From Clostridia bacterium (lineage in GTDB: Bacteria; Bacillota; Clostridia; Acetivibrionales; JAFADI01): DNA of 64,000 bases. Shown one piece after another: positions 1 through 64,000 of this stretch (positions are counted from its first letter, which is position 1; each line of letters begins with the position of its first letter). The DNA lies in assembly GCA_026417615.1 (NCBI GenBank), contig JAOACY010000120.1:24709-88708 (forward strand). Reading direction: 5' to 3'. A model generated the notes under the pieces. It had not been told where the DNA came from. It saw only the letters and a program-made list of their open reading frames with translations, and did not search any database. The position numbers were made by a program, and so were the translations under genes.

Positions 1-80
1 ATGAAAAAATTAAGGAACTGCTTGCAAGATATAATTATGCTGAATGAAAAGAAATAGTTATCCGGGTAATATAAAGAAAC

Positions 81-109
81 TTGATTTCTAAAAAACAATA
101 TGATAATAT
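81..109 (+). promoter_or_regulatory. Candidate sigma-A promoter for the ATPase gene
   Basis: TTGATT (81-86), a 17-nt spacer, then TGaTAATAT extended -10 (101-109). It lies about 50 nt upstream of the ATG at 161. Confidence 0.4.
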
Positions 110-160
110 CTACTTATGAGTTGCAAACTTATGAGTTTGTAAACAGAGAGGTGATTGAAT

Positions 161-1561
161 ATGTTTGTGGGAAGACAACAGGAACTTAAAAAGTTAAACG
201 CGATGTATGAAAGCGGACAATTTGAGTTTGCTGTGATATACGGCAGGCGAAGGGTTGGCAAAACTACGCTTATTAAAGAATTCTGCAAAGGTAAAAAAGC
301 TATTTACTTTGTTGCCCGTGAAGCAAATGATTTGATTAATATAGAAAATTTCAGTACGGATGTTTTTGCTGTGACTTCAAAAGAATCAGAAGGAAATGTA
401 TATTTCTCAAATTGGGAAAAAGCCTTTGACTATATTTGCAAAATATCCCGTGATGAAAGAATTATACTGGTTATTGATGAGTATCCTTATCTTGCCCAAA
501 GCAACAGGGCAATCTCGTCTATTATACAGGCCCACATTGATATGAAGCAGAAGGACAGCAAACTATTTCTGATTCTTTGCGGTTCATCCATGAGCTTCAT
601 GGAGTATCAGGTATTAGGGTATAAAAGCCCTTTGTATGGCAGACGCACTGCCCAGTTTAAAATCAAACCCTTTACGTATTATGAATCTGCAAAAATGCTG
701 AAGGGGTTTAGCGCCGAGGAGCAGGCTGTACTATATGGAATAACAGGGGGAGTTCCTGAATATCTGGCCAGAATCAGATTGAATTTGAGCGTAAAAGAGA
801 ATATTGAAAATTTATTCTTAAGCGAATCCGGGCACTTGTTTGAAGAACCTATAAACCTTTTAAAACAGGAATTGCGAGAGCCTGCTACCTATAACGGGAT
901 CATTGCGGCTATTGCAAACGGAGCCTCAAAGCTTAATGAAATTGCTACAAAGAATGGCCTTGAAAGCAATAAATGTGCAAAATATATTTCTGCACTCATG
1001 GCATTAGGGATTATTAAAAAAGATAAACCTCTGACAGAATACGAAAGCCGGAAAAGTATTTATTTGCTGGATGATCAGATGTTCCGCTTCTGGTATAGGT
1101 TTATTCCCGGCAATATGAGCAGTATTGCAACAGGATTATCCGATATTGTATATGAAAAAGCGATTGCTCCCCAGCTTCCAAATTATATGGGGCTGATATT
1201 TGAACAAATTTGCACACAATATCTTATAAGGGAAAATGCAAAACTGTCTTTGCCTTTTGTGTTTGGAAGAATAGGCAGGTGGTGGGGCAACAATTCCGAA
1301 AAGAAGAGGCAGGAGGAGATTGATATTCTTGCTGTCGACGATGAAAATGCTATTATCGGAGAATGCAAATGGAAAAATGAACCGACGGGCATTGGAGTTT
1401 TAAATGAACTGGTAGAAAAGAGCAGGCTTTTCAAACAATATAAAAGTAAGTACTACATGATATTCTCCAAATCGGGTTTTACCAAGGAACTGGAAGAAGT
1501 TGCTGCAAAAATGGGCAATGTGGGGCTTGTGGACTTGAAAAAGCTTTATGAGGAAATATAG
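161..1561 (+). CDS. AAA-type ATPase of the archaeal-ATPase/DUF234 family
   Basis: Walker A is GRRRVGKTT and the Walker B-like motif is ILVIDEYPYL. The C-terminal region (RWWGNN...EIDILA...ECKW) is typical of DUF234-type ATPases. The ATG at 161 is preferred over the TTG at 155 because of the GAGAGGTGA RBS spacing. Confidence 0.7.
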   Translation: MFVGRQQELKKLNAMYESGQFEFAVIYGRRRVGKTTLIKEFCKGKKAIYFVAREANDLINIENFSTDVFAVTSKESEGNVYFSNWEKAFDYICKISRDERIILVIDEYPYLAQSNRAISSIIQAHIDMKQKDSKLFLILCGSSMSFMEYQVLGYKSPLYGRRTAQFKIKPFTYYESAKMLKGFSAEEQAVLYGITGGVPEYLARIRLNLSVKENIENLFLSESGHLFEEPINLLKQELREPATYNGIIAAIANGASKLNEIATKNGLESNKCAKYISALMALGIIKKDKPLTEYESRKSIYLLDDQMFRFWYRFIPGNMSSIATGLSDIVYEKAIAPQLPNYMGLIFEQICTQYLIRENAKLSLPFVFGRIGRWWGNNSEKKRQEEIDILAVDDENAIIGECKWKNEPTGIGVLNELVEKSRLFKQYKSKYYMIFSKSGFTKELEEVAAKMGNVGLVDLKKLYEEI

Positions 1562-1928
1562 ATAATGTATATGAGAACTTAAGCTAAAAAAGTTATATAC
1601 TCAAGATTCTCACTTTAATTTTGCCAGTTTCCCTTTGAAATAAGCGGGCAGGGAAACAATAAAGCGCTCCTAAAGTTCATCAACCTGCTGTTTGGTGAGA
1701 GACATTTTCTCTACCAACACAGATTTGAGTAAATTAATAATTAACTGCAATGCTTCAATGATTTTGATATCATGAAGTTCATCGCAGCAGACGTAGAATA
1801 ATTTAGTATAGTATTGCTAACAGGTACATTTCATCATCATTTTCTCATACTTTTTAATATGTACTGGCACACAAAAAGGGTTGCTTTCATATAATTAGAA
1901 GGTAGCCTATTTTTAGGAGGTGCCATTA

Positions 1929-2636
1929 TTGTTCCAACTATTAAATGTAATACTTGAGGCTCTAAAAAACACTTTCTTCCTTGCGGGCTATGTGTCAAAC
2001 GCAAATTCTTTTCCCCAGCCCCTGTCCCCCGAAGAAGAACAAAAGTATGTAGAAGCATTTAAGAACGGATCGGAAGAAGCCCGGAATATTCTTATAGAGA
2101 GAAATTTAAGGCTCGTTGCCCATATAGTGAAAAAATACAGTTCAACGGGAAGCGATAGCGACGATTTGATTTCAATAGGCACAATCGGCCTTATTAAAGC
2201 AATTTCCACCTTTGATCTTGAGAAAGGTACAAGACTGGCGACATATGCCGCAAGGTGCATTGAAAATGAAATACTGATGCAAATAAGGTCTTCGAAGAAG
2301 ATACTGAATGAAGTCTCGCTGCAGGATCCCATCGGCACAGATCGCGAGGGCAACGAAATAACGCTTATTGATGTAATTGGTATTGAGGCTGAGTCTGTTG
2401 TTGACGAAGTGGAATTGAAAATGCAGGTTAGAAGGCTGTACAAAAAGATGAAGGCTGTATTGAAGAACCGGGAGAAGATAGTGCTGGAATTGAGGTATGG
2501 ACTTCTGAACGGAAGCAGCAAGACCCAGCGGGAAATAGCAAAAATGCTTGGAATATCAAGATCCTATGTGTCAAGAATAGAGAAAAAGGCAATCAAAAAG
2601 CTAAGCAGGGAGCTTAAACCGGAGAGCTGTCAGTAG
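1929..2636 (+). CDS. sigK: Sporulation sigma factor SigK (pro-sigma-K), uninterrupted
   Basis: The N-terminus ...FFLAGYVSNANSFPQPLSPEEEQKYV, followed by NLRLVAHIVKKY and ATYAARCIENEILM, closely resembles B. subtilis pro-SigK. A hydrophobic pro-sequence of about 19 aa precedes YVSN. TTG 1929 lies 8 nt after AGGAGG. The GTG at 1920 in the ORF track overlaps the RBS. Confidence 0.85.
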   Translation: MFQLLNVILEALKNTFFLAGYVSNANSFPQPLSPEEEQKYVEAFKNGSEEARNILIERNLRLVAHIVKKYSSTGSDSDDLISIGTIGLIKAISTFDLEKGTRLATYAARCIENEILMQIRSSKKILNEVSLQDPIGTDREGNEITLIDVIGIEAESVVDEVELKMQVRRLYKKMKAVLKNREKIVLELRYGLLNGSSKTQREIAKMLGISRSYVSRIEKKAIKKLSRELKPESCQ

Positions 2637-2656
2637 TGGCAGCTCTCTTATTCTTC
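2622..2656. terminator. Hairpin between convergent sigK and ytvI-like genes
   Basis: GAGAGCTG (2622-2629) pairs with CAGCTCTC (2640-2647), followed by TTATTCTTC. The hairpin spans the sigK stop codon. Confidence 0.4.
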
Positions 2657-3754
2657 AGAATGAGATATCATGCTTTTCAGGCTTTTGCCCTTAAATAATC
2701 CCATCAAAATATTTTTTAGCAGAAGAAGGGTTACAGGTCCTAGTATCAAGCCGGCAAACCCCAGAAGATTCAGTCCTGTATACATGGCCATGAGTGTCAG
2801 CAAAGGGTGTATGCCTATTTGTTCTCCGACAATTTTGGGCTCAATAAGCTGACGCACAATCAAAACAATGAAATACAGTATAAACAAAGACAGGCCCATT
2901 CTTATATCACCGGTAACTATGTTATAAAGCCCCCAAGGTATTAGGACCGTGCCGGTGCCTAGTATGGGAAGAGCATCCACTATGCTTATAACAAGAGCAA
3001 GGAGCAATGTGTACCTGACGCCTATAATTGTGAACCCGATGCTAAGCTCAGTAAATGTGATTGCCAGAAGTATGCACAAAGCCTTAAGGTATCCGAAGAA
3101 TGCAAAAAACATGTCATTTTTAATATCACGGAACTTCACAATCCATGACTCCGGAAACTGGGACACGAAAACATCTGCGATTTTCTCCCTGTCGCTGGCA
3201 AGAAAGTAGGTTGAAAGAATAGTAACTATAACAATTATAAGTCCCTGGGGTATTCCGCTTATACCTTTTATTATTTTGCCCAAAGGTTTGGACAGATCTC
3301 CAAGTATGCTTTCTATGTTCAGCTTATTGGGAAGCTGTGATTTCAAGCCTTCCAGGTTGCTTATTACTTCTTCAGGCAGCTCATTATACATATCTGTCGC
3401 CCTGTTTATTAGAGCGATTATTTCCTGATAAATTTGTGAAACATATACAGGAAGATGAAGCGAGAGCTCTCTTGCTTCCGCTATAAGCTTATTAATCAGA
3501 AGGAATAATACAGAACCAAAGGCAACAAGGACAATCAGCAGCGTAATGGCGGCAGCCAGCTTGCGGCGTATTTTGAATCTTGACGATAAAAACCTTATTA
3601 CAGGTTCCATTAGGGTAGCAACCAGGTAGGCTATCAAAAAGGGAGCAAAGAAAACAGCAAGCTTAAAACAAACAACAATTCCCGCCAGTATGCCTAATAC
3701 AATTAAAGCAAGCTTCAATACTTTCATTAAATCCATATTGTTTATTTTGACCAT
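2648..3754 (-). CDS. ytvI: AI-2E family (UPF0118) integral membrane protein, YtvI-like
   Basis: 368 aa and polytopic. The layout has a long central loop, and the C-terminal motifs (PILGTG..IPWG, EPKIVG..IG.HPL) match the AI-2E/YtvI family. Confidence 0.7.
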   Translation of the reverse strand: MVKINNMDLMKVLKLALIVLGILAGIVVCFKLAVFFAPFLIAYLVATLMEPVIRFLSSRFKIRRKLAAAITLLIVLVAFGSVLFLLINKLIAEARELSLHLPVYVSQIYQEIIALINRATDMYNELPEEVISNLEGLKSQLPNKLNIESILGDLSKPLGKIIKGISGIPQGLIIVIVTILSTYFLASDREKIADVFVSQFPESWIVKFRDIKNDMFFAFFGYLKALCILLAITFTELSIGFTIIGVRYTLLLALVISIVDALPILGTGTVLIPWGLYNIVTGDIRMGLSLFILYFIVLIVRQLIEPKIVGEQIGIHPLLTLMAMYTGLNLLGFAGLILGPVTLLLLKNILMGLFKGKSLKSMISHSEE

Positions 3755-3845
3755 TATTGTATTCCTTCAAGATTTATTATAATCTAATCAAGCAGACTAT
3801 ACTCTAAGTTTAAACCAGTGAGCATTAGCAGTCAACAAAAAAATG

Positions 3846-3874
3846 TTGATAAAAAGTATTTCATGTGTTATACT
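3846..3874 (+). promoter_or_regulatory. Candidate sigma-A promoter of rpsB
   Basis: TTGATA (3846-3851), a 17-nt spacer, then TGtTATACT extended -10 (3866-3874). Confidence 0.55.
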
Positions 3875-4009
3875 ACTACACGGAAAAATACACACATTGC
3901 ATGATTTGCAGAACGTTGCTCAAGGTCTGAAAGCAGAAGCGATTACAAACCTGGGTATTCTGCGGAAACGACTGCAATGGAGGTATAAAACGAACAGGAG
4001 GAGTTTTTA

Positions 4010-4774
4010 ATGTCAGTAATTTCAATGAAGCAACTGCTTGAAGCAGGCGTACACTTTGGTCACCAGACCAGAAGATGGAATCCCAAAATGGCCGAATACA
4101 TCTTTACAGAGCGTAACGGCATCTACATCATCGATCTTCAGAAGACAGTGAAAAAGGTAGAAGAGGCGTATTTATTCATCAGAGAAGTAGCGGCAAACGG
4201 TGAGGATGTGCTTTTTGTAGGAACAAAGAAGCAGGCTCAGGACTCAATCAAGGAAGAAGCTGAAAGGAGCGGTCAGTATTACGTTAACGCAAGATGGCTG
4301 GGCGGTATGCTGACAAACTTCAAGACAATCCGCAAAAGAATCGAAAGATTGAATCAGCTGGCTGACATGGAGAAGAACGGCATATTCGAAGTGTTTCCCA
4401 AAAAAGAAGTTATAAAGCTGAGGGCTGAAATGGAGAAGCTGGAGAAATATTTAGGCGGAATAAAGAACATGAAGAGGATTCCCGGAGCTTTATTCATAGT
4501 TGACCCAAAGAAAGAAAGGAATGCAATCCTTGAAGCAAGAAAGCTTGGAATACCTGTTGTTGCGATAGTAGATACCAACTGCGACCCCGATGAAGTGGAT
4601 TATGTGATTCCGGGCAATGACGATGCTATCAGAGCGGTTAAGCTTATAGCCGGAAAAATGGCTGATGCCATAATAGAAGCCCGCCAGGGAGAGCAGCTGT
4701 CTGAAACCTCGCAGGATGAACGTTCTGCGGATAATCTTGAAATTGAAGTTCCGGAAATTGAAACGGAAGAATAA
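4010..4774 (+). CDS. rpsB: 30S ribosomal protein S2
   Basis: [27 protein letters not shown] is the canonical S2 N-terminus. An AGGAGG RBS is present. Confidence 0.97.
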
Positions 4775-4780
4775 AAGTAT

Positions 4781-4983
4781 GATTCTACTCAAAGAACAGC
4801 TTTTCTCGGAACAAGATGCAAAAATCACTCGGCGAAGTTGAAGGAATTCCGAAGCCAAAATGCCATGGAGGGCATTTTGAGCATCACGTGACAGGATGTC
4901 ATATTGATACGTGCGAGGAATTGCAAGACAAGTCGATAGTGATTTCATCGAAGTTTCAGAAAATGGGTTCTTGCAGTAGAATC
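4781..4983 (+). mobile_element. Full-length (203 bp) MITE-like nested-palindrome repeat, copy A
   Basis: Terminal inverted repeats are GATTCTACTCAAAGAAC and GTTCTTGCAGTAGAATC. A direct AAGTAT is present at 4775-4780 and 4984-4989. Internal hairpins lie at 4857-4878 and 4889-4901. By hand alignment it is roughly 87 percent identical to the inverted copy at 44060-44262. Confidence 0.75.
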
Positions 4984-5045
4984 AAGTATAAAAAAAGCGT
5001 TTTAAAGTTAATAATTATGAATAGTTTATGTTTGGAGGAGTTAAC

Positions 5046-5693
5046 ATGATTACTGCAGATATGGTAAAACAGCTTCGCGAAAGAACCGGAGCAGGCATGA
5101 TGGACTGCAAGAAGGCTCTTAATGAATCGAACGGAGATATGGAAAAGGCAATCGAATATCTGAGGGAAAAGGGCTTGGCGGCTGCAGCAAAGAAAGCCGG
5201 AAGGATAGCTGCTGAAGGTATCGTTGATGCTTACATTCACGGAAACGGCAGAATCGGTGTTCTTATTGAAGTAAATATAGAAACTGACTTTGCTGCCAAA
5301 AACGAAGACTTCAGAAGCTTTGTAAGGGATATTGCAATGCAGATTGCGGCAAGCAAGCCGGAATATATAAGGAGAGAAGAGGTTCCTGCGGAGATTATCG
5401 AGAAGGAAAAAGAAATATTGAGGGCTCAGGCTCTTAATGAAGGTAAGCCTGAGAAAATAGTGGACAAAATGGTTGAAGGCAGAATTGAAAAGTTTTTCAA
5501 AGAGGTTTGTCTCCTTGAGCAGCCTTTTATAAAGGATCCGGACAGAACTGTTCTCCAGCTTTTGAATGAAAAGATTGCAACAATCGGAGAAAATATCAAT
5601 ATCAGAAGATTCGTGAGATTTGAAAGAGGCGAAGGTCTTGCCAAGAAGGAAGAGAATTTCGCCGAAGAAGTAATGAAGCAGATCGGCGGCTGA
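5046..5693 (+). CDS. tsf: Elongation factor Ts (short form)
   Basis: [25 protein letters not shown] is the canonical EF-Ts UBA-like N-terminus. ATG 5046 follows a GGAGG RBS. Confidence 0.95.
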
Positions 5694-5709
5694 TAACTTG
5701 TATATTGGG

Positions 5710-5743
5710 GGAACATATAAGTTCATTATATGTTCCTTTATTT
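5710..5743 (+). terminator. Rho-independent terminator after tsf
   Basis: GGAACATATAA (5710-5720) pairs with TTATATGTTCC (5726-5736). The loop is 5 nt and TTTATTT follows. Confidence 0.7.
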
Positions 5744-5793
5744 ACGATATAAAATGTTCAGAATTGATGCAGGAATTTCTTGAGTTGATGTAG

Positions 5794-6534
<741 letters not shown>

Positions 6535-6549
6535 TCAAGGAGGTTTTTT

Positions 6550-7107
6550 ATGTCTAAGGAAGCGTATAAACATATGGAAGAGAAAATGAAAAAAACAATT
6601 CATGCTTTGAAGGAGAACCTTGCAGGAATTAGAGCTGGAAGAGCCAATCCTGCAATACTTGATAAAGTTGCAGTAGACTATTATGGCGTTCCGACTCCAA
6701 TAAACCAGCTAGGAAACATATCTGTTCCCGAAGCCAGGATTATTTTAATACAGCCATGGGATGCAAAGCTTTTGAAGGAAATTGAAAAAGCTATTCAAAA
6801 GTCTGATATAGGCATCAACCCCTCCAATGACGGCAAGGTGATAAGGCTTGTTTTCCCGCCTTTGACAGAAGAAAGAAGAAAAGAACTGACGAAGGTGGTT
6901 AAAAAGGACGGAGAGGAAGCAAAAGTAGCTATCAGATCCATAAGACGAGATGCGGTTGAAGATGTGAAGGTACAGAAAAAGAACGGGGAAATAACTGAGG
7001 ACGATTTGAAGGATATTGAGAAGGAAATACAAAATATAACTGATAAGTACATAGCAGAAATAGACAAGATTGTTGAGGCTAAGGACAAAGAAATTATGGA
7101 AGTGTGA
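6550..7107 (+). CDS. frr: Ribosome recycling factor
   Basis: 185 aa. [21 protein letters not shown] is the canonical RRF sequence. Confidence 0.95.
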
Positions 7108-7108
7108 T

Positions 7109-7327
7109 ATGTATAGCGGCAGGGTTGAAGGGGTACCCGACGTTGTTGGCTTGCCTTGCGGTGAAGCAATGGATATACTTAGGCAAGCAGGTATAGCTGT
7201 CACGCGGGTGGAAATAACTTATCCTCCAAGGGAAAAATCCGAAAGCTTTGATGACAGCTACAGGGTCATAAGAATAAAAAATAATGCCGGTAAAAGCGTT
7301 GAATTGCTTGTTTGCAAGCCCCTCTGA
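7109..7327 (+). CDS. Small stand-alone PASTA-like domain protein (72 aa)
   Basis: VPDVVGLPCGEAMDILRQAGIAVTRVEI...VIRIKN..GKSVELLV resembles a single PASTA fold. The ATG lies 1 nt after the frr stop codon, which suggests translational coupling. Confidence 0.5.
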   Translation: MYSGRVEGVPDVVGLPCGEAMDILRQAGIAVTRVEITYPPREKSESFDDSYRVIRIKNNAGKSVELLVCKPL

Positions 7328-7387
7328 TAAGGAGGGGTTGTTCATTACTGCTCAAGTAAGCTTAAGCTTACACAATCGGAGGTCAAG

Positions 7388-8137
7388 ATGAGCTTTTTTA
7401 CAAGCTTTTTTAAAAAAAATCAAGTTGATATTGATAAAAATAATTTACCCCGGCATATTGCCATAATTATGGACGGTAACGGGCGCTGGGCGAAAAAGAG
7501 AGGCCTGCCGAGGAATGCAGGCCACAGGGAAGGTTCCAATGCTCTAAAAAATATTGTTGTTTTTAGTGACAAAATTGGTATAAAATATTTAACAGTATAT
7601 GCATTTTCCACGGAGAATTGGAAAAGGCCAAAAAGCGAAGTAGATGCTTTGATGGGGTTGCTGCTTGAGTATTTAAAAAATGCAGAGCGTGAATTACACG
7701 GTAAAAATATACGTATAAGAGTAATAGGAGATGTAAACGGACTTCCGGAGGATATTAAAAAAGAAATTGCAAGAGTGGATAAGCTTACAGCAAAGAATAC
7801 GGGACTTAGTTTGAATATTGCATTAAACTATGGAAGCAGGAATGAAATTGTTAATGCCGTAAAGAGTCTTTGTGTGGATGTAAAAAACGGAAGGCTTTCT
7901 GTCAAGGATATTGATGAAGACAGTATAGCAGGAAGATTATACACCTTCGATATGCCTGATCCCGACCTAATTATACGCACCAGCGGCGAGAAAAGGATTA
8001 GCAATTTCCTGCTTTGGCAGTCAGCCTACACTGAGTTTTGGTTTACTGATGTGCTCTGGCCTGATTTTAAGGACAATCACCTGATAGAGGCAATAAAAGA
8101 ATACCAGAGCAGACATAGAAGGTTTGGAGGAGCATAG
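7388..8137 (+). CDS. uppS: Undecaprenyl-diphosphate synthase (isoprenyl transferase)
   Basis: [23 protein letters not shown] and RTSGE.R.SNFLLWQ motifs are present. Confidence 0.95.
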
Positions 8138-8139
8138 CT

Positions 8140-8982
8140 TTGAGAAAAAGGATTGTCAGCGCTTTAATAGGGCTTGTCTTGTTGATATCAATATTATCCT
8201 TTGGGAATATTGCCTTGGGTTTGGGCACCCTGGCCCTTGCTCTCATTGGTATTCACGAGCTCTATAATGCAGTTGAGAATGCCGGATACAAGCCTATTAG
8301 GATAATAGGCTATATTTACTGCATACCTGTTTTCTTTCTGAGCCTCAACCAGGAATATCAAAGGATTAATTCCTACCTGGACCTTTTCAGGTCGTTGAAT
8401 TATTTTTCCTTTGGCATATTTGTAACAATCGTTGTATTGTTTTCGATAATGATTTTCCTCCATGACAAGTATAATCTTAGTGATATATCCCTTACGGTTT
8501 TTGGTATTCTTTATGTACCTTTTCTCTTGGCCTTTATGGTTCTTACAAGAAATCTAAGCAACGGCATTTACTATATTTGGCTGATATTTATAGGTGCATG
8601 GGCTACCGATACTTTTGCCTATTTTACAGGGATGTTTTTCGGAAGAAACAAGCTCCTCCCCGCAATAAGCCCCAAAAAGACCGTAGAAGGTTCGCTTGGA
8701 GGGGTTGCGGGATGCATAGCCGTTACTGTGTTATACGGAGTTTTTGTCAACCTGTATATCCATCAGAGTATCTCCCTTTACCATTATGCCATAATTGGAA
8801 TACTTAACGGGATCATTTCTCAGATTGGTGACTGGGCTGCTTCCGCAATAAAGAGGTATGTTGGAATCAAGGATTATGGAAGGGTAATGCCGGGCCACGG
8901 GGGAGTTCTTGACAGGTTTGACAGTATATTGTTCATTGCGCCTGTGGTTTATTACTATTTAACTTTTATTGCATTAAAATGA
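8140..8982 (+). CDS. cdsA: Phosphatidate cytidylyltransferase
   Basis: Polytopic protein with the C-terminal signature SAIKR..GIKDYG..MPGHGGVLDRFDS. The start is TTG. Confidence 0.9.
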   Translation: MRKRIVSALIGLVLLISILSFGNIALGLGTLALALIGIHELYNAVENAGYKPIRIIGYIYCIPVFFLSLNQEYQRINSYLDLFRSLNYFSFGIFVTIVVLFSIMIFLHDKYNLSDISLTVFGILYVPFLLAFMVLTRNLSNGIYYIWLIFIGAWATDTFAYFTGMFFGRNKLLPAISPKKTVEGSLGGVAGCIAVTVLYGVFVNLYIHQSISLYHYAIIGILNGIISQIGDWAASAIKRYVGIKDYGRVMPGHGGVLDRFDSILFIAPVVYYYLTFIALK

Positions 8983-9004
8983 GTATCGTCAGGAGATTTG
9001 CATA

Positions 9005-10171
9005 ATGGGTGGAAACATTTCTATTTTAGGTTCTACAGGGTCAATTGGAGTTCAGACTCTGGATGTCGCCAGAAATCTTGGACTTAAGGTATCGGGCCTT
9101 GCAGCCGGTACAAATATTGACCTGCTGGAAAAACAGATCAGGGAGTTCAAGCCCTGTGCCGCCGCTGTAGCGGATGAAAAGCTTGCAAAAGTACTGCGTG
9201 ACAGGGTAGGGGATTTGGGCACGAAAATCCATGCCGGTGTTGAAGGAATGAATATCGTAGCCTCTTTGGAAGATGTAGATACAGTGGTTGCTTCTGTTGT
9301 GGGAACTTCGGGCTTGATTCCCACACTTGAGGCTATAAGAAGCGGTAAGGATATTGCCCTTGCAAACAAGGAAACTCTCGTAACCGCGGGCAGTGTTGTT
9401 ATAGAAGAAGCGTTAAGACATAACGTAAGAATTCTTCCTGTTGACAGCGAGCATTCTGCTATTTTCCAATGTATGATGGGAAACAGCCTGAAAGATATTT
9501 CGAAACTGATAATAACTGCATCCGGAGGACCCTTCAGGGGCAAACACCTTGAAGAACTCAAGGAGGTTACTCCTGCCCAGGCTTTAAAACATCCCAACTG
9601 GAGCATGGGGGCCAAGATAACCATTGATTCCTCCACTCTCATGAACAAGGGACTCGAGGTAATAGAAGCCAAATGGCTTTTTGATGTTGAACTGAACAAA
9701 ATTCAGGTAATGGTTCATCCACAGAGCATAATACACTCAATGGTCGAGTTTGTTGACGGATCCGTTATGGCCCAGCTGGGGCAGCCGGATATGAGGATAC
9801 CCATACAGCTGGCTCTTACATACCCTAAAAGGGAGTTCAACAGTTTTTCAAGGCTCAATCTGCTGGAGGCTGGAACTCTGACTTTTGAGGAGCCGGATCA
9901 GGAAGCGTTCCCGTGTCTGAAGCTTGCCTATGAGGCGGGCCGCTGCGGAGGCACAATGCCGGCTGTTTTAAATGCTGCAAATGAGATTGCCGTTGATTTG
10001 TTTATTAAAGAAAAAATTGGATTTATAGATATACCGGGAATTATAGAAAATGTAATGTCCAGACACATTGTGAATAATTGCCCAAACCTTGAAGATATAA
10101 TAGAAGCAGACAGGTGGGCAAGGGAAACGGCAATGCAATTGGTGAGACAAAAGTGTACAGCTATGCTTTAG
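9005..10171 (+). CDS. dxr: 1-deoxy-D-xylulose-5-phosphate reductoisomerase
   Basis: ILGSTGSIG, LANKE.LV, DSEHSAIFQC and HPNWSMG motifs are present. Confidence 0.95.
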   Translation: MGGNISILGSTGSIGVQTLDVARNLGLKVSGLAAGTNIDLLEKQIREFKPCAAAVADEKLAKVLRDRVGDLGTKIHAGVEGMNIVASLEDVDTVVASVVGTSGLIPTLEAIRSGKDIALANKETLVTAGSVVIEEALRHNVRILPVDSEHSAIFQCMMGNSLKDISKLIITASGGPFRGKHLEELKEVTPAQALKHPNWSMGAKITIDSSTLMNKGLEVIEAKWLFDVELNKIQVMVHPQSIIHSMVEFVDGSVMAQLGQPDMRIPIQLALTYPKREFNSFSRLNLLEAGTLTFEEPDQEAFPCLKLAYEAGRCGGTMPAVLNAANEIAVDLFIKEKIGFIDIPGIIENVMSRHIVNNCPNLEDIIEADRWARETAMQLVRQKCTAML

Positions 10172-10233
10172 CACTCCTTCAAATGACAATAAAAATTGTT
10201 TTGCAATAAATTTTAGAAAGGAATCAGAAATTT

Positions 10234-11538
10234 ATGCAGCTTATACTGGCAATTCTGGCGTTTAACGCAATCATAATAATCCATGAGATGGGACATTTTT
10301 TACTGGCAAGGTTATTTAAGATAAAGGTTTATGAATTTTCACTTTTTATCGGACCCAAAATATTCAGCTTCCAGCATAAGGAAACAATATTTTCCATACG
10401 GCTTATTCCTATGCTGGCTTATGTTGCCTTTGACAAGGAGGACTCCGTGTACGAAGACAAGTCCCTGGCCAGCCATCCTGTTCACGCCAGGGCAGCGGTT
10501 ATCGCAGCCGGGCCTCTGTTTAATATTGCAAGCGCTGCTGTAGCCTTTGCCGTAATGCTTGCCATAGCAGGATATCAGACAACAGAAATCAGCGTTGTCC
10601 AAAAGGATACCCCTGCTTACTATGCGGGAATACAGAAAGGTGACAAAGTGATAAGCTTTGACGGCAAAAGGATTTACCAGCCTATGGAAATAGATATGTT
10701 CATGTATAACATATCAGGTGGAAAAACTGTCGATATAAAAGTGCAAAGGGGCAATGAAACAATACCCTTAAAGCTCACCCCGCGGATTATTCCTGAAAAC
10801 AGGCCTCTGATAGGCTTTTCGCCAAAGGAGATAAACGGCGAGCACACCAACATGATTGAAAGGGTGGAGCCGGGAAGTCCAGCTGATGCTGCCGGAATAA
10901 AGTCCGGAGATATAATAGTCAAGCTTGACAGCACAGAAGTATTAAATATGCAGCAGATACTAAACTTCATGTACAAAAACCAGGGGGAACCTGTAAGCAT
11001 TACCATACTTAGGGACGGAAAGAAGCTTGAACCGATAACCGTAACTCCTAAAAGGGGCAAGAATCCTCAAATGTACAGAACAGAGCTGAATTTCAGCTTT
11101 GAAAAAGGGAATGCCGGTGACATTATACAGCAATCTTTAATTAGAACTTATTCCTTTACGAGAATAGGTGTATACTCCTTTGCATGGCTCGTACAGGGTA
11201 AGGTGCCACTGAACCAGATGACCGGAGCCGTAGGGGCGGTTGATGCTATAAATACTGCTGTAAGGCAGAGTACATCTATTAAAGACAGCTTTATATACCT
11301 GTTGTTTATGTCAGCTTTAATAAGCATTGGCTTGGGAGTTGCAAACCTGCTTCCAATACCTCCGGCAGACGGAAGCAAGCTTATCCTGCTGGCTGTGGAG
11401 GCTGTAAGAAGAAAACCGCTGCCACAGGAAAAGGAAGCATTTATTATGATGGCAGGCTTTGCGCTGATGCTTCTGCTTTTTGTATTTACTCTTTACAATG
11501 ATATAGCACGCATATTGACGAGGATTTTTGGAGGCTAG
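10234..11538 (+). CDS. rseP: RIP site-2 metalloprotease RseP/RasP family
   Basis: HEMGH lies in the first TM segment, PDZ-like repeats (GD.I....G) lie centrally, and the C-terminal motif is NLLPIPPADG. Confidence 0.9.
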   Translation: MQLILAILAFNAIIIIHEMGHFLLARLFKIKVYEFSLFIGPKIFSFQHKETIFSIRLIPMLAYVAFDKEDSVYEDKSLASHPVHARAAVIAAGPLFNIASAAVAFAVMLAIAGYQTTEISVVQKDTPAYYAGIQKGDKVISFDGKRIYQPMEIDMFMYNISGGKTVDIKVQRGNETIPLKLTPRIIPENRPLIGFSPKEINGEHTNMIERVEPGSPADAAGIKSGDIIVKLDSTEVLNMQQILNFMYKNQGEPVSITILRDGKKLEPITVTPKRGKNPQMYRTELNFSFEKGNAGDIIQQSLIRTYSFTRIGVYSFAWLVQGKVPLNQMTGAVGAVDAINTAVRQSTSIKDSFIYLLFMSALISIGLGVANLLPIPPADGSKLILLAVEAVRRKPLPQEKEAFIMMAGFALMLLLFVFTLYNDIARILTRIFGG

Positions 11539-11561
11539 AGGTTGGGAATGAAGGTTGGTTT

Positions 11562-12626
11562 ATGATGGATATATATGCAAGCAGAAGAAAGACAAAGAAG
11601 ATTCGTGTCAGGGATATATATATTGGCGGAGATGCGCCAATTACAGTACAATCTATGACAAATACCGACACAAGGGATATTCCTGCAACCATAGAACAAA
11701 TAAAAAGGCTGGAGGATGCCGGATGCGAGCTTGTCCGCCTTGCAGTTCCAGATTATGCCGCGTCACAGGCCATTAAAGACATCAAGAAGGCTACACGCAT
11801 TCCATTGGTAGCCGACATTCACTTTGATTACAGGCTTGCTTTGGAATGTATGAAGAACGGAGCAGACAAGATCAGGCTGAATCCAGGAAATATCGGTGAC
11901 AGGGATAGAGTGAGGGCCGTCGTCGAGATGGCAAAGGAGCGTGAAGTGCCTATAAGAATAGGTGTAAACTCCGGATCGGTTGAAAAGCATATTTTAGACA
12001 AGTATAATGGGGTGACTCCCGAAGGCATGGTGGAAAGCGCCCTTGGACATGCTGAAATTCTTGAAAGCCTTAGTTTTAATCAAATCGCATTTTCCATCAA
12101 AGCTTCAAGCGTACCCATGACAATAGCAGCTTACAGGCTTATTTCCCAGAAATCTGAATATCCGCTTCACATTGGTGTTACAGAGGCGGGAACAATATTC
12201 AGGGGAACTGTAAAATCCTCCGTAGGCATTGGCTGCCTCCTTGCGGAAGGTATCGGAGATACGCTAAGGGTTTCCCTCACAGGGGATCCCGTTGAAGAAG
12301 TGAAGGTAGGGCTTGAAATATTAAAGGCTCTTGGCTTGCGAAAGGGAGGAATTGATTTTGTTTCCTGCCCCACCTGCGGAAGATGCCAGTTAGACCTGAT
12401 TAAAATAGCAAATCTTGTGGAAGCCAGGCTTCAAGCCGTTGACAAGGATATTAAGGTAGCAGTGATGGGGTGTGCGGTTAACGGCCCGGGAGAGGCACGG
12501 GAGGCAGATATTGGTATTGCCGGGGGAAATGGAGAAGCCCTACTTTTTAAAAAGGGGCAGATAATAAGAAAAATCCCGGAGGACAGGATTGTTGAAGAGC
12601 TTTTGGCAGAGATAGAATACCTATAA
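11562..12626 (+). CDS. ispG: 4-hydroxy-3-methylbut-2-enyl diphosphate synthase
   Basis: VQSMTNT.T.D, RINPGNIG and CPTCGR...VMGC.VNGPGEA motifs are present. Confidence 0.95.
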   Translation: MMDIYASRRKTKKIRVRDIYIGGDAPITVQSMTNTDTRDIPATIEQIKRLEDAGCELVRLAVPDYAASQAIKDIKKATRIPLVADIHFDYRLALECMKNGADKIRLNPGNIGDRDRVRAVVEMAKEREVPIRIGVNSGSVEKHILDKYNGVTPEGMVESALGHAEILESLSFNQIAFSIKASSVPMTIAAYRLISQKSEYPLHIGVTEAGTIFRGTVKSSVGIGCLLAEGIGDTLRVSLTGDPVEEVKVGLEILKALGLRKGGIDFVSCPTCGRCQLDLIKIANLVEARLQAVDKDIKVAVMGCAVNGPGEAREADIGIAGGNGEALLFKKGQIIRKIPEDRIVEELLAEIEYL

Positions 12627-12651
12627 GTAAGCCGGTGAGGGATAAGCAAAT

Positions 12652-15600
12652 ATGCAAAATGCAGCTATAGACAACAAAGGTTTTCTTGAGCTTTTTCCGG
12701 AATTAAGCAAAAACAGCGAGCTCTCGCAAGCAATAGGAAACCTTAGGATTTCAAGAGTTAATATATTTTCAAAATCAAAGAAGCTGGAAATCTGCGTTAC
12801 TTCCGAGACGTTAATTCCGGGTTGTGTTTTCTCAAGCCTGGAGTCAAGCTTAAAAAGCATTTTCAAGCTTGATGCGGTTGTTGTATCACCTAAGTTTCAT
12901 TTGCAAATGTCCGTTAATGATATACTTACACAGTATTGGAGAAGTATTGTCCAGCTGGTTAACAGCAAGGTTGCTCTAAGCAGAGGCATTATGGCTGAAT
13001 GCGACTGGGAGCTTTTGGACAGCAATCTTATAATCAAGCTGAAAACAAAGGGCTCTGAAATACTTAAGGCTCAGGGCTGTGATGCTATAATTGAATCAAT
13101 TCTGCAGGACTGGTTTTCAAAAAAAATCAGGGTGGAATTCAGGGATTTTGATATTGACGAGGTGGTTTGGGATGAATACCTTGCCTTTAAGGAGTTTGAA
13201 GAATCAAAGCTGGTGAATGAAACCGTCATAGTCCCTGACAAGCCTGCCGAATCAAATGGCAGCAAGCAAAAGCCCAAGCCACAAGCGGGCATGCCGTGTG
13301 TAATTTTGGGAAAAGCTTTTAACGACAGCCTTGCAAATATGAATGAGGTAACTCAGGATTCCGGTAAGATATGCGTTTGGGGAGATATTTTCAAGGTGGA
13401 ATTCCGAGAATTAAGAAGCGGCAAATTCTTATGCATTTTTGATGCCACGGACTATACAAGCTCTCTGACTATTAAATTCTTTATAGAAAAAGGCGACATT
13501 GACCTCTTTAAAGAGCAAATAAAAGAAGGCATCAGAGTTAAGGTAAGGGGAGAAGCCCAATACGACAAGTTTTCAAAAGAATTGACCGTGCTTGCTGGCG
13601 ATATTTTGGAAATACAAAAGGAAATTAAGCTTGACAATGCAGAGGAAAAAAGGGTTGAGCTGCACCTTCACACCCAGATGAGCTCCATGGACGCGGTTTC
13701 TTCCGCGAAGGATCTTGTCAAAAGAGCGGCCCAATGGGGTCACAAGGCAATAGCCATTACAGACCACGGAGTTGTGCAGGCTTTTCCTGATGCTTTTGAG
13801 GCGGGCAAGAAAAACAACATAAAGATACTGTACGGCATGGAGTGCTACATATTGGATGACAGTGTTCCGGTGGTTTATGATTCCAATGGTCAGTCAATAG
13901 ATGATGTTTTTGTTGTGCTTGACATCGAAACAACCGGATTAAACCCGGGAAAGGACAAAATAACCGAGATTGGCGCTGTTAAAATCAAAGACGGGAAAAT
14001 CATTGACAGATTCAGCAGCTTTGTGAATCCAGAGATGCCTATACCCAGCTTTATAACAAAGCTTACAGGCATTACAAACGAAATGGTGGCGGACAGTCCT
14101 GCCATAGAACCTGTTATGCTTGAGTTTCTGGAATTTATAAACGGAGCTGTGCTGGTAGCCCATAACGCGCCATTTGATCTTGGCTTTATCAGGCATTTTG
14201 CAAGAGTTATGGGTGAGCGCATAAGCAATCCGGTTATTGATACCCTGCAGCTTTGCAGAAAAATGTTCCCCGGGCTGGACCGCTACAAGCTGAATATTGT
14301 GGCAAATCATCTTGGGATCAAGCTTGACAATCACCACAGGGCAATAGACGATTCTAGGGCAACGGCTGAGATTTTTATCAGGTGTCTTGAAATCCTAAGG
14401 CAGAAGGGAGTAAGTTCCATTGATGATATTGAAAAAGCCTATGACAATGTTGAAGACTATACAAAGGCTCCTTCGTACCACGCTATAATTATTGTGAAGA
14501 ACACTGCAGGCCTTAAAAACCTTTATAAAATAGTATCCGAATCACATTTGAAGTATTATTACAAGAAGCCGAGGGTACCCAAAAAGCTTCTGATGAAATA
14601 CAGGGAGGGGCTTATATTAGGCAGCGCCTGTGAGGCTGGAGAGCTTTATTCTGCAATACTTGAAAATAAAAGCGACGATGTCATATCCAAAATAGTGCGC
14701 TTCTATGACTACCTTGAGATTCAGCCCATCGGAAACAACCAGTTCCTTATCAATAACGGAAAAGTAAAGAGCCAGGAGGAGCTGCGGAATATAAACAGGA
14801 AAATAGTAAGGCTGGGAGACAAGTATAAAAAATTAGTTGTAGCTACCTGTGATGTTCATTTCATGGACCCCGGGGACGAGGTGTTCAGGCGAATCCTTAT
14901 GGCGGGACAGGGCTATAGCGATGCTGACAATCAGGCACCTCTGTTTTTGAGGACAACTGAAGAAATGCTGGAGGAGTTCAGTTATCTTGGCAGGGAAAAA
15001 GCTTATGAGGTTGTAATCACAAACACCAATAAGATTGCTGATATGACTGAGGAAATAGCACCTGTGCCCTCCGGGACCTTTCCTCCGAAAATGGAGGGTG
15101 CGGAAGAAGAAATCAAGAGACTTGCGGAAGACAAGGCAAAAGAAATATACGGAGATCCGCTGCCGGAGATAGTTTCTAAGAGACTGGAAAAGGAATTGAA
15201 CTCCATAATAAAGAATGGTTTCTCGGTTATGTACCTCATCGCCCAGAAACTGGTTTCCAAATCCTTGAGTGACGGTTATCTGGTTGGCTCAAGGGGATCC
15301 GTAGGCTCATCCTTCGTTGCAAACATGTCGGGAATAACAGAGGTCAATTCGTTGCAGCCCCACTATATCTGCACGGAATGCAAATATTCGGAATTTATTA
15401 CGGATGGAAGCTTTGACTGCGGCTTTGACCTTCCAGACAAGAACTGTCCGGATTGTGGCAAGCCTCTTAAAAAGGACGGCTATGACATACCCTTCGAAAC
15501 CTTCCTTGGCTTTGAAGGAGACAAGGAGCCTGATATTGACCTGAACTTCTCTGGAGAGTACCAGCCAAGGGCACATAAGTATACGGAGGAGCTCTTCGGA

Positions 15601-16950
15601 GAGGGTCATGTCTTCAGGGCGGGAACCATTGCTTCAGTGGCTGAGAAGACTGCATACGGGTTTGTTAAGAATTACCTTGACGAAAGAGGTATTGTAGTTA
15701 CAAATGCGGAAATAAACCGGCTTGTCAAGGGCTGCACAGGAGTTAAAAGGACCACAGGCCAGCATCCGGGCGGAATTATGATTGTTCCGCAGGACAAGGA
15801 GATTTTTGACTTTTCTCCGATACAGCGTCCTGCAGATGATACGGAATCTAGCATAATTACTACTCATTTTGACTACCACTTCCTGCACGGAAGTATTCTG
15901 AAGCTTGATATACTGGGGCATGACGACCCTACGGTAATCAGGATGCTGGAGGATCTGACAGGGGTAAATGCCAGGACGATTCCAATCGGTGAAAAACGGA
16001 CCATGGGTATCTTCAGCAGCACAGAGCCGCTGGGCGTTAAGCCTGAGGATATTAACAGCGAGGTAGGAACCTTTGCGATACCTGAATTCGGCACAAAATT
16101 CGTCCGTCAAATGCTGGTTGATACAAAACCCAGTACTTTCTCTGAGCTTATACGCATATCAGGCCTTTCCCACGGTACGGACGTTTGGCTGAACAATGCC
16201 CAGGACCTCATACGCAATGGCACTGCGGCACTGTCGCAGTGTATTTGCTGCCGTGACGATATTATGATTTACCTTATACATAAAGGTCTTAACCCCAAGA
16301 CAGCGTTTAAAATCATGGAGGATGTCCGAAAGGGCAAAGGGGTCAAGGAGGAGTATGAGCAGGCAATGAAGGAAAATAAAGTGCCTGACTGGTACATTCA
16401 ATCCTGTAAAACCATTAAATACATGTTCCCCAAAGCCCATGCCGCAGCCTATGTAATGATGGCCTTCAGAATAGCCTGGTTCAAGGTTTACTACCCTGAA
16501 GCCTTTTATGTTACTTACTTTACTGTCAGGGCTGATGAATTCGATGCCCAGCTCATGACTCACGGACAGGACAAGGTAAGGAATGCAATCAAGGAGCTTG
16601 AGCAAAAGGGAAACAACATGACCCAGAAGGAAAAGAATGTTCTGACTATACTTGAAGTAGCCAATGAAATGTATGCCAGAGGGATAAAATTCCTTCCTGT
16701 GGATTTATATAAGTCCGATGCGGTGAAGTTCCAGATTACTACTGAAGGCATAAGGCCTCCGCTCAACGCTCTTCAGGGTCTGGGCGCAGCTGCGGCCCAG
16801 AACATAGTAGAGGCAAGAAAAGGCGGGGAGTTCATTTCCATAGATGACCTGCGCATACGTGCCAAAATCACCAAGGCAGTCATTGAAATTCTGCAAACCC
16901 ACGGTTGCCTCGACAAAATGCCCGAGAGCAACCAGATGAGTTTGTTTTAA
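12652..16950 (+). CDS. polC: DNA polymerase III alpha subunit, PolC type
   Basis: 1432 aa. It has a PHP motif (ELHLHTQMS), an inserted DEDD exonuclease (VVLDIETTGL, HNAPFDLGF, HRAIDD), a zinc-finger region (CTECKYSE...CPDCG) and a polymerase core. Confidence 0.97.
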   Translation: MQNAAIDNKGFLELFPELSKNSELSQAIGNLRISRVNIFSKSKKLEICVTSETLIPGCVFSSLESSLKSIFKLDAVVVSPKFHLQMSVNDILTQYWRSIVQLVNSKVALSRGIMAECDWELLDSNLIIKLKTKGSEILKAQGCDAIIESILQDWFSKKIRVEFRDFDIDEVVWDEYLAFKEFEESKLVNETVIVPDKPAESNGSKQKPKPQAGMPCVILGKAFNDSLANMNEVTQDSGKICVWGDIFKVEFRELRSGKFLCIFDATDYTSSLTIKFFIEKGDIDLFKEQIKEGIRVKVRGEAQYDKFSKELTVLAGDILEIQKEIKLDNAEEKRVELHLHTQMSSMDAVSSAKDLVKRAAQWGHKAIAITDHGVVQAFPDAFEAGKKNNIKILYGMECYILDDSVPVVYDSNGQSIDDVFVVLDIETTGLNPGKDKITEIGAVKIKDGKIIDRFSSFVNPEMPIPSFITKLTGITNEMVADSPAIEPVMLEFLEFINGAVLVAHNAPFDLGFIRHFARVMGERISNPVIDTLQLCRKMFPGLDRYKLNIVANHLGIKLDNHHRAIDDSRATAEIFIRCLEILRQKGVSSIDDIEKAYDNVEDYTKAPSYHAIIIVKNTAGLKNLYKIVSESHLKYYYKKPRVPKKLLMKYREGLILGSACEAGELYSAILENKSDDVISKIVRFYDYLEIQPIGNNQFLINNGKVKSQEELRNINRKIVRLGDKYKKLVVATCDVHFMDPGDEVFRRILMAGQGYSDADNQAPLFLRTTEEMLEEFSYLGREKAYEVVITNTNKIADMTEEIAPVPSGTFPPKMEGAEEEIKRLAEDKAKEIYGDPLPEIVSKRLEKELNSIIKNGFSVMYLIAQKLVSKSLSDGYLVGSRGSVGSSFVANMSGITEVNSLQPHYICTECKYSEFITDGSFDCGFDLPDKNCPDCGKPLKKDGYDIPFETFLGFEGDKEPDIDLNFSGEYQPRAHKYTEELFGEGHVFRAGTIASVAEKTAYGFVKNYLDERGIVVTNAEINRLVKGCTGVKRTTGQHPGGIMIVPQDKEIFDFSPIQRPADDTESSIITTHFDYHFLHGSILKLDILGHDDPTVIRMLEDLTGVNARTIPIGEKRTMGIFSSTEPLGVKPEDINSEVGTFAIPEFGTKFVRQMLVDTKPSTFSELIRISGLSHGTDVWLNNAQDLIRNGTAALSQCICCRDDIMIYLIHKGLNPKTAFKIMEDVRKGKGVKEEYEQAMKENKVPDWYIQSCKTIKYMFPKAHAAAYVMMAFRIAWFKVYYPEAFYVTYFTVRADEFDAQLMTHGQDKVRNAIKELEQKGNNMTQKEKNVLTILEVANEMYARGIKFLPVDLYKSDAVKFQITTEGIRPPLNALQGLGAAAAQNIVEARKGGEFISIDDLRIRAKITKAVIEILQTHGCLDKMPESNQMSLF

Positions 16951-16976
16951 GCTTGGTTGGTGAATGAGACTTTTTG

Positions 16977-17429
16977 TTAATTGCCATATTCTTTGATAAA
17001 ATCTAAAACCAGCTGTTTGATTTTATCTTTTAGTTCTTTGACCTTAATAATCTTTTCTTCTTCTGTACCTGTAAAGTCTTCGGGATTTTCCAAATCCCAA
17101 TATATTCTTTTTGGTATGCCTGGGAATGTGGGGCATTCTGCTTCTTTGGCTTTGTTACAAACAGTAATGACATACCCATAAAAATTTTGAGCTTTTACAA
17201 GGCTGAAAACACTTTGGGTTTTCTTTTCGGTCAAGTCGATGCCTTCCTCTTTCATTACTTCAACAACTAGAGGATTTATTTCAGTTGGAGCAAATCCCGC
17301 ACTTTCAGCTTCAAACCTGTCACCGCCTAGTTTTTTTAATAGTGCTTCGGCTATTTGGCTTCTTGCGGAGTTGTGTACACAAATAAACAGCACTTTTATT
17401 TTCAAAGAACTCGCCTCCTTTTTCAGCAC
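16977..17429 (-). CDS. arsC: Arsenate reductase / low-molecular-weight phosphatase family protein (thioredoxin-coupled ArsC type)
   Basis: The P-loop is CVHNSARSQ (CX5R-S). A downstream Cys pair, VCNKAKEAEC, sits where the ArsC Cys82/Cys89 pair lies. There are no arsR or arsB neighbours, so the physiological substrate is uncertain. Confidence 0.65.
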   Translation of the reverse strand: MLKKEASSLKIKVLFICVHNSARSQIAEALLKKLGGDRFEAESAGFAPTEINPLVVEVMKEEGIDLTEKKTQSVFSLVKAQNFYGYVITVCNKAKEAECPTFPGIPKRIYWDLENPEDFTGTEEEKIIKVKELKDKIKQLVLDFIKEYGN

Positions 17430-17546
17430 GAATTATTTTTTGTATTGTAGATCGTTACAATATATTATAATAGAATTAAACAACAATCCGATAGAAAATT
17501 GATGTTAAATTTGTGTAAAACAAAACCGTCAATTTAACACAATCGT

Positions 17547-17579
17547 CAAAATGCCACAGACGGCATTTTGAGCATCACG
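17547..17579 (+). repeat. Solo core-hairpin module of the repeat family (copy E)
   Basis: CAAAATGCC-acagac-GGCATTTTGAGCATCACG matches the centre of copies A (4856-4888) and B. The terminal repeats are absent. Confidence 0.6.
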
Positions 17580-17610
17580 ACAATCTATTTTAAATTGGAT
17601 GTGAAACAAC

Positions 17611-18333
17611 ATGCAAGGTTACATAATTTTGTTGATTTCAAGCTTTATTGCTGCATTAATTTCCGGTGCAGCCGGTTTTGGCGGTGCTTTACTGCTATTA
17701 CCGGTGCTCACGCTGTATCTAGGCGTTGAGATGGCTGTGCCTGTGCTGACAATAGCCCAGCTTGTTGGGAACATATCAAGGATGAGTATAGCTATTAAAC
17801 AAATTGAGTGGAAAAAAGCAGGCTTGTTTTTAATTACTGCTTTGCCCCTCACTGCTATTGGCGCATTTTCCTTTGTCAGCTTTCCAAAAGATATTGTTAC
17901 AAGAGCAGTCGGAGGAGTATTAATTGCGCTTGTTTTACTGAAATATTATAATATATTCGCTTTTCAGGCAAGCAATAAGCTAATACTTTTTGGGGGTGCT
18001 GCAGTAGGCCTGTTGTCAGGACTTGCGGGAAGCGCAGGCCCCTTGGGCGCGGCTGTGTTTTTATCATTAGGACTTCCGCCTGTGGCCTATATTGCAAGTG
18101 AGGCAACCACTGCCACAGCGATGCATATATTAAAAATAATCATTTACGGGAAGCTTATCGCCATACCGCTTTATGCATGGATTGCAGGAGGAATAATGGG
18201 AGCTGCCATGATAGCAGGAACATACACTGCAAAGAGATTAATCAGTAATATGAGCAAGGACAGATTTCAAAAATATGTGGCGATATTACTATGCATAGTT
18301 GGTTTATATATGCTTGTATTCGGAGCAAAGTAA
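17611..18333 (+). CDS. TauE/SafE family sulfite/anion exporter-like membrane protein
   Basis: 240 aa with about 7-8 TM segments. The two halves are Gly-rich (GAAGFGGALLLLP and GLAGSAGPLG), which is typical of TauE/SafE (DUF81). Confidence 0.7.
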   Translation: MQGYIILLISSFIAALISGAAGFGGALLLLPVLTLYLGVEMAVPVLTIAQLVGNISRMSIAIKQIEWKKAGLFLITALPLTAIGAFSFVSFPKDIVTRAVGGVLIALVLLKYYNIFAFQASNKLILFGGAAVGLLSGLAGSAGPLGAAVFLSLGLPPVAYIASEATTATAMHILKIIIYGKLIAIPLYAWIAGGIMGAAMIAGTYTAKRLISNMSKDRFQKYVAILLCIVGLYMLVFGAK

Positions 18334-18389
18334 TTTAAGGTTGTTTCCACTTCAATAAATATATTTTTTGAAAATTAACTAATAAAATG

Positions 18390-18418
18390 TTGATTAAAGC
18401 AAATAATAGTGTTATAAT
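18390..18418 (+). promoter_or_regulatory. Candidate sigma-A promoter of the rimP-nusA-infB operon
   Basis: TTGATT (18390-18395), a 17-nt spacer, then TGtTATAAT extended -10 (18410-18418). Confidence 0.6.
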
Positions 18419-18453
18419 ACTTGTGGACTAAAGCATATAGGCATTTTAAATGA

Positions 18454-18478
18454 AAAGAGTGGGAACAACCCACTCTTT
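18454..18478 (+). promoter_or_regulatory. Leader hairpin upstream of rimP (possible attenuator)
   Basis: AAAGAGTGGG (18454-18463) pairs with CCCACTCTTT (18469-18478). The loop is AACAA. The downstream U-tract is poor (CGTATTA). Confidence 0.35.
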
Positions 18479-18533
18479 CGTATTATACCAGCATTGAGGA
18501 TAATACGATTTTCTTGTTGATGGAGGTTGTTTG

Positions 18534-18995
18534 ATGGCAAAAAAAAGAGTAGAAGACATAGTGGCAGCGCTTGCGCAGCCAATAGTGGATAAGCACCTTT
18601 TTGAACTGGTGGATGTGGAGTTCGTGAAGGAAGGGGCGAACTGGTATCTTAGGGTGTATATAGATAAGCCCAGCGGTGTGACAATTGATGATTGTCAGGT
18701 CATAAGCGAAGGGTTGAGCGAGGTTCTTGACAAGGAGGATCCTATTGAACAAAGTTATTTTCTCGAGGTATCGTCTCCAGGGCTGGAAAGGCCGTTGAAG
18801 AAAGACAGTGATTTTGAAAAGTATAAGGGCGAGACTGTCGAAGTAAAGCTTTTTGAAGCCATTGAGGGCAAGAAGGTATTTGAAGGCGAACTGCTGGGGC
18901 TAGCTGACAACCATGTGGAGTTAAAAATCGGAAACGATTTTGCAAGCTTTGACAGGGATAAGATAGCATTAGTAAGAAAAGTTGCAAAATTTTAA
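18534..18995 (+). CDS. rimP: Ribosome maturation factor RimP
   Basis: LVDVEFVKEG..WYLRVYID and EVSSPGLERPLK motifs are present. ATG 18534 lies 7 nt after GGAGG. Confidence 0.9.
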   Translation: MAKKRVEDIVAALAQPIVDKHLFELVDVEFVKEGANWYLRVYIDKPSGVTIDDCQVISEGLSEVLDKEDPIEQSYFLEVSSPGLERPLKKDSDFEKYKGETVEVKLFEAIEGKKVFEGELLGLADNHVELKIGNDFASFDRDKIALVRKVAKF

Positions 18996-19070
18996 CAATA
19001 CATAATTTTTGGGAAATATTTTTTAATCCCGTAAACCCGGGTCAATTACATAAGGAGGTTGTCTGAAAAA

Positions 19071-20186
19071 ATGAGTGCTGATTTAATTCATGCGTTGGAA
19101 CAATTAGAAAAAGAGAAGGGAATAGATAAGGAAACTTTAATAGAGGCCATTGAAGCAGCTTTGATTTCTGCCTACAAAAGGAATTTCGGCATAGCGCAGA
19201 ATGTAAGGGTATATATCGACCGTAATTCAGGGGATGTAAGGGTTTATGCAGTAAAAAGGGCAACATCCTCACCCAAGAATGATTTGCTTGAAATATCTAT
19301 TGATGAAGCAAGAAAAATAAACCGCAATGTGGAAGAGGACGATACAGTTGAGATAGAGGTTACTCCAAAGAAGTTCGGAAGAATTGCGGCCCAGACCGCA
19401 AAGCAGGTGGTTGTCCAGAGGATAAGGGAAGCAGAGAGAGGCATCATTTTTCATGAGTTCTCAAACAAGGAAGGGGATATAGTTACAGGTGTTATCCAAA
19501 GAATTGAGAGAAAGAACATAATAATCGACCTAGGCAAAACAGAGGCTGTTCTGCCTTACTCAGAACAGACTCCGGGTGAGGAGTACAGGTTCAATGAAAG
19601 AATAAAGTGCTATATTATTGAAGTAAAAAAAACCACAAAAGGCCCCCAGATTATGCTTTCCAGAACCCATCCGGGGCTTGTCAAGAGGCTTTTTGAGCTG
19701 GAGGTGCCGGAAATACATGACGGTACCGTAGAAATAAAGAGTATTGCCAGAGAGCCGGGCTCAAGAACAAAAATTGCGGTTTACGCGAAGGATGAGAATG
19801 TTGATCCTGTTGGCTCGTGTGTAGGGCAAAAGGGTACAAGGGTGCAGGCTGTAGTTGATGAACTAAGGGGAGAGAAAATAGATATAATAAAGTGGAGCAG
19901 TTCTCCTGAAGAATATATTTCGAGCAGCTTAAGCCCCGCAAAGGTTGTAAGGGTTGACGCCTCAGAGGATGAAAAAAGCGCAAGGGTTACAGTGCCTGAC
20001 TTTCAGCTGTCGCTTGCAATAGGGAAGGAAGGACAGAATGCAAGACTTGCTGCAAAGCTGACAGGCTGGAAGATAGACATCAAGAGCGAATCCCAGTTGA
20101 GGGCAGCCATTGAGCAGCAAATGTTCAATATCAATACCAATTATGATTATTCAGAGGAACACATGGCAGAAGATATTGAAGAATAG
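19071..20186 (+). CDS. nusA: Transcription termination/antitermination factor NusA
   Basis: N-terminal domain, S1 domain (GDIVTGVIQRIE) and two KH domains (GSRTKIAV..DPVGSCVG.KG.RV and LAIGKEGQNARLAAKLTGWKIDI) are present. Confidence 0.95.
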   Translation: MSADLIHALEQLEKEKGIDKETLIEAIEAALISAYKRNFGIAQNVRVYIDRNSGDVRVYAVKRATSSPKNDLLEISIDEARKINRNVEEDDTVEIEVTPKKFGRIAAQTAKQVVVQRIREAERGIIFHEFSNKEGDIVTGVIQRIERKNIIIDLGKTEAVLPYSEQTPGEEYRFNERIKCYIIEVKKTTKGPQIMLSRTHPGLVKRLFELEVPEIHDGTVEIKSIAREPGSRTKIAVYAKDENVDPVGSCVGQKGTRVQAVVDELRGEKIDIIKWSSSPEEYISSSLSPAKVVRVDASEDEKSARVTVPDFQLSLAIGKEGQNARLAAKLTGWKIDIKSESQLRAAIEQQMFNINTNYDYSEEHMAEDIEE

Positions 20187-20204
20187 TTTTAAATTCATTT
20201 GGAG

Positions 20205-20487
20205 GATGTCAGTGAAGCAAAGAAAAATTCCGTTGCGTATGTGCCTTGGCTGCCAGGAAATGAAGCCCAAGAAGGAGCTCATAAGAGTTGTCAAGGATAA
20301 GGAAAATAATATAAGCGTTGATTTTAAAGGGAAACAGCCAGGCAGAGGAGCTTACATCTGTAAGAGCGTGCAGTGCTTCGAAAAGGCAAGAAAGGCAAAG
20401 CGCCTTGAGAGAGCTTTTGAATCCCCAATCAGCGAGGAAATATACAATACCATGAGGCAGCAGCTGGAGGAAGATAATGACCAATAA
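20205..20487 (+). CDS. rnpM: YlxR/RnpM family RNA-binding protein (DUF448)
   Basis: RKIPLRMCLGCQEMKPKKELIRVV...GRGAYIC is the signature. The ATG follows GGAGG. Confidence 0.85.
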
Positions 20488-20827
20488 AATATATTCATTT
20501 CTGGGTCTGGCTTCAAAAGCCGGGAAGCTTGTTTCAGGCGACGAAACCTGCGAAAGGACAATTAAAGCCGGAAAAGCTTTGATGGTGATTGTTTCAATGG
20601 ACGCTTCTGACAATACAAAGAAGAAGTTTTATGACATGTGCAAGCACAGAGACATAGAGCTGAGGTTTTTTGGAGAAAAAGAGCTTATCGGGAGGTATAC
20701 TGGAAAAGAGATACGATCGGTAGTGTGTATTATAGATAATGGTTTTGCCGGACAGTTGGGCAAAATGCTGAACGATTTGAAATGTGAAAGCGGGGGTGAA
20801 TTTATTGTCAAAAGCAAGAATACATGA
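20477..20827 (+). CDS. L7Ae/YlxQ family ribosomal-protein-like RNA-binding protein
   Basis: [15 protein letters not shown].....IK.GKA.MVIVS.DAS.NT.KK is the signature. The gene sits in the conserved position between ylxR and infB. Confidence 0.8.
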
Positions 20828-23800
20828 ACTTGCCAAGGAACTGAATACAACTAGCAAAAGATTAATGGAAAAGCTGGCTGAGATAAACATTGTTGTTAAA
20901 AATCATATGAGCCTTTTGGATGAGAATGAACTGGATGCTTTGTATAAGCACATAGGAATAATAAAGCATGACGATAAAGCACATGAAGGTGAGGAGAGGC
21001 GTCCAATGCCACCTCCACCCAAAGTGGAAGCAAAAAAGGACGCAAAGAATGCTCCTAGAATAATCCGAAAGACCGAGGTGATTATTGATTCGAGCAATGA
21101 GTCGGGTGATTTGAGAAATTCCGGCAGGGCTGACGGTCAGAGAAATGACACAAGACCTGACAGCAAAAATCAACAAAAGCAAAGCTATATAAGACCTGCC
21201 ACTTCGACCTCCGGCCTAAGGCCAGGGTACGTAAGGGATACAGGACCGCAGGTGAGAAAAGATGTTAAAAACACACCAAGAACCGCAGAAATTAATGTAC
21301 CAGCAAAAGAACATACAAAAGAGCAAATAAAAGAGCAAATAAAAGAGCAAATAAAAGAGCCTGTTAAGGAGCCTGTAAAAGTGAATTCAATGCAAGAACA
21401 CAAACCGGTTGTTCAAAAAGATGAAGTCAAGCATTCTGTGGCAGATTTAGCGAAGGAAGCTGTAAAAAATGCTGAGACTAGAATGGAGCAAGGAGAAGCC
21501 GAAAATGCAGTTAAGGCTGTTCACGAACCTAAAAATGAAGCTCCAAGCCGGAACGAGGAAAAAAAACCTGAAGAAAAAGCTCCTGAGAAAAATACAGCAG
21601 CAGTTGAAAGTTCAAAGGCACAAGCTCAAGTTACAATAAATGCAACAGGAGACAAATCGCAAGACAACAGACCGTATGGAGACAAGCCGCAGGGAGACAG
21701 ACCGCAGGGCAACCGGCCCTATGGAGACAGGCCGCAGGGAGACAGACCGCAGGGCAACCGGCCCTATGGAGACAGGCCGCAGGGAGACAGACCGCAGGGC
21801 AACCGACCCTATGGAGACAGGCCGCAGGGAGACAGACCGCAGGGCAACCGTCCATACGGTGACCGTCCGCAAGGAGACAGGCCGCAGGGCAATCGACCCT
21901 ATGGAGACAGGCCGCAGGGCAACCGTCCATACGGTGACCGTCCGAAGGGTGGTTTCCGCCAGCCTGTGAGGCCGCTTGAAATCCCCAAGCCGGAATATAC
22001 GGCAGCCCAAAAGGAAGAACTTAACAATCAGCGGGCGGAAGTAAGGCGTGAGTTCCAGAACAAGGATTTGGACAAAGATATAAAGAGAGAGCAAAAAAAG
22101 GATGCCACAAAGACAGCATCCTCAGCAAAACAGAAGAAATTCAAGCCTCAGACTGTGGTATTAAGTGAGAAGAAGGGCGTTTCGGAGGTTCTCAGTGAAG
22201 ACTTTATACTTGATGAGTTCTACAATGATGATGGCGTCAAGGTTAAAAAGTCCAAGCAGAAGAAGGGTTCTGAGAATAAGCATATACCTCCCAAGGCTGT
22301 ACTTACATCAATAACCATACCTGAAAGCATTACAGTCAAAGACCTTGCCGAGTCACTGAAAAAGACTTCGACGGATGTGATTAAAAAGCTTATGAGTATG
22401 GGAATGATGGCTACCTTAAATCAGGAAATTGATTTTGATACTGCTGCAATTATTTCAGATGAATTTGGTGTTAAGGCTGAAAAACAAGTGGTTGTTAACG
22501 AAGAAGATATACTTTTTGACGATACGGAAGATGAAGAAGGCCTGACGGAGCCAAGACCACCCGTAGTAGTTGTAATGGGTCATGTTGACCATGGCAAGAC
22601 ATCACTGCTTGACGCCATAAGGGAAACGAATGTCATAGACACAGAAGCCGGCGGCATAACACAGCATATAGGTGCTTATACTGTTAAGGTTAACGACAGG
22701 AATATTACCTTCCTGGATACGCCTGGTCATGAGGCTTTTACAGCTATGAGAGCCAGAGGAGCACAGGTTACGGACATAGCCATACTGGTTGTTGCGGCTG
22801 ATGACGGTGTTATGCCTCAGACTATTGAAGCAATTAACCATGCCAAAGCTGCCAATGTTTCAATCATTGTGGCTATTAACAAGATAGATAAGCCTGGTGC
22901 AAATCCTGACAGGGTAAAACAGGAACTGACCGAATACGGCATAGTTGCGGAAGAATGGGGCGGAGACGCCATAATGGTGCCTGTGTCAGCAAAAAAACGC
23001 GAGAATATTGATCAACTGCTTGAAATGATATTGCTTGCAGCCGATATGCTGGAGCTTAAAGCAAACCCCAACAGGCAGGCGAAGGGAACTGTCATAGAAG
23101 CGCAGCTTGACAAGTCCAGAGGTCCTATTGCAACGGTTCTGGTTCAAAGAGGCACCCTCAATATCGGAGATTCAATTGTTACCGGAACTACTGTTGGAAG
23201 AATAAGAGCCATGGTAGATGATAAGGGCCATAAGGTGAAGTCCGCGGGGCCTTCGATACCTGTTGAAATCCTTGGACTTCCTGATGTCCCCGAGGCAGGA
23301 GAAATTTTCTACGCAATTAAGGACGAGAAGGTTGCAAGGCAGCTTGCTGAAAAGAGAAAGCTCAAGCTTAAGGAGCAGCAGCAGCAGAAGGCTACGGCAA
23401 AGGTTTCACTCGATGACCTCTTCAACCAGATCAAGGAAGGAAAGGTCAAGGAGCTTAACATAATTGTGAAAGCTGACGTTCAAGGCTCCGTGGAGGCTGT
23501 GAAGCAGTCGCTGGAAAAACTCAGCAATGATGAAGTAAGGGTTCGCATCATTCATGGCGGAGTCGGGGCGATAACTGAATCCGATGTTACACTGGCTGGT
23601 GTTGCGAATGCGATAATAATTGGCTTTAATGTAAGACCGGGCAGCAATGTTGCAGAAGCTGCCCAGGCGGCTGGAGTTGATATAAGACTGTACAGGGTTA
23701 TATATAATGCTATTGAGGATATTCAGTCAGCAATGAAGGGTATGCTGGAACCGACATATAAAGAGGTTGTGCTTGGACATGCTGAAGTAAGGCAAATCTT

Positions 23801-24053
23801 CAAGGTTTCAGGAGTAGGTACAATAGGCGGCTGCTATGTAACGGATGGAAAGATCGTAAGAAATGCTGAGGTTAGAATTGTGAGAAACGGCATTGTAGTG
23901 CACGAAGGCAAGCTTGACTCATTAAAGAGGTTCAAGGATGACGTGAAGGAAGTTGTTCAAGGCTATGAATGCGGTTTGTCAATAGAAAAATTCAATGATA
24001 TTAAGGAAGGCGATGTCATAGAGGCCTTTATAATGGAAGAAGTGGCAAGGTAA
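20805..24053 (+). CDS. infB: Translation initiation factor IF-2
   Basis: The N-terminus is [12 protein letters not shown]. The G-domain has [25 protein letters not shown] and NKIDK. The C-terminal domains are conserved. TTG 20805 after GGGGGTGA is preferred over the upstream ATG at 20784, but the start is uncertain. Confidence 0.93.
21660..21945 (+). repeat. In-frame 45-bp tandem repeat array inside infB ([15 protein letters not shown] units)
   Basis: The units at 21690-21734, 21735-21779 and 21780-21824 are nearly identical at DNA level. The units at 21825-21869 and 21870-21914 are diverged, with partial units at both ends. Confidence 0.9.
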
Positions 24054-24056
24054 GAC

Positions 24057-24086
24057 AGGGTTGGGGGTCTCCCAACCCTATATTTT
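24057..24086 (+). terminator. Hairpin between infB and rbfA (weak terminator/attenuator)
   Basis: AGGGTTGGG (24057-24065) pairs with CCCAACCCT (24071-24079), followed by ATATTTT. Confidence 0.35.
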
Positions 24087-24111
24087 AAACCATATTTGAG
24101 GAGATGTTATT

Positions 24112-24480
24112 ATGGTTGATAGAATAGCAAGGATTTCCGAAGAGGTTAAAAGAGAACTCAGTGAAATAATCCGCAGCGGTATAAAAGATCCCAGGCTTCC
24201 TGGAATGGTAAGCGTGACGGGAGTAAATGTCACCAAGGATTTAAGGTATGCAAAGGTATATATAAGCGTATTGGGCACACAAGAGGACAAAAAGAACGCA
24301 CTAAGCGCTTTGAAAAGTGCTGCTGGCTTTATAAGACGCGAAGTCGGACACCGTATCCAGTTAAGGTACACGCCGGAAATGCAGTTTGAGCTTGATAACT
24401 CCATAGAACATGGCATATATATGTCCAAGCTGATAAATGAAACGGTAAAAAATGATGAGCATAAGCAGGAGCTTGAATAA
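24112..24480 (+). CDS. rbfA: Ribosome-binding factor A
   Basis: RIARISEEVKRELSEII...KDPRL..MVSVTGV.VT.DL..AKVY is the RbfA signature. Confidence 0.93.
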   Translation: MVDRIARISEEVKRELSEIIRSGIKDPRLPGMVSVTGVNVTKDLRYAKVYISVLGTQEDKKNALSALKSAAGFIRREVGHRIQLRYTPEMQFELDNSIEHGIYMSKLINETVKNDEHKQELE

Positions 24481-25436
24481 TGGTACTTAAGGAAATCATA
24501 AATTGTATCAAAGACGCAGAAAGCATAGCTATAATGCCTCATGTTTCCGTGGACGGGGATGGCCTCGGCTCCAGCCTTGCGCTTGCCAGCGCCCTGGACG
24601 GCATGGGGAAAAAGGCTGTTGTAATACTTGAGGAGCAAGTTCCCAATACTTACAGCTTTTTGCCTGGTGCGGATCGGTGTATTGTTTTCAGTGAAAAAAT
24701 CGAAAGCTTTGATTTATTTATAGCTCTGGATACGGGTGATGTTCAAAGATTGGGCAGGAGAGCGGAGCTTTTCCTGAGCGCTGAAAAAACTGTCAATATA
24801 GATCACCATCAAACAAACACGGAGTTTGCGGTATACAACTATGTTGACGGCAGCTCCGCTGCTGTCGGGGAAATAATATACAGACTGATAGGTATGATGG
24901 GGTGCGGGATTGATGCCGCCGTGGCTACTTGCCTTTATGTTGCCATTGCAGCTGATACCGGAGGTTTCAGGTATAGCAATACCACCGCATTAACCCATCA
25001 GATTGCAGGGGATTTATTAAATTCAGGGGTTGATGCCGCAGATGTTTCCCAGCGAATATTTGAAACTGTGTCTCTTGCAAGGGTTAAACTGATGAGTGCG
25101 GCAATTGGCACCATAGAATTATTTGATAACGGCAGAATCTCCTGCGTGACGGTTACGGATGAAATGCTGAAGAATTGCGGCGCCACTGAGGAAGACAATG
25201 AGGGTATTGTAAACATTGCAAGAAATATAAAAGGCGTTGAAGCAGCTTTTTTATTAAGGTCAAAGGATAGCGGGGAGGTTAAAATCAACCTGAGATCCAA
25301 CGGACATGCAGATGTTTCAAAAATAGCGGCAAAGCACGGCGGAGGCGGGCATAAGAAGGCTGCCGGCTTTACTGTAAGCGGTGATGCGGAAGATTTAAAA
25401 AAAATGCTAATAAAAGAGTTGAAGGAAAGCTTATGA
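24480..25436 (+). CDS. nrnA: DHH/DHHA1 phosphoesterase (NrnA-like oligoribonuclease / pAp phosphatase)
   Basis: H.S.DGDGLGS, NIDHHQTN and the DHHA1 motif HGGGGHKKAAG are present. Confidence 0.85.
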   Translation: MVLKEIINCIKDAESIAIMPHVSVDGDGLGSSLALASALDGMGKKAVVILEEQVPNTYSFLPGADRCIVFSEKIESFDLFIALDTGDVQRLGRRAELFLSAEKTVNIDHHQTNTEFAVYNYVDGSSAAVGEIIYRLIGMMGCGIDAAVATCLYVAIAADTGGFRYSNTTALTHQIAGDLLNSGVDAADVSQRIFETVSLARVKLMSAAIGTIELFDNGRISCVTVTDEMLKNCGATEEDNEGIVNIARNIKGVEAAFLLRSKDSGEVKINLRSNGHADVSKIAAKHGGGGHKKAAGFTVSGDAEDLKKMLIKELKESL

Positions 25437-26350
25437 CGAATCCGGAGCCAAGCGGTATTCTAAATATATTGAAGCCCCCGGGCATGACTTCCTTTGATGT
25501 GATAGGCTACCTGAGAAGGCTTTTAAAAACAAAGAAAATAGGACATGCCGGAACCCTTGACCCTGCAGCTGTGGGAGTTCTTCCTGTATTCCTCGGACAA
25601 GCTACCAAAGCCATAGAGTTTATGATGGAAAAGGATAAGGTCTATAGGGCGGAGCTTACACTGGGGATATCAACTGACACGCAGGACAATACGGGCAGGG
25701 TTGTTTCCGAACGAAAGGTTAATGTAACGGAAGATGAGCTTTGTAAGGCGTTCAAATCCTTTTTGGGTGAGCAGGAGCAGTTGCCTCCGATGTATTCGGC
25801 AGTAAGGGTTGACGGGAAAAAGCTGTATGAATTGGCCAGGGAAGGTAAAATAATTGACCGCAAATCAAGATGCGTAAGGATATATTCTATAAATATTGTC
25901 CATGTCATAAGGTCGGAGGACAAGATAAAAAAAGTCATATTTGATGTACACTGCTCCAAGGGCACTTATATAAGGACGTTGTGCCATGACTTGGGAGAAA
26001 AGCTGGGCTGCGGAGGCCATATGTCATTTTTGATCAGGCTGAAAGCCGGTGAGTATGATATAGCTGACGCTTTAACGATTGAAAATATTGAAAAGCTGAC
26101 TGAAAGCGGCTTGATAAGAGAAAAATTGCTGTCACCGGAGAGCGCTTTCAGCAATCTGGCAGGAATAAAACTAAATGATTATGAGGTCAAACGCTTTTTA
26201 AACGGCGTTATGATTGAAGCGGATAAAGCTTTATACAAGCACGGAGAGCTGCTGAGAGTATATGACAGCAATGGGTTATTCATTGCTGTTGCGCAAGTAA
26301 ACCTATGCCGCAACAGCGTAATGCTTAAATCCAGAAAACTTTTCTTATAA
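25433..26350 (+). CDS. truB: tRNA pseudouridine-55 synthase
   Basis: G.LN..KP.GMTSFDV and the catalytic GHAGTLDP motif are present. PPMYSAV.V.GK.LYE is also present. Confidence 0.95.
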   Translation: MTNPEPSGILNILKPPGMTSFDVIGYLRRLLKTKKIGHAGTLDPAAVGVLPVFLGQATKAIEFMMEKDKVYRAELTLGISTDTQDNTGRVVSERKVNVTEDELCKAFKSFLGEQEQLPPMYSAVRVDGKKLYELAREGKIIDRKSRCVRIYSINIVHVIRSEDKIKKVIFDVHCSKGTYIRTLCHDLGEKLGCGGHMSFLIRLKAGEYDIADALTIENIEKLTESGLIREKLLSPESAFSNLAGIKLNDYEVKRFLNGVMIEADKALYKHGELLRVYDSNGLFIAVAQVNLCRNSVMLKSRKLFL

Positions 26351-26366
26351 AAATTGGGTGACATAT

Positions 26367-27305
26367 ATGGAAGTTATTTACGGGGTTAAAAATGATAAAC
26401 AGATTCAAGGCTATACCGGTGTCGGACTTGGGAATTTTGACGGTCTGCATATAGGCCACATGTCTCTTATAAACATTCTTATCAGGGAATCAAAGCTTAA
26501 TGGCTTTAAAAGCGTTGTATATACTTTTACCAAGCATCCTGAAAATATTTTGAGGAAGAAGCTGTTTACTCCTTTGTTAACCAAAGAAAGCAAGAAAATT
26601 GAACTTCTCGGAGAGACTGCCTTGAACTATCTATATTTTGACGAATTTGACGAAGGCTACTCAAGGAAGACACCTGAGAGCTTCGTAAAAAGCATTCTGG
26701 TTGAAAAGCTGAAAGCAAAAATCGTTGTGGCAGGCTTTGACTACAGATTCGGATATAAGGGTCAGGGGGATGCGGCTTTATTAAAGGAGTTTGGAAAGAA
26801 ATACAAATTTCATGTGATAATTATACCTCCAATTAAGATTGGCGATGAAATTGTCAGCAGCACCAAAATCCGCCAAAATATTGCCCAGGGCTGCATGGAT
26901 GAGGTTTTTAAGCTCCTTGGCAGGCATTATTCCATAACCGCAGAGGTAATCAGCGGAAGGAGAGTCGGGAACACAATCGGCTTTCCCACAGCCAATATCA
27001 GTCCCGAAGGATATCTGATTCTTCCTCAAAATGGTGTTTATATTACGAAAACTCTCCTTAACGGAGAACTTTATGAAAGTATAACCAATATTGGCTACAA
27101 CCCTACCTTTGAGGAGGAAAAAAGGCTTACGGTAGAGACTCACATCATTGATTTCGAAAGAAATATTTACGGAGAAAAGATCGAGGTCTTTTTTCTTCAG
27201 AAAATACGTGACGAAGTAAAATATAATTCAATAGAAGAGCTTAAGGAACAAATCAAAAGGGATATGAAAAAGGCTCGTGATTATTTCAGCTTTTACGGCA
27301 ACTGA
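26367..27305 (+). CDS. ribF: Bifunctional riboflavin kinase / FAD synthetase
   Basis: GNFDGLHIGH is present. The C-terminal kinase motifs are GFPTANI, YGE.IEV.F and IR.E.KY.S.EELK. Confidence 0.93.
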   Translation: MEVIYGVKNDKQIQGYTGVGLGNFDGLHIGHMSLINILIRESKLNGFKSVVYTFTKHPENILRKKLFTPLLTKESKKIELLGETALNYLYFDEFDEGYSRKTPESFVKSILVEKLKAKIVVAGFDYRFGYKGQGDAALLKEFGKKYKFHVIIIPPIKIGDEIVSSTKIRQNIAQGCMDEVFKLLGRHYSITAEVISGRRVGNTIGFPTANISPEGYLILPQNGVYITKTLLNGELYESITNIGYNPTFEEEKRLTVETHIIDFERNIYGEKIEVFFLQKIRDEVKYNSIEELKEQIKRDMKKARDYFSFYGN

Positions 27306-27351
27306 AATACTTAGACAAGCGGGTTTAACCCTCTTGCCCAAGTACTAATCT

Positions 27352-27438
27352 GATTCTACCGCAAGAACAGCTTTTCTTGGGACAAGATGAATAAATCACT
27401 CGACGAAGTTTCAGAAAATGGGTTTTTGCGATAGAATC
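27352..27438 (+). mobile_element. 87-bp internal-deletion derivative of the repeat family (copy C)
   Basis: Both terminal repeats are kept (GATTCTACCGCAAGAAC and TTTTTGCGATAGAATC), along with the left and right subterminal modules. The roughly 116-bp centre is missing, and the junction falls at a CGAAGTT motif that is directly repeated in copy A. Confidence 0.7.
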
Positions 27439-27442
27439 AAAT

Positions 27443-28078
27443 TTATATTCTTGCGTCCCTTAGCCTTAATATTGCGGATCTTATGCCGGAAATTGCAAGA
27501 ACCCCCAGGCATATTAGCATATCAGGCAAAATATATGATGAGTTGTAGACCAGTGAATAAATAAAAACATTTTGTCCCTGGGCATATTCACCGAAGAAAA
27601 GCACTCCCGACAAAAAGTGTATCAGCAGCCTGCCAAAGGCACCAACCACAGCTCCTGCAAACAGGTTGGTCCTGAACAATCCCGCAAGTCCGAGAAGGGA
27701 AAAGGCTATCGGGTAATCCAGAAGAAACTGCGCGGGGTGAACAAAAAACGGCTCCTGTATGAACTGAAGCATCCCGTAGCAAAGACCTGCAGCCATCCCT
27801 GCTTTAGGGCCGGCTATATAAGCGAAGATAAACAGCGGGAGCATGCTTGCAGCAGTTATGCTGCCTCCATTGGGGAATTGAAGTATTTTTACATAGGACA
27901 GCACAAAAGCAACGGACATGGACATTGCTGCATATGACAAAATTCTTGTGTTAAATGTGTTTTTCCTGCTGATCAATAACAGAATTACTGCCAGCGCAAC
28001 AAGGGCAAAAAGTGAAATTAGCGGTTTTGGCTGCAAAAGCTCCAGGATTTTTTCCTGAAAAGTTATTTTAAACATCAA
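27443..28078 (-). CDS. ECF-transporter S component, ThiT-like
   Basis: 211 aa with six TM segments. NGGSIT, LLDYPIAF..LGLAGLF and C-terminal features resemble ThiT (YuaJ). I see no TPP riboswitch upstream. Confidence 0.5.
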   Translation of the reverse strand: MMFKITFQEKILELLQPKPLISLFALVALAVILLLISRKNTFNTRILSYAAMSMSVAFVLSYVKILQFPNGGSITAASMLPLFIFAYIAGPKAGMAAGLCYGMLQFIQEPFFVHPAQFLLDYPIAFSLLGLAGLFRTNLFAGAVVGAFGRLLIHFLSGVLFFGEYAQGQNVFIYSLVYNSSYILPDMLICLGVLAISGIRSAILRLRDARI

Positions 28079-28223
28079 AACACTCCTTTTAATTTTTGAT
28101 ATAATTGATTATAGCATGAAAAAAATATTTATCAAAAGTAAAAACTATTTTTTAACAATTTCGTATAATTATATGTTGTATAATAATTGATATTAAGGCT
28201 AAAAAGAAAGGCAAGTGACTTAT

Positions 28224-28961
28224 ATGATTATCAGTATCAAGGATTTGGGTAAAATTTACCGCAATGGAAGCATTGAGGTGGAGGCCTTGAGGAATGTCAA
28301 CCTTTCTATCTCAAAAGGTGAGTTTGTCTCCATCATGGGTCCCTCCGGTTCGGGAAAATCTACCCTGATGAACATAATAGGATGCCTTGACAGAGCAACA
28401 TCAGGTTATTATGAGCTTGACGGAGTACCCATTTCGTCTTTGAATGACAGGGAACTGGCAAGGATAAGGAATCTTAAAATCGGGTTTGTTTTCCAGTCGT
28501 TCAATCTGCTGCCAAGGATGAACGCCCTTAGCAATGTTGAACTGCCTATGGTCTATGCAGGGGCAAACACAAAGCTGCGAAGAAGGAGGGCGATTGAAGC
28601 TCTTGAAAGAGTCGGCCTGGGAGATAGGATGCACCATAAGCCAAACGAGTTATCCGGGGGACAGAAGCAAAGGGTTGCCATTGCCAGGGCATTGGTAAAC
28701 AATCCGGCTATTATTCTTGCGGATGAGCCAACAGGCAATTTAGACAGTGCTTCAGGGGAAGACATAATGGCTGTTTTCCAGGAATTGAACAGGGAGGGGG
28801 TAACAATAATTATGGTTACCCATGAGCCTGATATCGGAGAGCATACCAAGAGGATTGTAAGCTTCAGGGACGGCAGGCTGATAAAGGACGTCCCGGTGCA
28901 CAACCCCATTGATGCCAGGAAGGCGATTCAGGCCAGAAGAATTGAAGGAATGATAGGTTAA
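28224..28961 (+). CDS. MacB/LolD-type ABC transporter ATP-binding protein (YknY-like)
   Basis: [35 protein letters not shown] and VTHE motifs are present. Confidence 0.9.
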
Positions 28962-28984
28962 ATCAATAATTAGGAGGTATGGTT

Positions 28985-29698
28985 ATGGAAATTATCAATC
29001 TTAATACTAACAATGAGGCCCCTGAGGTTGGAAAGCTGAATGTGTTTCAAAAAATAGCAGGAGTAGTTGTGAGCCCTTCGGAGACAATGAAAGCAATTGC
29101 GGCAAAGCCCACAGTTATCGTGCCAATTATAATGTTTTTGCTTATGCCGCTGGCTCTCTACATTTTAAGGTACGATTTGTATGAAGAGTTTATGAGAAAC
29201 ATAACCCAGATGTCTCTGGAAAACAGCAGCGCAAATATGACACCTGAACAAATTGCAGCAGCCGTTGATATGAGCGTAAAAATAGGCATATTCTCTACTC
29301 CTTTGAGCATGATGCTAAACTGGCTGATCGGTACCGCAATTCTTTTCGGAATTATGAAAATTTTCAAGGGAGAGGGCAATTTCAAGCAATACCTCAGCGT
29401 AACAGGGTATGCTTATGTAATAATGGTTGTATATTATTTGTTATGCATTCCTGTTTCTTATATGACAGGAACGCTAATGCTCAATTCCTCTTTAGCATTA
29501 ATTGTTCCTCATATGAAGGAAAGTCTATTGTATGGTATTCTTAGGGGACTTGACTTTTTCAGCTTGTGGTATTTTCTTGTAATAGGAATTGGCGCAGCAG
29601 CTGTAAGCAAGGTCAGCAAGGCAAAGGTATACACTGTGGTTGGGATAATTTTTATTGTATCAATAGCCATGGCAATAAACACTCTCAAATTTATGTAG
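28985..29698 (+). CDS. Yip1-domain integral membrane protein (YknW-like)
   Basis: About 237 aa with five TM segments. It has the typical N-terminal VFQKI..V..SP.ETMK motif and lies inside the exporter operon. Confidence 0.65.
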   Translation: MEIINLNTNNEAPEVGKLNVFQKIAGVVVSPSETMKAIAAKPTVIVPIIMFLLMPLALYILRYDLYEEFMRNITQMSLENSSANMTPEQIAAAVDMSVKIGIFSTPLSMMLNWLIGTAILFGIMKIFKGEGNFKQYLSVTGYAYVIMVVYYLLCIPVSYMTGTLMLNSSLALIVPHMKESLLYGILRGLDFFSLWYFLVIGIGAAAVSKVSKAKVYTVVGIIFIVSIAMAINTLKFM

Positions 29699-29716
29699 CT
29701 GAACCTGGAGGAAAAT

Positions 29717-30970
29717 ATGAATAAGAAGATTATTATTGGAAGTGTTATCGGAGTAATACTTATTGCAATAATTGCAGCTAACGTTATAAGGAGTTCAGGC
29801 TCAGTTTCTGCGTTTTCAGGCGGCAGGACCTTTGATGTAAAGGTTCAGAAGGTTGAAAAGGGGAATATATCTTCAACAATTTCTGCCAGCGGCGTAATTG
29901 AAGAAGTGGAAAAAAAGGAGATTTATTTTGAGACCCCCATGAAGGTCAAAAAGCTCTATGTGAAGAAAAACCAGAAGGTTTCAAAGGGAGAAAAGCTTGT
30001 TGAGCTGGAGCTTGACGCCCTGCAGTCCCAGCTGGAGCAGGAAAAGGTCAATAAGTCCGTGCAGGAGCTTGCTATACAGAGAGCTTTAAGTGGTACTGCG
30101 GAAAATAATGTAAAAAGTGCTGAGCTTGCTTATAATGACGCAAAGAAGAATTTTGAAAACAGTAAAGCTCTTTATGAGTCGGAGGCTATATCAAAAAGCG
30201 ATTACGAACGGGCTGAAAAGGCAGTCAAAGACGCTGAGATTGCTCTTAATACAGCAAGGAAGATGCTTGGCGGACAGGGAATAGACACCATGACACAGCA
30301 ACAGAGCCTTAAGGCGACAGAATTGAGGATTGCGGATATTGAAAGAAAGCTTAAAAAAATTGAGGAGAATTCCCTTAGCCCAATTGACGGGGTTATTGCG
30401 GAAATCAATATGGAAGAAGGCGGCTTTACAAGCAGCATGGCTCCTGCCTTCAAGCTGGTTAACCTTGAGAAGCTAAAAATTAAGGCAGATATCAAGGAAT
30501 ATGACATAAGAAGAGTTGCAGTCGGTCAGGATGTAAAAATAACGGGTGATGCCATTGACAAAAAAGATGAAGTGATGGGCAAGGTGAACAGTATATCACC
30601 GGTAGCCAAAAAAAGCAGGACAACAAGCGGAGAGGAAACTCTGATAGAGGTTTCCATTGATGTTGTAAAGAGCAGCACGGCTTTAAAGCCCGGACTTTCC
30701 GTTACCTGCGACATTATAACAAAGGTTAAGAATGATGTTCCCATTGTTTCCTTTGAAATGCTCAAGGAGGATAAGGATGGAAACAAGCTGGTATTTGTTG
30801 TTGATAAGGATAACATAATGCGTGAAAGGAAAGTAGAGCTTGGAATAACTTCCGATTTGAGCGCAGAGGTTGTTAAGGGGTTGGAAGTCGGTGATAATGT
30901 TGTGTTAAACGTCCAGCCAAGCTACAAGGATGGAGCAAGGGCTAAGATTATTAAAGACGAAAAGAAGTGA
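29717..30970 (+). CDS. Membrane-fusion (HlyD/MacA-type) periplasmic adaptor (YknX-like)
   Basis: It has an N-terminal TM anchor. The lipoyl halves are VKKNQKVSKGEKLVELE and SPIDGVIAEINMEEG. A long coiled-coil hairpin and a beta-barrel (VGQDVKITGDA) are present. Confidence 0.85.
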   Translation: MNKKIIIGSVIGVILIAIIAANVIRSSGSVSAFSGGRTFDVKVQKVEKGNISSTISASGVIEEVEKKEIYFETPMKVKKLYVKKNQKVSKGEKLVELELDALQSQLEQEKVNKSVQELAIQRALSGTAENNVKSAELAYNDAKKNFENSKALYESEAISKSDYERAEKAVKDAEIALNTARKMLGGQGIDTMTQQQSLKATELRIADIERKLKKIEENSLSPIDGVIAEINMEEGGFTSSMAPAFKLVNLEKLKIKADIKEYDIRRVAVGQDVKITGDAIDKKDEVMGKVNSISPVAKKSRTTSGEETLIEVSIDVVKSSTALKPGLSVTCDIITKVKNDVPIVSFEMLKEDKDGNKLVFVVDKDNIMRERKVELGITSDLSAEVVKGLEVGDNVVLNVQPSYKDGARAKIIKDEKK

Positions 30971-30980
30971 GGGAGGGCGT

Positions 30981-32186
30981 ATGAATTTTTCTGAAAGCTT
31001 CAAACAAGCCTTTGACAGCCTTCGGGCCAACAAGCTGCGCTCCATACTCACCATGCTCGGAATAATAATGGGTGTATTTTCGGTAATTACCATTGTTGCT
31101 ATAGGCAACGCCGCTCAGGCTTACCTTGATGCCGAATTTGAAAAGCTGGGTGCGAATGTTATCCAGGTGCAGCACAAATCAAAGACGACAAATCAAAGCG
31201 ACTGGCTTGTATGGGAGGATATTGAGACTATCAAGAAGGTGGCGCCCGAAATAAAGAATATATCCGGCGCCTATCAGACAATGGGAGAAGTGAAGATAGG
31301 AGCAAAGGTCAGAGACTCGGTTGCATATGGCTGCGATGCCCAGACAAGGAACTTTGAAGTGGTTGAAATGGCCGCCGGGCGTTATATAAGCGATATGGAC
31401 AACTCAACAAGGGCAAATGTTGTAGTTGTTGAAGAGACTTATGCAAAAAAATACTATAAAAGGTCCGATATATTGGGCGAATACGTTATATTGAGGCGTC
31501 CTTCGGGAGAAACCATCAAGCTTAAGGTTGTTGGGGTTATTAAGAGCGAGGGGAGTTTCTTTGAGAATATGGCAGGGGATAATTGGCCTGTTATATTAAG
31601 AGTTCCTCTTTCTACCTTGCAGGCATTCTATGGGGATAAAAAGCTTACCGAGATTAACATCTCGGTTTTAGACAAGGCAAAGCTCAAGGAGATAGGCGAG
31701 CGAGTTGTAAAAGCTCTTGAATTCAAGCATAAGAATAAGGACAAATATATGGCTACAAACTCAGCAGACATCCAGAAATCTCTATCCAATGTTATGGGTG
31801 TAATATCCTCGGTTCTGCTGGTTATAGCCATCATTACATTGATTGTCGGAGGAATAGGAATAGTGAATATCCTTCTGGTATCTGTCACCGAAAGAATACG
31901 TGAGATTGGCATAAGAAAGGCTCTCGGTGCGCAGAAAAAAGACATTGTTGTGCAGTTCCTGACTGAATCGGTTATCATGACAGGCTTCAGCGGCCTTGTC
32001 GGAATACTGCTGGGTGTGGTTGCGGGAAGCATAATATCGGCAATGATTAAGATACCTCCGGTTGTGGATATTGTTGTTATTTTTGCATCCTTCCTTGGCT
32101 CGGTTGCCCTTGGCCTGATTTTCGGGGTTTACCCGGCCAAGAGGGCGGCAGACCTTGATCCTATAGAGTCCTTAAGGTATGAATAA
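30981..32186 (+). CDS. MacB-type ABC permease, FtsX family (YknZ-like)
   Basis: SLRANKLRS.LT.LGI.IGV is present with a large extracytoplasmic domain. The C-terminal FtsX motif is ERIREIGIRKALGA...YPA.RAA.LDPIE.LRYE. Confidence 0.9.
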   Translation: MNFSESFKQAFDSLRANKLRSILTMLGIIMGVFSVITIVAIGNAAQAYLDAEFEKLGANVIQVQHKSKTTNQSDWLVWEDIETIKKVAPEIKNISGAYQTMGEVKIGAKVRDSVAYGCDAQTRNFEVVEMAAGRYISDMDNSTRANVVVVEETYAKKYYKRSDILGEYVILRRPSGETIKLKVVGVIKSEGSFFENMAGDNWPVILRVPLSTLQAFYGDKKLTEINISVLDKAKLKEIGERVVKALEFKHKNKDKYMATNSADIQKSLSNVMGVISSVLLVIAIITLIVGGIGIVNILLVSVTERIREIGIRKALGAQKKDIVVQFLTESVIMTGFSGLVGILLGVVAGSIISAMIKIPPVVDIVVIFASFLGSVALGLIFGVYPAKRAADLDPIESLRYE

Positions 32187-32197
32187 GAAGCATTGAG

Positions 32198-32252
32198 GGA
32201 ACGGTTCTTGAATGGTGCCGTGGTACCATTTAAGAACCGTTCCTTATTTTTT
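32198..32252 (+). terminator. Strong rho-independent terminator after the exporter operon
   Basis: GGAACGGTTCTT (32198-32209) pairs with AAGAACCGTTCC (32232-32243). An inner AATGGT/ACCATT helix extends the stem. TTATTTTTT follows (32244-32252). Confidence 0.75.
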
Positions 32253-32268
32253 GATTAAGGTGATAATT

Positions 32269-33996
32269 ATGTTAAGATTATTCAGATTTTTAAAGCCTTA
32301 TATTTTATCTTTATCTATAATGCTGGTGCTTATTTTTATGCAGACACTGGCTGACTTATACCTGCCAACCCTTATGGCGGCAATTATTGACCGGGGAGTG
32401 ATGAAAAAGGATACGTTTTTTATTGTCAGAACGGGCGGATTTATGCTGCTTATTGCCGCAGGAGGAGTTTTGTGCGCCGTTGCGGCCAGCTTTCTGTCAG
32501 CCAAGGCTTCCTCGGGATTTGGCAGGATAATTCGCAGTAATGTTTTTAAACGCATTGAAAGCTTTTCGTTAAACGAATTTGACAAGCTGGGCACTTCAAC
32601 TCTTATAACAAGGACTACAAACGATATAACCCAGGTTCAGACGGTCACAATGATGATTATGCGTATGATGATAAGCGCGCCTATAATGGCGGTTGGAGGC
32701 ATTGTTATGGCTTTTTCAAAGGATAAGCCTCTTACTGTCGTCCTTGCTGTTGCGTTGCCTTTGCTTGCTGCTGCTATTACTCTTATAGCAGTCAAGGGCT
32801 TGCCGCTTTTCAAGCTGATGCAGGTAAAGCTTGATAAATTGAATCTGGTTCTGAGGGAGAATCTCACGGGAATAAGGGTCATCAGGGCCTTTAACAGGGT
32901 TGACTACGAGAAGTCGCGCTTTAATGAGGCAAATGCCGATCTGACAGACAACTATATAAGGGTTAACAGGATTATGGCGTTGATGATGCCTTTGCTTATG
33001 CTCATAATGAACTTCACAACCATTGCCATAATATGGTTTGGGGTTATTCGGATAGATTCGGGAGAAATGCAGGTCGGCTCTCTGATTGCATTTGTTCAGT
33101 ATTCCGCTTTGATTATGTTTTCCATGCTCATGCTTTCCATGATGTTTGTAATGGTGCCTCGTGCACAGGCTGCCGCAGTCAGGATAAATGAAGTCCTTGA
33201 GGTTGTACCAGAGATAAATGATCCCAAGGTATGCAAGGATACGGGAAGCAAGAGGGGACATATTGAATTCAGGGATGTAACCTTCAGTTATCATGGTGCT
33301 GAACAGCCTGCACTAAGGAACATTTCCTTCAGTGCGAAGCCCGGTGAGGTTACAGCCATTATAGGAAGCACAGGCTCAGGAAAATCAACCCTCATAAACC
33401 TTATACCCAGGTTTTATGATGTTGACAGCGGGAGTGTAATGGTTGACGGAGTGGATGTCCGAGAGATGAGCCAGAGCAGCTTAAGGAGCAGGATTGGTTT
33501 TGTGCCTCAGAAAAATGTGCTGTTTTCAGGGACCATAAGAGAAAATATAAGAGTAGGAAAGGATAATGCTTCTGACAGCGAGATTGAGAAGGCTGCAGAA
33601 ATTGCTCAGGCAATAGAATTTATTTCCGGTATGGAGGATGGCTTTCAGCACAACATATCACAGGGAGGAGCAAACATATCCGGAGGACAGAAGCAGAGGC
33701 TTTCAATTGCTCGTGCCCTGGTAAGGAAGCCTGAAATATATATTTTCGATGACAGCTTTTCAGCTATTGATTTTAAAACGGATGCAAAGCTGCGTGCCGC
33801 ATTGAAACAGGAAACAGAGGGTTCAACTGTATTGATTGTTGCTCAGAGGGTAGGCACTGTAATGGATGCAAACAAAATCATTGTTCTGGACAACGGCGCG
33901 ATTGTCGGTATGGGAACTCACAGTGAGCTCCTGAAAACCTGTGCGGTATACCGTGAAATCGTAGCCTCGCAGCTGCCGGAGGAGGAAACAGTATGA
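32269..33996 (+). CDS. ABC exporter half-transporter (TMD-NBD), degenerate-site subunit
   Basis: Six TM segments plus an NBD. Walker A is GSTGSGKST and the signature is ISGGQKQRLSIARAL. Walker B reads IYIFDDSFS, with Asp in place of the catalytic Glu. The ATG follows an AAGGTGA RBS. Confidence 0.88.
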   Translation: MLRLFRFLKPYILSLSIMLVLIFMQTLADLYLPTLMAAIIDRGVMKKDTFFIVRTGGFMLLIAAGGVLCAVAASFLSAKASSGFGRIIRSNVFKRIESFSLNEFDKLGTSTLITRTTNDITQVQTVTMMIMRMMISAPIMAVGGIVMAFSKDKPLTVVLAVALPLLAAAITLIAVKGLPLFKLMQVKLDKLNLVLRENLTGIRVIRAFNRVDYEKSRFNEANADLTDNYIRVNRIMALMMPLLMLIMNFTTIAIIWFGVIRIDSGEMQVGSLIAFVQYSALIMFSMLMLSMMFVMVPRAQAAAVRINEVLEVVPEINDPKVCKDTGSKRGHIEFRDVTFSYHGAEQPALRNISFSAKPGEVTAIIGSTGSGKSTLINLIPRFYDVDSGSVMVDGVDVREMSQSSLRSRIGFVPQKNVLFSGTIRENIRVGKDNASDSEIEKAAEIAQAIEFISGMEDGFQHNISQGGANISGGQKQRLSIARALVRKPEIYIFDDSFSAIDFKTDAKLRAALKQETEGSTVLIVAQRVGTVMDANKIIVLDNGAIVGMGTHSELLKTCAVYREIVASQLPEEETV

Positions 33997-35858
33997 GCGC
34001 AGCAGGAAGAGGACCGCAAGTTTCGCAGAGGCAAGGGGGTGACATCCAAAAAGGCGGACCGGGAGGAGCCCTCGTGAGACCCGTAGAAAAAGCAAAAAAT
34101 TTCAGAGGAACTTTAAAAAGGCTTTTAGGATATATCAAGCCGCATAGAATCAAATTGGCTGTGGTTTTCATCTTTGCAATAGCCAGCACAGCCTTCACTA
34201 TATCAGCACCTATGATAACAGGGCTTGCTATGGACAAGATCTATGAAGGAATAAAAACAGCGGGCGGAAGAATTGATTTTACAGGAATAGCACAGATTTT
34301 GCTTGGCCTTGCCGTTATATATTTTCTCAGCTCTTTATTTGGATTTGTTATGCAGTATGTAATGTCGTATGTTGCGCAGATGACTGTATATGATATGAGG
34401 AAGGATGTGTCAGACAAGCTTGGCAGGCTGCCTCTCAAATATTATGATTCCAGGCCCCATGGAGAAATATTAAGCAGAGTGACCAATGATATCGATACGA
34501 TATCCACGACCCTTCAGCAAAGCTTGACTCAGCTTATTACTTCAATTGTCCAGATTTTGGGATATATAGCTATGATGCTGATTATCAGTCCAACCATGAC
34601 TTTGGTTGTGCTTGCCACCTTGCCGGCGTATATTTTTGTAACAAGCTTTGTGGCAAAGAAATCCCAAAGGTATTTTGCAGCCCAGCAAAAGGCCATGGGT
34701 GAGCTGAGCGGCCATGTGGAAGAGATGTTTACGGGACATAAGGTTGTCAAGGCCTTCGGGCGTGAACAAGAATCAATCGAAAGGTTTGAGAAAATAAACC
34801 AAAGGCTTTATGAGTCAAGCTGGAAGGCACAGTTTGTTTCAGGCATAATGTTTCCTATGATGAACTTTGTCAGCAACCTGGGGTATGTTATGATTAGCGT
34901 TCTGGGGGGGATATGGATTGCCGGAGGGAGGCTTAACCTCGGGGACATAACTGCCTTCATACAGTATTCAAGATCCTTTACAATGCCTATAGTTCAGACG
35001 GCAAATATTGCAAACATAATTCAGTCTACAGTGGCTTGCGCCGAGAGGGTTTTTGAAGTGCTGGATGAGGAAGAGGAAGCTGCCGACCAAGTTAACGCAA
35101 AAGAATTGGCAGATGCTGCCGGCATTGTCAAATTTGAAAATGTTGCGTTCAGGTACAAAGAGGATGTGCCTCTTATTGAGAATCTTAACCTCGATGTAAA
35201 GCCGGGACACACCATTGCCATAGTTGGACCTACAGGAGCGGGGAAAACAACCCTGGTGAACCTGCTTATGCGGTTTTACGAGCTAAATGGAGGGAAAATT
35301 ACCATTGATGGAGTCGATATAAAGGATATGCGCCGCGAAGGACTAAGAAGTCTTTTCGGAATGGTGCTGCAGGATACATGGCTTTTCAACGGCACTATAC
35401 GTGATAATATTGCATATGGACGAGCCGGGGCAACTGAGGAGGAAATTGTAAAGGCCGCAAAAGCCGCTTACGCAGACCGCTTTATAAGGACTCTTCCAGA
35501 TGGGTACGACACTATATTGAATGAAGAGGCCACAAACATATCACAGGGGCAAAAGCAGCTGCTGACTATTGCCCGTGCCATACTTGCGAATCCCAGCATT
35601 TTGATTCTTGATGAAGCCACAAGCAGCGTTGATACAAGAACTGAGGTTCTAATTCAAAAGGCGATGGAGAACCTGATGAAGGGCAGAACCAGTTTTGTAA
35701 TTGCTCACAGGCTTTCTACCATAAGGGATGCAGAACTTATTCTTGTAATGAGCAATGGGCGCATTATTGAGAAGGGGAGCCACAAGCAGCTTATGGCAAA
35801 AGGCGGAGTCTACGCGGAATTGTACAACAGCCAGTTTTCTGCTGCAGGTAAAGCTTAG
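33993..35858 (+). CDS. ABC exporter half-transporter (TMD-NBD), consensus-site subunit
   Basis: Walker A is GPTGAGKTT and Walker B with catalytic Glu is ILILDEATS. The signature is degenerate (ISQGQKQ). The start overlaps the upstream stop codon (ATGA). Confidence 0.88.
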   Translation: MSAAGRGPQVSQRQGGDIQKGGPGGALVRPVEKAKNFRGTLKRLLGYIKPHRIKLAVVFIFAIASTAFTISAPMITGLAMDKIYEGIKTAGGRIDFTGIAQILLGLAVIYFLSSLFGFVMQYVMSYVAQMTVYDMRKDVSDKLGRLPLKYYDSRPHGEILSRVTNDIDTISTTLQQSLTQLITSIVQILGYIAMMLIISPTMTLVVLATLPAYIFVTSFVAKKSQRYFAAQQKAMGELSGHVEEMFTGHKVVKAFGREQESIERFEKINQRLYESSWKAQFVSGIMFPMMNFVSNLGYVMISVLGGIWIAGGRLNLGDITAFIQYSRSFTMPIVQTANIANIIQSTVACAERVFEVLDEEEEAADQVNAKELADAAGIVKFENVAFRYKEDVPLIENLNLDVKPGHTIAIVGPTGAGKTTLVNLLMRFYELNGGKITIDGVDIKDMRREGLRSLFGMVLQDTWLFNGTIRDNIAYGRAGATEEEIVKAAKAAYADRFIRTLPDGYDTILNEEATNISQGQKQLLTIARAILANPSILILDEATSSVDTRTEVLIQKAMENLMKGRTSFVIAHRLSTIRDAELILVMSNGRIIEKGSHKQLMAKGGVYAELYNSQFSAAGKA

Positions 35859-35873
35859 AGGCATAATAATATT

Positions 35874-35915
35874 GATTCTACTGCAATTGAGAAAATGGGT
35901 TGTTGCAGTAGAATC
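35874..35915 (+). mobile_element. 42-bp minimal derivative of the repeat family (copy D)
   Basis: GATTCTACTGCAA ... TTGCAGTAGAATC are perfect 13-bp inverted termini. They enclose the GAAAATGGGT subterminal motif. The copy lies 16 nt after the ABC exporter stop codon. Confidence 0.65.
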
Positions 35916-36012
35916 ATAATACATTACAAAATATGGCTTACACTTACCATTTATAAACTCAAGCTTTTTTGGAACTTATTTTCTAATAAATGTATTAAGC
36001 TTTAGTACAGAT

Positions 36013-36046
36013 TGTTCACAAAATGTTCACATAGATAAGATAAAAT
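36013..36046 (+). promoter_or_regulatory. Direct-repeat operator plus -10 upstream of the response regulator
   Basis: TGTTCACA (36013-36020) and TGTTCACA (36024-36031) have an 11-bp period. After 9 nt comes TAAAAT (36041-36046). Confidence 0.5.
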
Positions 36047-36079
36047 TGTGGTGGGATATAAGTATCCCACCACAATTTT
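36042..36079. repeat. Perfect 17-bp inverted repeat with a 4-nt loop
   Basis: AAAATTGTGGTGGGATA-taag-TATCCCACCACAATTTT. An A-run lies on one side and a T-run on the other, which is the geometry of a bidirectional terminator. It ends 13 nt before the RR start codon. Confidence 0.6.
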
Positions 36080-36092
36080 TAAGGGTGATTAT

Positions 36093-36770
36093 ATGGCTGG
36101 ATTCAGGATATTAATTGCAGACGACGAAGAACGCATCAGGAGGCTTATTACAGACTTCCTCAAGCTTGAGGGGTTTGAGGTTGTTGAAGCAGCAGATGGA
36201 AGGGCAGCCTTTGACATTTTTATTTCTGATCAAAAGCTTGACATGGTAATTCTGGATGTTATGATGCCTGAAATGGATGGCTGGACGGTATGCTCCAAGA
36301 TAAGAAAAATGTCCCATGTACCCATAATTATGCTCACAGCTAGAAGTGAACCTTCAGATGAAATATACGGCTTTGGACTGGGTGCTGATGAGTACATTAC
36401 AAAGCCTTTCAACCCTATGATATTGCTTGCTAGGGTGCAAGCCCTTCTAAGAAGATCAGGCAGCAGCAAAGAAGATGTCAGGATTTTTGAAAGCCTTAGG
36501 ATTGATCAGGCAGGACATGCTGTTTATGTTGATGATGAAGAAGTTGAGTTAAGTCCCAAGGAATTTGAGCTGTTGATGTTTATGGCAAATAACGAGGGCA
36601 TAGCACTTACTAGGGATCAGATACTAAACAGTGTATGGGATTATGACTATTTTGGGGATGTTAGGACTGTAGATACTCATATAAAGAAGCTGAGGCTGAA
36701 GCTTGGAAAAGCAGGGGATTATATACAGACAATCCGTGGACACGGATATAAGTTTGAGGTGAAGGAATGA
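36093..36770 (+). CDS. OmpR/PhoB-family response regulator
   Basis: The receiver domain has ILIADDEE and MVILDVMMPEMDG. The winged-helix output domain has LSPKEFELL...RTVDTHIKKLR.KL..IQTIRG.GYKF. Confidence 0.92.
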   Translation: MAGFRILIADDEERIRRLITDFLKLEGFEVVEAADGRAAFDIFISDQKLDMVILDVMMPEMDGWTVCSKIRKMSHVPIIMLTARSEPSDEIYGFGLGADEYITKPFNPMILLARVQALLRRSGSSKEDVRIFESLRIDQAGHAVYVDDEEVELSPKEFELLMFMANNEGIALTRDQILNSVWDYDYFGDVRTVDTHIKKLRLKLGKAGDYIQTIRGHGYKFEVKE

Positions 36771-38245
36771 AGATATCTTTGCGCTTGAAATTCTTTGCAG
36801 GGGTCAGTGGCTTGATAGCTTTTTTTGTAATTGTTTGCTGGCTGTCCAATAATCTGTTTCTGGAAAGGTTTTACTTAACTCAGAAAAAGTATACGCTTCT
36901 TGAAAGCTACAAGAATATAAATAGTATTTACAAGGATGACAGCGAGAACACCCATCTGGAATTGGAAAAGCTTGAAAGTGCAAGGAATATCCAAATAATA
37001 ATATTTAATGAATATGAAATAAAATATATCTCAAATGCCAGGATAAGAGAATTAAGGCCAAGATGGCAGGGAAGAATGACTCCGCATGACAGGCCTCAAT
37101 TTCCGGACAACCTTATTAAATCCAGAGAAGAACAGATTGCAATCGGAAGGACAATTATTGAGAATATTAAGGATGACAGGCTTAATGCAAGTTTCATCAG
37201 GCTTTATTCAAGGCTTGAAAAAGGAGACTATGTGTATATTAGCACTCCTGTGGCAGCTATAAAAGAGAGTGTCCAAACAACAAACAGCTTCTTTTTGCTG
37301 ATTGGCTTATTGACTTTGTTTTTTGGGACTATTCTTGTGTTTTTTTTTACTGGAAAGTTTACCGGGCCTATACTGGAGTTGAAGGATATTGCCCAAAGGA
37401 TGTCTTCTTTGGATTTCAGCAGAAGGTATAATGGAAAAACAACTGACGAAATAGGCGAACTTGGGAGAAGTATAAACTCTCTGTCCGAACAGCTTCAGAA
37501 GTCTATTTTGGAGCTGAAAGCTGCAAATGAAAAGCTTATAGAGGACATTGAGCATAAAAACAAAATAGATGAAATGAGAAAGGAATTCATTGCAAGTGTT
37601 TCCCATGAGCTAAAAACACCCATATCGCTTATTCAGGGGTATGCTCTGGGTTTGAAACTGAATGTAAATAAGGAAGAGCAAAACAAAAATTTTTATTGTG
37701 ATGTGATAATGGAAGAAGGAGTGAAAGTAAATAAGCTGGTAAAGCAGCTTCTTGAATTGGCTCAAATAGAATCTGGAGCAATAAAGCTTGACAGAACTGA
37801 CTTTATGATAGATCAGCTTGTTGATGATACTATAAAAAAGAATGAAATCCTATTCAAGGACAAGGAAGTAAATATTGAGCTGGATGTTGAAGAGGGTATT
37901 CCTGTAAACGCTGACTACGATAAGACAGAACAGATTCTGATGAATTACTTAAGTAATGCTTTGAACCATGTTGATGATAACAAAAAAATAAGGGTAACTG
38001 TAAGACGGTTAGCTTCAAAGGCCATCGTTCGTGTGTATAATTCAGGAGAGCATATCCCTAAGGACAGTCTAGATAAGATATGGGCAAGCTTTTATAAGGT
38101 CGATAAGGCCAGAACAAGAGCATATGGAGGGTCTGGTTTAGGCTTGTCCATAGTCAGGGCAATTCAGGAAATGCACCATAATAAATACGGAGTAGAAAAT
38201 GTTGATGGGGGAGTTGAATTCTGGTTTGATATTGATGCTTCATAA
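36767..38245 (+). CDS. Sensor histidine kinase (TM-sensor-TM-HAMP-HisKA-HATPase)
   Basis: Two TM segments flank an extracytoplasmic domain of about 150 aa. The H-box is SVSHELKTP. N and G boxes are present (YLSNAL.H and GGSGLGLSIV). Confidence 0.9.
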   Translation: MKISLRLKFFAGVSGLIAFFVIVCWLSNNLFLERFYLTQKKYTLLESYKNINSIYKDDSENTHLELEKLESARNIQIIIFNEYEIKYISNARIRELRPRWQGRMTPHDRPQFPDNLIKSREEQIAIGRTIIENIKDDRLNASFIRLYSRLEKGDYVYISTPVAAIKESVQTTNSFFLLIGLLTLFFGTILVFFFTGKFTGPILELKDIAQRMSSLDFSRRYNGKTTDEIGELGRSINSLSEQLQKSILELKAANEKLIEDIEHKNKIDEMRKEFIASVSHELKTPISLIQGYALGLKLNVNKEEQNKNFYCDVIMEEGVKVNKLVKQLLELAQIESGAIKLDRTDFMIDQLVDDTIKKNEILFKDKEVNIELDVEEGIPVNADYDKTEQILMNYLSNALNHVDDNKKIRVTVRRLASKAIVRVYNSGEHIPKDSLDKIWASFYKVDKARTRAYGGSGLGLSIVRAIQEMHHNKYGVENVDGGVEFWFDIDAS

Positions 38246-38258
38246 TTATTTAACCAAG

Positions 38259-38292
38259 TGTTCACAAGATGAACACACAGTGTCGCTAGAAT
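38259..38292 (+). promoter_or_regulatory. Direct-repeat operator plus -10 upstream of the second exporter operon
   Basis: TGTTCACA (38259-38266) and TGAACACA (38270-38277) have an 11-bp period. After 9 nt comes TAGAAT (38287-38292). The geometry is the same as at 36013-36046. Confidence 0.5.
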
Positions 38293-38336
38293 GTAAATAA
38301 GAAGTATATAAATGGATGCGAGAGGAGAAACAGCAT

Positions 38337-40169
38337 ATGTGTAAGCTGAAAGCATTTTTTGCAGTTATACCAAAAAAGGCCGTTATTATTATTTTTTTGA
38401 TAGCAGTGCTGGGGGCAGGAGGATATTTAGCTTTCAAAAGTGTAACTGCTGCAGGTGCAAAGAGCACAACAAGGGAAAACACTGCCAGGGTAGCAAGAGG
38501 AGACCTTGAAGTTTTCATATCAGGCACGGGTACGGTACAGCCAATAGCAAGGTTTGATATAGTTCCGCTGGTTAAGGGGAAAATACTTGAAGCACAATAT
38601 GAAGAAGGTGCATACGTAAAAAAGGGTGACCTCCTTTATCGGATCGATGACAGTGACCTGTCCTACAATATTCAAAAAGCACAGAACAGTGTTGAAAAAA
38701 TAAGGATTAACTACAAGCAGTCGGTTGAAAGCCTCAGCAGCCTTGTTGTCACTGCACCTTTTAGCGGACAGTTGTCAAACTTTACATTGAAGCCAGGCGA
38801 ACAGGTTGGCAGTAACACAAAGATTGGTGAGTTGATTAATAATAAGAAAATAACAGCTGTTATACCTTATATTCAATCCCAGGCGGCTCAGATCAAAGTT
38901 GGACAGAAGGCAAAGGTGCTTGTGTTAAGCTATTTATCATACTTTGACGGAGAAGTAACCTATGTCAACAGAAACCCATCCAGCACAAATGAAGGAGGCC
39001 TAGTTTGCGATGTGGAAATAGAATTCAATAATCCCGGGGCAATAACGGAAGGAATGGAAGTTTCAAGCATTGTTTCAATAGGTGGTACAGACATTTCAAG
39101 TTCCATAGCGGGGAAAACCGTATATTCCAATAAGCAGCAGATTGTTACTCAGGCTACGGGCAAGGTTAAGCATGTGTTAGTAAGAAACAACGAATGGGTC
39201 AATGCAGGACAGAAAATCCTGGAGATAGAAAATGAAAGCCTGAAGGAAACAATTTACAAAAACTCTCTTGACCTGCAGGACGCCCAGCTTTCACTGGAAG
39301 CACAAAAGAAGCAGCTGGAGAACTACAATATTCTCTCGCCTATAAACGGTACAGTAATCAAAAAGAGTTACAAAGAAGGAGACACTATAAATAACTCAGT
39401 AAGCTCCAACTCAGTACTTATGACAGTGGCTGACCTTTCAAAAATGGTATTCTCCATAAATGTAGATGAGCTGGATATTGCAAAAGTCTCCAAAGGACAA
39501 AAAGTTCAAATTACAGCAGATGCTCTCCCCGGAGAAAATTTAGAAGGTATTGTTACAAATGTATCTGTCGAAGGAACATCACAGAACGGCGTTACTACAT
39601 ATCCTGTTGAAGTTACCATATCAAGCCCCGGAAAACTTAAGCCCGGAATGAATGTCAATGCAAAAATAATGGTTGAAAGCAAAAAGAATGTGTTGTACCT
39701 ACCGGTATCTGCAGTTACAAAGGTTGGAAACAGGGCATTTGTAACAATAAAAGCTAATGGTTCAACAAGGATAATTGATGCAAGGGCTTTACCACCAGAT
39801 AGTCCTGTAAGGCAGGTGGATTCTGAAAATCAGGATAGGGGGACGCGTATCCAAAGAAGGCAGAATGCGCAGCAAGGGGATAACCAGCAACAGGACCAAG
39901 GTCAGCAGCGAATAATTCGACAGAATGGAAGCTTTGCTTCAGAAAATAGAGCTGCGTCTCCAAATTGGCAACGCAAAGAAGTTCAAATAGGTATTAATAA
40001 TGACAATTTCATAGAAATTATAAGTGGGCTTAAAGAGGGTGACACAGTGATTCTTCCTGTATTGTCTGTCAATACCTCCAGCAGCCAAAGCGCAAGGGGC
40101 TTAAACGGAGGAATAGGAGGAATAGGAGGTTTTCCGGGCGGAGGAATGACACGGATACCAAACCGATAA
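38337..40169 (+). CDS. Membrane-fusion adaptor protein with internally duplicated lipoyl/hairpin/barrel core
   Basis: It has an N-terminal TM anchor. Two successive sets of lipoyl half, short hairpin, lipoyl half and barrel are visible: VKGKILEA..GD.LYRIDD / VTAPFSGQL / VGQKAKV, then ATGKVKHV..GQKILEIEN / ILSPINGTV / KGQKVQITAD. A Gln-rich insert and a Gly-rich tail are present. ATG 38337 lies 9 nt after GAGGAG. Confidence 0.8.
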   Translation: MCKLKAFFAVIPKKAVIIIFLIAVLGAGGYLAFKSVTAAGAKSTTRENTARVARGDLEVFISGTGTVQPIARFDIVPLVKGKILEAQYEEGAYVKKGDLLYRIDDSDLSYNIQKAQNSVEKIRINYKQSVESLSSLVVTAPFSGQLSNFTLKPGEQVGSNTKIGELINNKKITAVIPYIQSQAAQIKVGQKAKVLVLSYLSYFDGEVTYVNRNPSSTNEGGLVCDVEIEFNNPGAITEGMEVSSIVSIGGTDISSSIAGKTVYSNKQQIVTQATGKVKHVLVRNNEWVNAGQKILEIENESLKETIYKNSLDLQDAQLSLEAQKKQLENYNILSPINGTVIKKSYKEGDTINNSVSSNSVLMTVADLSKMVFSINVDELDIAKVSKGQKVQITADALPGENLEGIVTNVSVEGTSQNGVTTYPVEVTISSPGKLKPGMNVNAKIMVESKKNVLYLPVSAVTKVGNRAFVTIKANGSTRIIDARALPPDSPVRQVDSENQDRGTRIQRRQNAQQGDNQQQDQGQQRIIRQNGSFASENRAASPNWQRKEVQIGINNDNFIEIISGLKEGDTVILPVLSVNTSSSQSARGLNGGIGGIGGFPGGGMTRIPNR

Positions 40170-40202
40170 GATAAAAGTTGAATTTTTAACGCAGGTGATA
40201 GA

Positions 40203-40880
40203 ATGATTAAAATAGAGGATATTTATAAAACCTATAAAATGGGGCTTACAGAGGTTCATGCGTTGAACGGAGTATCTATTGAGGTTGAAGAAAAAGAGTT
40301 TGTTGCAATTGCAGGACCTTCAGGCTCTGGAAAATCAACCCTTATGAATATTATAGGGTGTCTTGACACTCCCACATCAGGGAAATACTTTCTGGACGGA
40401 AAGGATGTAAGCAGACTTAAAGAGGATGAGCTGTCAGAAATCAGAAATAAAAAAATTGGCTTTATATTCCAGGGATTTAATCTGCTGCCCAAGCTAACGG
40501 CACTTGAAAACGTGGAATTACCACTTATATACCTTGGCATCCGTGGAAAAGAAAGGCATAGACTTGCCATGGAGGCTTTGGAAGGTGTAGGTCTTGGAGA
40601 CAGGATAAGGCACAAACCTTCAGAGCTGTCAGGAGGACAGCAGCAGAGGGTGGCTATTGCGAGGGCACTTTCAACCAAGCCAGCAATTATTCTTGCTGAT
40701 GAGCCGACAGGCTCCTTAGACTCAAAAACAGGAGCAGAAATAATGAAAATGTTAAAGGATCTTAACCAGTCTGGAAAAACCATTATTCTAATAACACATG
40801 ACACAGGCATAGCAAGCCAAGCAGCTAGAATGATCAACATATACGACGGAAAAGTGCTTAAAGAGAGCGGGGTGGCTTAG
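40203..40880 (+). CDS. MacB-type ABC transporter ATP-binding protein
   Basis: [35 protein letters not shown] and ITHD motifs are present. Confidence 0.92.
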
Positions 40881-42056
40881 ATGCAATGGTTACAGGCCCT
40901 GCGCATGGCAATAAAAAGCATTTCCGGGAATAAAATGCGTTCTTCGCTGACTATGCTTGGAATAATAATTGGAGTAAGTGCTGTAATAATAATGGCAAGC
41001 CTTGTTCAGGGAACAACAAGGCAAATCACAGAACGACTGCAAAGCATGGGTACAAATATGATAAACGTCAATATTATTGGGAGAGGCAGTACCCGAACTG
41101 TTACAGATGCCGATCTTTTCCAATTTCAGCAGAATAACAGTGCTATAATTGAGGCTGTTGCGCCTGTGTTAAACGGTAATGTTACTATTAAGTTTGGGAA
41201 CAGGAATATTTCTACCAATATTGAAGGGACAAACGAGGCATATGAAACCGTCAGGAACACGAAAGTCCAGGAAGGAAGATTCATTAATGCTCTGGATGTG
41301 GAAAGAAGGCAAAAGGTTGTCCTGATAGGGTCATATATCGCTAACGAGCTCTTTGGCGGATTAAGTCCCATAGGGCAGGAAATCAAGCTTAACGGTGATT
41401 TGTTTACAGTTGCCGGTGTTCTGGAGGTAAAATCAAACAGTTCAGCCCAATCCACGGATGATAAGGTCATAATACCATATACAACTGCTAAAAGATTGCT
41501 AAGAAATGCCGCAATAAGGAATTTCTACATTCAGGCAAAAACTCCTGATAAAGTAGATGACGCCATGACAGTTCTGCAGGAGTTCCTGTACAGGATTTTC
41601 AACAGCAATGATGCATACAGGGTATTCAATCAGGCAGATATGCTTGACAGCATAAATGAGACAACCAGAACAATGACAATGATGCTTGGTGGAATAGCTG
41701 GCATATCACTTCTGGTAGGCGGTATTGGGATAATGAATATTATGCTGGTGTCAGTGACTGAAAGGACAAGGGAAATTGGTATAAGAAAGGCAATCGGGGC
41801 AAAGAGGAAAAGCATTCTTGGACAGTTTTTGATTGAAGCAATAGTTGTCAGCTGTATGGGTGGAATTTTGGGAATAATTGCCGGTATCGCAGCATCAAGC
41901 TTAATAGGAAAAGCAATGCAAATTCAAGCGGAAACATCAGCTTTGATCATTACTATATCATTTGGCTTCTCTGTATTAGTAGGAGTTTTCTTTGGCTGGT
42001 ACCCGGCAAACAAGGCTTCGAAGCTTAATGCTATTGAGGCTCTAAGGGTGGAATAA
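40881..42056 (+). CDS. MacB-type ABC permease, FtsX family
   Basis: It has the same architecture as 30981-32186. The C-terminal motif is ERTREIGIRKAIGA...YPANKASKLNAIEALR. Confidence 0.9.
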   Translation: MQWLQALRMAIKSISGNKMRSSLTMLGIIIGVSAVIIMASLVQGTTRQITERLQSMGTNMINVNIIGRGSTRTVTDADLFQFQQNNSAIIEAVAPVLNGNVTIKFGNRNISTNIEGTNEAYETVRNTKVQEGRFINALDVERRQKVVLIGSYIANELFGGLSPIGQEIKLNGDLFTVAGVLEVKSNSSAQSTDDKVIIPYTTAKRLLRNAAIRNFYIQAKTPDKVDDAMTVLQEFLYRIFNSNDAYRVFNQADMLDSINETTRTMTMMLGGIAGISLLVGGIGIMNIMLVSVTERTREIGIRKAIGAKRKSILGQFLIEAIVVSCMGGILGIIAGIAASSLIGKAMQIQAETSALIITISFGFSVLVGVFFGWYPANKASKLNAIEALRVE

Positions 42057-42068
42057 TATTAACAGTTT

Positions 42069-42086
42069 GTTCATAGAATTTTCACC
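42069..42086 (+). promoter_or_regulatory. Weaker third copy of the TGTTCA-type repeat
   Basis: TGTTCATA (42069-42076) and TTTTCACC (42079-42086) have a 10-bp period. No convincing -10 hexamer follows. Confidence 0.25.
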
Positions 42087-42154
42087 ATTTAAACATGAAA
42101 TATGGATAGACTAGTATTGTAGGTGCCTATAATAAAAAATGAAGGAGATGAACC

Positions 42155-42673
42155 ATGAAGAAGAATTTGTTGGCAGTAACAGTTATGGTTTTTGTAACGG
42201 CTGCAACAGTAATGGCAGGTTCAATAACGGTTTTTGCCGGGCAGTCTGAGAATGGCAGCCATAAAGCATTTTACAAATGTTTCATGAAAGGAACAGAAAA
42301 AAATTTCTCTGCTGAAAAGCTTGAAGAAAAAAAGAAAATTATTCAGAAGATGGTGCAGGAAGGTAAGCTGACTCAGGAGGAAGCAAACAAAAAAATTGAG
42401 CAAATTGATGCCAGAGTAAAGGAAATCAATGAATTTAACAGCTTGACTTTGGAGAAGAAGAAGGAAAAGCTTTTGAAGGAATTCAAAGACCGCATGGATC
42501 AGAAAGTGAAAGATGGGAAAATAAACCAGGAAAAAGCAGACAAAATGCTTTCGGATTTTAAAGCAAAGGTGGATAAGTGGGATGGAACAGGTAATCCCGC
42601 CTTTCATGCAAAAGGTTTAAAAGGCTGCAAGGGATTTGAAAAAGGCATATGTAGAATGAAAAACAATATGTAA
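42155..42673 (+). CDS. Secreted Lys/Glu-rich coiled-coil protein of unknown function
   Basis: A signal peptide (MKKNLLAVTVMVFVTAATVMAGSITVFA) is present. Repeated G-K-L/I-T/N-Q-E-E/K-A-N/D-K motifs resemble DUF2680-type proteins, but I have not verified that assignment. Confidence 0.55.
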   Translation: MKKNLLAVTVMVFVTAATVMAGSITVFAGQSENGSHKAFYKCFMKGTEKNFSAEKLEEKKKIIQKMVQEGKLTQEEANKKIEQIDARVKEINEFNSLTLEKKKEKLLKEFKDRMDQKVKDGKINQEKADKMLSDFKAKVDKWDGTGNPAFHAKGLKGCKGFEKGICRMKNNM

Positions 42674-42701
42674 AAGGAAGCAGGGCTGCCTGCTTCCTTT
42701 T
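42672..42701. terminator. Bidirectional terminator between convergent genes
   Basis: AAAAGGAAGCAGG-gctg-CCTGCTTCCTTTT forms a 13-bp stem with A and T runs on either side. Confidence 0.8.
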
Positions 42702-43929
42702 AGAATATATTCTTGTAGGACACTGCATTCCTGCCTTTGTGCTTTGACTGGTAGAGACCGTCATCAGCGGAAGCTATAAGCCCTTTGGCGTCTAAGGCGT
42801 CTGTGGGGTAGTGGGCTAAACCTATGGATACTGTAAAGTGAGGAGACTCAGTTTCAGCCACTTTCTTTCTAAACCGCTCTGCGATAAGCCTTGCCTGTGG
42901 GACAGAAGTTTCCGGCAATACTATTATGAATTCGTCCCCACCGTATCTTCCAAGGCTGTCTATTTCTCTTATACTCCTTAAGGCTATGAGGGCAAGCTTC
43001 TTAATGCACTTGTCGCCCTCGATATGACCAAGTGTATCATTAATTGTTTTAAAATTGTCAATATCAAACATTATAATTGAGAATTCCCTGGTTTCCTTTG
43101 ACTCAATAAGCTTATTTATTGTTTCCATTATTGCAGCCTTGTTATAAGCTTTTGTAAGAGCATCGGTTCTTGCAATATTGCTTAGTTTTTCGTTTGAACG
43201 TTCAATCTCGAGTACTCGCTTTCTGACTTCAAGGTTGAGGTTTTTGTCTACTGCCGCAACCTTTTTCTCTGCCTCCTCAAGCATATTGATAAGTTTCAGG
43301 CCTATTTTCTTGTTGAAATAAAAGCAAAACAGGCAATATGCGGCCAGCCTTAATCCCGGCGAAATATAGGCTGTTAAATACACGGGATGTGATAATGGGA
43401 CTAAACTTGAAGCTGTAATGCAAGCTCCGGCCCATGACAGGACAACTTTGCCGTCTTTTTCGTTTCGGAGTTTTATTATGTATAGCAGAAACAACACCAT
43501 TATTATAATACTCCTTATATGAAAAGCCTTTATATACTGAGGCAAAACAGAATAAGTTTCAATTGCCCAGATAAGGCTGAATGTAAAGGCTGTAAGAAGT
43601 ATTTGAAATGTTTTTTTCTGGCTGATACCCGGCTTAATCCATATTATCAGCAGCAAGGCTGCCATCAGACATAAATCCGACATGGCAGCGAAGGGATATG
43701 CATTGCCTGCATTAGCAGTAAAAAATGAAGCAATATTTAAGGAGAGCGGAATAATAAAAGCATAGCCCAAAAGTTTTACTTGAGAGTGCTTTCTGATTAG
43801 TAAAAAAGCATAGGTGAAAATGAAAAACGAAAAGCAAAGTGACACTACCAGTGAAATCTTATTGGCAGCAATAGAATAAAACATAGAAAAAACCTCCTGG
43901 TTAATATTGCTATGAATAGTAATCGACAT
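42700..43929 (-). CDS. Membrane-anchored diguanylate cyclase (GGDEF)
   Basis: The N-terminal domain is polytopic with about 7 TM segments, followed by a coiled linker. The GGDEF domain has an intact active site, RYGGDEF. An RxxD I-site (REID) lies 5 residues upstream of it. Confidence 0.9.
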   Translation of the reverse strand: MSITIHSNINQEVFSMFYSIAANKISLVVSLCFSFFIFTYAFLLIRKHSQVKLLGYAFIIPLSLNIASFFTANAGNAYPFAAMSDLCLMAALLLIIWIKPGISQKKTFQILLTAFTFSLIWAIETYSVLPQYIKAFHIRSIIIMVLFLLYIIKLRNEKDGKVVLSWAGACITASSLVPLSHPVYLTAYISPGLRLAAYCLFCFYFNKKIGLKLINMLEEAEKKVAAVDKNLNLEVRKRVLEIERSNEKLSNIARTDALTKAYNKAAIMETINKLIESKETREFSIIMFDIDNFKTINDTLGHIEGDKCIKKLALIALRSIREIDSLGRYGGDEFIIVLPETSVPQARLIAERFRKKVAETESPHFTVSIGLAHYPTDALDAKGLIASADDGLYQSKHKGRNAVSYKNIF

Positions 43930-44059
43930 TTTTAAACATTTCGATTATACATAGAATATACCATATTTAATTAAAAGGAAAGGACATACCTCTACTTTTA
44001 ATTTTATATTCTTAGATATTGAGGAATGTCCCAACAAGGTTTTTTGTTATTTTAAAACT

Positions 44060-44262
44060 GATTCTGCTGCAAAAACCCATTTTCGGAAACTTCGATGAAA
44101 TCACTAACACCTTGTCTTGCAATTTCTCGCCCGCATCAATGTGGCATCCTGCCACGTGATGCTCAAAATGCCGTCCGTGGCATTTTGGCATCGGAATTAC
44201 TGCAACTTCGGTGAGTGATTTATGCATCTTGCTTCAAGAAAAGCTATTTTTGCAGTAGAATC
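44060..44262 (-). mobile_element. Full-length (203 bp) MITE-like nested-palindrome repeat, copy B, inverted relative to copy A
   Basis: The termini are GATTCTGCTGCAAAAAC and TTTTTGCAGTAGAATC. A direct AAAACT is present at 44054-44059 and 44263-44268. Internal hairpins lie at 44141-44155 and 44165-44186. Confidence 0.75.
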
Positions 44263-44282
44263 AAAACTATGATTTGCTTTTT

Positions 44283-44450
44283 TTACCCTCTCCACTTCTT
44301 AATCATATAGCCCCAGAACATTCCCTTTGCGAATGACAATGCAAGAATGCCTGCGGCAGCCGCAGCCGTCAGTGTAAGTGTATTTTCATTGTTTTCCTCT
44401 GCTTGCTTTTTATATACTCTTGGATGCCTTCTATATTTTGTATATTCCAT
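44283..44450 (-). CDS. Unannotated 55-aa small membrane protein candidate
   Basis: The translation is MEYTKYRRHPRVYKKQAEENNENTLTLTAAAAAGILALSFAKGMFWGYMIKKWRG. A GGAGGG RBS lies 8 nt upstream. The N-terminus is basic and one hydrophobic helix is present. It is too short to appear in the ORF track. Confidence 0.4.
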   Translation of the reverse strand: MEYTKYRRHPRVYKKQAEENNENTLTLTAAAAAGILALSFAKGMFWGYMIKKWRG

Positions 44451-44632
44451 TTATAATCCCTCCGGCAATAGTCTATTAAAATCTTGTTATATTTAGTTTT
44501 TACTGAAAATTGCGATATATGACGGATTATTATGGTTTATCTCTTTTGCAAATAAATTTCTTCCAAATATTGAATAGTCTGCTTTGTTTTTATTATACTA
44601 GTAATATAAAATTCATCGGAAGGACGGGATAT

Positions 44633-45916
44633 ATGGTTAGCGCTTCTGTAAACGAACAGCTTTCAAAGATTGCAGCCTTTAACGGCATAGAAGTATTCTG
44701 GATTAAATCCCGGAAATTTAAGACAAATTCAATAAATATTTTCTTTTGCGACAACCTGTGCAGGGAGAATGCAGCCAAAAACGCACTGGTGCCTGCCCTG
44801 CTAAGGCGAGGCTGTGCAAGTCACCCAACCTTTGGGGATATCGCCCTTTATCTTGAAGAGCTTTACGGAGCCTCCTTTGATTGCGGAGTTAGCAAGAAAG
44901 GAGAGTATCATATTGTTCAGTTCTATATAGATCATATAAACGATAAATTTGCCGGGGATAATATATCATTATTTGAAAAATGCATGGATTTGCTTTTGGA
45001 AATAATTAATGAGCCGGTTGCTGAGGACGGAGCTTTTAAAAAGGATTATGTGGAACAGGAAAAGGAAAACTTAAGAAGGCTTATCGAAAGCAGAGTGAAC
45101 GATAAAGCCCAATATGCGGTCGAAAGGTGCTATGAAGTGATGTGCGGCGATGAACCCTTCGGAGTATATGAATACGGTGCTGCTGAAGACATTTCGGCAA
45201 TAAGCCCGGAAGATTTGTTCAAACACTATGGATATATGCTTGAGAGTTTGCCTATGCTCGTTTTTATAGCCGGTGACATAGAAGATGACAAAGTCAATTC
45301 TGCCATAAAAAAGCTTTCTGCAATCGAACGCAAAAGTATAAAAAAATTAGATGCTGCAATCTGCAAAAAGGAAGTAGAAAGCATAAGGAATGAAGTTGAG
45401 CACATGAGCGTCAACCAGGGTAAATTATGCCTTGGCTTCAGGACAAATACCGACCCGGGCGACAAGGACTATTGCTCACTTCTGGTCTACAACACGATTC
45501 TTGGAGGAGGGGTGCATTCAAAGCTTTTCCAGAATATCAGAGAAAAGGAAAGCATGGCTTACTATGCCTATTCCAGGCTTGAGAAATTTAAGGGCCTTAT
45601 GGTTGTAAGCAGTGGAATTGAAAGCTCAAACAAGGATAAGGTAATTGATATAGTTTTAAAACAAATGGAGGATATGAAGGCTGGCAGGATATCGGATTAC
45701 GAGTATGACTCAAGTATAAATACCATAGAAACAGGAGTCAAATCCCTTGCTGACAGCCAGTTGTCCATAGTGGACTTTTTCCTTGGTCAGACATTGATAA
45801 AGGCGGAGGATGACTTTGAAAGCCTGATACAGAAGGTAAAAGCAGTTACCAGGGAGGATATTGTCAGAGCCGCTGAGAGAATCAAGCTGGATACGATATA
45901 CTTTTTAACAGCCTGA
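44633..45916 (+). CDS. M16-family peptidase-like protein lacking the HxxEH zinc motif (non-catalytic partner)
   Basis: The length and fold resemble the downstream M16 gene. No HxxEH motif appears in the N-terminal region. ATG 44633 is preferred over the upstream GTG/ATG in the track. Confidence 0.7.
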   Translation: MVSASVNEQLSKIAAFNGIEVFWIKSRKFKTNSINIFFCDNLCRENAAKNALVPALLRRGCASHPTFGDIALYLEELYGASFDCGVSKKGEYHIVQFYIDHINDKFAGDNISLFEKCMDLLLEIINEPVAEDGAFKKDYVEQEKENLRRLIESRVNDKAQYAVERCYEVMCGDEPFGVYEYGAAEDISAISPEDLFKHYGYMLESLPMLVFIAGDIEDDKVNSAIKKLSAIERKSIKKLDAAICKKEVESIRNEVEHMSVNQGKLCLGFRTNTDPGDKDYCSLLVYNTILGGGVHSKLFQNIREKESMAYYAYSRLEKFKGLMVVSSGIESSNKDKVIDIVLKQMEDMKAGRISDYEYDSSINTIETGVKSLADSQLSIVDFFLGQTLIKAEDDFESLIQKVKAVTREDIVRAAERIKLDTIYFLTA

Positions 45917-45995
45917 AATTTCAGTGAAATGGCCTTTGCCCAATTACTTTTTCCATGTAAAAAATATTTGCTGCATTTAGCAAAGGAGTGATTTT

Positions 45996-47279
45996 ATGCA
46001 AATAAATACCCTGGAATACAAAAAAATTGACGAAATTATGTATGAATATGAGCACTCCAGCGGACTGAAGGCATATGTTGTACCCAAAAAGGGCTATTCT
46101 AAGCAATACGCTGCATTTGCAACCCACTACGGTTCAATTAACAATGCTTTTGTTTCGCCCGGTGATTCTGAAATCACAGAGGTGCCTGACGGTATAGCTC
46201 ATTTTCTTGAACACAAGCTTTTTGAACAGGAAGATGGCAGTGTAATGGATAAGTTTTCGGCGCTGGGTTCAAGCCCCAATGCATATACCAGCTTCAGCCA
46301 GACGGTTTATCTTTTTGCAAGCGCGGGAAAGTTCCATGAAAACTTCAAGCTTTTGCTTGATTTTGTTCAGAATCCTTACATAACAAGTGAAAGTGTCGAA
46401 AGGGAGAAGGGAATAATTGGTCAGGAAATAAGGATGTATGAAGATGATGCGACATGGAGAGTGTTCTTCAATCTTCTTAGAGGCTTGTATGAAAAAAATC
46501 CGGTACGAATTGACATAGCCGGAACCGTTGAAAGCATCAGCAAAATTGATCGGGAGAACCTTTACAAGTGCTATAATACTTTCTACCACCCATCCAACAT
46601 GGTTATACTTGTTACCGGAGATGTAGATCACAAAAAGGTTTTCGAGCAGGTTGAAAGCAGTATAAAGCTGATCCAAAGCAAACCGGAAATAAATAGGATT
46701 TTTGCCGAAGAACCTGCAAAGGTCAATATGCCTTATACCGAGCAATCAATGGCTGTTGCAGTTCCGCTGTTTCAGCTGGGCTTTAAGGACAGCGGCGCAA
46801 AAGCAAAGGGCTTTGACAGCCTCATGCGTGAAATTGCTGTAAAAATACTTCTTGAAATGATAGTTGGAAGGAGCTCGAAGCTTTATAACGACCTCTATAG
46901 TGAAGGCTTGATAAACAGTTCATTTGATTTTGATTTCACAATTGAAGAGAATTATGCTTTTTCCATGCTCGGGGGAGAATCCAAAGACCCGCATCAGGTG
47001 CGGGACAGAATTGTCGAAGAGATAAAAAGGCTTGGCACCAATGGATTAAATAAAGAGAACTATGAAAGAATCAAACGGGCAATAAATGGCAGATTCATAA
47101 GGTACCTGAACTCTGTCGAGAGGATTTCTCACATGTTTATACCGGTATATTTCAGGGATGCGAACTTGTTTGACTATTTTGACGTTTATGATAAAATTAC
47201 ATTTGAGTATTCAAAGGAGGTTTTCAACGACCATTTCAATCCTGACAATATCGCATTGTCTGTGATTAAACCATTATAA
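45996..47279 (+). CDS. M16-family zinc metallopeptidase (insulinase/pitrilysin type)
   Basis: The inverted zinc motif HFLEH (GIAHFLEHKLFE) is present, with a downstream Glu in EKGIIGQEIRMYED. Confidence 0.85.
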   Translation: MQINTLEYKKIDEIMYEYEHSSGLKAYVVPKKGYSKQYAAFATHYGSINNAFVSPGDSEITEVPDGIAHFLEHKLFEQEDGSVMDKFSALGSSPNAYTSFSQTVYLFASAGKFHENFKLLLDFVQNPYITSESVEREKGIIGQEIRMYEDDATWRVFFNLLRGLYEKNPVRIDIAGTVESISKIDRENLYKCYNTFYHPSNMVILVTGDVDHKKVFEQVESSIKLIQSKPEINRIFAEEPAKVNMPYTEQSMAVAVPLFQLGFKDSGAKAKGFDSLMREIAVKILLEMIVGRSSKLYNDLYSEGLINSSFDFDFTIEENYAFSMLGGESKDPHQVRDRIVEEIKRLGTNGLNKENYERIKRAINGRFIRYLNSVERISHMFIPVYFRDANLFDYFDVYDKITFEYSKEVFNDHFNPDNIALSVIKPL

Positions 47280-47291
47280 GGGGGAGAACAC

Positions 47292-48314
47292 ATGATAGAA
47301 TTTCCAGCTTTGGGAGGTCTTAAGTTTAATATCAATCCAGTAGCTTTGCATTTCGGCAATTTCAACGTTTACTGGTATGGAATAATTATTGCCTTTGGCT
47401 TCATGCTTGCAGTAGTGCTGGCCATGAGGCAAAGCAAGAATTACGGCATTAATTCCGAGGATATTATTGACCTGGTTCTTTTTGCGGCGCCGGTGGCAAT
47501 TATTTTCGCGAGACTGTATTATGTCATGTTTTCATGGGATAATTACAAGAATGATTTATCGGAAATCTATAAGATATGGAATGGTGGCATAGCCATATAC
47601 GGAGCGATTATCGGAGCTGTTCTGACGGCTTATATTTTTGCCAGGTACAAGAAAATTGAAGTATTGAAGCTGTTTGATTTTTGCGTTCCATACCTGGTGC
47701 TTGCTCAGGCTATCGGACGCTGGGGCAATTTTGTAAACCAGGAGGCATTTGGAACAAATACAACTCTTCCATGGGGAATGACCGGCGAACGAATCCGTTC
47801 TGAGCTTGAAATACTTAAAATGAGAGGAATGGATGTGGATCCTGCGCTGCCTGTTCACCCTGCATTCTTATACGAGTCATTATGGAATCTGGCTGCCTTC
47901 TTTATTCTCATAGCGTTCAGAAAGAAAAAGAAGCTGGAAGGAGAAGTGTTTTTCCTCTATATGATAATATATGGCTTAGGCAGATTCTGGATTGAAGGCT
48001 TGAGAACCGACAGCCTTATGCTGGGAAGTCTCAGGATATCTCAAGTGCTGGCTATGGTATTTGCTGCAGCCTTCAGCATTGCATTCTTCGTAAGACGCAG
48101 GAAAATCAAAGCATTGGCTGAAGAAACCGTTGCGGGAAAGAGCGTGTATGGCGATATCCTTAAAGAATTAAATGATGAAAAAACACTGGTTTCAAATGAC
48201 GAGGCTGTTCAAGGAAAAGAAGACGCGGAGGAATTTAGTCCTGAAGAGACGGTTGACGAAGAGAATTCGAGCGACATGCCGTTAACCGACAACAATATGG
48301 ATAAAGAAGCTTGA
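47292..48314 (+). CDS. lgt: Prolipoprotein diacylglyceryl transferase with an acidic C-terminal extension
   Basis: YWYGIII..GF, GRWGNFVNQEAFG and G.GRF.IEGLRTDSL motifs are present. A tail of about 70 aa rich in Glu/Asp follows the last TM segment. Confidence 0.92.
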   Translation: MIEFPALGGLKFNINPVALHFGNFNVYWYGIIIAFGFMLAVVLAMRQSKNYGINSEDIIDLVLFAAPVAIIFARLYYVMFSWDNYKNDLSEIYKIWNGGIAIYGAIIGAVLTAYIFARYKKIEVLKLFDFCVPYLVLAQAIGRWGNFVNQEAFGTNTTLPWGMTGERIRSELEILKMRGMDVDPALPVHPAFLYESLWNLAAFFILIAFRKKKKLEGEVFFLYMIIYGLGRFWIEGLRTDSLMLGSLRISQVLAMVFAAAFSIAFFVRRRKIKALAEETVAGKSVYGDILKELNDEKTLVSNDEAVQGKEDAEEFSPEETVDEENSSDMPLTDNNMDKEA

Positions 48315-48317
48315 AGC

Positions 48318-48506
48318 TTGGCATTCACAAAAGAAAAGGTGGCAAGAACCGTGCTGAAAAACGAGATTAAGCTGTTGCAGAGTGAACTCAATTCCTTATT
48401 GGAGAGAGAGGAAGAATACAAAAAGGTTTACGATCTTAGTGTAAGGCTGGACAAGCTGATTGTGGAGTATATAAGGATAGGTGACACACCCTCTGAGCGA
48501 AGGTGA
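48318..48506 (+). CDS. Spo0E-like small regulatory protein candidate
   Basis: It is a helical protein of about 51-62 aa. LSVRLDKLIVEYI resembles the Spo0E-family SQELDxLI motif. The start is uncertain: either TTG 48318, or GTG 48351 after an AAGGTGG RBS. Confidence 0.45.
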   Translation: MAFTKEKVARTVLKNEIKLLQSELNSLLEREEEYKKVYDLSVRLDKLIVEYIRIGDTPSERR

Positions 48507-48592
48507 AATAAAAATTAGGAGGGAATGCCCCCTTCCGAAAAGGATAGGGGATACGCGCTAAGTAAAGGGTAATTTCAAGCTATATGAAATAG

Positions 48593-49735
48593 GTGACCAA
48601 AATGTATTCGGTTGAGAAATCAAAAGGAATAAGCTTTACAAAAAAAATTGACTATATTCTTTTTATAGCTGTATTGGTTCTTTCCGCTATGGGTATAGTG
48701 ATTCTGGATAGCGCTACAAAGGCAATGGCATCCGGGAGCCGGATGATGACAATCCAGATTGTGAGTCTGGGTATTGGCCTTGTGCTTTCTCTTATAGTAA
48801 GCTCAATTGATTATAAGGATTTCAAGGTTTTAGGAGTGGTTCTGTATATTGTGAGCGTTGCCCTTCTTGTGCTCGTTCTTATTATCGGCACGGGAGACAA
48901 GGAATGGGGAAGCAAAAGCTGGATAAGGTTAGGCTCTATAGGGTTTCAGCCATCTGAACTTGCAAAGATAAGCTTCATAATGGTATCCTCTCTTTTTCTT
49001 GAAAAAATTTCGGAAGGAGAAAAGAACAAAAACATTTTAAAGCTGATAATATATGCTGTTATTCCTGTTCTGCTGGTTTTGAAGCAGCCTGATACCGGTA
49101 CGGCTATTGTATTCATATTTGCCTTCTGCGCAATGATTTTTGTTGCAGGAATACCTTATAAATATATTTGGATTACGGCTGCCACATTTCTTGCGTCACT
49201 TCCCCTGGCCTGGTTTTTTGTCTTAAAGGATTACCAGAAGTCCAGGATAATGGTATATTTAAACCCTGAGCTTGACAAAGCCAACAGGGGATACCAGGTG
49301 TACCAGTCTAAAATGGTAATTGGGTCAGGCCAGCTTTATGGAAAAGGACTTTATTCGGGTATTCAGACTCAAAATGGCAGTGTGCCCGTAAGGGAGTCGG
49401 ATTTTATTTTCACTGTCATTGGAGAAGAATTGGGCTTTATAGGTGCTGCGATTATTGTGGCGCTGGTGTTCTTCATACTTCTTCGGTGCATGTATGTTGC
49501 CCGAAATTCCAGGGATAAGTATGGCGCCTTTCTGGTTGTTGGAGTGACGAGCATGCTTGCTTTCCACTTCATTGAAAACATCGGCATGTGCATAGGTCTT
49601 TTGCCTGTCACGGGAATACCGCTTCCCTTTATAAGCTACGGAGGAAGCAGCATGATAACAAATTATATAGCCATTGGCATGATACTGAGCGTTTCCATGA
49701 GGCGAAAGCGTACAATATTCAACAGCTCGCAATAA
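48593..49735 (+). CDS. rodA: SEDS-family peptidoglycan polymerase, RodA type
   Basis: 380 aa with 10 TM segments. QPSELAK, KQPDTGTA, RESDFIF..IGEELGF and LP.TG.PLPF.SYGGSS motifs are present. The start may be ATG 48602. Confidence 0.88.
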   Translation: MTKMYSVEKSKGISFTKKIDYILFIAVLVLSAMGIVILDSATKAMASGSRMMTIQIVSLGIGLVLSLIVSSIDYKDFKVLGVVLYIVSVALLVLVLIIGTGDKEWGSKSWIRLGSIGFQPSELAKISFIMVSSLFLEKISEGEKNKNILKLIIYAVIPVLLVLKQPDTGTAIVFIFAFCAMIFVAGIPYKYIWITAATFLASLPLAWFFVLKDYQKSRIMVYLNPELDKANRGYQVYQSKMVIGSGQLYGKGLYSGIQTQNGSVPVRESDFIFTVIGEELGFIGAAIIVALVFFILLRCMYVARNSRDKYGAFLVVGVTSMLAFHFIENIGMCIGLLPVTGIPLPFISYGGSSMITNYIAIGMILSVSMRRKRTIFNSSQ

Positions 49736-49813
49736 TGTGACAAGAATTGTATTGCATACAGTGCTAAGCAAGAATGGCCGCAAAATCAGCGGTGTGCATC
49801 GGCAAATTGTTCC

Positions 49814-49850
49814 AGAAGATAGGACTTTGTTCCTATCTTCTATTTTTTTT
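49814..49850 (+). terminator. Rho-independent terminator after rodA
   Basis: AGAAGATAGGA (49814-49824) pairs with TCCTATCTTCT (49831-49841), followed by ATTTTTTTT. Confidence 0.85.
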
Positions 49851-49871
49851 CCAAAAATTTAAAAATACATC

Positions 49872-49934
49872 TTGATATTTATAGGGTTTTACAATAAAAT
49901 ATCATTAGAAGTGGAGGAAAGTGGTTCAAAGTGG
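49872..49934 (+). promoter_or_regulatory. dcw promoter (Pmra) with a triple MraZ-box array
   Basis: TTGATA (49872-49877), a 17-nt spacer, then TAAAAT (49895-49900). Three direct aAAGTGG repeats follow, with GTGG at 49911, 49921 and 49931, spaced exactly 10 bp apart. Confidence 0.6.
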
Positions 49935-49956
49935 TTTGAAATGTTAAAATTGTGAG

Positions 49957-50397
49957 GTGGAATGGTTGTTCTATGGCGAATACCAGCATTCAGTGGATCC
50001 CAAGGGCAGAGTTATAGTGCCTGCCAGGTTCAGGGAAGGTCTTGGCGAAAAGTTTATTGTTACCAAGGGCCTTGATAACTGTTTGTTTGCGTATTCAATG
50101 TCGGAATGGTCAAACCTGGAAGCAAAGCTGAAAACCCTTCCTCTGGCCAATAAAGATGCCAGGGCTTTTATAAGATTCTTTTTTGCAGGAGCTTCCGAAT
50201 GTGAAGTGGACAAGCAGGGAAGAATACTTATACCTCAGAACCTGAGGGAATATGCTGCCCTGGATAAGGATGTATACATAATCGGAGTATCCACAAGGGT
50301 TGAAATCTGGGACAGGGAAAAATGGGAAAGCTACAGCGGCGATGATAATGTCAGTGCTGACAGCATAGCTGAAAAAATGGCGGAACTAGGCATTTAA
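49957..50397 (+). CDS. mraZ: Transcriptional regulator MraZ
   Basis: [21 protein letters not shown] and a second [16 protein letters not shown] repeat are present. The true start may be TTG 49966, giving MFYGEYQH. Confidence 0.93.
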
Positions 50398-50508
50398 AAA
50401 CAAAAGATAAAATAGCAATGGGAAATACATGATAAGAATTATAACACAAAGGATGAAAAATCTTAGATACAAAAGATGAAATTAGAACAAAAAGAAGAAA
50501 GGCAAGAA

Positions 50509-51459
50509 ATGAAATTTGAGCATAAGCCGGTATTGCTGCAAGAGTGCATTGAAAATCTGAAAATCAAACCTGATGGAATTTATGTGGATGGGACCATGGG
50601 TGGGGCAGGGCACTCTAAAGAGATATACAGAAGGCTTGGGCAAAATGGAATGCTGCTGGGAATTGATCAGGACGCTTATGCGCTTCAGGTGGCAGGTCAG
50701 CGTGTTAAAGAGTCCGGAGGCCAAGCCCGACTTGAATTGGAAAACAGCAACTTTAAATTTATTAAAAGCATATGCGGTAAACACAATATCGAAGCGGTGG
50801 ACGGAATACTTCTCGATCTGGGAGTTTCATCCCACCAGCTTGACGAGGCTGAGAGAGGATTCAGTTACCAGCACGACGCACCGCTTGACATGAGAATGGA
50901 CAGAAGACAGGAGCTGGATGCCGGGATAATTGTAAATAAATTCTCCCGGGACGAACTCAGAGACATCATTAGGGATTACGGTGAGGAAAAATGGGCTGCA
51001 AGGATAGCGGAGTTTATTGAGAAAGCCAGAGCAAAAGGCAGAATTGAAACTACCTGGCAGCTGGTGGATATAATAAAGGCTGCCATACCAAGCTCGGCAA
51101 GAAGAGAAGGCCCTCATCCCGCAAAAAGAACTTTTCAGGCATTAAGGATAGCGGTAAACGATGAACTGGGCATTCTGAAAAAAACAATACATGACGGATT
51201 TGAAATATTAAAGCCAGGCGGAAGGTTTTGCATCATAACCTTCCACTCGCTGGAGGACAGGATAGTTAAAAACGAGTTCCTGAGCATAGCAAGGCCCTGC
51301 AGCTGTCCTTCTGAATTTCCGGTTTGTGTGTGCGGGAAAAAACCTGAAGCTGAAATCATTACAAGAAAGCCCATAACAGCATCGGATGGAGAAATGGAAG
51401 AGAATCCGAGGGCAAGAAGCGCAAAACTAAGGGTAATTGAAAAAATAAGCTTAATATAG
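50509..51459 (+). CDS. rsmH: 16S rRNA (cytosine1402-N4)-methyltransferase
   Basis: HKPVLL.E....L...[24 protein letters not shown]...RGFS and FHSLEDR.VK motifs are present. The track ORF begins 33 nt further upstream. Confidence 0.93.
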
Positions 51460-51680
51460 AGCTTAAAATACTAAAGACAGAGCCTGTAAGAAAACTAAAG
51501 ACAAGAACAGATAATACAAAAGATAAAATTTATAAAAACATAAGAGAAATACCAAGAAAGAAACAAAAGAAAAAGATTAAGACAAAAGAAACGAAAGAAA
51601 AGCAAAAGGGTACTGAGCTTACATCCGGGGACTGGAAAAACCGGTCTCCGGATAATTACTTCTTTTAGGGGTGTATACAA

Positions 51681-52172
51681 ATGATACAAACGGGAAAATA
51701 TGTTCACGGCACTGCGGCAGAAAAGCTTGAATATGACGTATATAGCGAAAATAAGGTCCTTAAGGCCAAAAAGCTCCAAAGATCAAATAATAAGGCAAAG
51801 TTCAAGCTTATATGTGCGATATTGATGATGTTTTCCGTTTGCTTTTTTGTGATGTACAGGTATGCTGTGATTACCGAGCTTAATTACAAGATATACCAGA
51901 TGAATAAGCAATACAATGAAGTCAGAAATGAGAATTCCAGCTTGAGAGTTCAAATAGAAAAGGAATGCGATTTAAACAGCATAAGGGAAATTGCCGTAAA
52001 GAAGCTTGGAATGCAGATGCCAGACAAATACCAAATTGCATATGTGAAGGTTCCCAAGCATAATTACACTAAGGTTGCGCAGGACTATAGAGCCGGAGAT
52101 GCAAAAGTGCCCGATAATATGATTGCAGTTCTGATGGACAAAGTAAGCCGGATTGCAAGATTCGTGTACTAG
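51681..52172 (+). CDS. ftsL: Cell division protein FtsL-like (single-pass, coiled coil)
   Basis: It is a bitopic protein with the TM segment FKLICAILMMFSVCFFVMY, followed by a coiled coil and LNSIREIAVKKLGM. It sits in the conserved position after rsmH. Confidence 0.8.
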   Translation: MIQTGKYVHGTAAEKLEYDVYSENKVLKAKKLQRSNNKAKFKLICAILMMFSVCFFVMYRYAVITELNYKIYQMNKQYNEVRNENSSLRVQIEKECDLNSIREIAVKKLGMQMPDKYQIAYVKVPKHNYTKVAQDYRAGDAKVPDNMIAVLMDKVSRIARFVY

Positions 52173-52296
52173 ATATATAAGAAAATTATATATTAGTAAT
52201 ATATTGTGTAAATGATGTATAATTATAAAGTATAAAGATTAAGGGACACACCGATAAGGTAATGTCCCTTTGTTAAGGTAGGGGGATTCACAGCTT

Positions 52297-54477
52297 ATGG
52301 CAGGACCGGGGCTGTCTGTTAAAAGAAGGTTATTGGCTTCTCTCATAATATTTTCTTTGTTGGTTGTTGCTCTTGTAGGAAGGGTAGCATGGATTCAGAT
52401 AATTAAAGGCGATGAGTTCCAAAAAATGGCCTTTCAGATGCATGCTTCAGGAAGGATTATCCCTCCTGCGAGAGGAACGATCACTGACAGGAATGGAAAA
52501 GAGCTTGCAATAAGCGCATCGGTATGGACTATTTCAGTCAACCCGTCAGAAATAAGAAAATCCAAAAAAGACCCTGCCGTCATAGCCGATAAGCTGTCCG
52601 AAGCTTTGGGCATGGATCGTGAGAAGGTCTTTGGAAAGGTTACCAAAAACAGCAGGTATGAGATTGTGCAGAGAAAGGTTGACAAGGAAATTGGCGACGA
52701 TATAAGAAAATGGATGCAGGATAATGATATAAAAGGTGTCTATGTTGATGAGGATCAGAAACGCTTCTACCCTAACAGAAACCTTGCGGCACATGTTATA
52801 GGCTTTACCGGCGCAGACAATCAGGGCTTGGACGGTATAGAGGCTATGATGGAGCAGTACCTCAAGGGCGTGCCGGGGAAAATACTCAGTGAGGTTGATG
52901 CAAGGGGGCGTGGCATACCTTTTAAGGAAGAGAAGCATATAAACGCTGAAAACGGACTTAATGTGGTGCTGACAATAGATGAAACAATTCAGTATTTTGC
53001 GGAAAAGGCACTGGAAAAGGCTATTGATGATTATAAAATATTAAACGGCGCAGCTGCTATTGTATTGGATCCAAGAAACGGTGAAATACTTGCGCTGGCA
53101 TCAAAACCGGATTTTGATCTGAACAATCCCACCGCTCCTCCCCCGGGTTTTGACCCAAAGAGCTGGAAAGGCAACACCGCGGAAGATATTAAGACGCTTC
53201 AGGAAACTGTCTGGAGAAACAAGACGGTAGTTGACACATATGAGCCCGGTTCCACCTTCAAGGCATTTACTGCGGCGGCCGGACTGGAAGAAAATGTTAT
53301 AAGGCCCGACAGCATTGTAACCGATGCTACCGTAACAGTAGGCGGATGGCAAATAAACTGCTGGAAGCCAAACGCACATTTGAGGGAAACCTTTACAGAG
53401 GGGGTATACAACTCCTGCAACCCCGTTTTTGTAAGAGTGGCACAAAGCCTTGGAATAGACAGATTCTATAAATATTTCAAGGCCTTCGGATTTATGCATA
53501 AAACTAATATTGATTTGCCCGGAGAAGCAAAGAGCATATTCCACAAAAAGCCTACAGAGGTTGATATGGCAACCGCTTCCTTCGGACAGCGCTTTCAGAT
53601 AACTCCCATCCAGCTGATAACAGCCTATGGAGCTATCGCAAATGGCGGAAAGCTTATGAAGCCTCAGATTGTAAAAGAGATTACCGATTCAGAGGGAAAT
53701 ATAGTAAAAAGGTTTGAGCCTGAGACAATAAGAAATGTCATATCCAGAAAAACGTCAGATGAGCTTAAAGAAATTCTCGAGGGAGTCGTATCGAAGGGCA
53801 CTGGGAAAAACGCATACGTCAAGGGCTACAGGGTTGCAGGGAAAACAGGAACTTCTGAAACCACTGAAACAAAAACTAAAGGCAGGTATATTGCCTCCTT
53901 TTCAGCCTTTGCTCCGGCAGACAACCCGGTTGTCAATGTTCTGGTCATCCTGGACCATCCCAATGTTTATCCTCACACAGGAGGAATGATAGCTGCTCCT
54001 GTAGCGGGGAGACTTATTGAAGATACATTGAACTATCTTGGAGTTGAAAGAAGATATACCGAAGAGGATAAAAAAATGATGGCACAGGAAGTATTTGTCC
54101 CCGAGGTTAGAAATAAAACTGTTGAGGAAGCAAAGAAAACTCTTGCGGAATATGGATTAGGATTTAAAATAGAAAGTAATGGGAATAATAACGGAGTAGT
54201 TGTGGATCAGATGCCCAAGCCTAATGCAAGCATTCCTCAAAAATCCGTTGTGGTTCTCTATACTTATAAACCAGACAAACAGGTAATGGTCAAGGTTCCG
54301 GATCTATCCAACAAGACCGTTTATGAGGCTGCCCAGGCTCTGGCCGATGTCGGGCTGAATATTAAGGTGAACGGAATGGGAACTGCATATGAACAAAGCC
54401 ATGAAGCCGGGACTGATGTTCCGAAGGGTGAGGTCATAACCGTAGACTTCCGGCACTTCGTTCAGGATCAGGAGTAA
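52297..54477 (+). CDS. Class B penicillin-binding protein (FtsI/PBP2B/SpoVD type) with two C-terminal PASTA domains
   Basis: The transpeptidase motifs STFK (GSTFKAF), SCN and KTGT are present. Two PASTA repeats lie at the C-terminus (VPEVRNKTVEEAKKTL... and VPDLSNKTVYEAAQAL...). Confidence 0.92.
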   Translation: MAGPGLSVKRRLLASLIIFSLLVVALVGRVAWIQIIKGDEFQKMAFQMHASGRIIPPARGTITDRNGKELAISASVWTISVNPSEIRKSKKDPAVIADKLSEALGMDREKVFGKVTKNSRYEIVQRKVDKEIGDDIRKWMQDNDIKGVYVDEDQKRFYPNRNLAAHVIGFTGADNQGLDGIEAMMEQYLKGVPGKILSEVDARGRGIPFKEEKHINAENGLNVVLTIDETIQYFAEKALEKAIDDYKILNGAAAIVLDPRNGEILALASKPDFDLNNPTAPPPGFDPKSWKGNTAEDIKTLQETVWRNKTVVDTYEPGSTFKAFTAAAGLEENVIRPDSIVTDATVTVGGWQINCWKPNAHLRETFTEGVYNSCNPVFVRVAQSLGIDRFYKYFKAFGFMHKTNIDLPGEAKSIFHKKPTEVDMATASFGQRFQITPIQLITAYGAIANGGKLMKPQIVKEITDSEGNIVKRFEPETIRNVISRKTSDELKEILEGVVSKGTGKNAYVKGYRVAGKTGTSETTETKTKGRYIASFSAFAPADNPVVNVLVILDHPNVYPHTGGMIAAPVAGRLIEDTLNYLGVERRYTEEDKKMMAQEVFVPEVRNKTVEEAKKTLAEYGLGFKIESNGNNNGVVVDQMPKPNASIPQKSVVVLYTYKPDKQVMVKVPDLSNKTVYEAAQALADVGLNIKVNGMGTAYEQSHEAGTDVPKGEVITVDFRHFVQDQE

Positions 54478-54494
54478 AATAATGGAGGGTTAAT

Positions 54495-55958
54495 ATGCTG
54501 CTGAAAGAATTAATTAATGGATTGAGTTTTGTAAAAACCCGGGGAAGCCTGGATGTTGAGATTGAAGGCATAGCGTATGACTCGCGCAATGTCAGACAGG
54601 GCTTTATATTTGTTTGTATTGAAGGGTTCAGTACAGACGGGCATGAGTATATACCCATGGCAATTGAAAACGGGGCAAAAGCATTGCTTGTGCAGAAAGA
54701 TATTGAAGCGCCGGATGGAATTACTGTTATAAAAGTTAATAACACAAGATATGCAATAGCTTATATATCCGATATTTTCTTCGGGCATCCGTCGAGGAAG
54801 CTGGCTTTAACGGGTGTAACTGGTACAAAGGGCAAGACTACAACCACCTTCATGATAAAATCAATTCTGGAGGCTGCCAATCAGAAAGTCGGTTTGATTG
54901 GCACTCTTGGAACGCGCATAGGAGATTTGGCTCTTGCCAGTGAAAGAACAACGCCTGAAGCCTATGATTTACAGTCGGTATTTGCCCAGATGGCAGAAAA
55001 AGATGTAAAAAGCGTAGTTATGGAGGTATCCTCACAGGGTCTGGAGCTGCACAGGGTGAGTTGCGTTGATTTTGATACAGGCATATTTACAAATCTATCC
55101 CAGGATCACATATCACCCAGGGAGCACAGCTCAATGGAAGAGTACTTCAACGCAAAGCTGAAGCTCTTTAAAATGTGCAGGACTGGGATAATCAACAAGG
55201 ATCACCCATACGGACGGGAGGTCATCAAAAAGGCAAGCTGCAAAATATATACTTATGGTATAGAGCAGGATGCCGATATAAAGGCAGATAATATTGTTTT
55301 AAAGCAGGACAGTGTGGAATTTGATGTTAACACTCCCTGGGGAGTCAGCAGGATAAGTGTTGGTGTTCCCGGAAAATTCAGTATTTACAATGCTCTTGCC
55401 GCAATAGGTGCTGCGGGGGTAATGGGAGTGCCATTGGCAGCTGCTGCAGAGGGGCTGAAAAAAATCAGTGTGCCCGGCAGAGCTGAAGTCATATACTCTG
55501 ATGAAAGAATTACTGTTATAACTGATTATGCCCATACGCCCGACAGTCTTGAAAATATCCTTACAACATTCAAAAACAGCAGTGAGGGCAGGGTTGTATG
55601 TGTGTTCGGATGCGGAGGAGACAGGGACAGAAATAAAAGGCCCCTTATGGGTGAGGTTTCAGGCAGAATTGCCGATTTCACCATAATAACCTCGGATAAT
55701 CCCAGGACTGAGGAGCCTATGGCTATTATCAAAGATATCGAAGAGGGCATAAAGAAGCTGAAAGCGGAATATTTAACTATTGAGGACCGCCGGCAGGCAA
55801 TAAAATACTCCATAGAAAACGCACAGCCCAAGGATGTAATTATTCTTGCGGGCAAGGGACATGAAACGTATCAGATTTTTAAAGATAAAACCGTACACTT
55901 TGATGAACGTGAAGTAGTCCGGGAAATAATCCGTGAATTGGAGGACAAAGGATGCTGA
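54495..55958 (+). CDS. murE: UDP-N-acetylmuramoyl-L-alanyl-D-glutamate--2,6-diaminopimelate ligase
   Basis: GVTGTKGKTTT is present. The DNPR motif (TSDNPRTEEP) indicates specificity for meso-DAP. Confidence 0.93.
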   Translation: MLLKELINGLSFVKTRGSLDVEIEGIAYDSRNVRQGFIFVCIEGFSTDGHEYIPMAIENGAKALLVQKDIEAPDGITVIKVNNTRYAIAYISDIFFGHPSRKLALTGVTGTKGKTTTTFMIKSILEAANQKVGLIGTLGTRIGDLALASERTTPEAYDLQSVFAQMAEKDVKSVVMEVSSQGLELHRVSCVDFDTGIFTNLSQDHISPREHSSMEEYFNAKLKLFKMCRTGIINKDHPYGREVIKKASCKIYTYGIEQDADIKADNIVLKQDSVEFDVNTPWGVSRISVGVPGKFSIYNALAAIGAAGVMGVPLAAAAEGLKKISVPGRAEVIYSDERITVITDYAHTPDSLENILTTFKNSSEGRVVCVFGCGGDRDRNKRPLMGEVSGRIADFTIITSDNPRTEEPMAIIKDIEEGIKKLKAEYLTIEDRRQAIKYSIENAQPKDVIILAGKGHETYQIFKDKTVHFDEREVVREIIRELEDKGC

Positions 55959-57334
55959 AGCTGACTTGCAAGGATATTCTTGAGGCTACGGGAGGAAGCC
56001 TGCTATTCGGAAGCCTCGAAACGGAAATACTGAGGATATCAACTGATTCAAGGAAAATTGAACATGGGGATCTTTTCATTCCCATAGCAGGAGAACGCTT
56101 TGACGGGCACGACTTTGTGCAAAGCTCCCTTGAAGCCGGGGCGTCAGCGGTAATTTCCCATAAAGCTCTCCAGTATGCGGAGGGCAAAACTGCCATAAAG
56201 GTTGGAGACACCAGAAAGGCTTTGGCGGATATTGCAAGGTTTTACAGAATGAAATTTGACATACCCTTTGTAGCCATCACCGGAAGTGTCGGTAAAACAA
56301 GCACAAAGGATATGGTTTATTGTGTTATGCAGGAGCGGTTTAATACACTAAAGACCGAGGGGAACTTCAACAATGAAATCGGATTGCCCCTGACAATGTT
56401 CAACCTTGATCCAAGCCATGATGCCGGAGTTCTTGAACTGGGCATGAGCGGATTTGGAGAAATCAGCCGTCTTGTATCCGTTGTAAGGCCTGATATAGCA
56501 ATAATAACAAATATTGGCATGGCTCACATTGAAAAGCTTGGCTCCAGGCAAAATATCCTAAAGGCAAAAATGGAGATCCTTGAAGGACTGAAAGAAGGGG
56601 GCCTGTTGATTCTAAATGGCGACGATCCGCTTTTGCACGGTCTGAAGGACTTCTTAAAGGTGAGGACGGTTTTTTACGGCATGGATGAAGGCCATGACTA
56701 CCAGGCCTACAATATCGAATCTCACGGGGAAAGCGGCACAAAATTTGAAATTAATATTAGTCAAAGAGAGTATAAGGTTCATGTACCTGTTCCGGGAATA
56801 CATAATGTTTATAATGCTCTGGCTGCCATTGCGGCGGGTATCGAGCTGAAAATACCCATGGAGCTTGTGGTGAACGGAATTTCCAAGTTCACCTCCGGAA
56901 AAATGAGGCTGAATATTATTAATCATAACGGCTTCAAGATTATTAACGATGCATATAACGCTAGTCCCCAGTCAATGGAGGCGGCACTTGGAGTGCTTAG
57001 CGACGTGGCTTCCGGCGGAAGGACTGTTGCTGTGCTTGGGGATATGCTGGAATTGGGTGACTGGTCACTGAAAGCCCATAAGGATTTGGGGAAATTTGCA
57101 ATTTCTCAAGGAATAAAATATATTATAACAGTAGGTGAAAATGCAAGAGGTATAGCAGAGGGGGCAATGACTGCCGGAGCTGAAGAACACCGGGTGTTTT
57201 CCTTCGAGGAAACCGGTAAGGCTGCAGAGTTTCTGGGTAAGTTCGTAAAGCAGGGGGACACTGTCCTTGTTAAGGGCTCCAGAGGCATGAAAATGGAGCA
57301 GATTGTCGATAAATTGATTCAGACTGAGAAATAA
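55952..57334 (+). CDS. murF: UDP-N-acetylmuramoyl-tripeptide--D-alanyl-D-alanine ligase
   Basis: ITGSVGKTSTKD, NFNNEIGLPLT, DAYNASP.SM and VLVKGSRGM motifs are present. Confidence 0.93.
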   Translation: MLKLTCKDILEATGGSLLFGSLETEILRISTDSRKIEHGDLFIPIAGERFDGHDFVQSSLEAGASAVISHKALQYAEGKTAIKVGDTRKALADIARFYRMKFDIPFVAITGSVGKTSTKDMVYCVMQERFNTLKTEGNFNNEIGLPLTMFNLDPSHDAGVLELGMSGFGEISRLVSVVRPDIAIITNIGMAHIEKLGSRQNILKAKMEILEGLKEGGLLILNGDDPLLHGLKDFLKVRTVFYGMDEGHDYQAYNIESHGESGTKFEINISQREYKVHVPVPGIHNVYNALAAIAAGIELKIPMELVVNGISKFTSGKMRLNIINHNGFKIINDAYNASPQSMEAALGVLSDVASGGRTVAVLGDMLELGDWSLKAHKDLGKFAISQGIKYIITVGENARGIAEGAMTAGAEEHRVFSFEETGKAAEFLGKFVKQGDTVLVKGSRGMKMEQIVDKLIQTEK

Positions 57335-57399
57335 CCTCCTAAATATACATAACCAGCGGCTCGGCTGGTGTGTCCCAATACAGAGAAAGGAGAAAAGCC

Positions 57400-58398
57400 T
57401 TGAGCTTGCCGTTTAGAATTTCCATACAGGTTGTTGTTTTTGTAATTGCATTCATACTTTCATTAATCAGCGGACCCATTCTCATTCCGGTATTAAGGCG
57501 GCTTAAGTTTGGTCAGACCGTAAGGGATGACGGACCAGCTTCGCATTTCAAGAAAACAGGTACTCCAACAATGGGAGGAGTGATATTCCTGATACCCATA
57601 CTTCTTATATCCATATACTTTGCGCCATCGGATATAAGGATTCTGCCTCTTGCTTTCGTAACCCTGGGCTTTGGCACTATAGGCTTTATTGATGATTTCA
57701 TAAAGGTTGTAAAGAAGCGCAAGGACGGGCTGTATGCCAATCAAAAAATTATAGGCCTTCTTTTTATTGCAACCGTCTTTTCTTTTTATATAGACAGGTA
57801 TACAAATATAGGAACAGAAATAATTATTCCCTTCCTCGGCTTGGACACAACTTTTAACCTGGCATGGCTGTTTATTCCCTTCACAATATTTGTTCTGATT
57901 GCAACAACAAATGCGGTTAATATAACCGACGGTTTAGACGGCCTTGCGGCAAGCGTCACACTTGTGGTAATGATTTTCTTTACTGTTGCTGCAACCATCA
58001 GAAGTGAGTGGGAATATATAAAAATATTCTCATCAATGGTTGCGGGCGGCTGCCTGGGATTTCTTGCCTATAACGCACACCCCGCGAGGGTTTTCATGGG
58101 GGACACCGGTTCGCTGGCGCTGGGAGGTGCGGTGGCGGCAATCGCGGTAATGATGAAGATGCCCTTGTTTATTATTATAGTCGGAGCCGTATATGTTATT
58201 GAGACTCTTTCCGTAATGATACAAGTAGGCTCTTTCAAGCTAAGGGGTAAAAGGGTATTCAAAATGGCACCGATACATCATCATTTTGAGCTTAGTGGAT
58301 GGAAGGAAACAAAAGTCGTGACTGTTTTCCTGACACTTACAATAATATGCAGCCTCATCGGCTTCATAGCCTTAAGGCTAAAGCTGTATAATTTCTGA
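57400..58398 (+). CDS. mraY: Phospho-N-acetylmuramoyl-pentapeptide transferase
   Basis: K.GTPTMGG, NAVN.TDGLDGLA, FMGDTGSLALGG and APIHHHFEL motifs are present. TTG 57400 lies 7 nt after AAGGAG. The track start is the GTG at 57370. Confidence 0.93.
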   Translation: MSLPFRISIQVVVFVIAFILSLISGPILIPVLRRLKFGQTVRDDGPASHFKKTGTPTMGGVIFLIPILLISIYFAPSDIRILPLAFVTLGFGTIGFIDDFIKVVKKRKDGLYANQKIIGLLFIATVFSFYIDRYTNIGTEIIIPFLGLDTTFNLAWLFIPFTIFVLIATTNAVNITDGLDGLAASVTLVVMIFFTVAATIRSEWEYIKIFSSMVAGGCLGFLAYNAHPARVFMGDTGSLALGGAVAAIAVMMKMPLFIIIVGAVYVIETLSVMIQVGSFKLRGKRVFKMAPIHHHFELSGWKETKVVTVFLTLTIICSLIGFIALRLKLYNF

Positions 58399-58477
58399 AT
58401 TCAAACCTGTTTCATATATTATTAGGACAACAACGCAAAAGCAATACCCATAATTCAGAAAGGAGTGTCCAATAACA

Positions 58478-59581
58478 TTGACCGCCAAAAAAAAGCCTTT
58501 TGATTTTTGGATTTTTATGACTGTTTTGATACTGCTGTCCCTTGGTATCATTATGGTTTTTAGTGCCAGCTCGGCCCATGCATTCAATTACATGCATGAT
58601 ACGTATTATTTTTTGAAAAGACAGCTGGTCAGCGCTTTGATCGGTTTGGCAGTAATGCTGGCAACCATGCAGATTGATTACAGGAAGCTTGGCAAATGGT
58701 CTCCGCTGTTGCTTGCTGCAAGCATCGCCATGCTGGTGCTGGTTCTTATACCGGGCATAGGCAGGGAAGTAAATGGAGCGAAGAGATGGTTTTCCTTTGT
58801 CAATTTTCAGCCTTCCGAGCTTACCAAGCTTGCTGTTATAATGTTTTTTTCCTACAGCCTGTCAAAGAGGAGGGATCAGCTTCAGTATTTCTTCAAGGGC
58901 TTGCTTCCATACCTTATTCTGATTGGGCTGATAGCAGGCTTGTTGATCCTTGAACCTCATCTTAGCGGGACCATTCTTATTTTTACTGTAGCATGCATAA
59001 TTCTGTTCAATGCGGGCGCAAAAATCAGTCATTTTATTTATATGTTCATTCCTGCCGTCGCAGGTCTTTTTCTCGCAATTTCCACATCAGACTACAGACG
59101 TGCAAGGGTACTGTCTTTCCTGAATCCATGGGCTGACCTGCAGGGGGACGGGTGGCAGGTGGTTCAATCACTCTATGCAATCGGGTCGGGAGGACTGTTC
59201 GGCAGAGGCTTGGGCAGAAGCCTGCAGAAGTTTCTTTATATACCTGAACCCCACAATGACTTCATATTTTCTATTATGGCTGAGGAATTAGGGTTCATAG
59301 GCATACTGGCGGTAATGACACTGTTTTTGATATTTATATGGAGGGGCATAAAAATAGCCATGAATGCCCCGGATGTTTACGGCAGTCTTGTGGCTGTAGG
59401 CGTGACATCCCTGGTAGCCGTGCAGGTGCTGATAAATGTGGCCGTAGTTACATCATCCATGCCTGTAACAGGTATGCCGCTGCCTTTCTTCAGCTATGGG
59501 GGCACTTCCCTGGTGTTTTTGCTGTTCGGAGTGGGTATGCTGCTTAATATATCCAGATATGCCAATTACGAGAGAATATGA
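58478..59581 (+). CDS. ftsW: SEDS-family protein FtsW/SpoVE
   Basis: 367 aa. FQPSELTK, PEPHNDFIFSI.AEELGF and MP.TG.PLPFFSYGGTS motifs are present. Confidence 0.9.
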   Translation: MTAKKKPFDFWIFMTVLILLSLGIIMVFSASSAHAFNYMHDTYYFLKRQLVSALIGLAVMLATMQIDYRKLGKWSPLLLAASIAMLVLVLIPGIGREVNGAKRWFSFVNFQPSELTKLAVIMFFSYSLSKRRDQLQYFFKGLLPYLILIGLIAGLLILEPHLSGTILIFTVACIILFNAGAKISHFIYMFIPAVAGLFLAISTSDYRRARVLSFLNPWADLQGDGWQVVQSLYAIGSGGLFGRGLGRSLQKFLYIPEPHNDFIFSIMAEELGFIGILAVMTLFLIFIWRGIKIAMNAPDVYGSLVAVGVTSLVAVQVLINVAVVTSSMPVTGMPLPFFSYGGTSLVFLLFGVGMLLNISRYANYERI

Positions 59582-59593
59582 GGTGGGGCTTCA

Positions 59594-60694
59594 GTGAAAT
59601 ATTTGATAACGGGCGGAGGCACCGCGGGACATATCAACCCCGGAATTGCCATCGCAAAGCATATCAGACATAAAGACAAGGACGCGGAATTTTTATTTGT
59701 AGGAACCAGGAAGGGACTTGAAACCAAGCTTGTTCCAAGGGAGGGCTTCACTCTTGAGACTATACGCGTAAGAGGCTTTCGCAGGAAGTTTTCGCTTGAT
59801 ACTCTAGCTGCTGTGAAAGATCTTTTCTTTGGTGTCATGGAAGCACGCAAGGTAATAAGAAGGTTTAAGCCTGATGTTGTTATAGGCACGGGAGGATATG
59901 TTTGCGGACCGGTTGTGCTTAATGCGGCATTGATGAAAATTCCAACCCTCATTCATGAGCAGAATGCTTTCCCGGGTGTAACAAATAAGATCCTTTCAAG
60001 ATTTGCTGATGCTGTTGCCATAAGCTTCAAGGAATCCTCAAAGTATTTCGGCAATGCCAAAAGAATCATTCTGACAGGAAACCCCATAAGGACGGAACTG
60101 CTTCAATCCGAGAGGGATAAGGCGAGGAACAGCCTTAACATTGGCCCGGACACACCTGTTGTTGTGGTGTTCGGAGGAAGCAGGGGAGCGGAAAGAATAA
60201 ATGAAGCTGTCGCCAATATGATTATAAAACATTATAAAGGATATGAAGCAAGAATCATATTTGCAACGGGAGAAGAGCAATACGAAAAGATCTGCAGCAT
60301 GCTTGCCAATAAACGGACAGAGGGTGTAAATCTGGTTCCGTATATTTTCAACATGGGAGAAGTTCTGGCTGCTGCCGATCTTGCGGTATGCAGGGGGGGA
60401 GCTATAACCATAAGCGAGCTGGCAGCCATGGGGGTAGCCTCAATAATTATTCCCTCACCCTATGTAACCGCTAATCATCAGGAATATAATGCAAGAGCGC
60501 TTGAGCAGCATGGGGCTGCTGTGGTTATACTTGAAAAGGATTTAAACGAGGACATTCTGTATCAGCAGATTACCGGCCTTTTGAAAAATAAGGAACAGCT
60601 TGGAAAGATGGCCCGAAATGCAAAAAAAATAGGAATAACCAACGCAGCTGATAAAATATATGGTATAATACAGGAAATAGCAAAACGTAAATAA
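59594..60694 (+). CDS. murG: UDP-N-acetylglucosamine--N-acetylmuramyl-(pentapeptide) pyrophosphoryl-undecaprenol GlcNAc transferase
   Basis: TGGGTAGHI.P, IGTGGYV..P and HEQNA.PG..N are present. The C-terminal motifs are RGGA.T..E and ANHQ..NA. Confidence 0.93.
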   Translation: MKYLITGGGTAGHINPGIAIAKHIRHKDKDAEFLFVGTRKGLETKLVPREGFTLETIRVRGFRRKFSLDTLAAVKDLFFGVMEARKVIRRFKPDVVIGTGGYVCGPVVLNAALMKIPTLIHEQNAFPGVTNKILSRFADAVAISFKESSKYFGNAKRIILTGNPIRTELLQSERDKARNSLNIGPDTPVVVVFGGSRGAERINEAVANMIIKHYKGYEARIIFATGEEQYEKICSMLANKRTEGVNLVPYIFNMGEVLAAADLAVCRGGAITISELAAMGVASIIIPSPYVTANHQEYNARALEQHGAAVVILEKDLNEDILYQQITGLLKNKEQLGKMARNAKKIGITNAADKIYGIIQEIAKRK

Positions 60695-60786
60695 CAACCA
60701 CGAAGACTCTTTGTCCTCCGCGTCAGTAACACTTTCGCAGACCTCGCATAATATGATAGTGTATCGCGAGGTTTACGGAGGGATAT

Positions 60787-62052
60787 GTGGTGAGCAGTTT
60801 GGTTATTACAGGCGGACAGAAGCTGAAGGGGGAAATCAGGGTAGAGGGCTCAAAAAATGCAGTACTCCCTATATTGGCGGCAACTGTGTTGAATGGAGGC
60901 CTGAATGTAATAAAGAATTGTCCCGGGTTAAAAGACGTTGAAATAATGATTGAAATATTGAGGGAAATCGGATGTGTTGTTAGTAAGGAGGGCAGCACAA
61001 TAATAGTTGACTCCTCCTCGGTTAACAGTACAATAGTACCTGAAGCTTATGCGATTGAAATGAGGTCTTCAATAATCTTTCTTGGGCCTATTCTTTCAAG
61101 ATTCGGGAAAGCAACCATAGGTCATCCTGGCGGGTGTGATATAGGCCCCAGGCCGATTGACCTTCACCTTAAAGCGTTGAAGAAAATGGGAACGAAAATT
61201 CAGGACGCCCAGAGGGGTTTTATATACTGCGAAGCTGATAAATTAAAGGGTTGCGATATTCAGCTTGATTATCCAAGCGTAGGCGCCACCGAAAACATAA
61301 TGCTTGCCGCTGTTTTCGCAGAAGGTGACACGTACATACGCAATGCAGCAAAAGAGCCGGAAATTGTTGACCTTCAAAATTTTCTTATAGGTCTCGGAGT
61401 AAATATATCCGGTGCCGGAACGAGCGTTGTACATATTGAGGGCGCAGCAAATAAAAAGCTTAAGAACATTGAGCATGTAATAATTTCTGACAGGATTACC
61501 GCTGGAACATATATGGTTGCCGCAGCTATGACCGGAGGTGATGTTACACTAAAGGGTATAGTGCCAGAGCACATAAGCGCCACTGTTTCCAGCCTGAGGG
61601 AAGCAGGCTGCAGGATAAACGTAAAGAGGAATGAGCTCCATATTTCAGGTCCTGCCCGTCCCAAGGCCATCGACATTATAAGAACCCTGCCTTATCCGGG
61701 TTTTCCGACTGATATGCAGGCTCAAATAGTTACAATGCTGGCAATAGCAAGAGGCACAAGTATTGTGGTAGAGACAGTGTTTGAAAACAGATTTATGTAT
61801 GTAGAGGAACTATTAAGAATGGGTGCGAACATAAAGCTGGAGGGAAGGATTGCAGTTATAAAAGGAGTGAAAAAGCTTACGGGCGCACAAGTTGCAGCAA
61901 GGGATTTGCGCGGGGGCGCCGCACTGGTTTTGGCGGGTCTGGCTGCAGAAGGCGTTACTACTGTAAGCTCAATCAAGCATATTGACAGAGGGTATGAAAA
62001 TATTGAAGAAAAGCTTGCTCAGCTGGGAGCCCTGATCAGAAGAGAAGTATGA
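60787..62052 (+). CDS. murA: UDP-N-acetylglucosamine 1-carboxyvinyltransferase
   Basis: G.KL.GEIRVEGSKNAVLPILAA is present. The catalytic Cys lies in PGGCDIGPRPIDLH. FPTDMQAQ and IDRGYE motifs are present. The start may be the GTG at 60790. Confidence 0.93.
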   Translation: MVSSLVITGGQKLKGEIRVEGSKNAVLPILAATVLNGGLNVIKNCPGLKDVEIMIEILREIGCVVSKEGSTIIVDSSSVNSTIVPEAYAIEMRSSIIFLGPILSRFGKATIGHPGGCDIGPRPIDLHLKALKKMGTKIQDAQRGFIYCEADKLKGCDIQLDYPSVGATENIMLAAVFAEGDTYIRNAAKEPEIVDLQNFLIGLGVNISGAGTSVVHIEGAANKKLKNIEHVIISDRITAGTYMVAAAMTGGDVTLKGIVPEHISATVSSLREAGCRINVKRNELHISGPARPKAIDIIRTLPYPGFPTDMQAQIVTMLAIARGTSIVVETVFENRFMYVEELLRMGANIKLEGRIAVIKGVKKLTGAQVAARDLRGGAALVLAGLAAEGVTTVSSIKHIDRGYENIEEKLAQLGALIRREV

Positions 62053-62064
62053 GGAGTAATTGCA

Positions 62065-62898
62065 TTGAAGGCGCAAAAGAAAAAGTTTAGAAGAGCTCTA
62101 AACTGGATAAAATTTATATTGACTGTGGTACTTGCTGTATCAGCAATAGCAGCATTGTTTTTTTCGCCTCTTTTTGATATAAAGCATATAACCATGACAG
62201 AAAGCAAGCATTACAGCCGGGAGCAAATATTGGAAGCTACAAGCCTGTCTGCCGGGACAAATGGATTTGTCAGCCTGATAAAAAATGCCGGCGGAATTAC
62301 AAACGCATTAAGGCTATTAAGCTTCAGGCATGCATTGGCGGAGGACGCAATATTGAACGGTTTCCCATATGTTAAAACAGCTGCTGTAAGGTTTAATCCT
62401 CCAAATGCAGTGAAAATTGATATAACAGAAAGAGAAGCTGTTGCGTTGGTGCCATACATGGGTTCAAATCTTATTGTTGATGCAGACGGGTATGTTTTGG
62501 ACATTAACCATAAGGCCCAGGCGGAACCGCTGCCTGTTATAAAAGGACTGGCGTTTGAAGGCTATAAAATGGGACAAGCATTGAAACTGGATAATCCGGA
62601 GGCTTTTGCTTCAGCGAAAACTCTTATGAATACAATCAAGGATGCGGATGAAGCAGATAAACAAAAGCTTTGGGGGTTGGTCAACAGCATAGATGCAAGC
62701 AGCCCTGACGCTACTTACATGAATGTTGATTCGCGCATAATGGTTAACCTTGGAAATATTACAGGACTTTCTTATGACAGTCTGCTATACAGAATAAGGT
62801 TTTTCAAACAGATTTTTATTAAAAATCTGAAGAAGGATGATAAAGGGCTGGTAAACTTTACGATGGGGGAGAATCCCAAATTCATTCCTCAGCACTGA
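62065..62898 (+). CDS. ftsQ: Cell division protein FtsQ/DivIB (POTRA domain)
   Basis: It has a basic N-terminus and a single TM segment. A POTRA-like region is present (IKHITMTESKHYSREQILEATSL...). It sits in the conserved position in the dcw cluster. Confidence 0.8.
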   Translation: MKAQKKKFRRALNWIKFILTVVLAVSAIAALFFSPLFDIKHITMTESKHYSREQILEATSLSAGTNGFVSLIKNAGGITNALRLLSFRHALAEDAILNGFPYVKTAAVRFNPPNAVKIDITEREAVALVPYMGSNLIVDADGYVLDINHKAQAEPLPVIKGLAFEGYKMGQALKLDNPEAFASAKTLMNTIKDADEADKQKLWGLVNSIDASSPDATYMNVDSRIMVNLGNITGLSYDSLLYRIRFFKQIFIKNLKKDDKGLVNFTMGENPKFIPQH

Positions 62899-62928
62899 AA
62901 AAATATTACGGGGGTATACTTTAAAATT

Positions 62929-63279
62929 ATGATTCCACTGCTTGGTTTGATTATAGGCATATTAATTGGTACCTTTATTCCTTATAACATACCGTATCAG
63001 TACTCCAACTATGTTGCTGTGGCACTGCTTGCGGCACTGGACTCTGTTTTTGGCGGTGTAGCGGCAACGTTACAAGGGAAATTCGACTTAAAAGTCTTTC
63101 TTTCGGGTTTCTTCGGCAATGCCCTTCTGGCTGCAGGCTTGGCCTATATAGGAGACAAGCTGGGTATACAGATACACCTGGCGGCAATATTTGCTTTTGG
63201 AAACAGGCTGTTCTTAAATTTCGCTATTATCAGAAGATTGCTATTAAATAAATTATCTAAAAAAGATAATCTGGTGTAG
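62929..63279 (+). CDS. sbp: Small basic protein Sbp (DUF1290)
   Basis: 116 aa. The LDSVFGG...GKFD...F.SGFF.N...A..LAY.GD.LG signature of YlxX/Sbp is present, downstream of ftsQ as in Bacillus. Confidence 0.8.
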   Translation: MIPLLGLIIGILIGTFIPYNIPYQYSNYVAVALLAALDSVFGGVAATLQGKFDLKVFLSGFFGNALLAAGLAYIGDKLGIQIHLAAIFAFGNRLFLNFAIIRRLLLNKLSKKDNLV

Positions 63280-63493
63280 ATAGATACAATTATTTATTGT
63301 AATACTGTATTCCGCCATTAGCCAAGCACTGTTTTTGTGTTTTTATCAGTAGTATTCTATACAAACACTATATGCAACAGCAGATAGATGTAAAAAGCGA
63401 ATGGCGGGAAGCACGCATTGATGCTGGGAATATTCAAAACCAAGCTCTTGAAGTTTTCGAGAGCGCACAATTAACTGAACAGAGGCGTTGTTC

Positions 63494-64000
63494 ATGGATA
63501 TTTTTAAGGCATCTGACAGACTGTCAGAGCTTGAATTGAGTTTTATAATCGACAATCTTGAAATTAATGTTTTATGGTTCAGGATAATGCACAGGCCTGA
63601 AGGAGAATGGAGCATTCCAAGGCATATGCATTCATCTTTTGAGTTTCATTTTATAAAATCTGGCTGTTGTATTGTGATGCTTGACGATTGTGAATTTATA
63701 GCCTCTGAAGGAGGATTTTATTTAACTGCTCCAGGGATTTTCCATGAACAAAGAGCATATAAAAAGAATGAAATCTTGGAATATTGCATAAACTGTGAAA
63801 TTTTGGTCAATAATGAACAGTTGACTTCCGAAGGAGCACATATATTTAATATTTTTAAAAAAACAGAATGTAAATGCTTCAAAGATACTGAAGGAATAAT
63901 TAATTTCTTTGAAAAAGCTCTAAATGAAGCATTTTATAAAAATATAGGCTTTTATAACAATATAAAAAACCTGGCTCAGATTATATTGTTTTTATCTGCA
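63494..64000 (+). CDS. AraC-family regulator, N-terminal cupin-type sensor domain (3-prime partial, runs off the window)
   Basis: The frame is open from ATG 63494 to the window end, which is why it is absent from the ORF track. WSIPRHMHSSFEFHFIKSG......GGFYLTAPGIFHEQ is a typical AraC cupin core. AGAGG lies 8 nt upstream of the ATG. Confidence 0.5.
   Translation, partial: MDIFKASDRLSELELSFIIDNLEINVLWFRIMHRPEGEWSIPRHMHSSFEFHFIKSGCCIVMLDDCEFIASEGGFYLTAPGIFHEQRAYKKNEILEYCINCEILVNNEQLTSEGAHIFNIFKKTECKCFKDTEGIINFFEKALNEAFYKNIGFYNNIKNLAQIILFLSA

Follow-up and report, generated by a model that had tools for sequence, protein, structure and literature searches.

Between the genes for ribosomal protein S2 and elongation factor Ts in an uncultured Clostridia genome lies a 203-bp element (205 bp when the flanking T and A are counted), which we read as a lineage-specific, non-autonomous MITE-like element with a TwoAYGGAY-like RNA core that is probably transcribed together with its host mRNAs. 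We put the probability of this reading at roughly 75%. Within the window, by which we mean the whole 64-kb stretch of DNA that was analysed, the features by which MITEs are recognized come together: the element is shorter than ~500 bp and has no transposase gene, its copies are dispersed and bear terminal inverted repeats and site-specific duplications, and an empty site exists. The coordinates of the element, its parts and its relatives in the window are collected in Table 1, where c1 denotes the copy at the rpsB-tsf junction.

Table 1. Coordinates of the element at the rpsB-tsf junction, of the neighbouring genes and of the other family members in the window
Feature	Position	Strand	Remarks
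rpsB (ribosomal protein S2)	4010..4774	+	upstream gene; stop TAA at 4772-4774
left flanking direct repeat AAGTAT	4775..4780	.	alternative parse: A + 4-bp duplication AGTA + element T
element copy c1, 203 bp, GATTC...GAATC	4781..4983	+ (sense)	long imperfect hairpin, TwoAYGGAY-like core
left terminal inverted repeat GATTCTACTCAAAGAAC	4781..4797	+	
apical hairpin 1	4856..4879	+	9-bp stem, loop AUGGAG (AYGGAY-like; ACGGAC in c2)
apical hairpin 2	4888..4902	+	GUGACA-GGA-UGUCAU; 6-bp stem, loop GGA
right terminal inverted repeat GTTCTTGCAGTAGAATC	4967..4983	+	
right flanking direct repeat AAGTAT	4984..4989	.	
tsf (elongation factor Ts)	5046..5693	+	downstream gene; 100% identical to P0001 (NCBI MAG 'Clostridia bacterium')
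solitary core fragment	17545..17579	+	hairpin 1 + GAGCAUCACG; loop mutated to ACAGAC; without terminal repeats; R1 model 27.4 bits
copy c3, 87-bp internal-deletion derivative	27352..27438	+	flanks TAATCT / AAATTT, 4/6 matching
copy c4, 42-bp mini-derivative, terminal repeats only	35874..35915	+	flanks ATAATA(T) / ATAATA, 6/6 with a 1-nt offset
copy c2, full-length	44054..44268 (element 44060-44262)	-	AGTTTT at 44263-44268 and 44054-44059

An initial annotation, made from the letters of the DNA, had described a 203-bp element that begins 6 nt past the rpsB stop codon, carries imperfect 17-bp terminal inverted repeats and is flanked at both ends by the hexamer AAGTAT, and all of this was confirmed. 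The two terminal repeats are complementary at 15 of their 17 positions, and the inverted repeat reaches 27 nt at 81%. The element is AT-rich, and the ends of the family as a whole are (T)GATTCTACTGCAAGAAC terminal inverted repeats. When c1 is folded as RNA it forms a single long hairpin of -74.3 kcal/mol (z = -6.6), a stability reached by none of 200 shuffled sequences; the nested palindrome with two small hairpins that had been described earlier is recovered in this fold, with coordinates corrected by 1-2 nt.

Coincidence is excluded as the source of the repeat that flanks c1. The frequency of identical 6-mers spaced 203 nt apart is 3.6e-4 over all window positions and 2.8e-3 over AT-rich flank pairs. 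When up to 3 mismatches are allowed, the window contains the 17-nt terminal repeat 7 times, where 0.18 occurrences are expected. The nearest element-free rpsB-tsf junction, found in L081 and L082 (Tsf 93% identical), holds one copy of the target and no element: it reads as a single continuous ATAAAAGTATAAA and is collinear up to the tsf start, and its counterpart in the window is ATAAAAGTAT[element]AAGTATAAA. An uninterrupted ATAAAAGTATAAA at the homologous position is exactly what a target duplication predicts. This empty site was read directly, and the spacer was also aligned locally to that of the 93%-identical relative; a MAFFT alignment of the spacer against L001, L002 and L003 was uninformative because these loci are too divergent (RpsB is 84-85% identical to L001 and L003). 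The target of the c1 insertion was an AT-rich A-N4-T site right behind the rpsB stop codon, and it was duplicated on insertion. The earlier reading of terminal inverted repeats plus a direct duplication as the footprint of transposition is thus supported both by this empty site and by independent copies that have duplications of their own.

The length of the duplication can be read in two ways. A T precedes GATTC and an A succeeds GAATC in all four copies with terminal repeats, so that another possible parse is a 205-bp element, TGATTC...GAATCA, at which 4 bp are duplicated (AGTA at c1; GTTT at c2). The target duplication may be 6 bp long, or 4 bp long with TG...CA termini. A 6-bp target-site duplication had been claimed at the outset, and of this claim the duplication itself stands, on AAGTAT, AGTTTT and the empty site, while 6 bp is a length equally readable as 4 bp. 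IS3-family-type ends are by the ISfinder definition 5'-TG...CA-3' with duplications of 3-5 bp, which the element matches once the flanking T and A are counted; 6-bp duplications at targets of the preferred form A-N4-T would leave the same pattern.

The family has five loci in the 64 kb, among them further copies with flanking duplications of their own. The second full-length copy, c2, is 87% identical to c1 and folds at -82.1 kcal/mol, and its perfect AGTTTT differs from the perfect AAGTAT of c1, as do the insertion sites. The c2 copy starts 20 nt past the stop codon of an ORF of 55 aa (44283-44450, minus); downstream of c2, the same strand carries an ORF of 409 aa (42700-43929), which we take from its sequence to encode a putative GGDEF protein. 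Two shorter copies are deletion derivatives that have kept the terminal repeats and retained their folding. The first, c3, has a deletion junction at which two CGAAGTT repeats are joined, and starts 46 nt past the stop of an ORF at 26358-27305 (presumably ribF-like, as read from its sequence); the second, c4, starts 15 nt past the stop of an ORF at 33993-35858 that we likewise take from its sequence to be a putative ABC transporter. The flanks of both deleted copies are degenerate, and the terminal repeats are conserved in all four copies, c1 to c4.

Beyond the window, the family was found in a single genome. A search with the translation of the spurious ORF in the element returned 18 protein clusters (29 sequences), all from the same NCBI MAG (locus tags N2489_) and none from any other genome; these 29 ORF sequences are spread over contigs of 14 different sizes, and five of them are 'partial' at contig ends. 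The family consists of dozens of copies in one uncultured Clostridia genome, plus internally deleted derivatives. An exact 25-nt pattern from the right end (GAAAATGGGTTNTTGCNNNAGAATC) had 0 matches in genome, metagenome and viral contig collections, a terminal-repeat scan of 1.5 Mb of loci that included all relatives' rpsB-tsf loci gave no match, and neither did a BLAST search of plasmids and phages with the element as query. Neither an autonomous element nor a transposase, of the IS3 family or any other, with the element's termini turned up in the window or in the 1.5 Mb of loci scanned. A transposase encoded elsewhere in the genome would have to have moved the element in trans; the termini may resemble IS6-, ISEcp1- and IS3-like ends.

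The element had at first been left unrecognized as a member of any named family, and it is not wholly unnamed, its core being a near-threshold match to TwoAYGGAY (RF01731), the sole Rfam match with E < 1 in the window. The c2 copy aligned over the full model with 42.7 bits (E = 0.0017 in the whole-window search) and c1 scored 28.2 bits at 4805-4972, both under the gathering score of 43 bits, so the match of c2 is significant yet sub-threshold. Canonical members scored higher against the same model, with 127-135 bits for gut copies and 58.9 bits for one Pseudomonas-type copy. The first loop is ACGGAC in c2, which fits AYGGAY, and AUGGAG in c1, where the last base is off; most ORF variants encode K-C-H-G-W-H, from which loop 1 reads AUGGNU. 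The second loop is CAGGAU in both copies, where the GGA is kept in a loop that is not AYGGAY and is one base shorter than in the model, and this second GGA seems to be lost in some 25% of the ORF variants (V-T-R-R-H). In their consensus fold, c1 and c2 share 68 pairs in total, and the long enclosing stem accounts for most of these. A reciprocal covariance model, made with the two window cores as seed, recovered the window copies and the fragment, and just one canonical TwoAYGGAY site, weakly (L099, E = 0.009). This model also matched, in L086 and L087, a structured element which is not assigned to TwoAYGGAY by Rfam.

The interior of the element resembles TwoAYGGAY in its long closing stem and in two adjacent hairpins, joined by AG, that present GGA loops, with the caveat that the AYGGAY fit of the loops is partial and that the scores of 42.7 and 28.2 bits lie under the threshold. 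Both RNAs occur in Clostridia, and the P1 stem of TwoAYGGAY was described by its discoverers as 'often very large (24 base pairs...)' (Weinberg et al. 2010, PMC2864571, supplement 1). Another likeness is that canonical members are dispersed multi-copy repeats too: in Psychromonas ingrahamii there are at least 5 copies with conserved flanks, and the human-gut type occupies at least 120 metagenome loci, many of them at contig ends, as units of ~355 bp that often form head-to-head dimers of ~750 bp. The termini are unrelated, however, with GATTCTACTGCAAGAAC here and …AATATTCAATTAAACAACAAT in the gut-type unit. No clear target duplication was found among three complete monomers of the gut-type unit, and a search of viral contigs for the gut-type end yielded no more than a chance match. 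Mobility, terminal repeats and target duplications go unmentioned in PMC2864571 and its supplement, PMC4333381, bioRxiv 10.1101/2024.12.11.627843 and the Rfam 15 paper, and a 2024 MITE review makes no mention of CsrA, Clostridia or bcr1.

Several features of the two full-length copies point to selection at the RNA level. They differ at 27 positions, and of the 8 pairs affected, 4 show double compensatory changes, 4 are changed via G-U and none is disrupted, a covariation count that is small because there are only two full-length DNA copies and that carries no formal test. One of the compensatory changes turns an A-U pair of apical hairpin 2 into G-C in c2. Mismatches in the internal loops are purine-purine rather than pyrimidine-pyrimidine at a ratio of 14:2 in c1 and 12:4 in c2, purine-rich on one strand only; the excess of G-U over A-C is modest. 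The sense strand folds more stably than the antisense strand in both copies (-74.3 vs -64.5 kcal/mol in c1 and -82.1 vs -79.3 kcal/mol in c2). Furthermore, all four copies with terminal repeats start 6-46 nt past the stop of a co-oriented gene, an orientation bias with n = 3-4 copies and p roughly 0.06-0.12. From the pair-preserving changes, the purine-rich loops on one strand and the sense orientation behind genes, we infer that the element is probably transcribed within host mRNAs, here the rpsB-tsf transcript, and that its RNA fold is likely to be under selection. It had been suggested at the outset that the element might uncouple or attenuate the expression of tsf. A search for terminator-like sites in the element and in the rpsB-tsf spacer detected none, and a promoter-like site at the right end (4955-4982; TTCAGA-16-TAGAAT, 9/12) is no better than those in shuffled sequence.

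It is possible, if rather unlikely, that the element is instead a purely selfish MITE with a functionless RNA, and that the hairpin is maintained at the DNA level by a transposase that recognizes extended or subterminal inverted repeats, or by intra-palindrome repair and gene conversion, through which both arms would stay complementary. In that case the likeness to TwoAYGGAY would be convergent or incidental. It is ordinary for a MITE to show terminal repeats, duplications and deletion derivatives and to coincide with assembly breaks, the Rfam scores are sub-threshold, a subset of variants seems to be without the second GGA, and the antisense strand folds strongly too (z = -5.6 and -8.6), but symmetry at the DNA level predicts no G-U intermediates on one strand. 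Neither the same-strand 14:2 and 12:4 purine bias of the internal-loop mismatches nor the consistent sense orientation behind genes is predicted by such an origin, and the compensatory changes reach the apical hairpins, far from the termini that a transposase would bind.

The public annotation of the genome offers a further account, PGAP having called an ORF that runs through the element. According to NCBI, the element would encode a small Cys/His-rich protein of ~60-77 aa (N2489_10800, N2489_10980 and others), which we consider very improbable. One frame is indeed open through both window copies and through most of the 18 annotated variants, but this sample is biased because annotation picks up open-frame copies only, and the antisense frame is equally open. 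Between c1 and c2 pN/pS is 1.0, the C-terminus differs from copy to copy as the annotated ORFs overrun the end of the element into unrelated flanking DNA, and the frame is changed in the deletion copy c3. No Shine-Dalgarno sequence lies 5' of the ATG, and the precomputed annotation gives no Pfam domain for any variant. The initial statement that the element has no coding capacity therefore holds, with a pN/pS of 1.0 and a sole ORF that runs into the flanks, and some 29 'hypothetical proteins' in the public MAG annotation can be flagged as spurious.

We give just as little credence to the idea that the element is a REP or REPIN moved by a RAYT (an IS200/IS605-like Y1 transposase) or by another hairpin-dependent single-strand mechanism rather than a DDE-type one. 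The entire element is a hairpin, which is the structure that such enzymes recognize, but REPINs and IS200/IS605 elements are not known to duplicate their target or to carry terminal inverted repeats at the very ends, whereas here we find site-specific flanking repeats (AAGTAT, AGTTTT) and an empty site with one copy. An AT-rich element of 203 bp is also unlike the short, GC-rich REP hairpins, and no RAYT gene was seen among the window ORFs when judged by eye. A dedicated, conserved cis-regulatory RNA of rpsB-tsf that involves no insertion (a structure responsive to S2 or EF-Ts, or an attenuator) would suit the location in a ribosomal-protein operon, the high degree of structure and the hairpin followed by a U-run in the relatives' spacer, but it is already refuted, as all seven relatives' rpsB-tsf spacers that were read (those of L001 and L003, and three distinct sequences from loci with Tsf 91-93% identical) are without the element and have hairpins unrelated in sequence, near-identical copies adjoin unrelated genes, and at least 18 variants occur elsewhere in the genome.

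As a mobile element with a transcribed RNA core, the family may be compared with several known repeats and RNAs. The best functional analogy would be Correia (Neisseria) and ERIC/IRU (enterobacteria), transcribed MITEs in which processing by RNase III (Correia) or RNase E (ERIC) alters the stability of flanking mRNAs (PMC10969869). These are non-coding, 100-170 bp long and co-transcribed, with terminal inverted repeats, target duplications, intergenic or 3' insertion and long RNA hairpins, but they have no sequence relation to our element and are without its two-GGA-loop core. In Correia elements, the duplicated target is TA, and an IHF site as well as promoters are present. The bcr1 repeats of the Bacillus cereus group and RUP, BOX and SPRITE of Streptococcus pneumoniae are, like our element, short repeats dispersed in genomes of Firmicutes; they lie in intergenic regions that are transcribed and are predicted to form stable RNA structures. 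The duplication that flanks bcr1 is short and AT-rich (TTTAT), and RUP is presumed to be mobilized in trans by an IS. Their sequences are unrelated to that of the element, their termini and duplication lengths are different, and none of them is known to be connected with a structured-RNA family of Rfam that has protein-binding-like loops. The CsrA-sequestering RNAs of the CsrB/RsmZ type (Rfam clan CL00106, which includes RF01731) share GGA in hairpin loops, and hairpin 2 (ACA-GGA-UGU) resembles RUACARGGAUGU, the SELEX consensus for CsrA. Unlike them, the element has two GGA sites only and appears to be embedded in mRNAs rather than to form an independent sRNA gene, because it lacks a terminator-like site and its one promoter-like site does no better than shuffled sequence.

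As to what the RNA may do, our first choice is that a very stable hairpin at 3' ends or between cistrons would alter the processing and decay of the neighbouring cistrons. The hairpin could act as a barrier to 3' exonucleases and so protect rpsB, or it could provide an RNase III-type cleavage site that parts rpsB from tsf, by analogy with Correia and ERIC. With lower confidence, the two GGA loops might bind a putative CsrA-type protein; TwoAYGGAY has been proposed as a CsrA-binding RNA of Clostridia (PMC4333381), and csrA was not found in the 64-kb window. A doubtful extension, to which we attach little weight, is that the TwoAYGGAY-type RNA with two GGA hairpins is a selected cargo carried by unrelated mobile backbones, and that its transposition supplies the 3' ends and spacers of operons with sites at which a CsrA-like RNA-binding protein could bind or RNases could process the transcript. 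This is suggested by termini here (TGATTCTAC...) that are unlike those of the human-gut unit and of the gamma-proteobacterial repeats.

Small mobile hairpin repeats are already a known class in bacteria, and the insertion as such is ordinary. What the family adds is a tie between TwoAYGGAY, for 16 years an orphan motif and a proposed CsrA sponge, and a mobile footprint of terminal repeats, duplication and empty site. Since the window family and the canonical gut and gamma-proteobacterial members are all dispersed repeats, the question shifts from regulation to why mobile repeats keep this fold. If the RNA were indeed a selected cargo, the identity of the orphan motif would be explained, and transposition would rewire post-transcriptional control, here inside the core translation operon rpsB-tsf. 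The insertion sits in one of the most highly expressed operons, at a place where relatives have a terminator-like hairpin, and it offers a natural test of the effect that a structure of about -70 kcal/mol may have on the relative expression of S2 and EF-Ts.

The 203-bp segment between rpsB and tsf is a real, lineage-specific MITE-like element that shows the classical footprint and has a relative in which the site is still empty; its core is a TwoAYGGAY-like RNA fold, apparently conserved by compensatory change. On direct reading, the size, termini, AAGTAT pair and hairpins given for positions 4775-4989 in the initial annotation are all correct. The ends of this copy (c1), GATTCTACTCAAAGAAC and GTTCTTGCAGTAGAATC, are inverted repeats with 15 of 17 positions complementary, and the terminal inverted repeat reaches 27 nt at 81%. 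As RNA, c1 folds into a single long interrupted hairpin (-74.3 kcal/mol, z = -6.6), with a weaker antisense fold (-64.5 kcal/mol). A 19-nt direct repeat between the rpsB 3' end (4742-4760, ATTGAAGTTCCGGAAATTG) and the c1 right arm (4947-4965, ATCGAAGTTTCAGAAAATG), 79% identical at a spacing of 205 nt, is probably due to chance.

Searching the window with blastn and nhmmer identified four loci beyond c1, and the 17-nt terminus occurs seven times in the window (three mismatches or fewer) against 0.18 expected. The full-length copy c2 has its own perfect direct repeat, AGTTTT, at both flanks; chance alone would give identical 6-mers at this spacing with a frequency of 3.6e-4 per position (2.8e-3 when the pairs are AT-rich). 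These further copies, c2 with its own flanking repeat among them, bear out the earlier proposal of insertion with target-site duplication. The shortest terminal-repeat copy, c4, is flanked by ATAATA on each side with a 1-nt offset, and the flanks of c3 (TAATCT/AAATTT) match at four of six positions. The deletion in c3, read directly from the sequence, fuses two CGAAGTT direct repeats, one per arm. The core fragment, which precedes the 17611 ORF in the gap separating two divergent genes, probably represents a copy that has decayed.

Coordinates of the element copies and associated features (window positions unless a locus handle is given)
Feature	Position	Strand	Description
rpsB	4010-4774
AAGTAT direct repeat	4775-4780 and 4984-4989		both c1 flanks
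Element c1	4781-4983		203 bp, within the 271-nt rpsB-tsf spacer
Element ORF in c1	4816-5049	+	77 aa, MAG hypothetical protein
c1 hairpin 1	4856-4879		9-bp stem, loop AUGGAG
c1 hairpin 2	4888-4902		GUGACA-GGA-UGUCAU
tsf	5046 (start)
Core fragment	17545-17579		35 nt; hairpin 1 plus GAGCATCACG; loop mutated to ACAGAC; lacks terminal repeats
Element c3	27352-27438		87 bp, internal deletion
Element c4	35874-35915		42 bp, barely more than both termini
Element ORF in c2	44012-44227	-	71 aa, MAG hypothetical protein
Element c2	44060-44262	-	full length, 87% identical to c1
Terminator-like hairpin and U-run in relatives	L081:466-619; L001:~9860-9960; L003:~9850-9930; L083:9821-10000; L084:9897-10000		rpsB-tsf spacer
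Canonical human-gut TwoAYGGAY	e.g. L158:3594-4171; L147:5092-5433		127-135 bits, core of ~355-bp unit

If the AAGTAT pair were ancestral rather than a target duplication, both hexamers would be present at element-free junctions. The closest element-free relatives, retrieved via Tsf homologues (L081 and L082, Tsf 93% identical), have an rpsB-tsf spacer of 154 nt that reads ...GTGATAAAAGTATAAATATCC... some 55 nt before tsf begins, while the window reads ...GAATAAAAGTAT[element]AAGTATAAAAAAAGC... at the insertion. Removing the element and one repeat from the window leaves ATAAAAGTATAAA, of which 13 nt are identical to L081, and the alignment is collinear with the element-deleted window to tsf with a single 1-nt gap. 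Related sequence occupies the same spacer region in two other relatives (L003, GAAAGTATATAAG; L083, GAGTATAAAGG). A second AAGTAT in L081 lies 50 nt further upstream and is not aligned to the insertion site. Judged by these alignments, the junction is what target duplication predicts, so the hexamers are better explained as a duplication than as an ancestral pair.

In all four window copies a T precedes GATTC and an A follows GAATC. Annotated ORFs run out via the right end of the element, and their next codons, read by hand, report the flank: the first right-flank base is A in 15 of 15 readable ORF variants (codons K, N, I, or S=AGY), and the sixth, where the codon decides, is T in three and Y in seven with none contradicting. 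The filled site therefore reads as A-N4-T / GATTC...GAATC / A-N4-T. Two readings yield this one string: either 6 bp are duplicated and the target preference is strictly A...T, or the element is 205 bp long, ends in TG...CA and has duplicated 4 bp (AGTA, GTTT) of an A/NNNN/T target. IS3-family elements typically have TG...CA ends and duplicate 3-5 bp.

The Tsf search placed the window in an NCBI MAG named 'Clostridia bacterium', recovering from a 92,824-bp contig a protein 100% identical to the window Tsf (P0001), and relatives at 86-88% identity including Acetivibrio species and Clostridium thermosuccinogenes. Since one open frame runs through the element and is annotated by PGAP, its translation was used as a query against 5.8 billion protein clusters, which returned 18 clusters with 29 member sequences, all 'hypothetical protein N2489_...' from this one MAG, and no match in any other genome. 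These ORFs occupy contigs of 14 different sizes; five of them run into a contig end and are labelled 'partial', the pattern expected of a repeat at which assemblies break. One more ORF-bearing copy, N2489_10745, is on the window's own contig, probably outside the window judging by locus-tag spacing. The exact 25-nt right-end pattern had no occurrences in genome, metagenome and viral contig collections, BLAST of the element against plasmids and phages gave no match, and no terminus match was present in 1.5 Mb of retrieved loci, including all of the relatives' rpsB-tsf loci. With matches confined to one MAG, the family is therefore abundant in one lineage and, within the data covered here, absent elsewhere.

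As a protein gene, the element ORF was rejected: c1 and c2 differ by 4 synonymous and 16 non-synonymous changes (pS = pN = 0.119, pN/pS = 1.0). Each copy's annotated ORF has a C-terminus of its own, this part being translated flanking DNA; the c3 deletion changes the frame, no ribosome-binding site precedes the ATG, and the antisense strand is equally open. The initial view that the element has no coding capacity of its own thus stands, and given the pN/pS ratio and flank-derived C-termini, the MAG annotations (N2489_10800 and N2489_10980, with no fewer than 16 clusters besides) are spurious.

The RNA fold appears to be conserved. Between c1 and c2, 27 of 203 positions differ, 12 of 136 paired and 15 of 67 unpaired; the 12 paired differences touch eight base pairs, all still paired. 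At four of these both bases have changed in compensation (G-C to A-U in two pairs, G-U to C-G and A-U to G-C in one each), and one of the four pairs belongs to apical hairpin 2; the other four are single changes through G-U. Arm mismatches on the sense strand are mostly purine-purine, seldom pyrimidine-pyrimidine (14 versus 2 in c1, 12 versus 4 in c2), an asymmetry that would not be expected of a purely DNA-level palindrome, and the sense fold is better than the antisense in both copies. All four copies with terminal repeats begin shortly past the stop of a gene read in the element's sense direction (6, 20, 46 and 15 nt), three of them between co-directional genes. Each line of evidence is small, with two full sequences and four orientations, and together they favour selection on the transcript.

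Compared with Rfam at a lenient cut-off, the whole window gave a single match below E = 1, TwoAYGGAY (RF01731) on c2, aligned over the full model at 42.7 bits (E = 0.0017), just below the gathering score of 43; c1 scored 28.2 bits. The window copies thus formally fall short of Rfam membership, and canonical copies lie far above them, with 127-135 bits in the human-gut type and 58.9 bits in one copy of Pseudomonas type. Both share a long closing stem, an AYGGAY-type hairpin 1 loop (ACGGAC in c2), an AG linker and GGA in the hairpin 2 loop, although loop 2 of the element (CAGGAU) is one base shorter than in the model and is not AYGGAY. Most element-ORF variants encode K-C-H-G-W-H, corresponding to ...UGCC-AUGGNU-GGCA..., which fits AYGGAY if N = A. 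A reciprocal model from the two window cores found one canonical site only, weakly (L099, E = 0.009). We treat the window copies as putative divergent relatives of TwoAYGGAY or, at the minimum, as close analogues in structure.

TwoAYGGAY was described from 216 representatives in human gut, Clostridiales and gamma-proteobacteria, and graded 'probably RNA, not cis-regulatory'; the only features remarked on were its two loops and a P1 'often very large (e.g., 24 base pairs...)' (Weinberg et al. 2010, PMC2864571). It was later proposed as a CsrA-binding RNA of Clostridia (Gardner and Eldai 2015, PMC4333381), and a 2025 preprint calls it 'relatively unexplored'. A September 2026 preprint on the genome language model Minerva (bioRxiv 10.64898/2026.09.22.753630) names it in the abstract and discusses it at length: TwoAYGGAY occurs 52 times, in part as 'TwoAYGGAY element', against one 'transposase' and no 'inverted repeat', 'mobile genetic' or 'CsrA'. 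What it reports may cover some of the same ground as this element family, or account for it.

Canonical TwoAYGGAY RNAs are dispersed repeats too, as seen from Psychromonas ingrahamii, with at least five copies with conserved flanks in the Weinberg flank-containing alignment, and from human-gut loci, where copies are central in a palindromic repeat of far greater length. Scanning metagenomes for the end of the gut-type unit found at least 120 loci (L104-L223), many at contig ends. The gut unit is ~355 bp and often forms head-to-head dimers of ~750 bp with a GC-rich palindrome at their centre (GGGCGGAATTGTGCG-TAAA-GCGCACAATTCCGCCC); its flanks gave no clear target duplication. The termini of these canonical repeats are unrelated to those of the window element.

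Two further observations concern the wider group. A high-GC variant (58.9 bits), which we take to be the Pseudomonas type, occurs in IMG/VR contigs of ~60% GC (L088-L102; e.g. L089:2832-2951 and 3723-3809) at a fixed position in prophage-like sequence, ~800 nt from a C4 antisense RNA, and is followed by a conserved ...GTAAC/GTGAGCCGCCGTCAGGGCGGAA... motif, as are the Psychromonas copies. In a relative with Tsf 91% identical, a 211-nt near-perfect long hairpin (L086:900-1110, L087:~6730-6940; -104 kcal/mol, z = -9) has the apex GCGCC-AUGGAU-GGCGC and contains a 13-mer, GGCGAATTGTGCG, that also occurs at the end of the human-gut unit; it has no Rfam call at E <= 0.1, and may belong to this super-family as a further divergent member.

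The rpsB-tsf spacer of five relatives (L081, L001, L003, L083 and L084) carries a hairpin followed by a U-run (in L001, CCGACTTCAGTC...GGCTGAAGTCGG+TTTTT), with hairpin sequences that differ among them. The window has no terminator-like site on the coding strand between rpsB and tsf; its rpsB stop codon abuts the insertion site, and without the element the spacer is only 62 nt. The element therefore very probably lies inside the rpsB-tsf transcript. A candidate promoter at the c1 right end (TTCAGA-16-TAGAAT) was no better than chance. Upstream of rpsB (3843-4009), the window matched none of the rpsB leaders known to Rfam; three relatives (L084, L086 and L087) have a weak sub-threshold match there to t44, the rpsB leader (28.6 bits versus a gathering score of 44). 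Correia elements are cleaved by RNase III at their paired termini, and ERIC elements by RNase E (PMC10969869); by analogy, the most likely effect of the hairpin would be altered processing and decay of the rpsB and tsf cistrons. The location of the element in a core translation operon adds modest interest, as does the link that it makes between the orphan RNA motif TwoAYGGAY and mobile DNA.

Follow-up and report, generated by a model that had tools for sequence, protein, structure and literature searches.

A dispersed 203-bp hairpin element with 6-bp flank duplications and a TwoAYGGAY-like core in a Clostridia genome

The analyzed stretch of 64,000 nucleotides, hereafter the window, is core chromosome of a Clostridia bacterium. 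It carries rpsB, tsf, pyrH, frr, uppS, cdsA, dxr, rseP, ispG, and polC, along with rimP, nusA, infB, truB, ribF, ABC exporters, and a two-component system; after these genes come a GGDEF gene, yfmF/yfmH-like peptidases, lgt, and the dcw cluster. Within infB (20784-24053), the N-terminal region harbours tandem repeats of 15-nt period (21603-21962; reported in 16 overlapping registers) that correspond to a repeated pentapeptide-type linker. The window has 50 ORFs of 150 aa or more; every one is a housekeeping gene, and none encodes a transposase or reverse transcriptase; no CsrA gene or signature was found within the window either.

The element under study, copy B, is a 203-bp hairpin at 44060-44262 whose sense strand is the minus strand. 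Its first bases are GATTCTGCTGCAAAAA and its last bases are TTTTTGCAGTAGAATC; accordingly, the terminal inverted repeat at 44060-44075, GATTCTGCTGCAAAAA, pairs with a second one at 44247-44262 (reverse complement GATTCTACTGCAAAAA). An earlier note, made from the sequence alone, had described B as equal in length and about 87% identical to another copy in the window, copy A, as flanked by AAAACT on both sides, and as lying between a small ORF and the start of the GGDEF gene, and each of these readings holds. AAAACT is read directly at 44054-44059 and again, identically, at 44263-44268. Downstream of B, on the minus strand and hence on the sense strand of the element, is the gene for a GGDEF diguanylate cyclase (42700-43929; Pfam GGDEF, E = 1.8e-38), with B located 131 nt upstream of its start codon. 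Upstream is an ORF for a 55-aa membrane-type protein (44283-44450, minus strand), after which B follows at a distance of 15 nt, counted to the duplication. A promoter or leader role of B for the GGDEF gene would fit this position. A promoter and terminator scan found no sigma-70-like site on the minus strand around B, that strand being blank in the scan.

The closest relatives of this genome are Acetivibrio/Hungateiclostridiaceae-like and share merely 65 to 67% identity in YfmF. In one of them (GCA_026418695.1, locus L026), the syntenic locus comprising the GGDEF gene, the small ORF, and yfmF lacks the element, the two loci being too diverged for a base-by-base alignment of the empty site. The small ORF keeps its position between yfmF and the GGDEF gene in both genomes despite 65% YfmF identity (56 aa in the relative, L026 9430-9600; 55 aa at 44283-44450, minus strand, in the window). 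Both versions contain a hydrophobic, probably membrane-spanning stretch, and the ORF probably represents a genuine small gene. What follows it is a terminator-like hairpin in the relative and the element in the present genome.

A BLAST search of B against the window retrieved copy A at 4983-4781, aligned over 203 of 203 positions without gaps (86.7% identity, 27 differences, E = 2.5e-67). Copy A (4781-4983, plus strand) is located between rpsB and tsf, beginning 6 bp past the rpsB stop codon and upstream of tsf, and is flanked by AAGTAT at 4775-4780 and 4984-4989. Both A and B have their sense strand on the same strand as the genes next to them. Two shorter derivatives accompany the full-length copies. 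Copy C (27352-27438, plus strand) is an 87-bp internal-deletion derivative that consists of the left 58 nt and the right 29 nt of the element, joined at a repeated CGAAGTT, and copy D (35874-35915, plus strand) is a 42-bp derivative comprising the two termini only, which form a 14-bp perfect stem. A 13-nt terminus, GATTCTACTGCAA, is found with 0 to 2 mismatches at all 8 ends of copies A to D; across the window, 12 matches to it with up to 2 mismatches were detected, compared to 2.1 expected. No larger element bounded by termini of this type was found in the window.

The two separate perfect 6-bp duplications, AAAACT around B and AAGTAT around A, had been taken to argue for transposition, and the termini, the derivatives, and the dispersal of the copies support that view. 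By our own estimate from local base composition, the chance of a perfect 6-bp flank match is approximately 3 to 6 x 10^-4 per copy, and such a match is seen twice. Perfect flank duplications are absent in copy C, where 4 of 6 positions match, and in copy D. All four copies that bear terminal inverted repeats are directly preceded by T and directly followed by A (4780/4984, 27351/27439, 35873/35916, and 44059/44263), a pattern that admits two readings: an A-N4-T target duplicated over 6 bp, or a 205-bp element with a duplication of only 4 bp. The former is favoured, given that the duplications are identical at all 6 positions in A as well as in B.

Copies beyond the window were traced through the translation of an ORF that spans the element, searched among 5.8 billion clusters. 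This search identified 21 hypothetical proteins, all from one Clostridia bacterium MAG (locus tags N2489_). The 21 ORF-called copies, a lower bound on the number of copies, are spread over 17 contigs, with 5 located at contig ends. Two of these proteins correspond to copy A (P0001) and copy B (P0131). A third, P0003, is encoded on the same 92.8-kb contig but matches no ORF of A, B, or C and therefore, judging by its locus tag, probably lies outside the window. In 16 of the ORFs, translation reads through into the flank, revealing at least 12 different right-flank sequences, all of which start with A; all 16 are compatible with T at position 6. The partial ORFs at contig ends (P0125, P0126, P0137, P0138, and P0140) have a common start point in the element (IP.PKC / ILKPKC), such that the repeat family breaks the assembly at one consistent point near the internal hairpin P2, described below.

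Outside this MAG, no copy of the element was found in species-representative genomes, JGI metagenomes, IMG/VR, or plasmids; phages were searched with the Rfam TwoAYGGAY consensus only. Scanning 185,579 species genomes for exact 18-mers produced 22 matches of only 18 to 25 nt, which is chance level (approximately 17 expected). Scans of metagenomes and viruses with peptide patterns and a 20-base terminal pattern returned nothing or one chance match. In plasmids, the terminus had only chance matches of 19 to 22 nt, and the whole element was unmatched there.

The predicted fold of the whole element is one long hairpin, with minimum free energies of -71.9 kcal/mol for A and -79.3 kcal/mol for B (z of about -7, and -6.99 for B); no shuffled sequence folds as well. 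Approximately 50 base pairs form a long closing stem, P1, around two inner hairpins. In B, hairpin P2 (44165-44186, minus strand) consists of the 8-bp stem AAAATGCC/GGCATTTT and, on the sense strand, the loop ACGGAC, which reads AYGGAY. Hairpin P3 (44133-44162, minus strand) is built from GCATCA/TGATGC and GTGGCA/TGCCAC around a GGA loop. The earlier note had drawn attention to paired changes in the inner hairpin, to an 8-bp stem that is invariant among copies while its loop differs, and to selection on structure as the likely cause. The paired changes in P3 are as described: GTGACA-GGA-TGTCAT in A corresponds to GTGGCA-GGA-TGCCAC in B (reverse complement), with pair 111-119 changed from A-T to G-C and pair 108-122 from G.T to G-C. 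The P2 stem is likewise invariant. The window contains exactly three occurrences of the pattern AAAATGCC-N6-GGCATTTT (4857, 17548, and 44165), compared to 0.01 expected, and the loop differs each time, reading ATGGAG at 4857, ACAGAC at 17548, and ACGGAC at 44165 (sense strand).

The occurrence at 17548 belongs to fragment E (17545-17579, plus strand), a 35-bp sequence that contains only hairpin P2 and GAGCATCACG and in which the GGA of the loop is gone (ACAGAC). Fragment E lacks the termini of the element but has on either side a perfect direct repeat of 6 bp, ACAATC (17539-17544 and 17580-17585), the same length as the duplications around the full copies. One ORF-called copy, P0144, lacks approximately 24 nt around P2. 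Hairpin P2 may be a separable module.

The changes between copies were scored on a structure defined independently of them: the minimum free energy structure of one copy was fixed, and the differences of the other copy were mapped onto it, which guards against circularity. Four base pairs differ between A and B at both positions yet remain paired (14-190, 51-154, 52-153, and 111-119), and none was disrupted by a double change; among one-sided changes, 4 to 5 preserve pairing and 4 to 5 break it. Under a null model of 27 random substitutions with the same mix of transitions and transversions, the probability of four or more compensated pairs is 0.0006 to 0.0014, and the probability of disruptions that few is 0.0001 to 0.00025. 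Copy A with 27 random substitutions is expected to fold at -51 +/- 5.5 kcal/mol, compared to -79.3 kcal/mol for B, which is thus 5 standard deviations better. With copy C included, one more compensated pair appears, the fifth (9-195, T-A to C-G), and pair 14-190 gains a third type. By pair counting, 5 pairs changed on both sides, compared to 0 to 1 when the partners were slid by 1 to 3 columns. The 27 differences between A and B fall on 12 of the 136 paired positions and on 15 of the 67 unpaired ones.

For the other copies in the MAG, which are known as protein translations only, nucleotide sequences were back-translated by parsimony, a procedure that hides synonymous changes. Among these, pairs 51-154 and 52-153 are complementary in 25 of 26 cells (13 protein-derived copies cover them), and the copies form two subfamilies plus a third pair type; this complementarity mostly reflects shared descent and not independent events. 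The sense and antisense strands differ too little in fold energy and in G.U pairs for the functional strand to be named. The excess of pair-preserving changes, the scarcity of disruptions, and a fold of B far more stable than the mutated expectation support the view that the predicted fold is under selection or actively maintained, so that the suspicion of structural selection was largely right, with support extending beyond the stems that the earlier note had considered.

A permissive Rfam scan of 43900-44500 (601 nt) yielded a single match, to the TwoAYGGAY RNA (RF01731), which covers the core of B (44087-44235, minus strand) and the full model (1-168) at 42.7 bits (E = 1.6e-5), the gathering threshold being 43 bits. 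Copy A scored 28.2 bits against the same model (E = 0.03). An Rfam scan of the window at the gathering threshold lists neither copy, with B falling 0.3 bits short. The confidently aligned portion comprises the P2 loop ACGGAC, an AG linker, the P3 loop A-GGAU, and the CGG that follows; the two inner hairpins of the earlier note are thus the two GGA-loop hairpins of TwoAYGGAY. The AYGGAY consensus is complete in the P2 loop of B (ACGGAC) and matched at 5 of 6 positions in that of A (ATGGAG), and the P3 loop reads A-GGAU, without the Y, in both. Among the protein-derived copies, the GGA of P2, which is a Gly codon, is invariant in 20 of 20, with variation at loop positions 1, 2, and 6; the GGA of P3 is lost in a subfamily of 5 copies.

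TwoAYGGAY was described by Weinberg et al. in 2010 from human gut metagenomes, Clostridiales, and gamma-proteobacteria, with a closing stem that is "often very large" according to the supplement, and the original description does not term the motif mobile (PMC2864571). Gardner and Eldai predicted, from its two GGA loops, that it binds CsrA (PMC4333381). Bona fide members were examined in Agathobacter rectalis (NZ_CP143948.1), where one copy scoring 159 bits is directly upstream of a GGDEF gene and a second, scoring 149 bits and 5 kb distant, is flanked by genes for TauE and a chemotaxis receptor; the two copies are co-oriented with the neighbouring genes. Each of the two (L028 14666-14935 and 20009-20274) has a perfect outer stem of approximately 46 bp. 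The outer stems of the two copies have almost entirely different sequences, with both partners altered at 24 pairs and a single partner altered at 1. Neither conserved termini nor a flank duplication was seen in the A. rectalis copies, and their long stem is not a transposase-binding terminal inverted repeat. In Psychromonas ingrahamii (NC_008709.1), at least 5 TwoAYGGAY copies share approximately 330 nt of flanking homology (supplement, PMC2864571), the motif being part of a longer multi-copy repeat. TwoAYGGAY is therefore multi-copy in these two other genomes too, and complementarity of its long stem is maintained irrespective of sequence. A co-oriented GGDEF gene is directly downstream both of copy B (core at 44087-44235) and of the A. 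rectalis copy (L027 2997-3166). This adjacency could be due to chance, given that GGDEF genes are numerous in Clostridia and that these are two post hoc cases; it would also fit a CsrA-type link to c-di-GMP.

Our preferred reading, to which we assign a slightly better than even chance, is that copy B belongs to a genome-specific, 203-bp, non-autonomous MITE-type family that carries a TwoAYGGAY-class RNA core and is co-transcribed with host genes. In this scheme, B would be an inserted element with inverted-repeat termini starting GATTCTACTGCAA, at which 6 bp of an A-N4-T target were duplicated, and end-only derivatives would persist alongside full copies. A transposase encoded elsewhere in the genome would move the element as DNA through 6-bp staggered cuts. 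The interior would be a TwoAYGGAY-class module, with its long closing stem around two adjacent GGA-loop hairpins, and its fold would be kept because the element is transcribed with host genes. The RNA hairpin with its two GGA loops would be bound by a dimeric RNA-binding protein, for which CsrA is the candidate published for TwoAYGGAY, and copies in leaders and spacers (upstream of the GGDEF gene and between rpsB and tsf) could change the fate of the mRNA or titrate that protein. The DNA-transposon part of the scheme is suggested by the exact conserved ends, the equal-length duplications, and the end-only derivatives. It is weakened by the lack of a transposase candidate and by the canonical copies, whose stems are unconserved in sequence; the latter observation keeps alive two rivals, arm-to-arm correction and RNA-mediated spread.

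According to the first of these, the element is the same mobile DNA but purely selfish, with no role as RNA, and the likeness of its arms has a mechanical cause: arm-to-arm correction while the DNA is in hairpin or cruciform form, or the copying of one arm from its partner. The element is indeed an almost complete palindrome, its sense and antisense fold energies are alike, and the 46-bp stems of A. rectalis, with 24 both-sided changes against a single one-sided one, are more perfect than slow compensatory evolution usually gives. However, the compensated pair 111-119 belongs to a stem of 6 bp closed by a loop of 3 nt, on which arm conversion is unlikely to act; 4 to 5 uncorrected mismatches and several G.T pairs persist in each of the copies A and B; and the two-hairpin core is conserved in distant taxa whereas the outer stems are not. 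We regard this explanation as fairly unlikely. More doubtful still, in our assessment, is spread through RNA, whereby a reverse transcriptase encoded elsewhere would turn a TwoAYGGAY-type transcript into cDNA for insertion at staggered nicks, the apparent terminal inverted repeats being the closing stem of the RNA. Such a route would accommodate the preservation of structure over the full length, terminal stem included, the sense orientation of all informative copies, and the canonical members that have long stems without conserved terminal sequence. By term counts, a preprint of September 2026 (bioRxiv 10.64898/2026.09.22.753630) names TwoAYGGAY 52 times, reverse transcriptase 14 times, cDNA 24 times, and DRT 18 times, and connecting these terms is a guess from the counts. 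In the same counts, "retrotranspos" and "mobile genetic" are absent, as are inverted repeats, CsrA, and GGDEF, and transposase appears once. Spread through RNA is at odds with the exact ends and the 6-bp duplication in both full copies, which have neither a 3' tail nor a 5' truncation, and with derivatives that retain both termini and drop the RNA core. Furthermore, no reverse transcriptase is encoded among the window ORFs or within 20 kb of the A. rectalis copies.

Two further explanations were weighed. Copy B might be a fixed cis-regulatory leader of the GGDEF gene, riboswitch-like or protein binding, given its sense orientation 131 nt upstream of the start codon and the bona fide A. rectalis TwoAYGGAY directly upstream of a GGDEF gene. 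This is very unlikely: copy A is located between rpsB and tsf, the flanks of the other copies are unrelated, flank duplications are present, the syntenic GGDEF/small-ORF/yfmF locus of the relative has no element, and the gene after the second A. rectalis copy encodes a chemotaxis receptor. Finally, the 56- to 77-aa ORF through the element (MQKSL...CHGGHFEHHV...) might encode a real His/Cys-rich peptide that is itself the conserved entity; in favour of this, 21 copies keep the frame open, and it has been annotated as encoding a hypothetical protein. We rejected this candidate, which is hardly credible. Between A and B, the internal ORF shows 16 nonsynonymous and 4 synonymous differences, with a pN/pS of 1.00, so the constraint is not on the protein. 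Moreover, none of the proteins has a precomputed Pfam domain, all 21 of 21 relatives at E <= 0.01 come from one MAG, and the ORFs continue past the element into arbitrary flanks.

The clear duplications, the conserved ends, and the excess of pair-preserving changes suggest that at least some TwoAYGGAY members spread by insertion. A wider generalization, that TwoAYGGAY RNAs in general are the cores of mobile hairpin elements and that this MAG represents one lineage caught in a recent burst, with duplications and termini still visible, is offered tentatively, as an idea that is more probably wrong than right. If this generalization is true, the element plants a ready protein-binding RNA module, with two GGA loops for CsrA or another protein, into leaders and operon spacers such as that of the c-di-GMP cyclase gene and that between rpsB and tsf, and post-transcriptional control would thereby be rewired by transposition. 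MITE-like repeats and TwoAYGGAY are each already known; what is new here is the link between the two, together with clear flank duplications. TwoAYGGAY has been without a settled function since its description in 2010, and this lineage provides a concrete system for asking what two GGA-loop hairpins do. On the practical side, such repeats break MAG assemblies (5 copies at contig ends) and were annotated as hypothetical proteins 21 times in one MAG.

Among known systems, the family shares several features of the MITE class. Conserved terminal inverted repeats are present, with GATTCTACTGCAA at 8 of 8 ends of copies A to D; the fixed-length target duplication is a perfect 6 bp in A and B and imperfect in C and D; and the noncoding copies are many and dispersed (21 ORF-called copies on 17 contigs, in addition to C, D, and E). 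REP/BIME sequences and IS200/IS605-type PATEs are likewise dispersed intergenic hairpins, but they are not known to have terminal inverted repeats or target duplications, whereas the present element has both. About 11 of 16 terminal bases of GATTCTACTGCAAAAA resemble GGTTCTGTTGCAAAGT, the terminal repeat of the IS6/IS26 family, a likeness that serves as a lead only. IS6-family elements generate 8-bp duplications and move through cointegrates; the duplication of the present element is 6 bp (or 4 bp), and no such transposase was seen in the window. The resemblance to CsrA/RsmA-titrating RNAs, such as CsrB and RsmZ, is one of motif only: GGA in hairpin loops, two per unit, at dimer spacing (PMC4333381). 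Unlike those RNAs, the element offers only two sites and is a mobile repeat instead of a single sRNA gene. With TwoAYGGAY itself (RF01731), the element shares two adjacent GGA-loop hairpins, the AG linker, CGG after P3, a very long closing stem, a Clostridia host, multiple copies in the genome, and sense orientation relative to flanking genes. It differs in its scores (42.7 and 28.2 bits, compared to 149 to 159 bits for bona fide copies), in a P3 loop that is one base short (A-GGAU), and in its conserved termini and flank duplications, neither of which was seen in the A. rectalis copies. Bacterial MITEs that are transcribed as hairpins include Correia/NEMIS of Neisseria, ERIC of enterobacteria, RUP of pneumococcus, and bcr1 of Bacillus cereus. 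These are small and intergenic, with terminal inverted repeats, a short fixed duplication, co-transcription with neighbouring genes, hairpin potential over the whole length, and internally deleted variants, in all of which the present family resembles them, with co-transcription predicted in its case. It has no sequence relation to any of them, and, in contrast to theirs, its interior corresponds to an independently described structured-RNA family of distant taxa.
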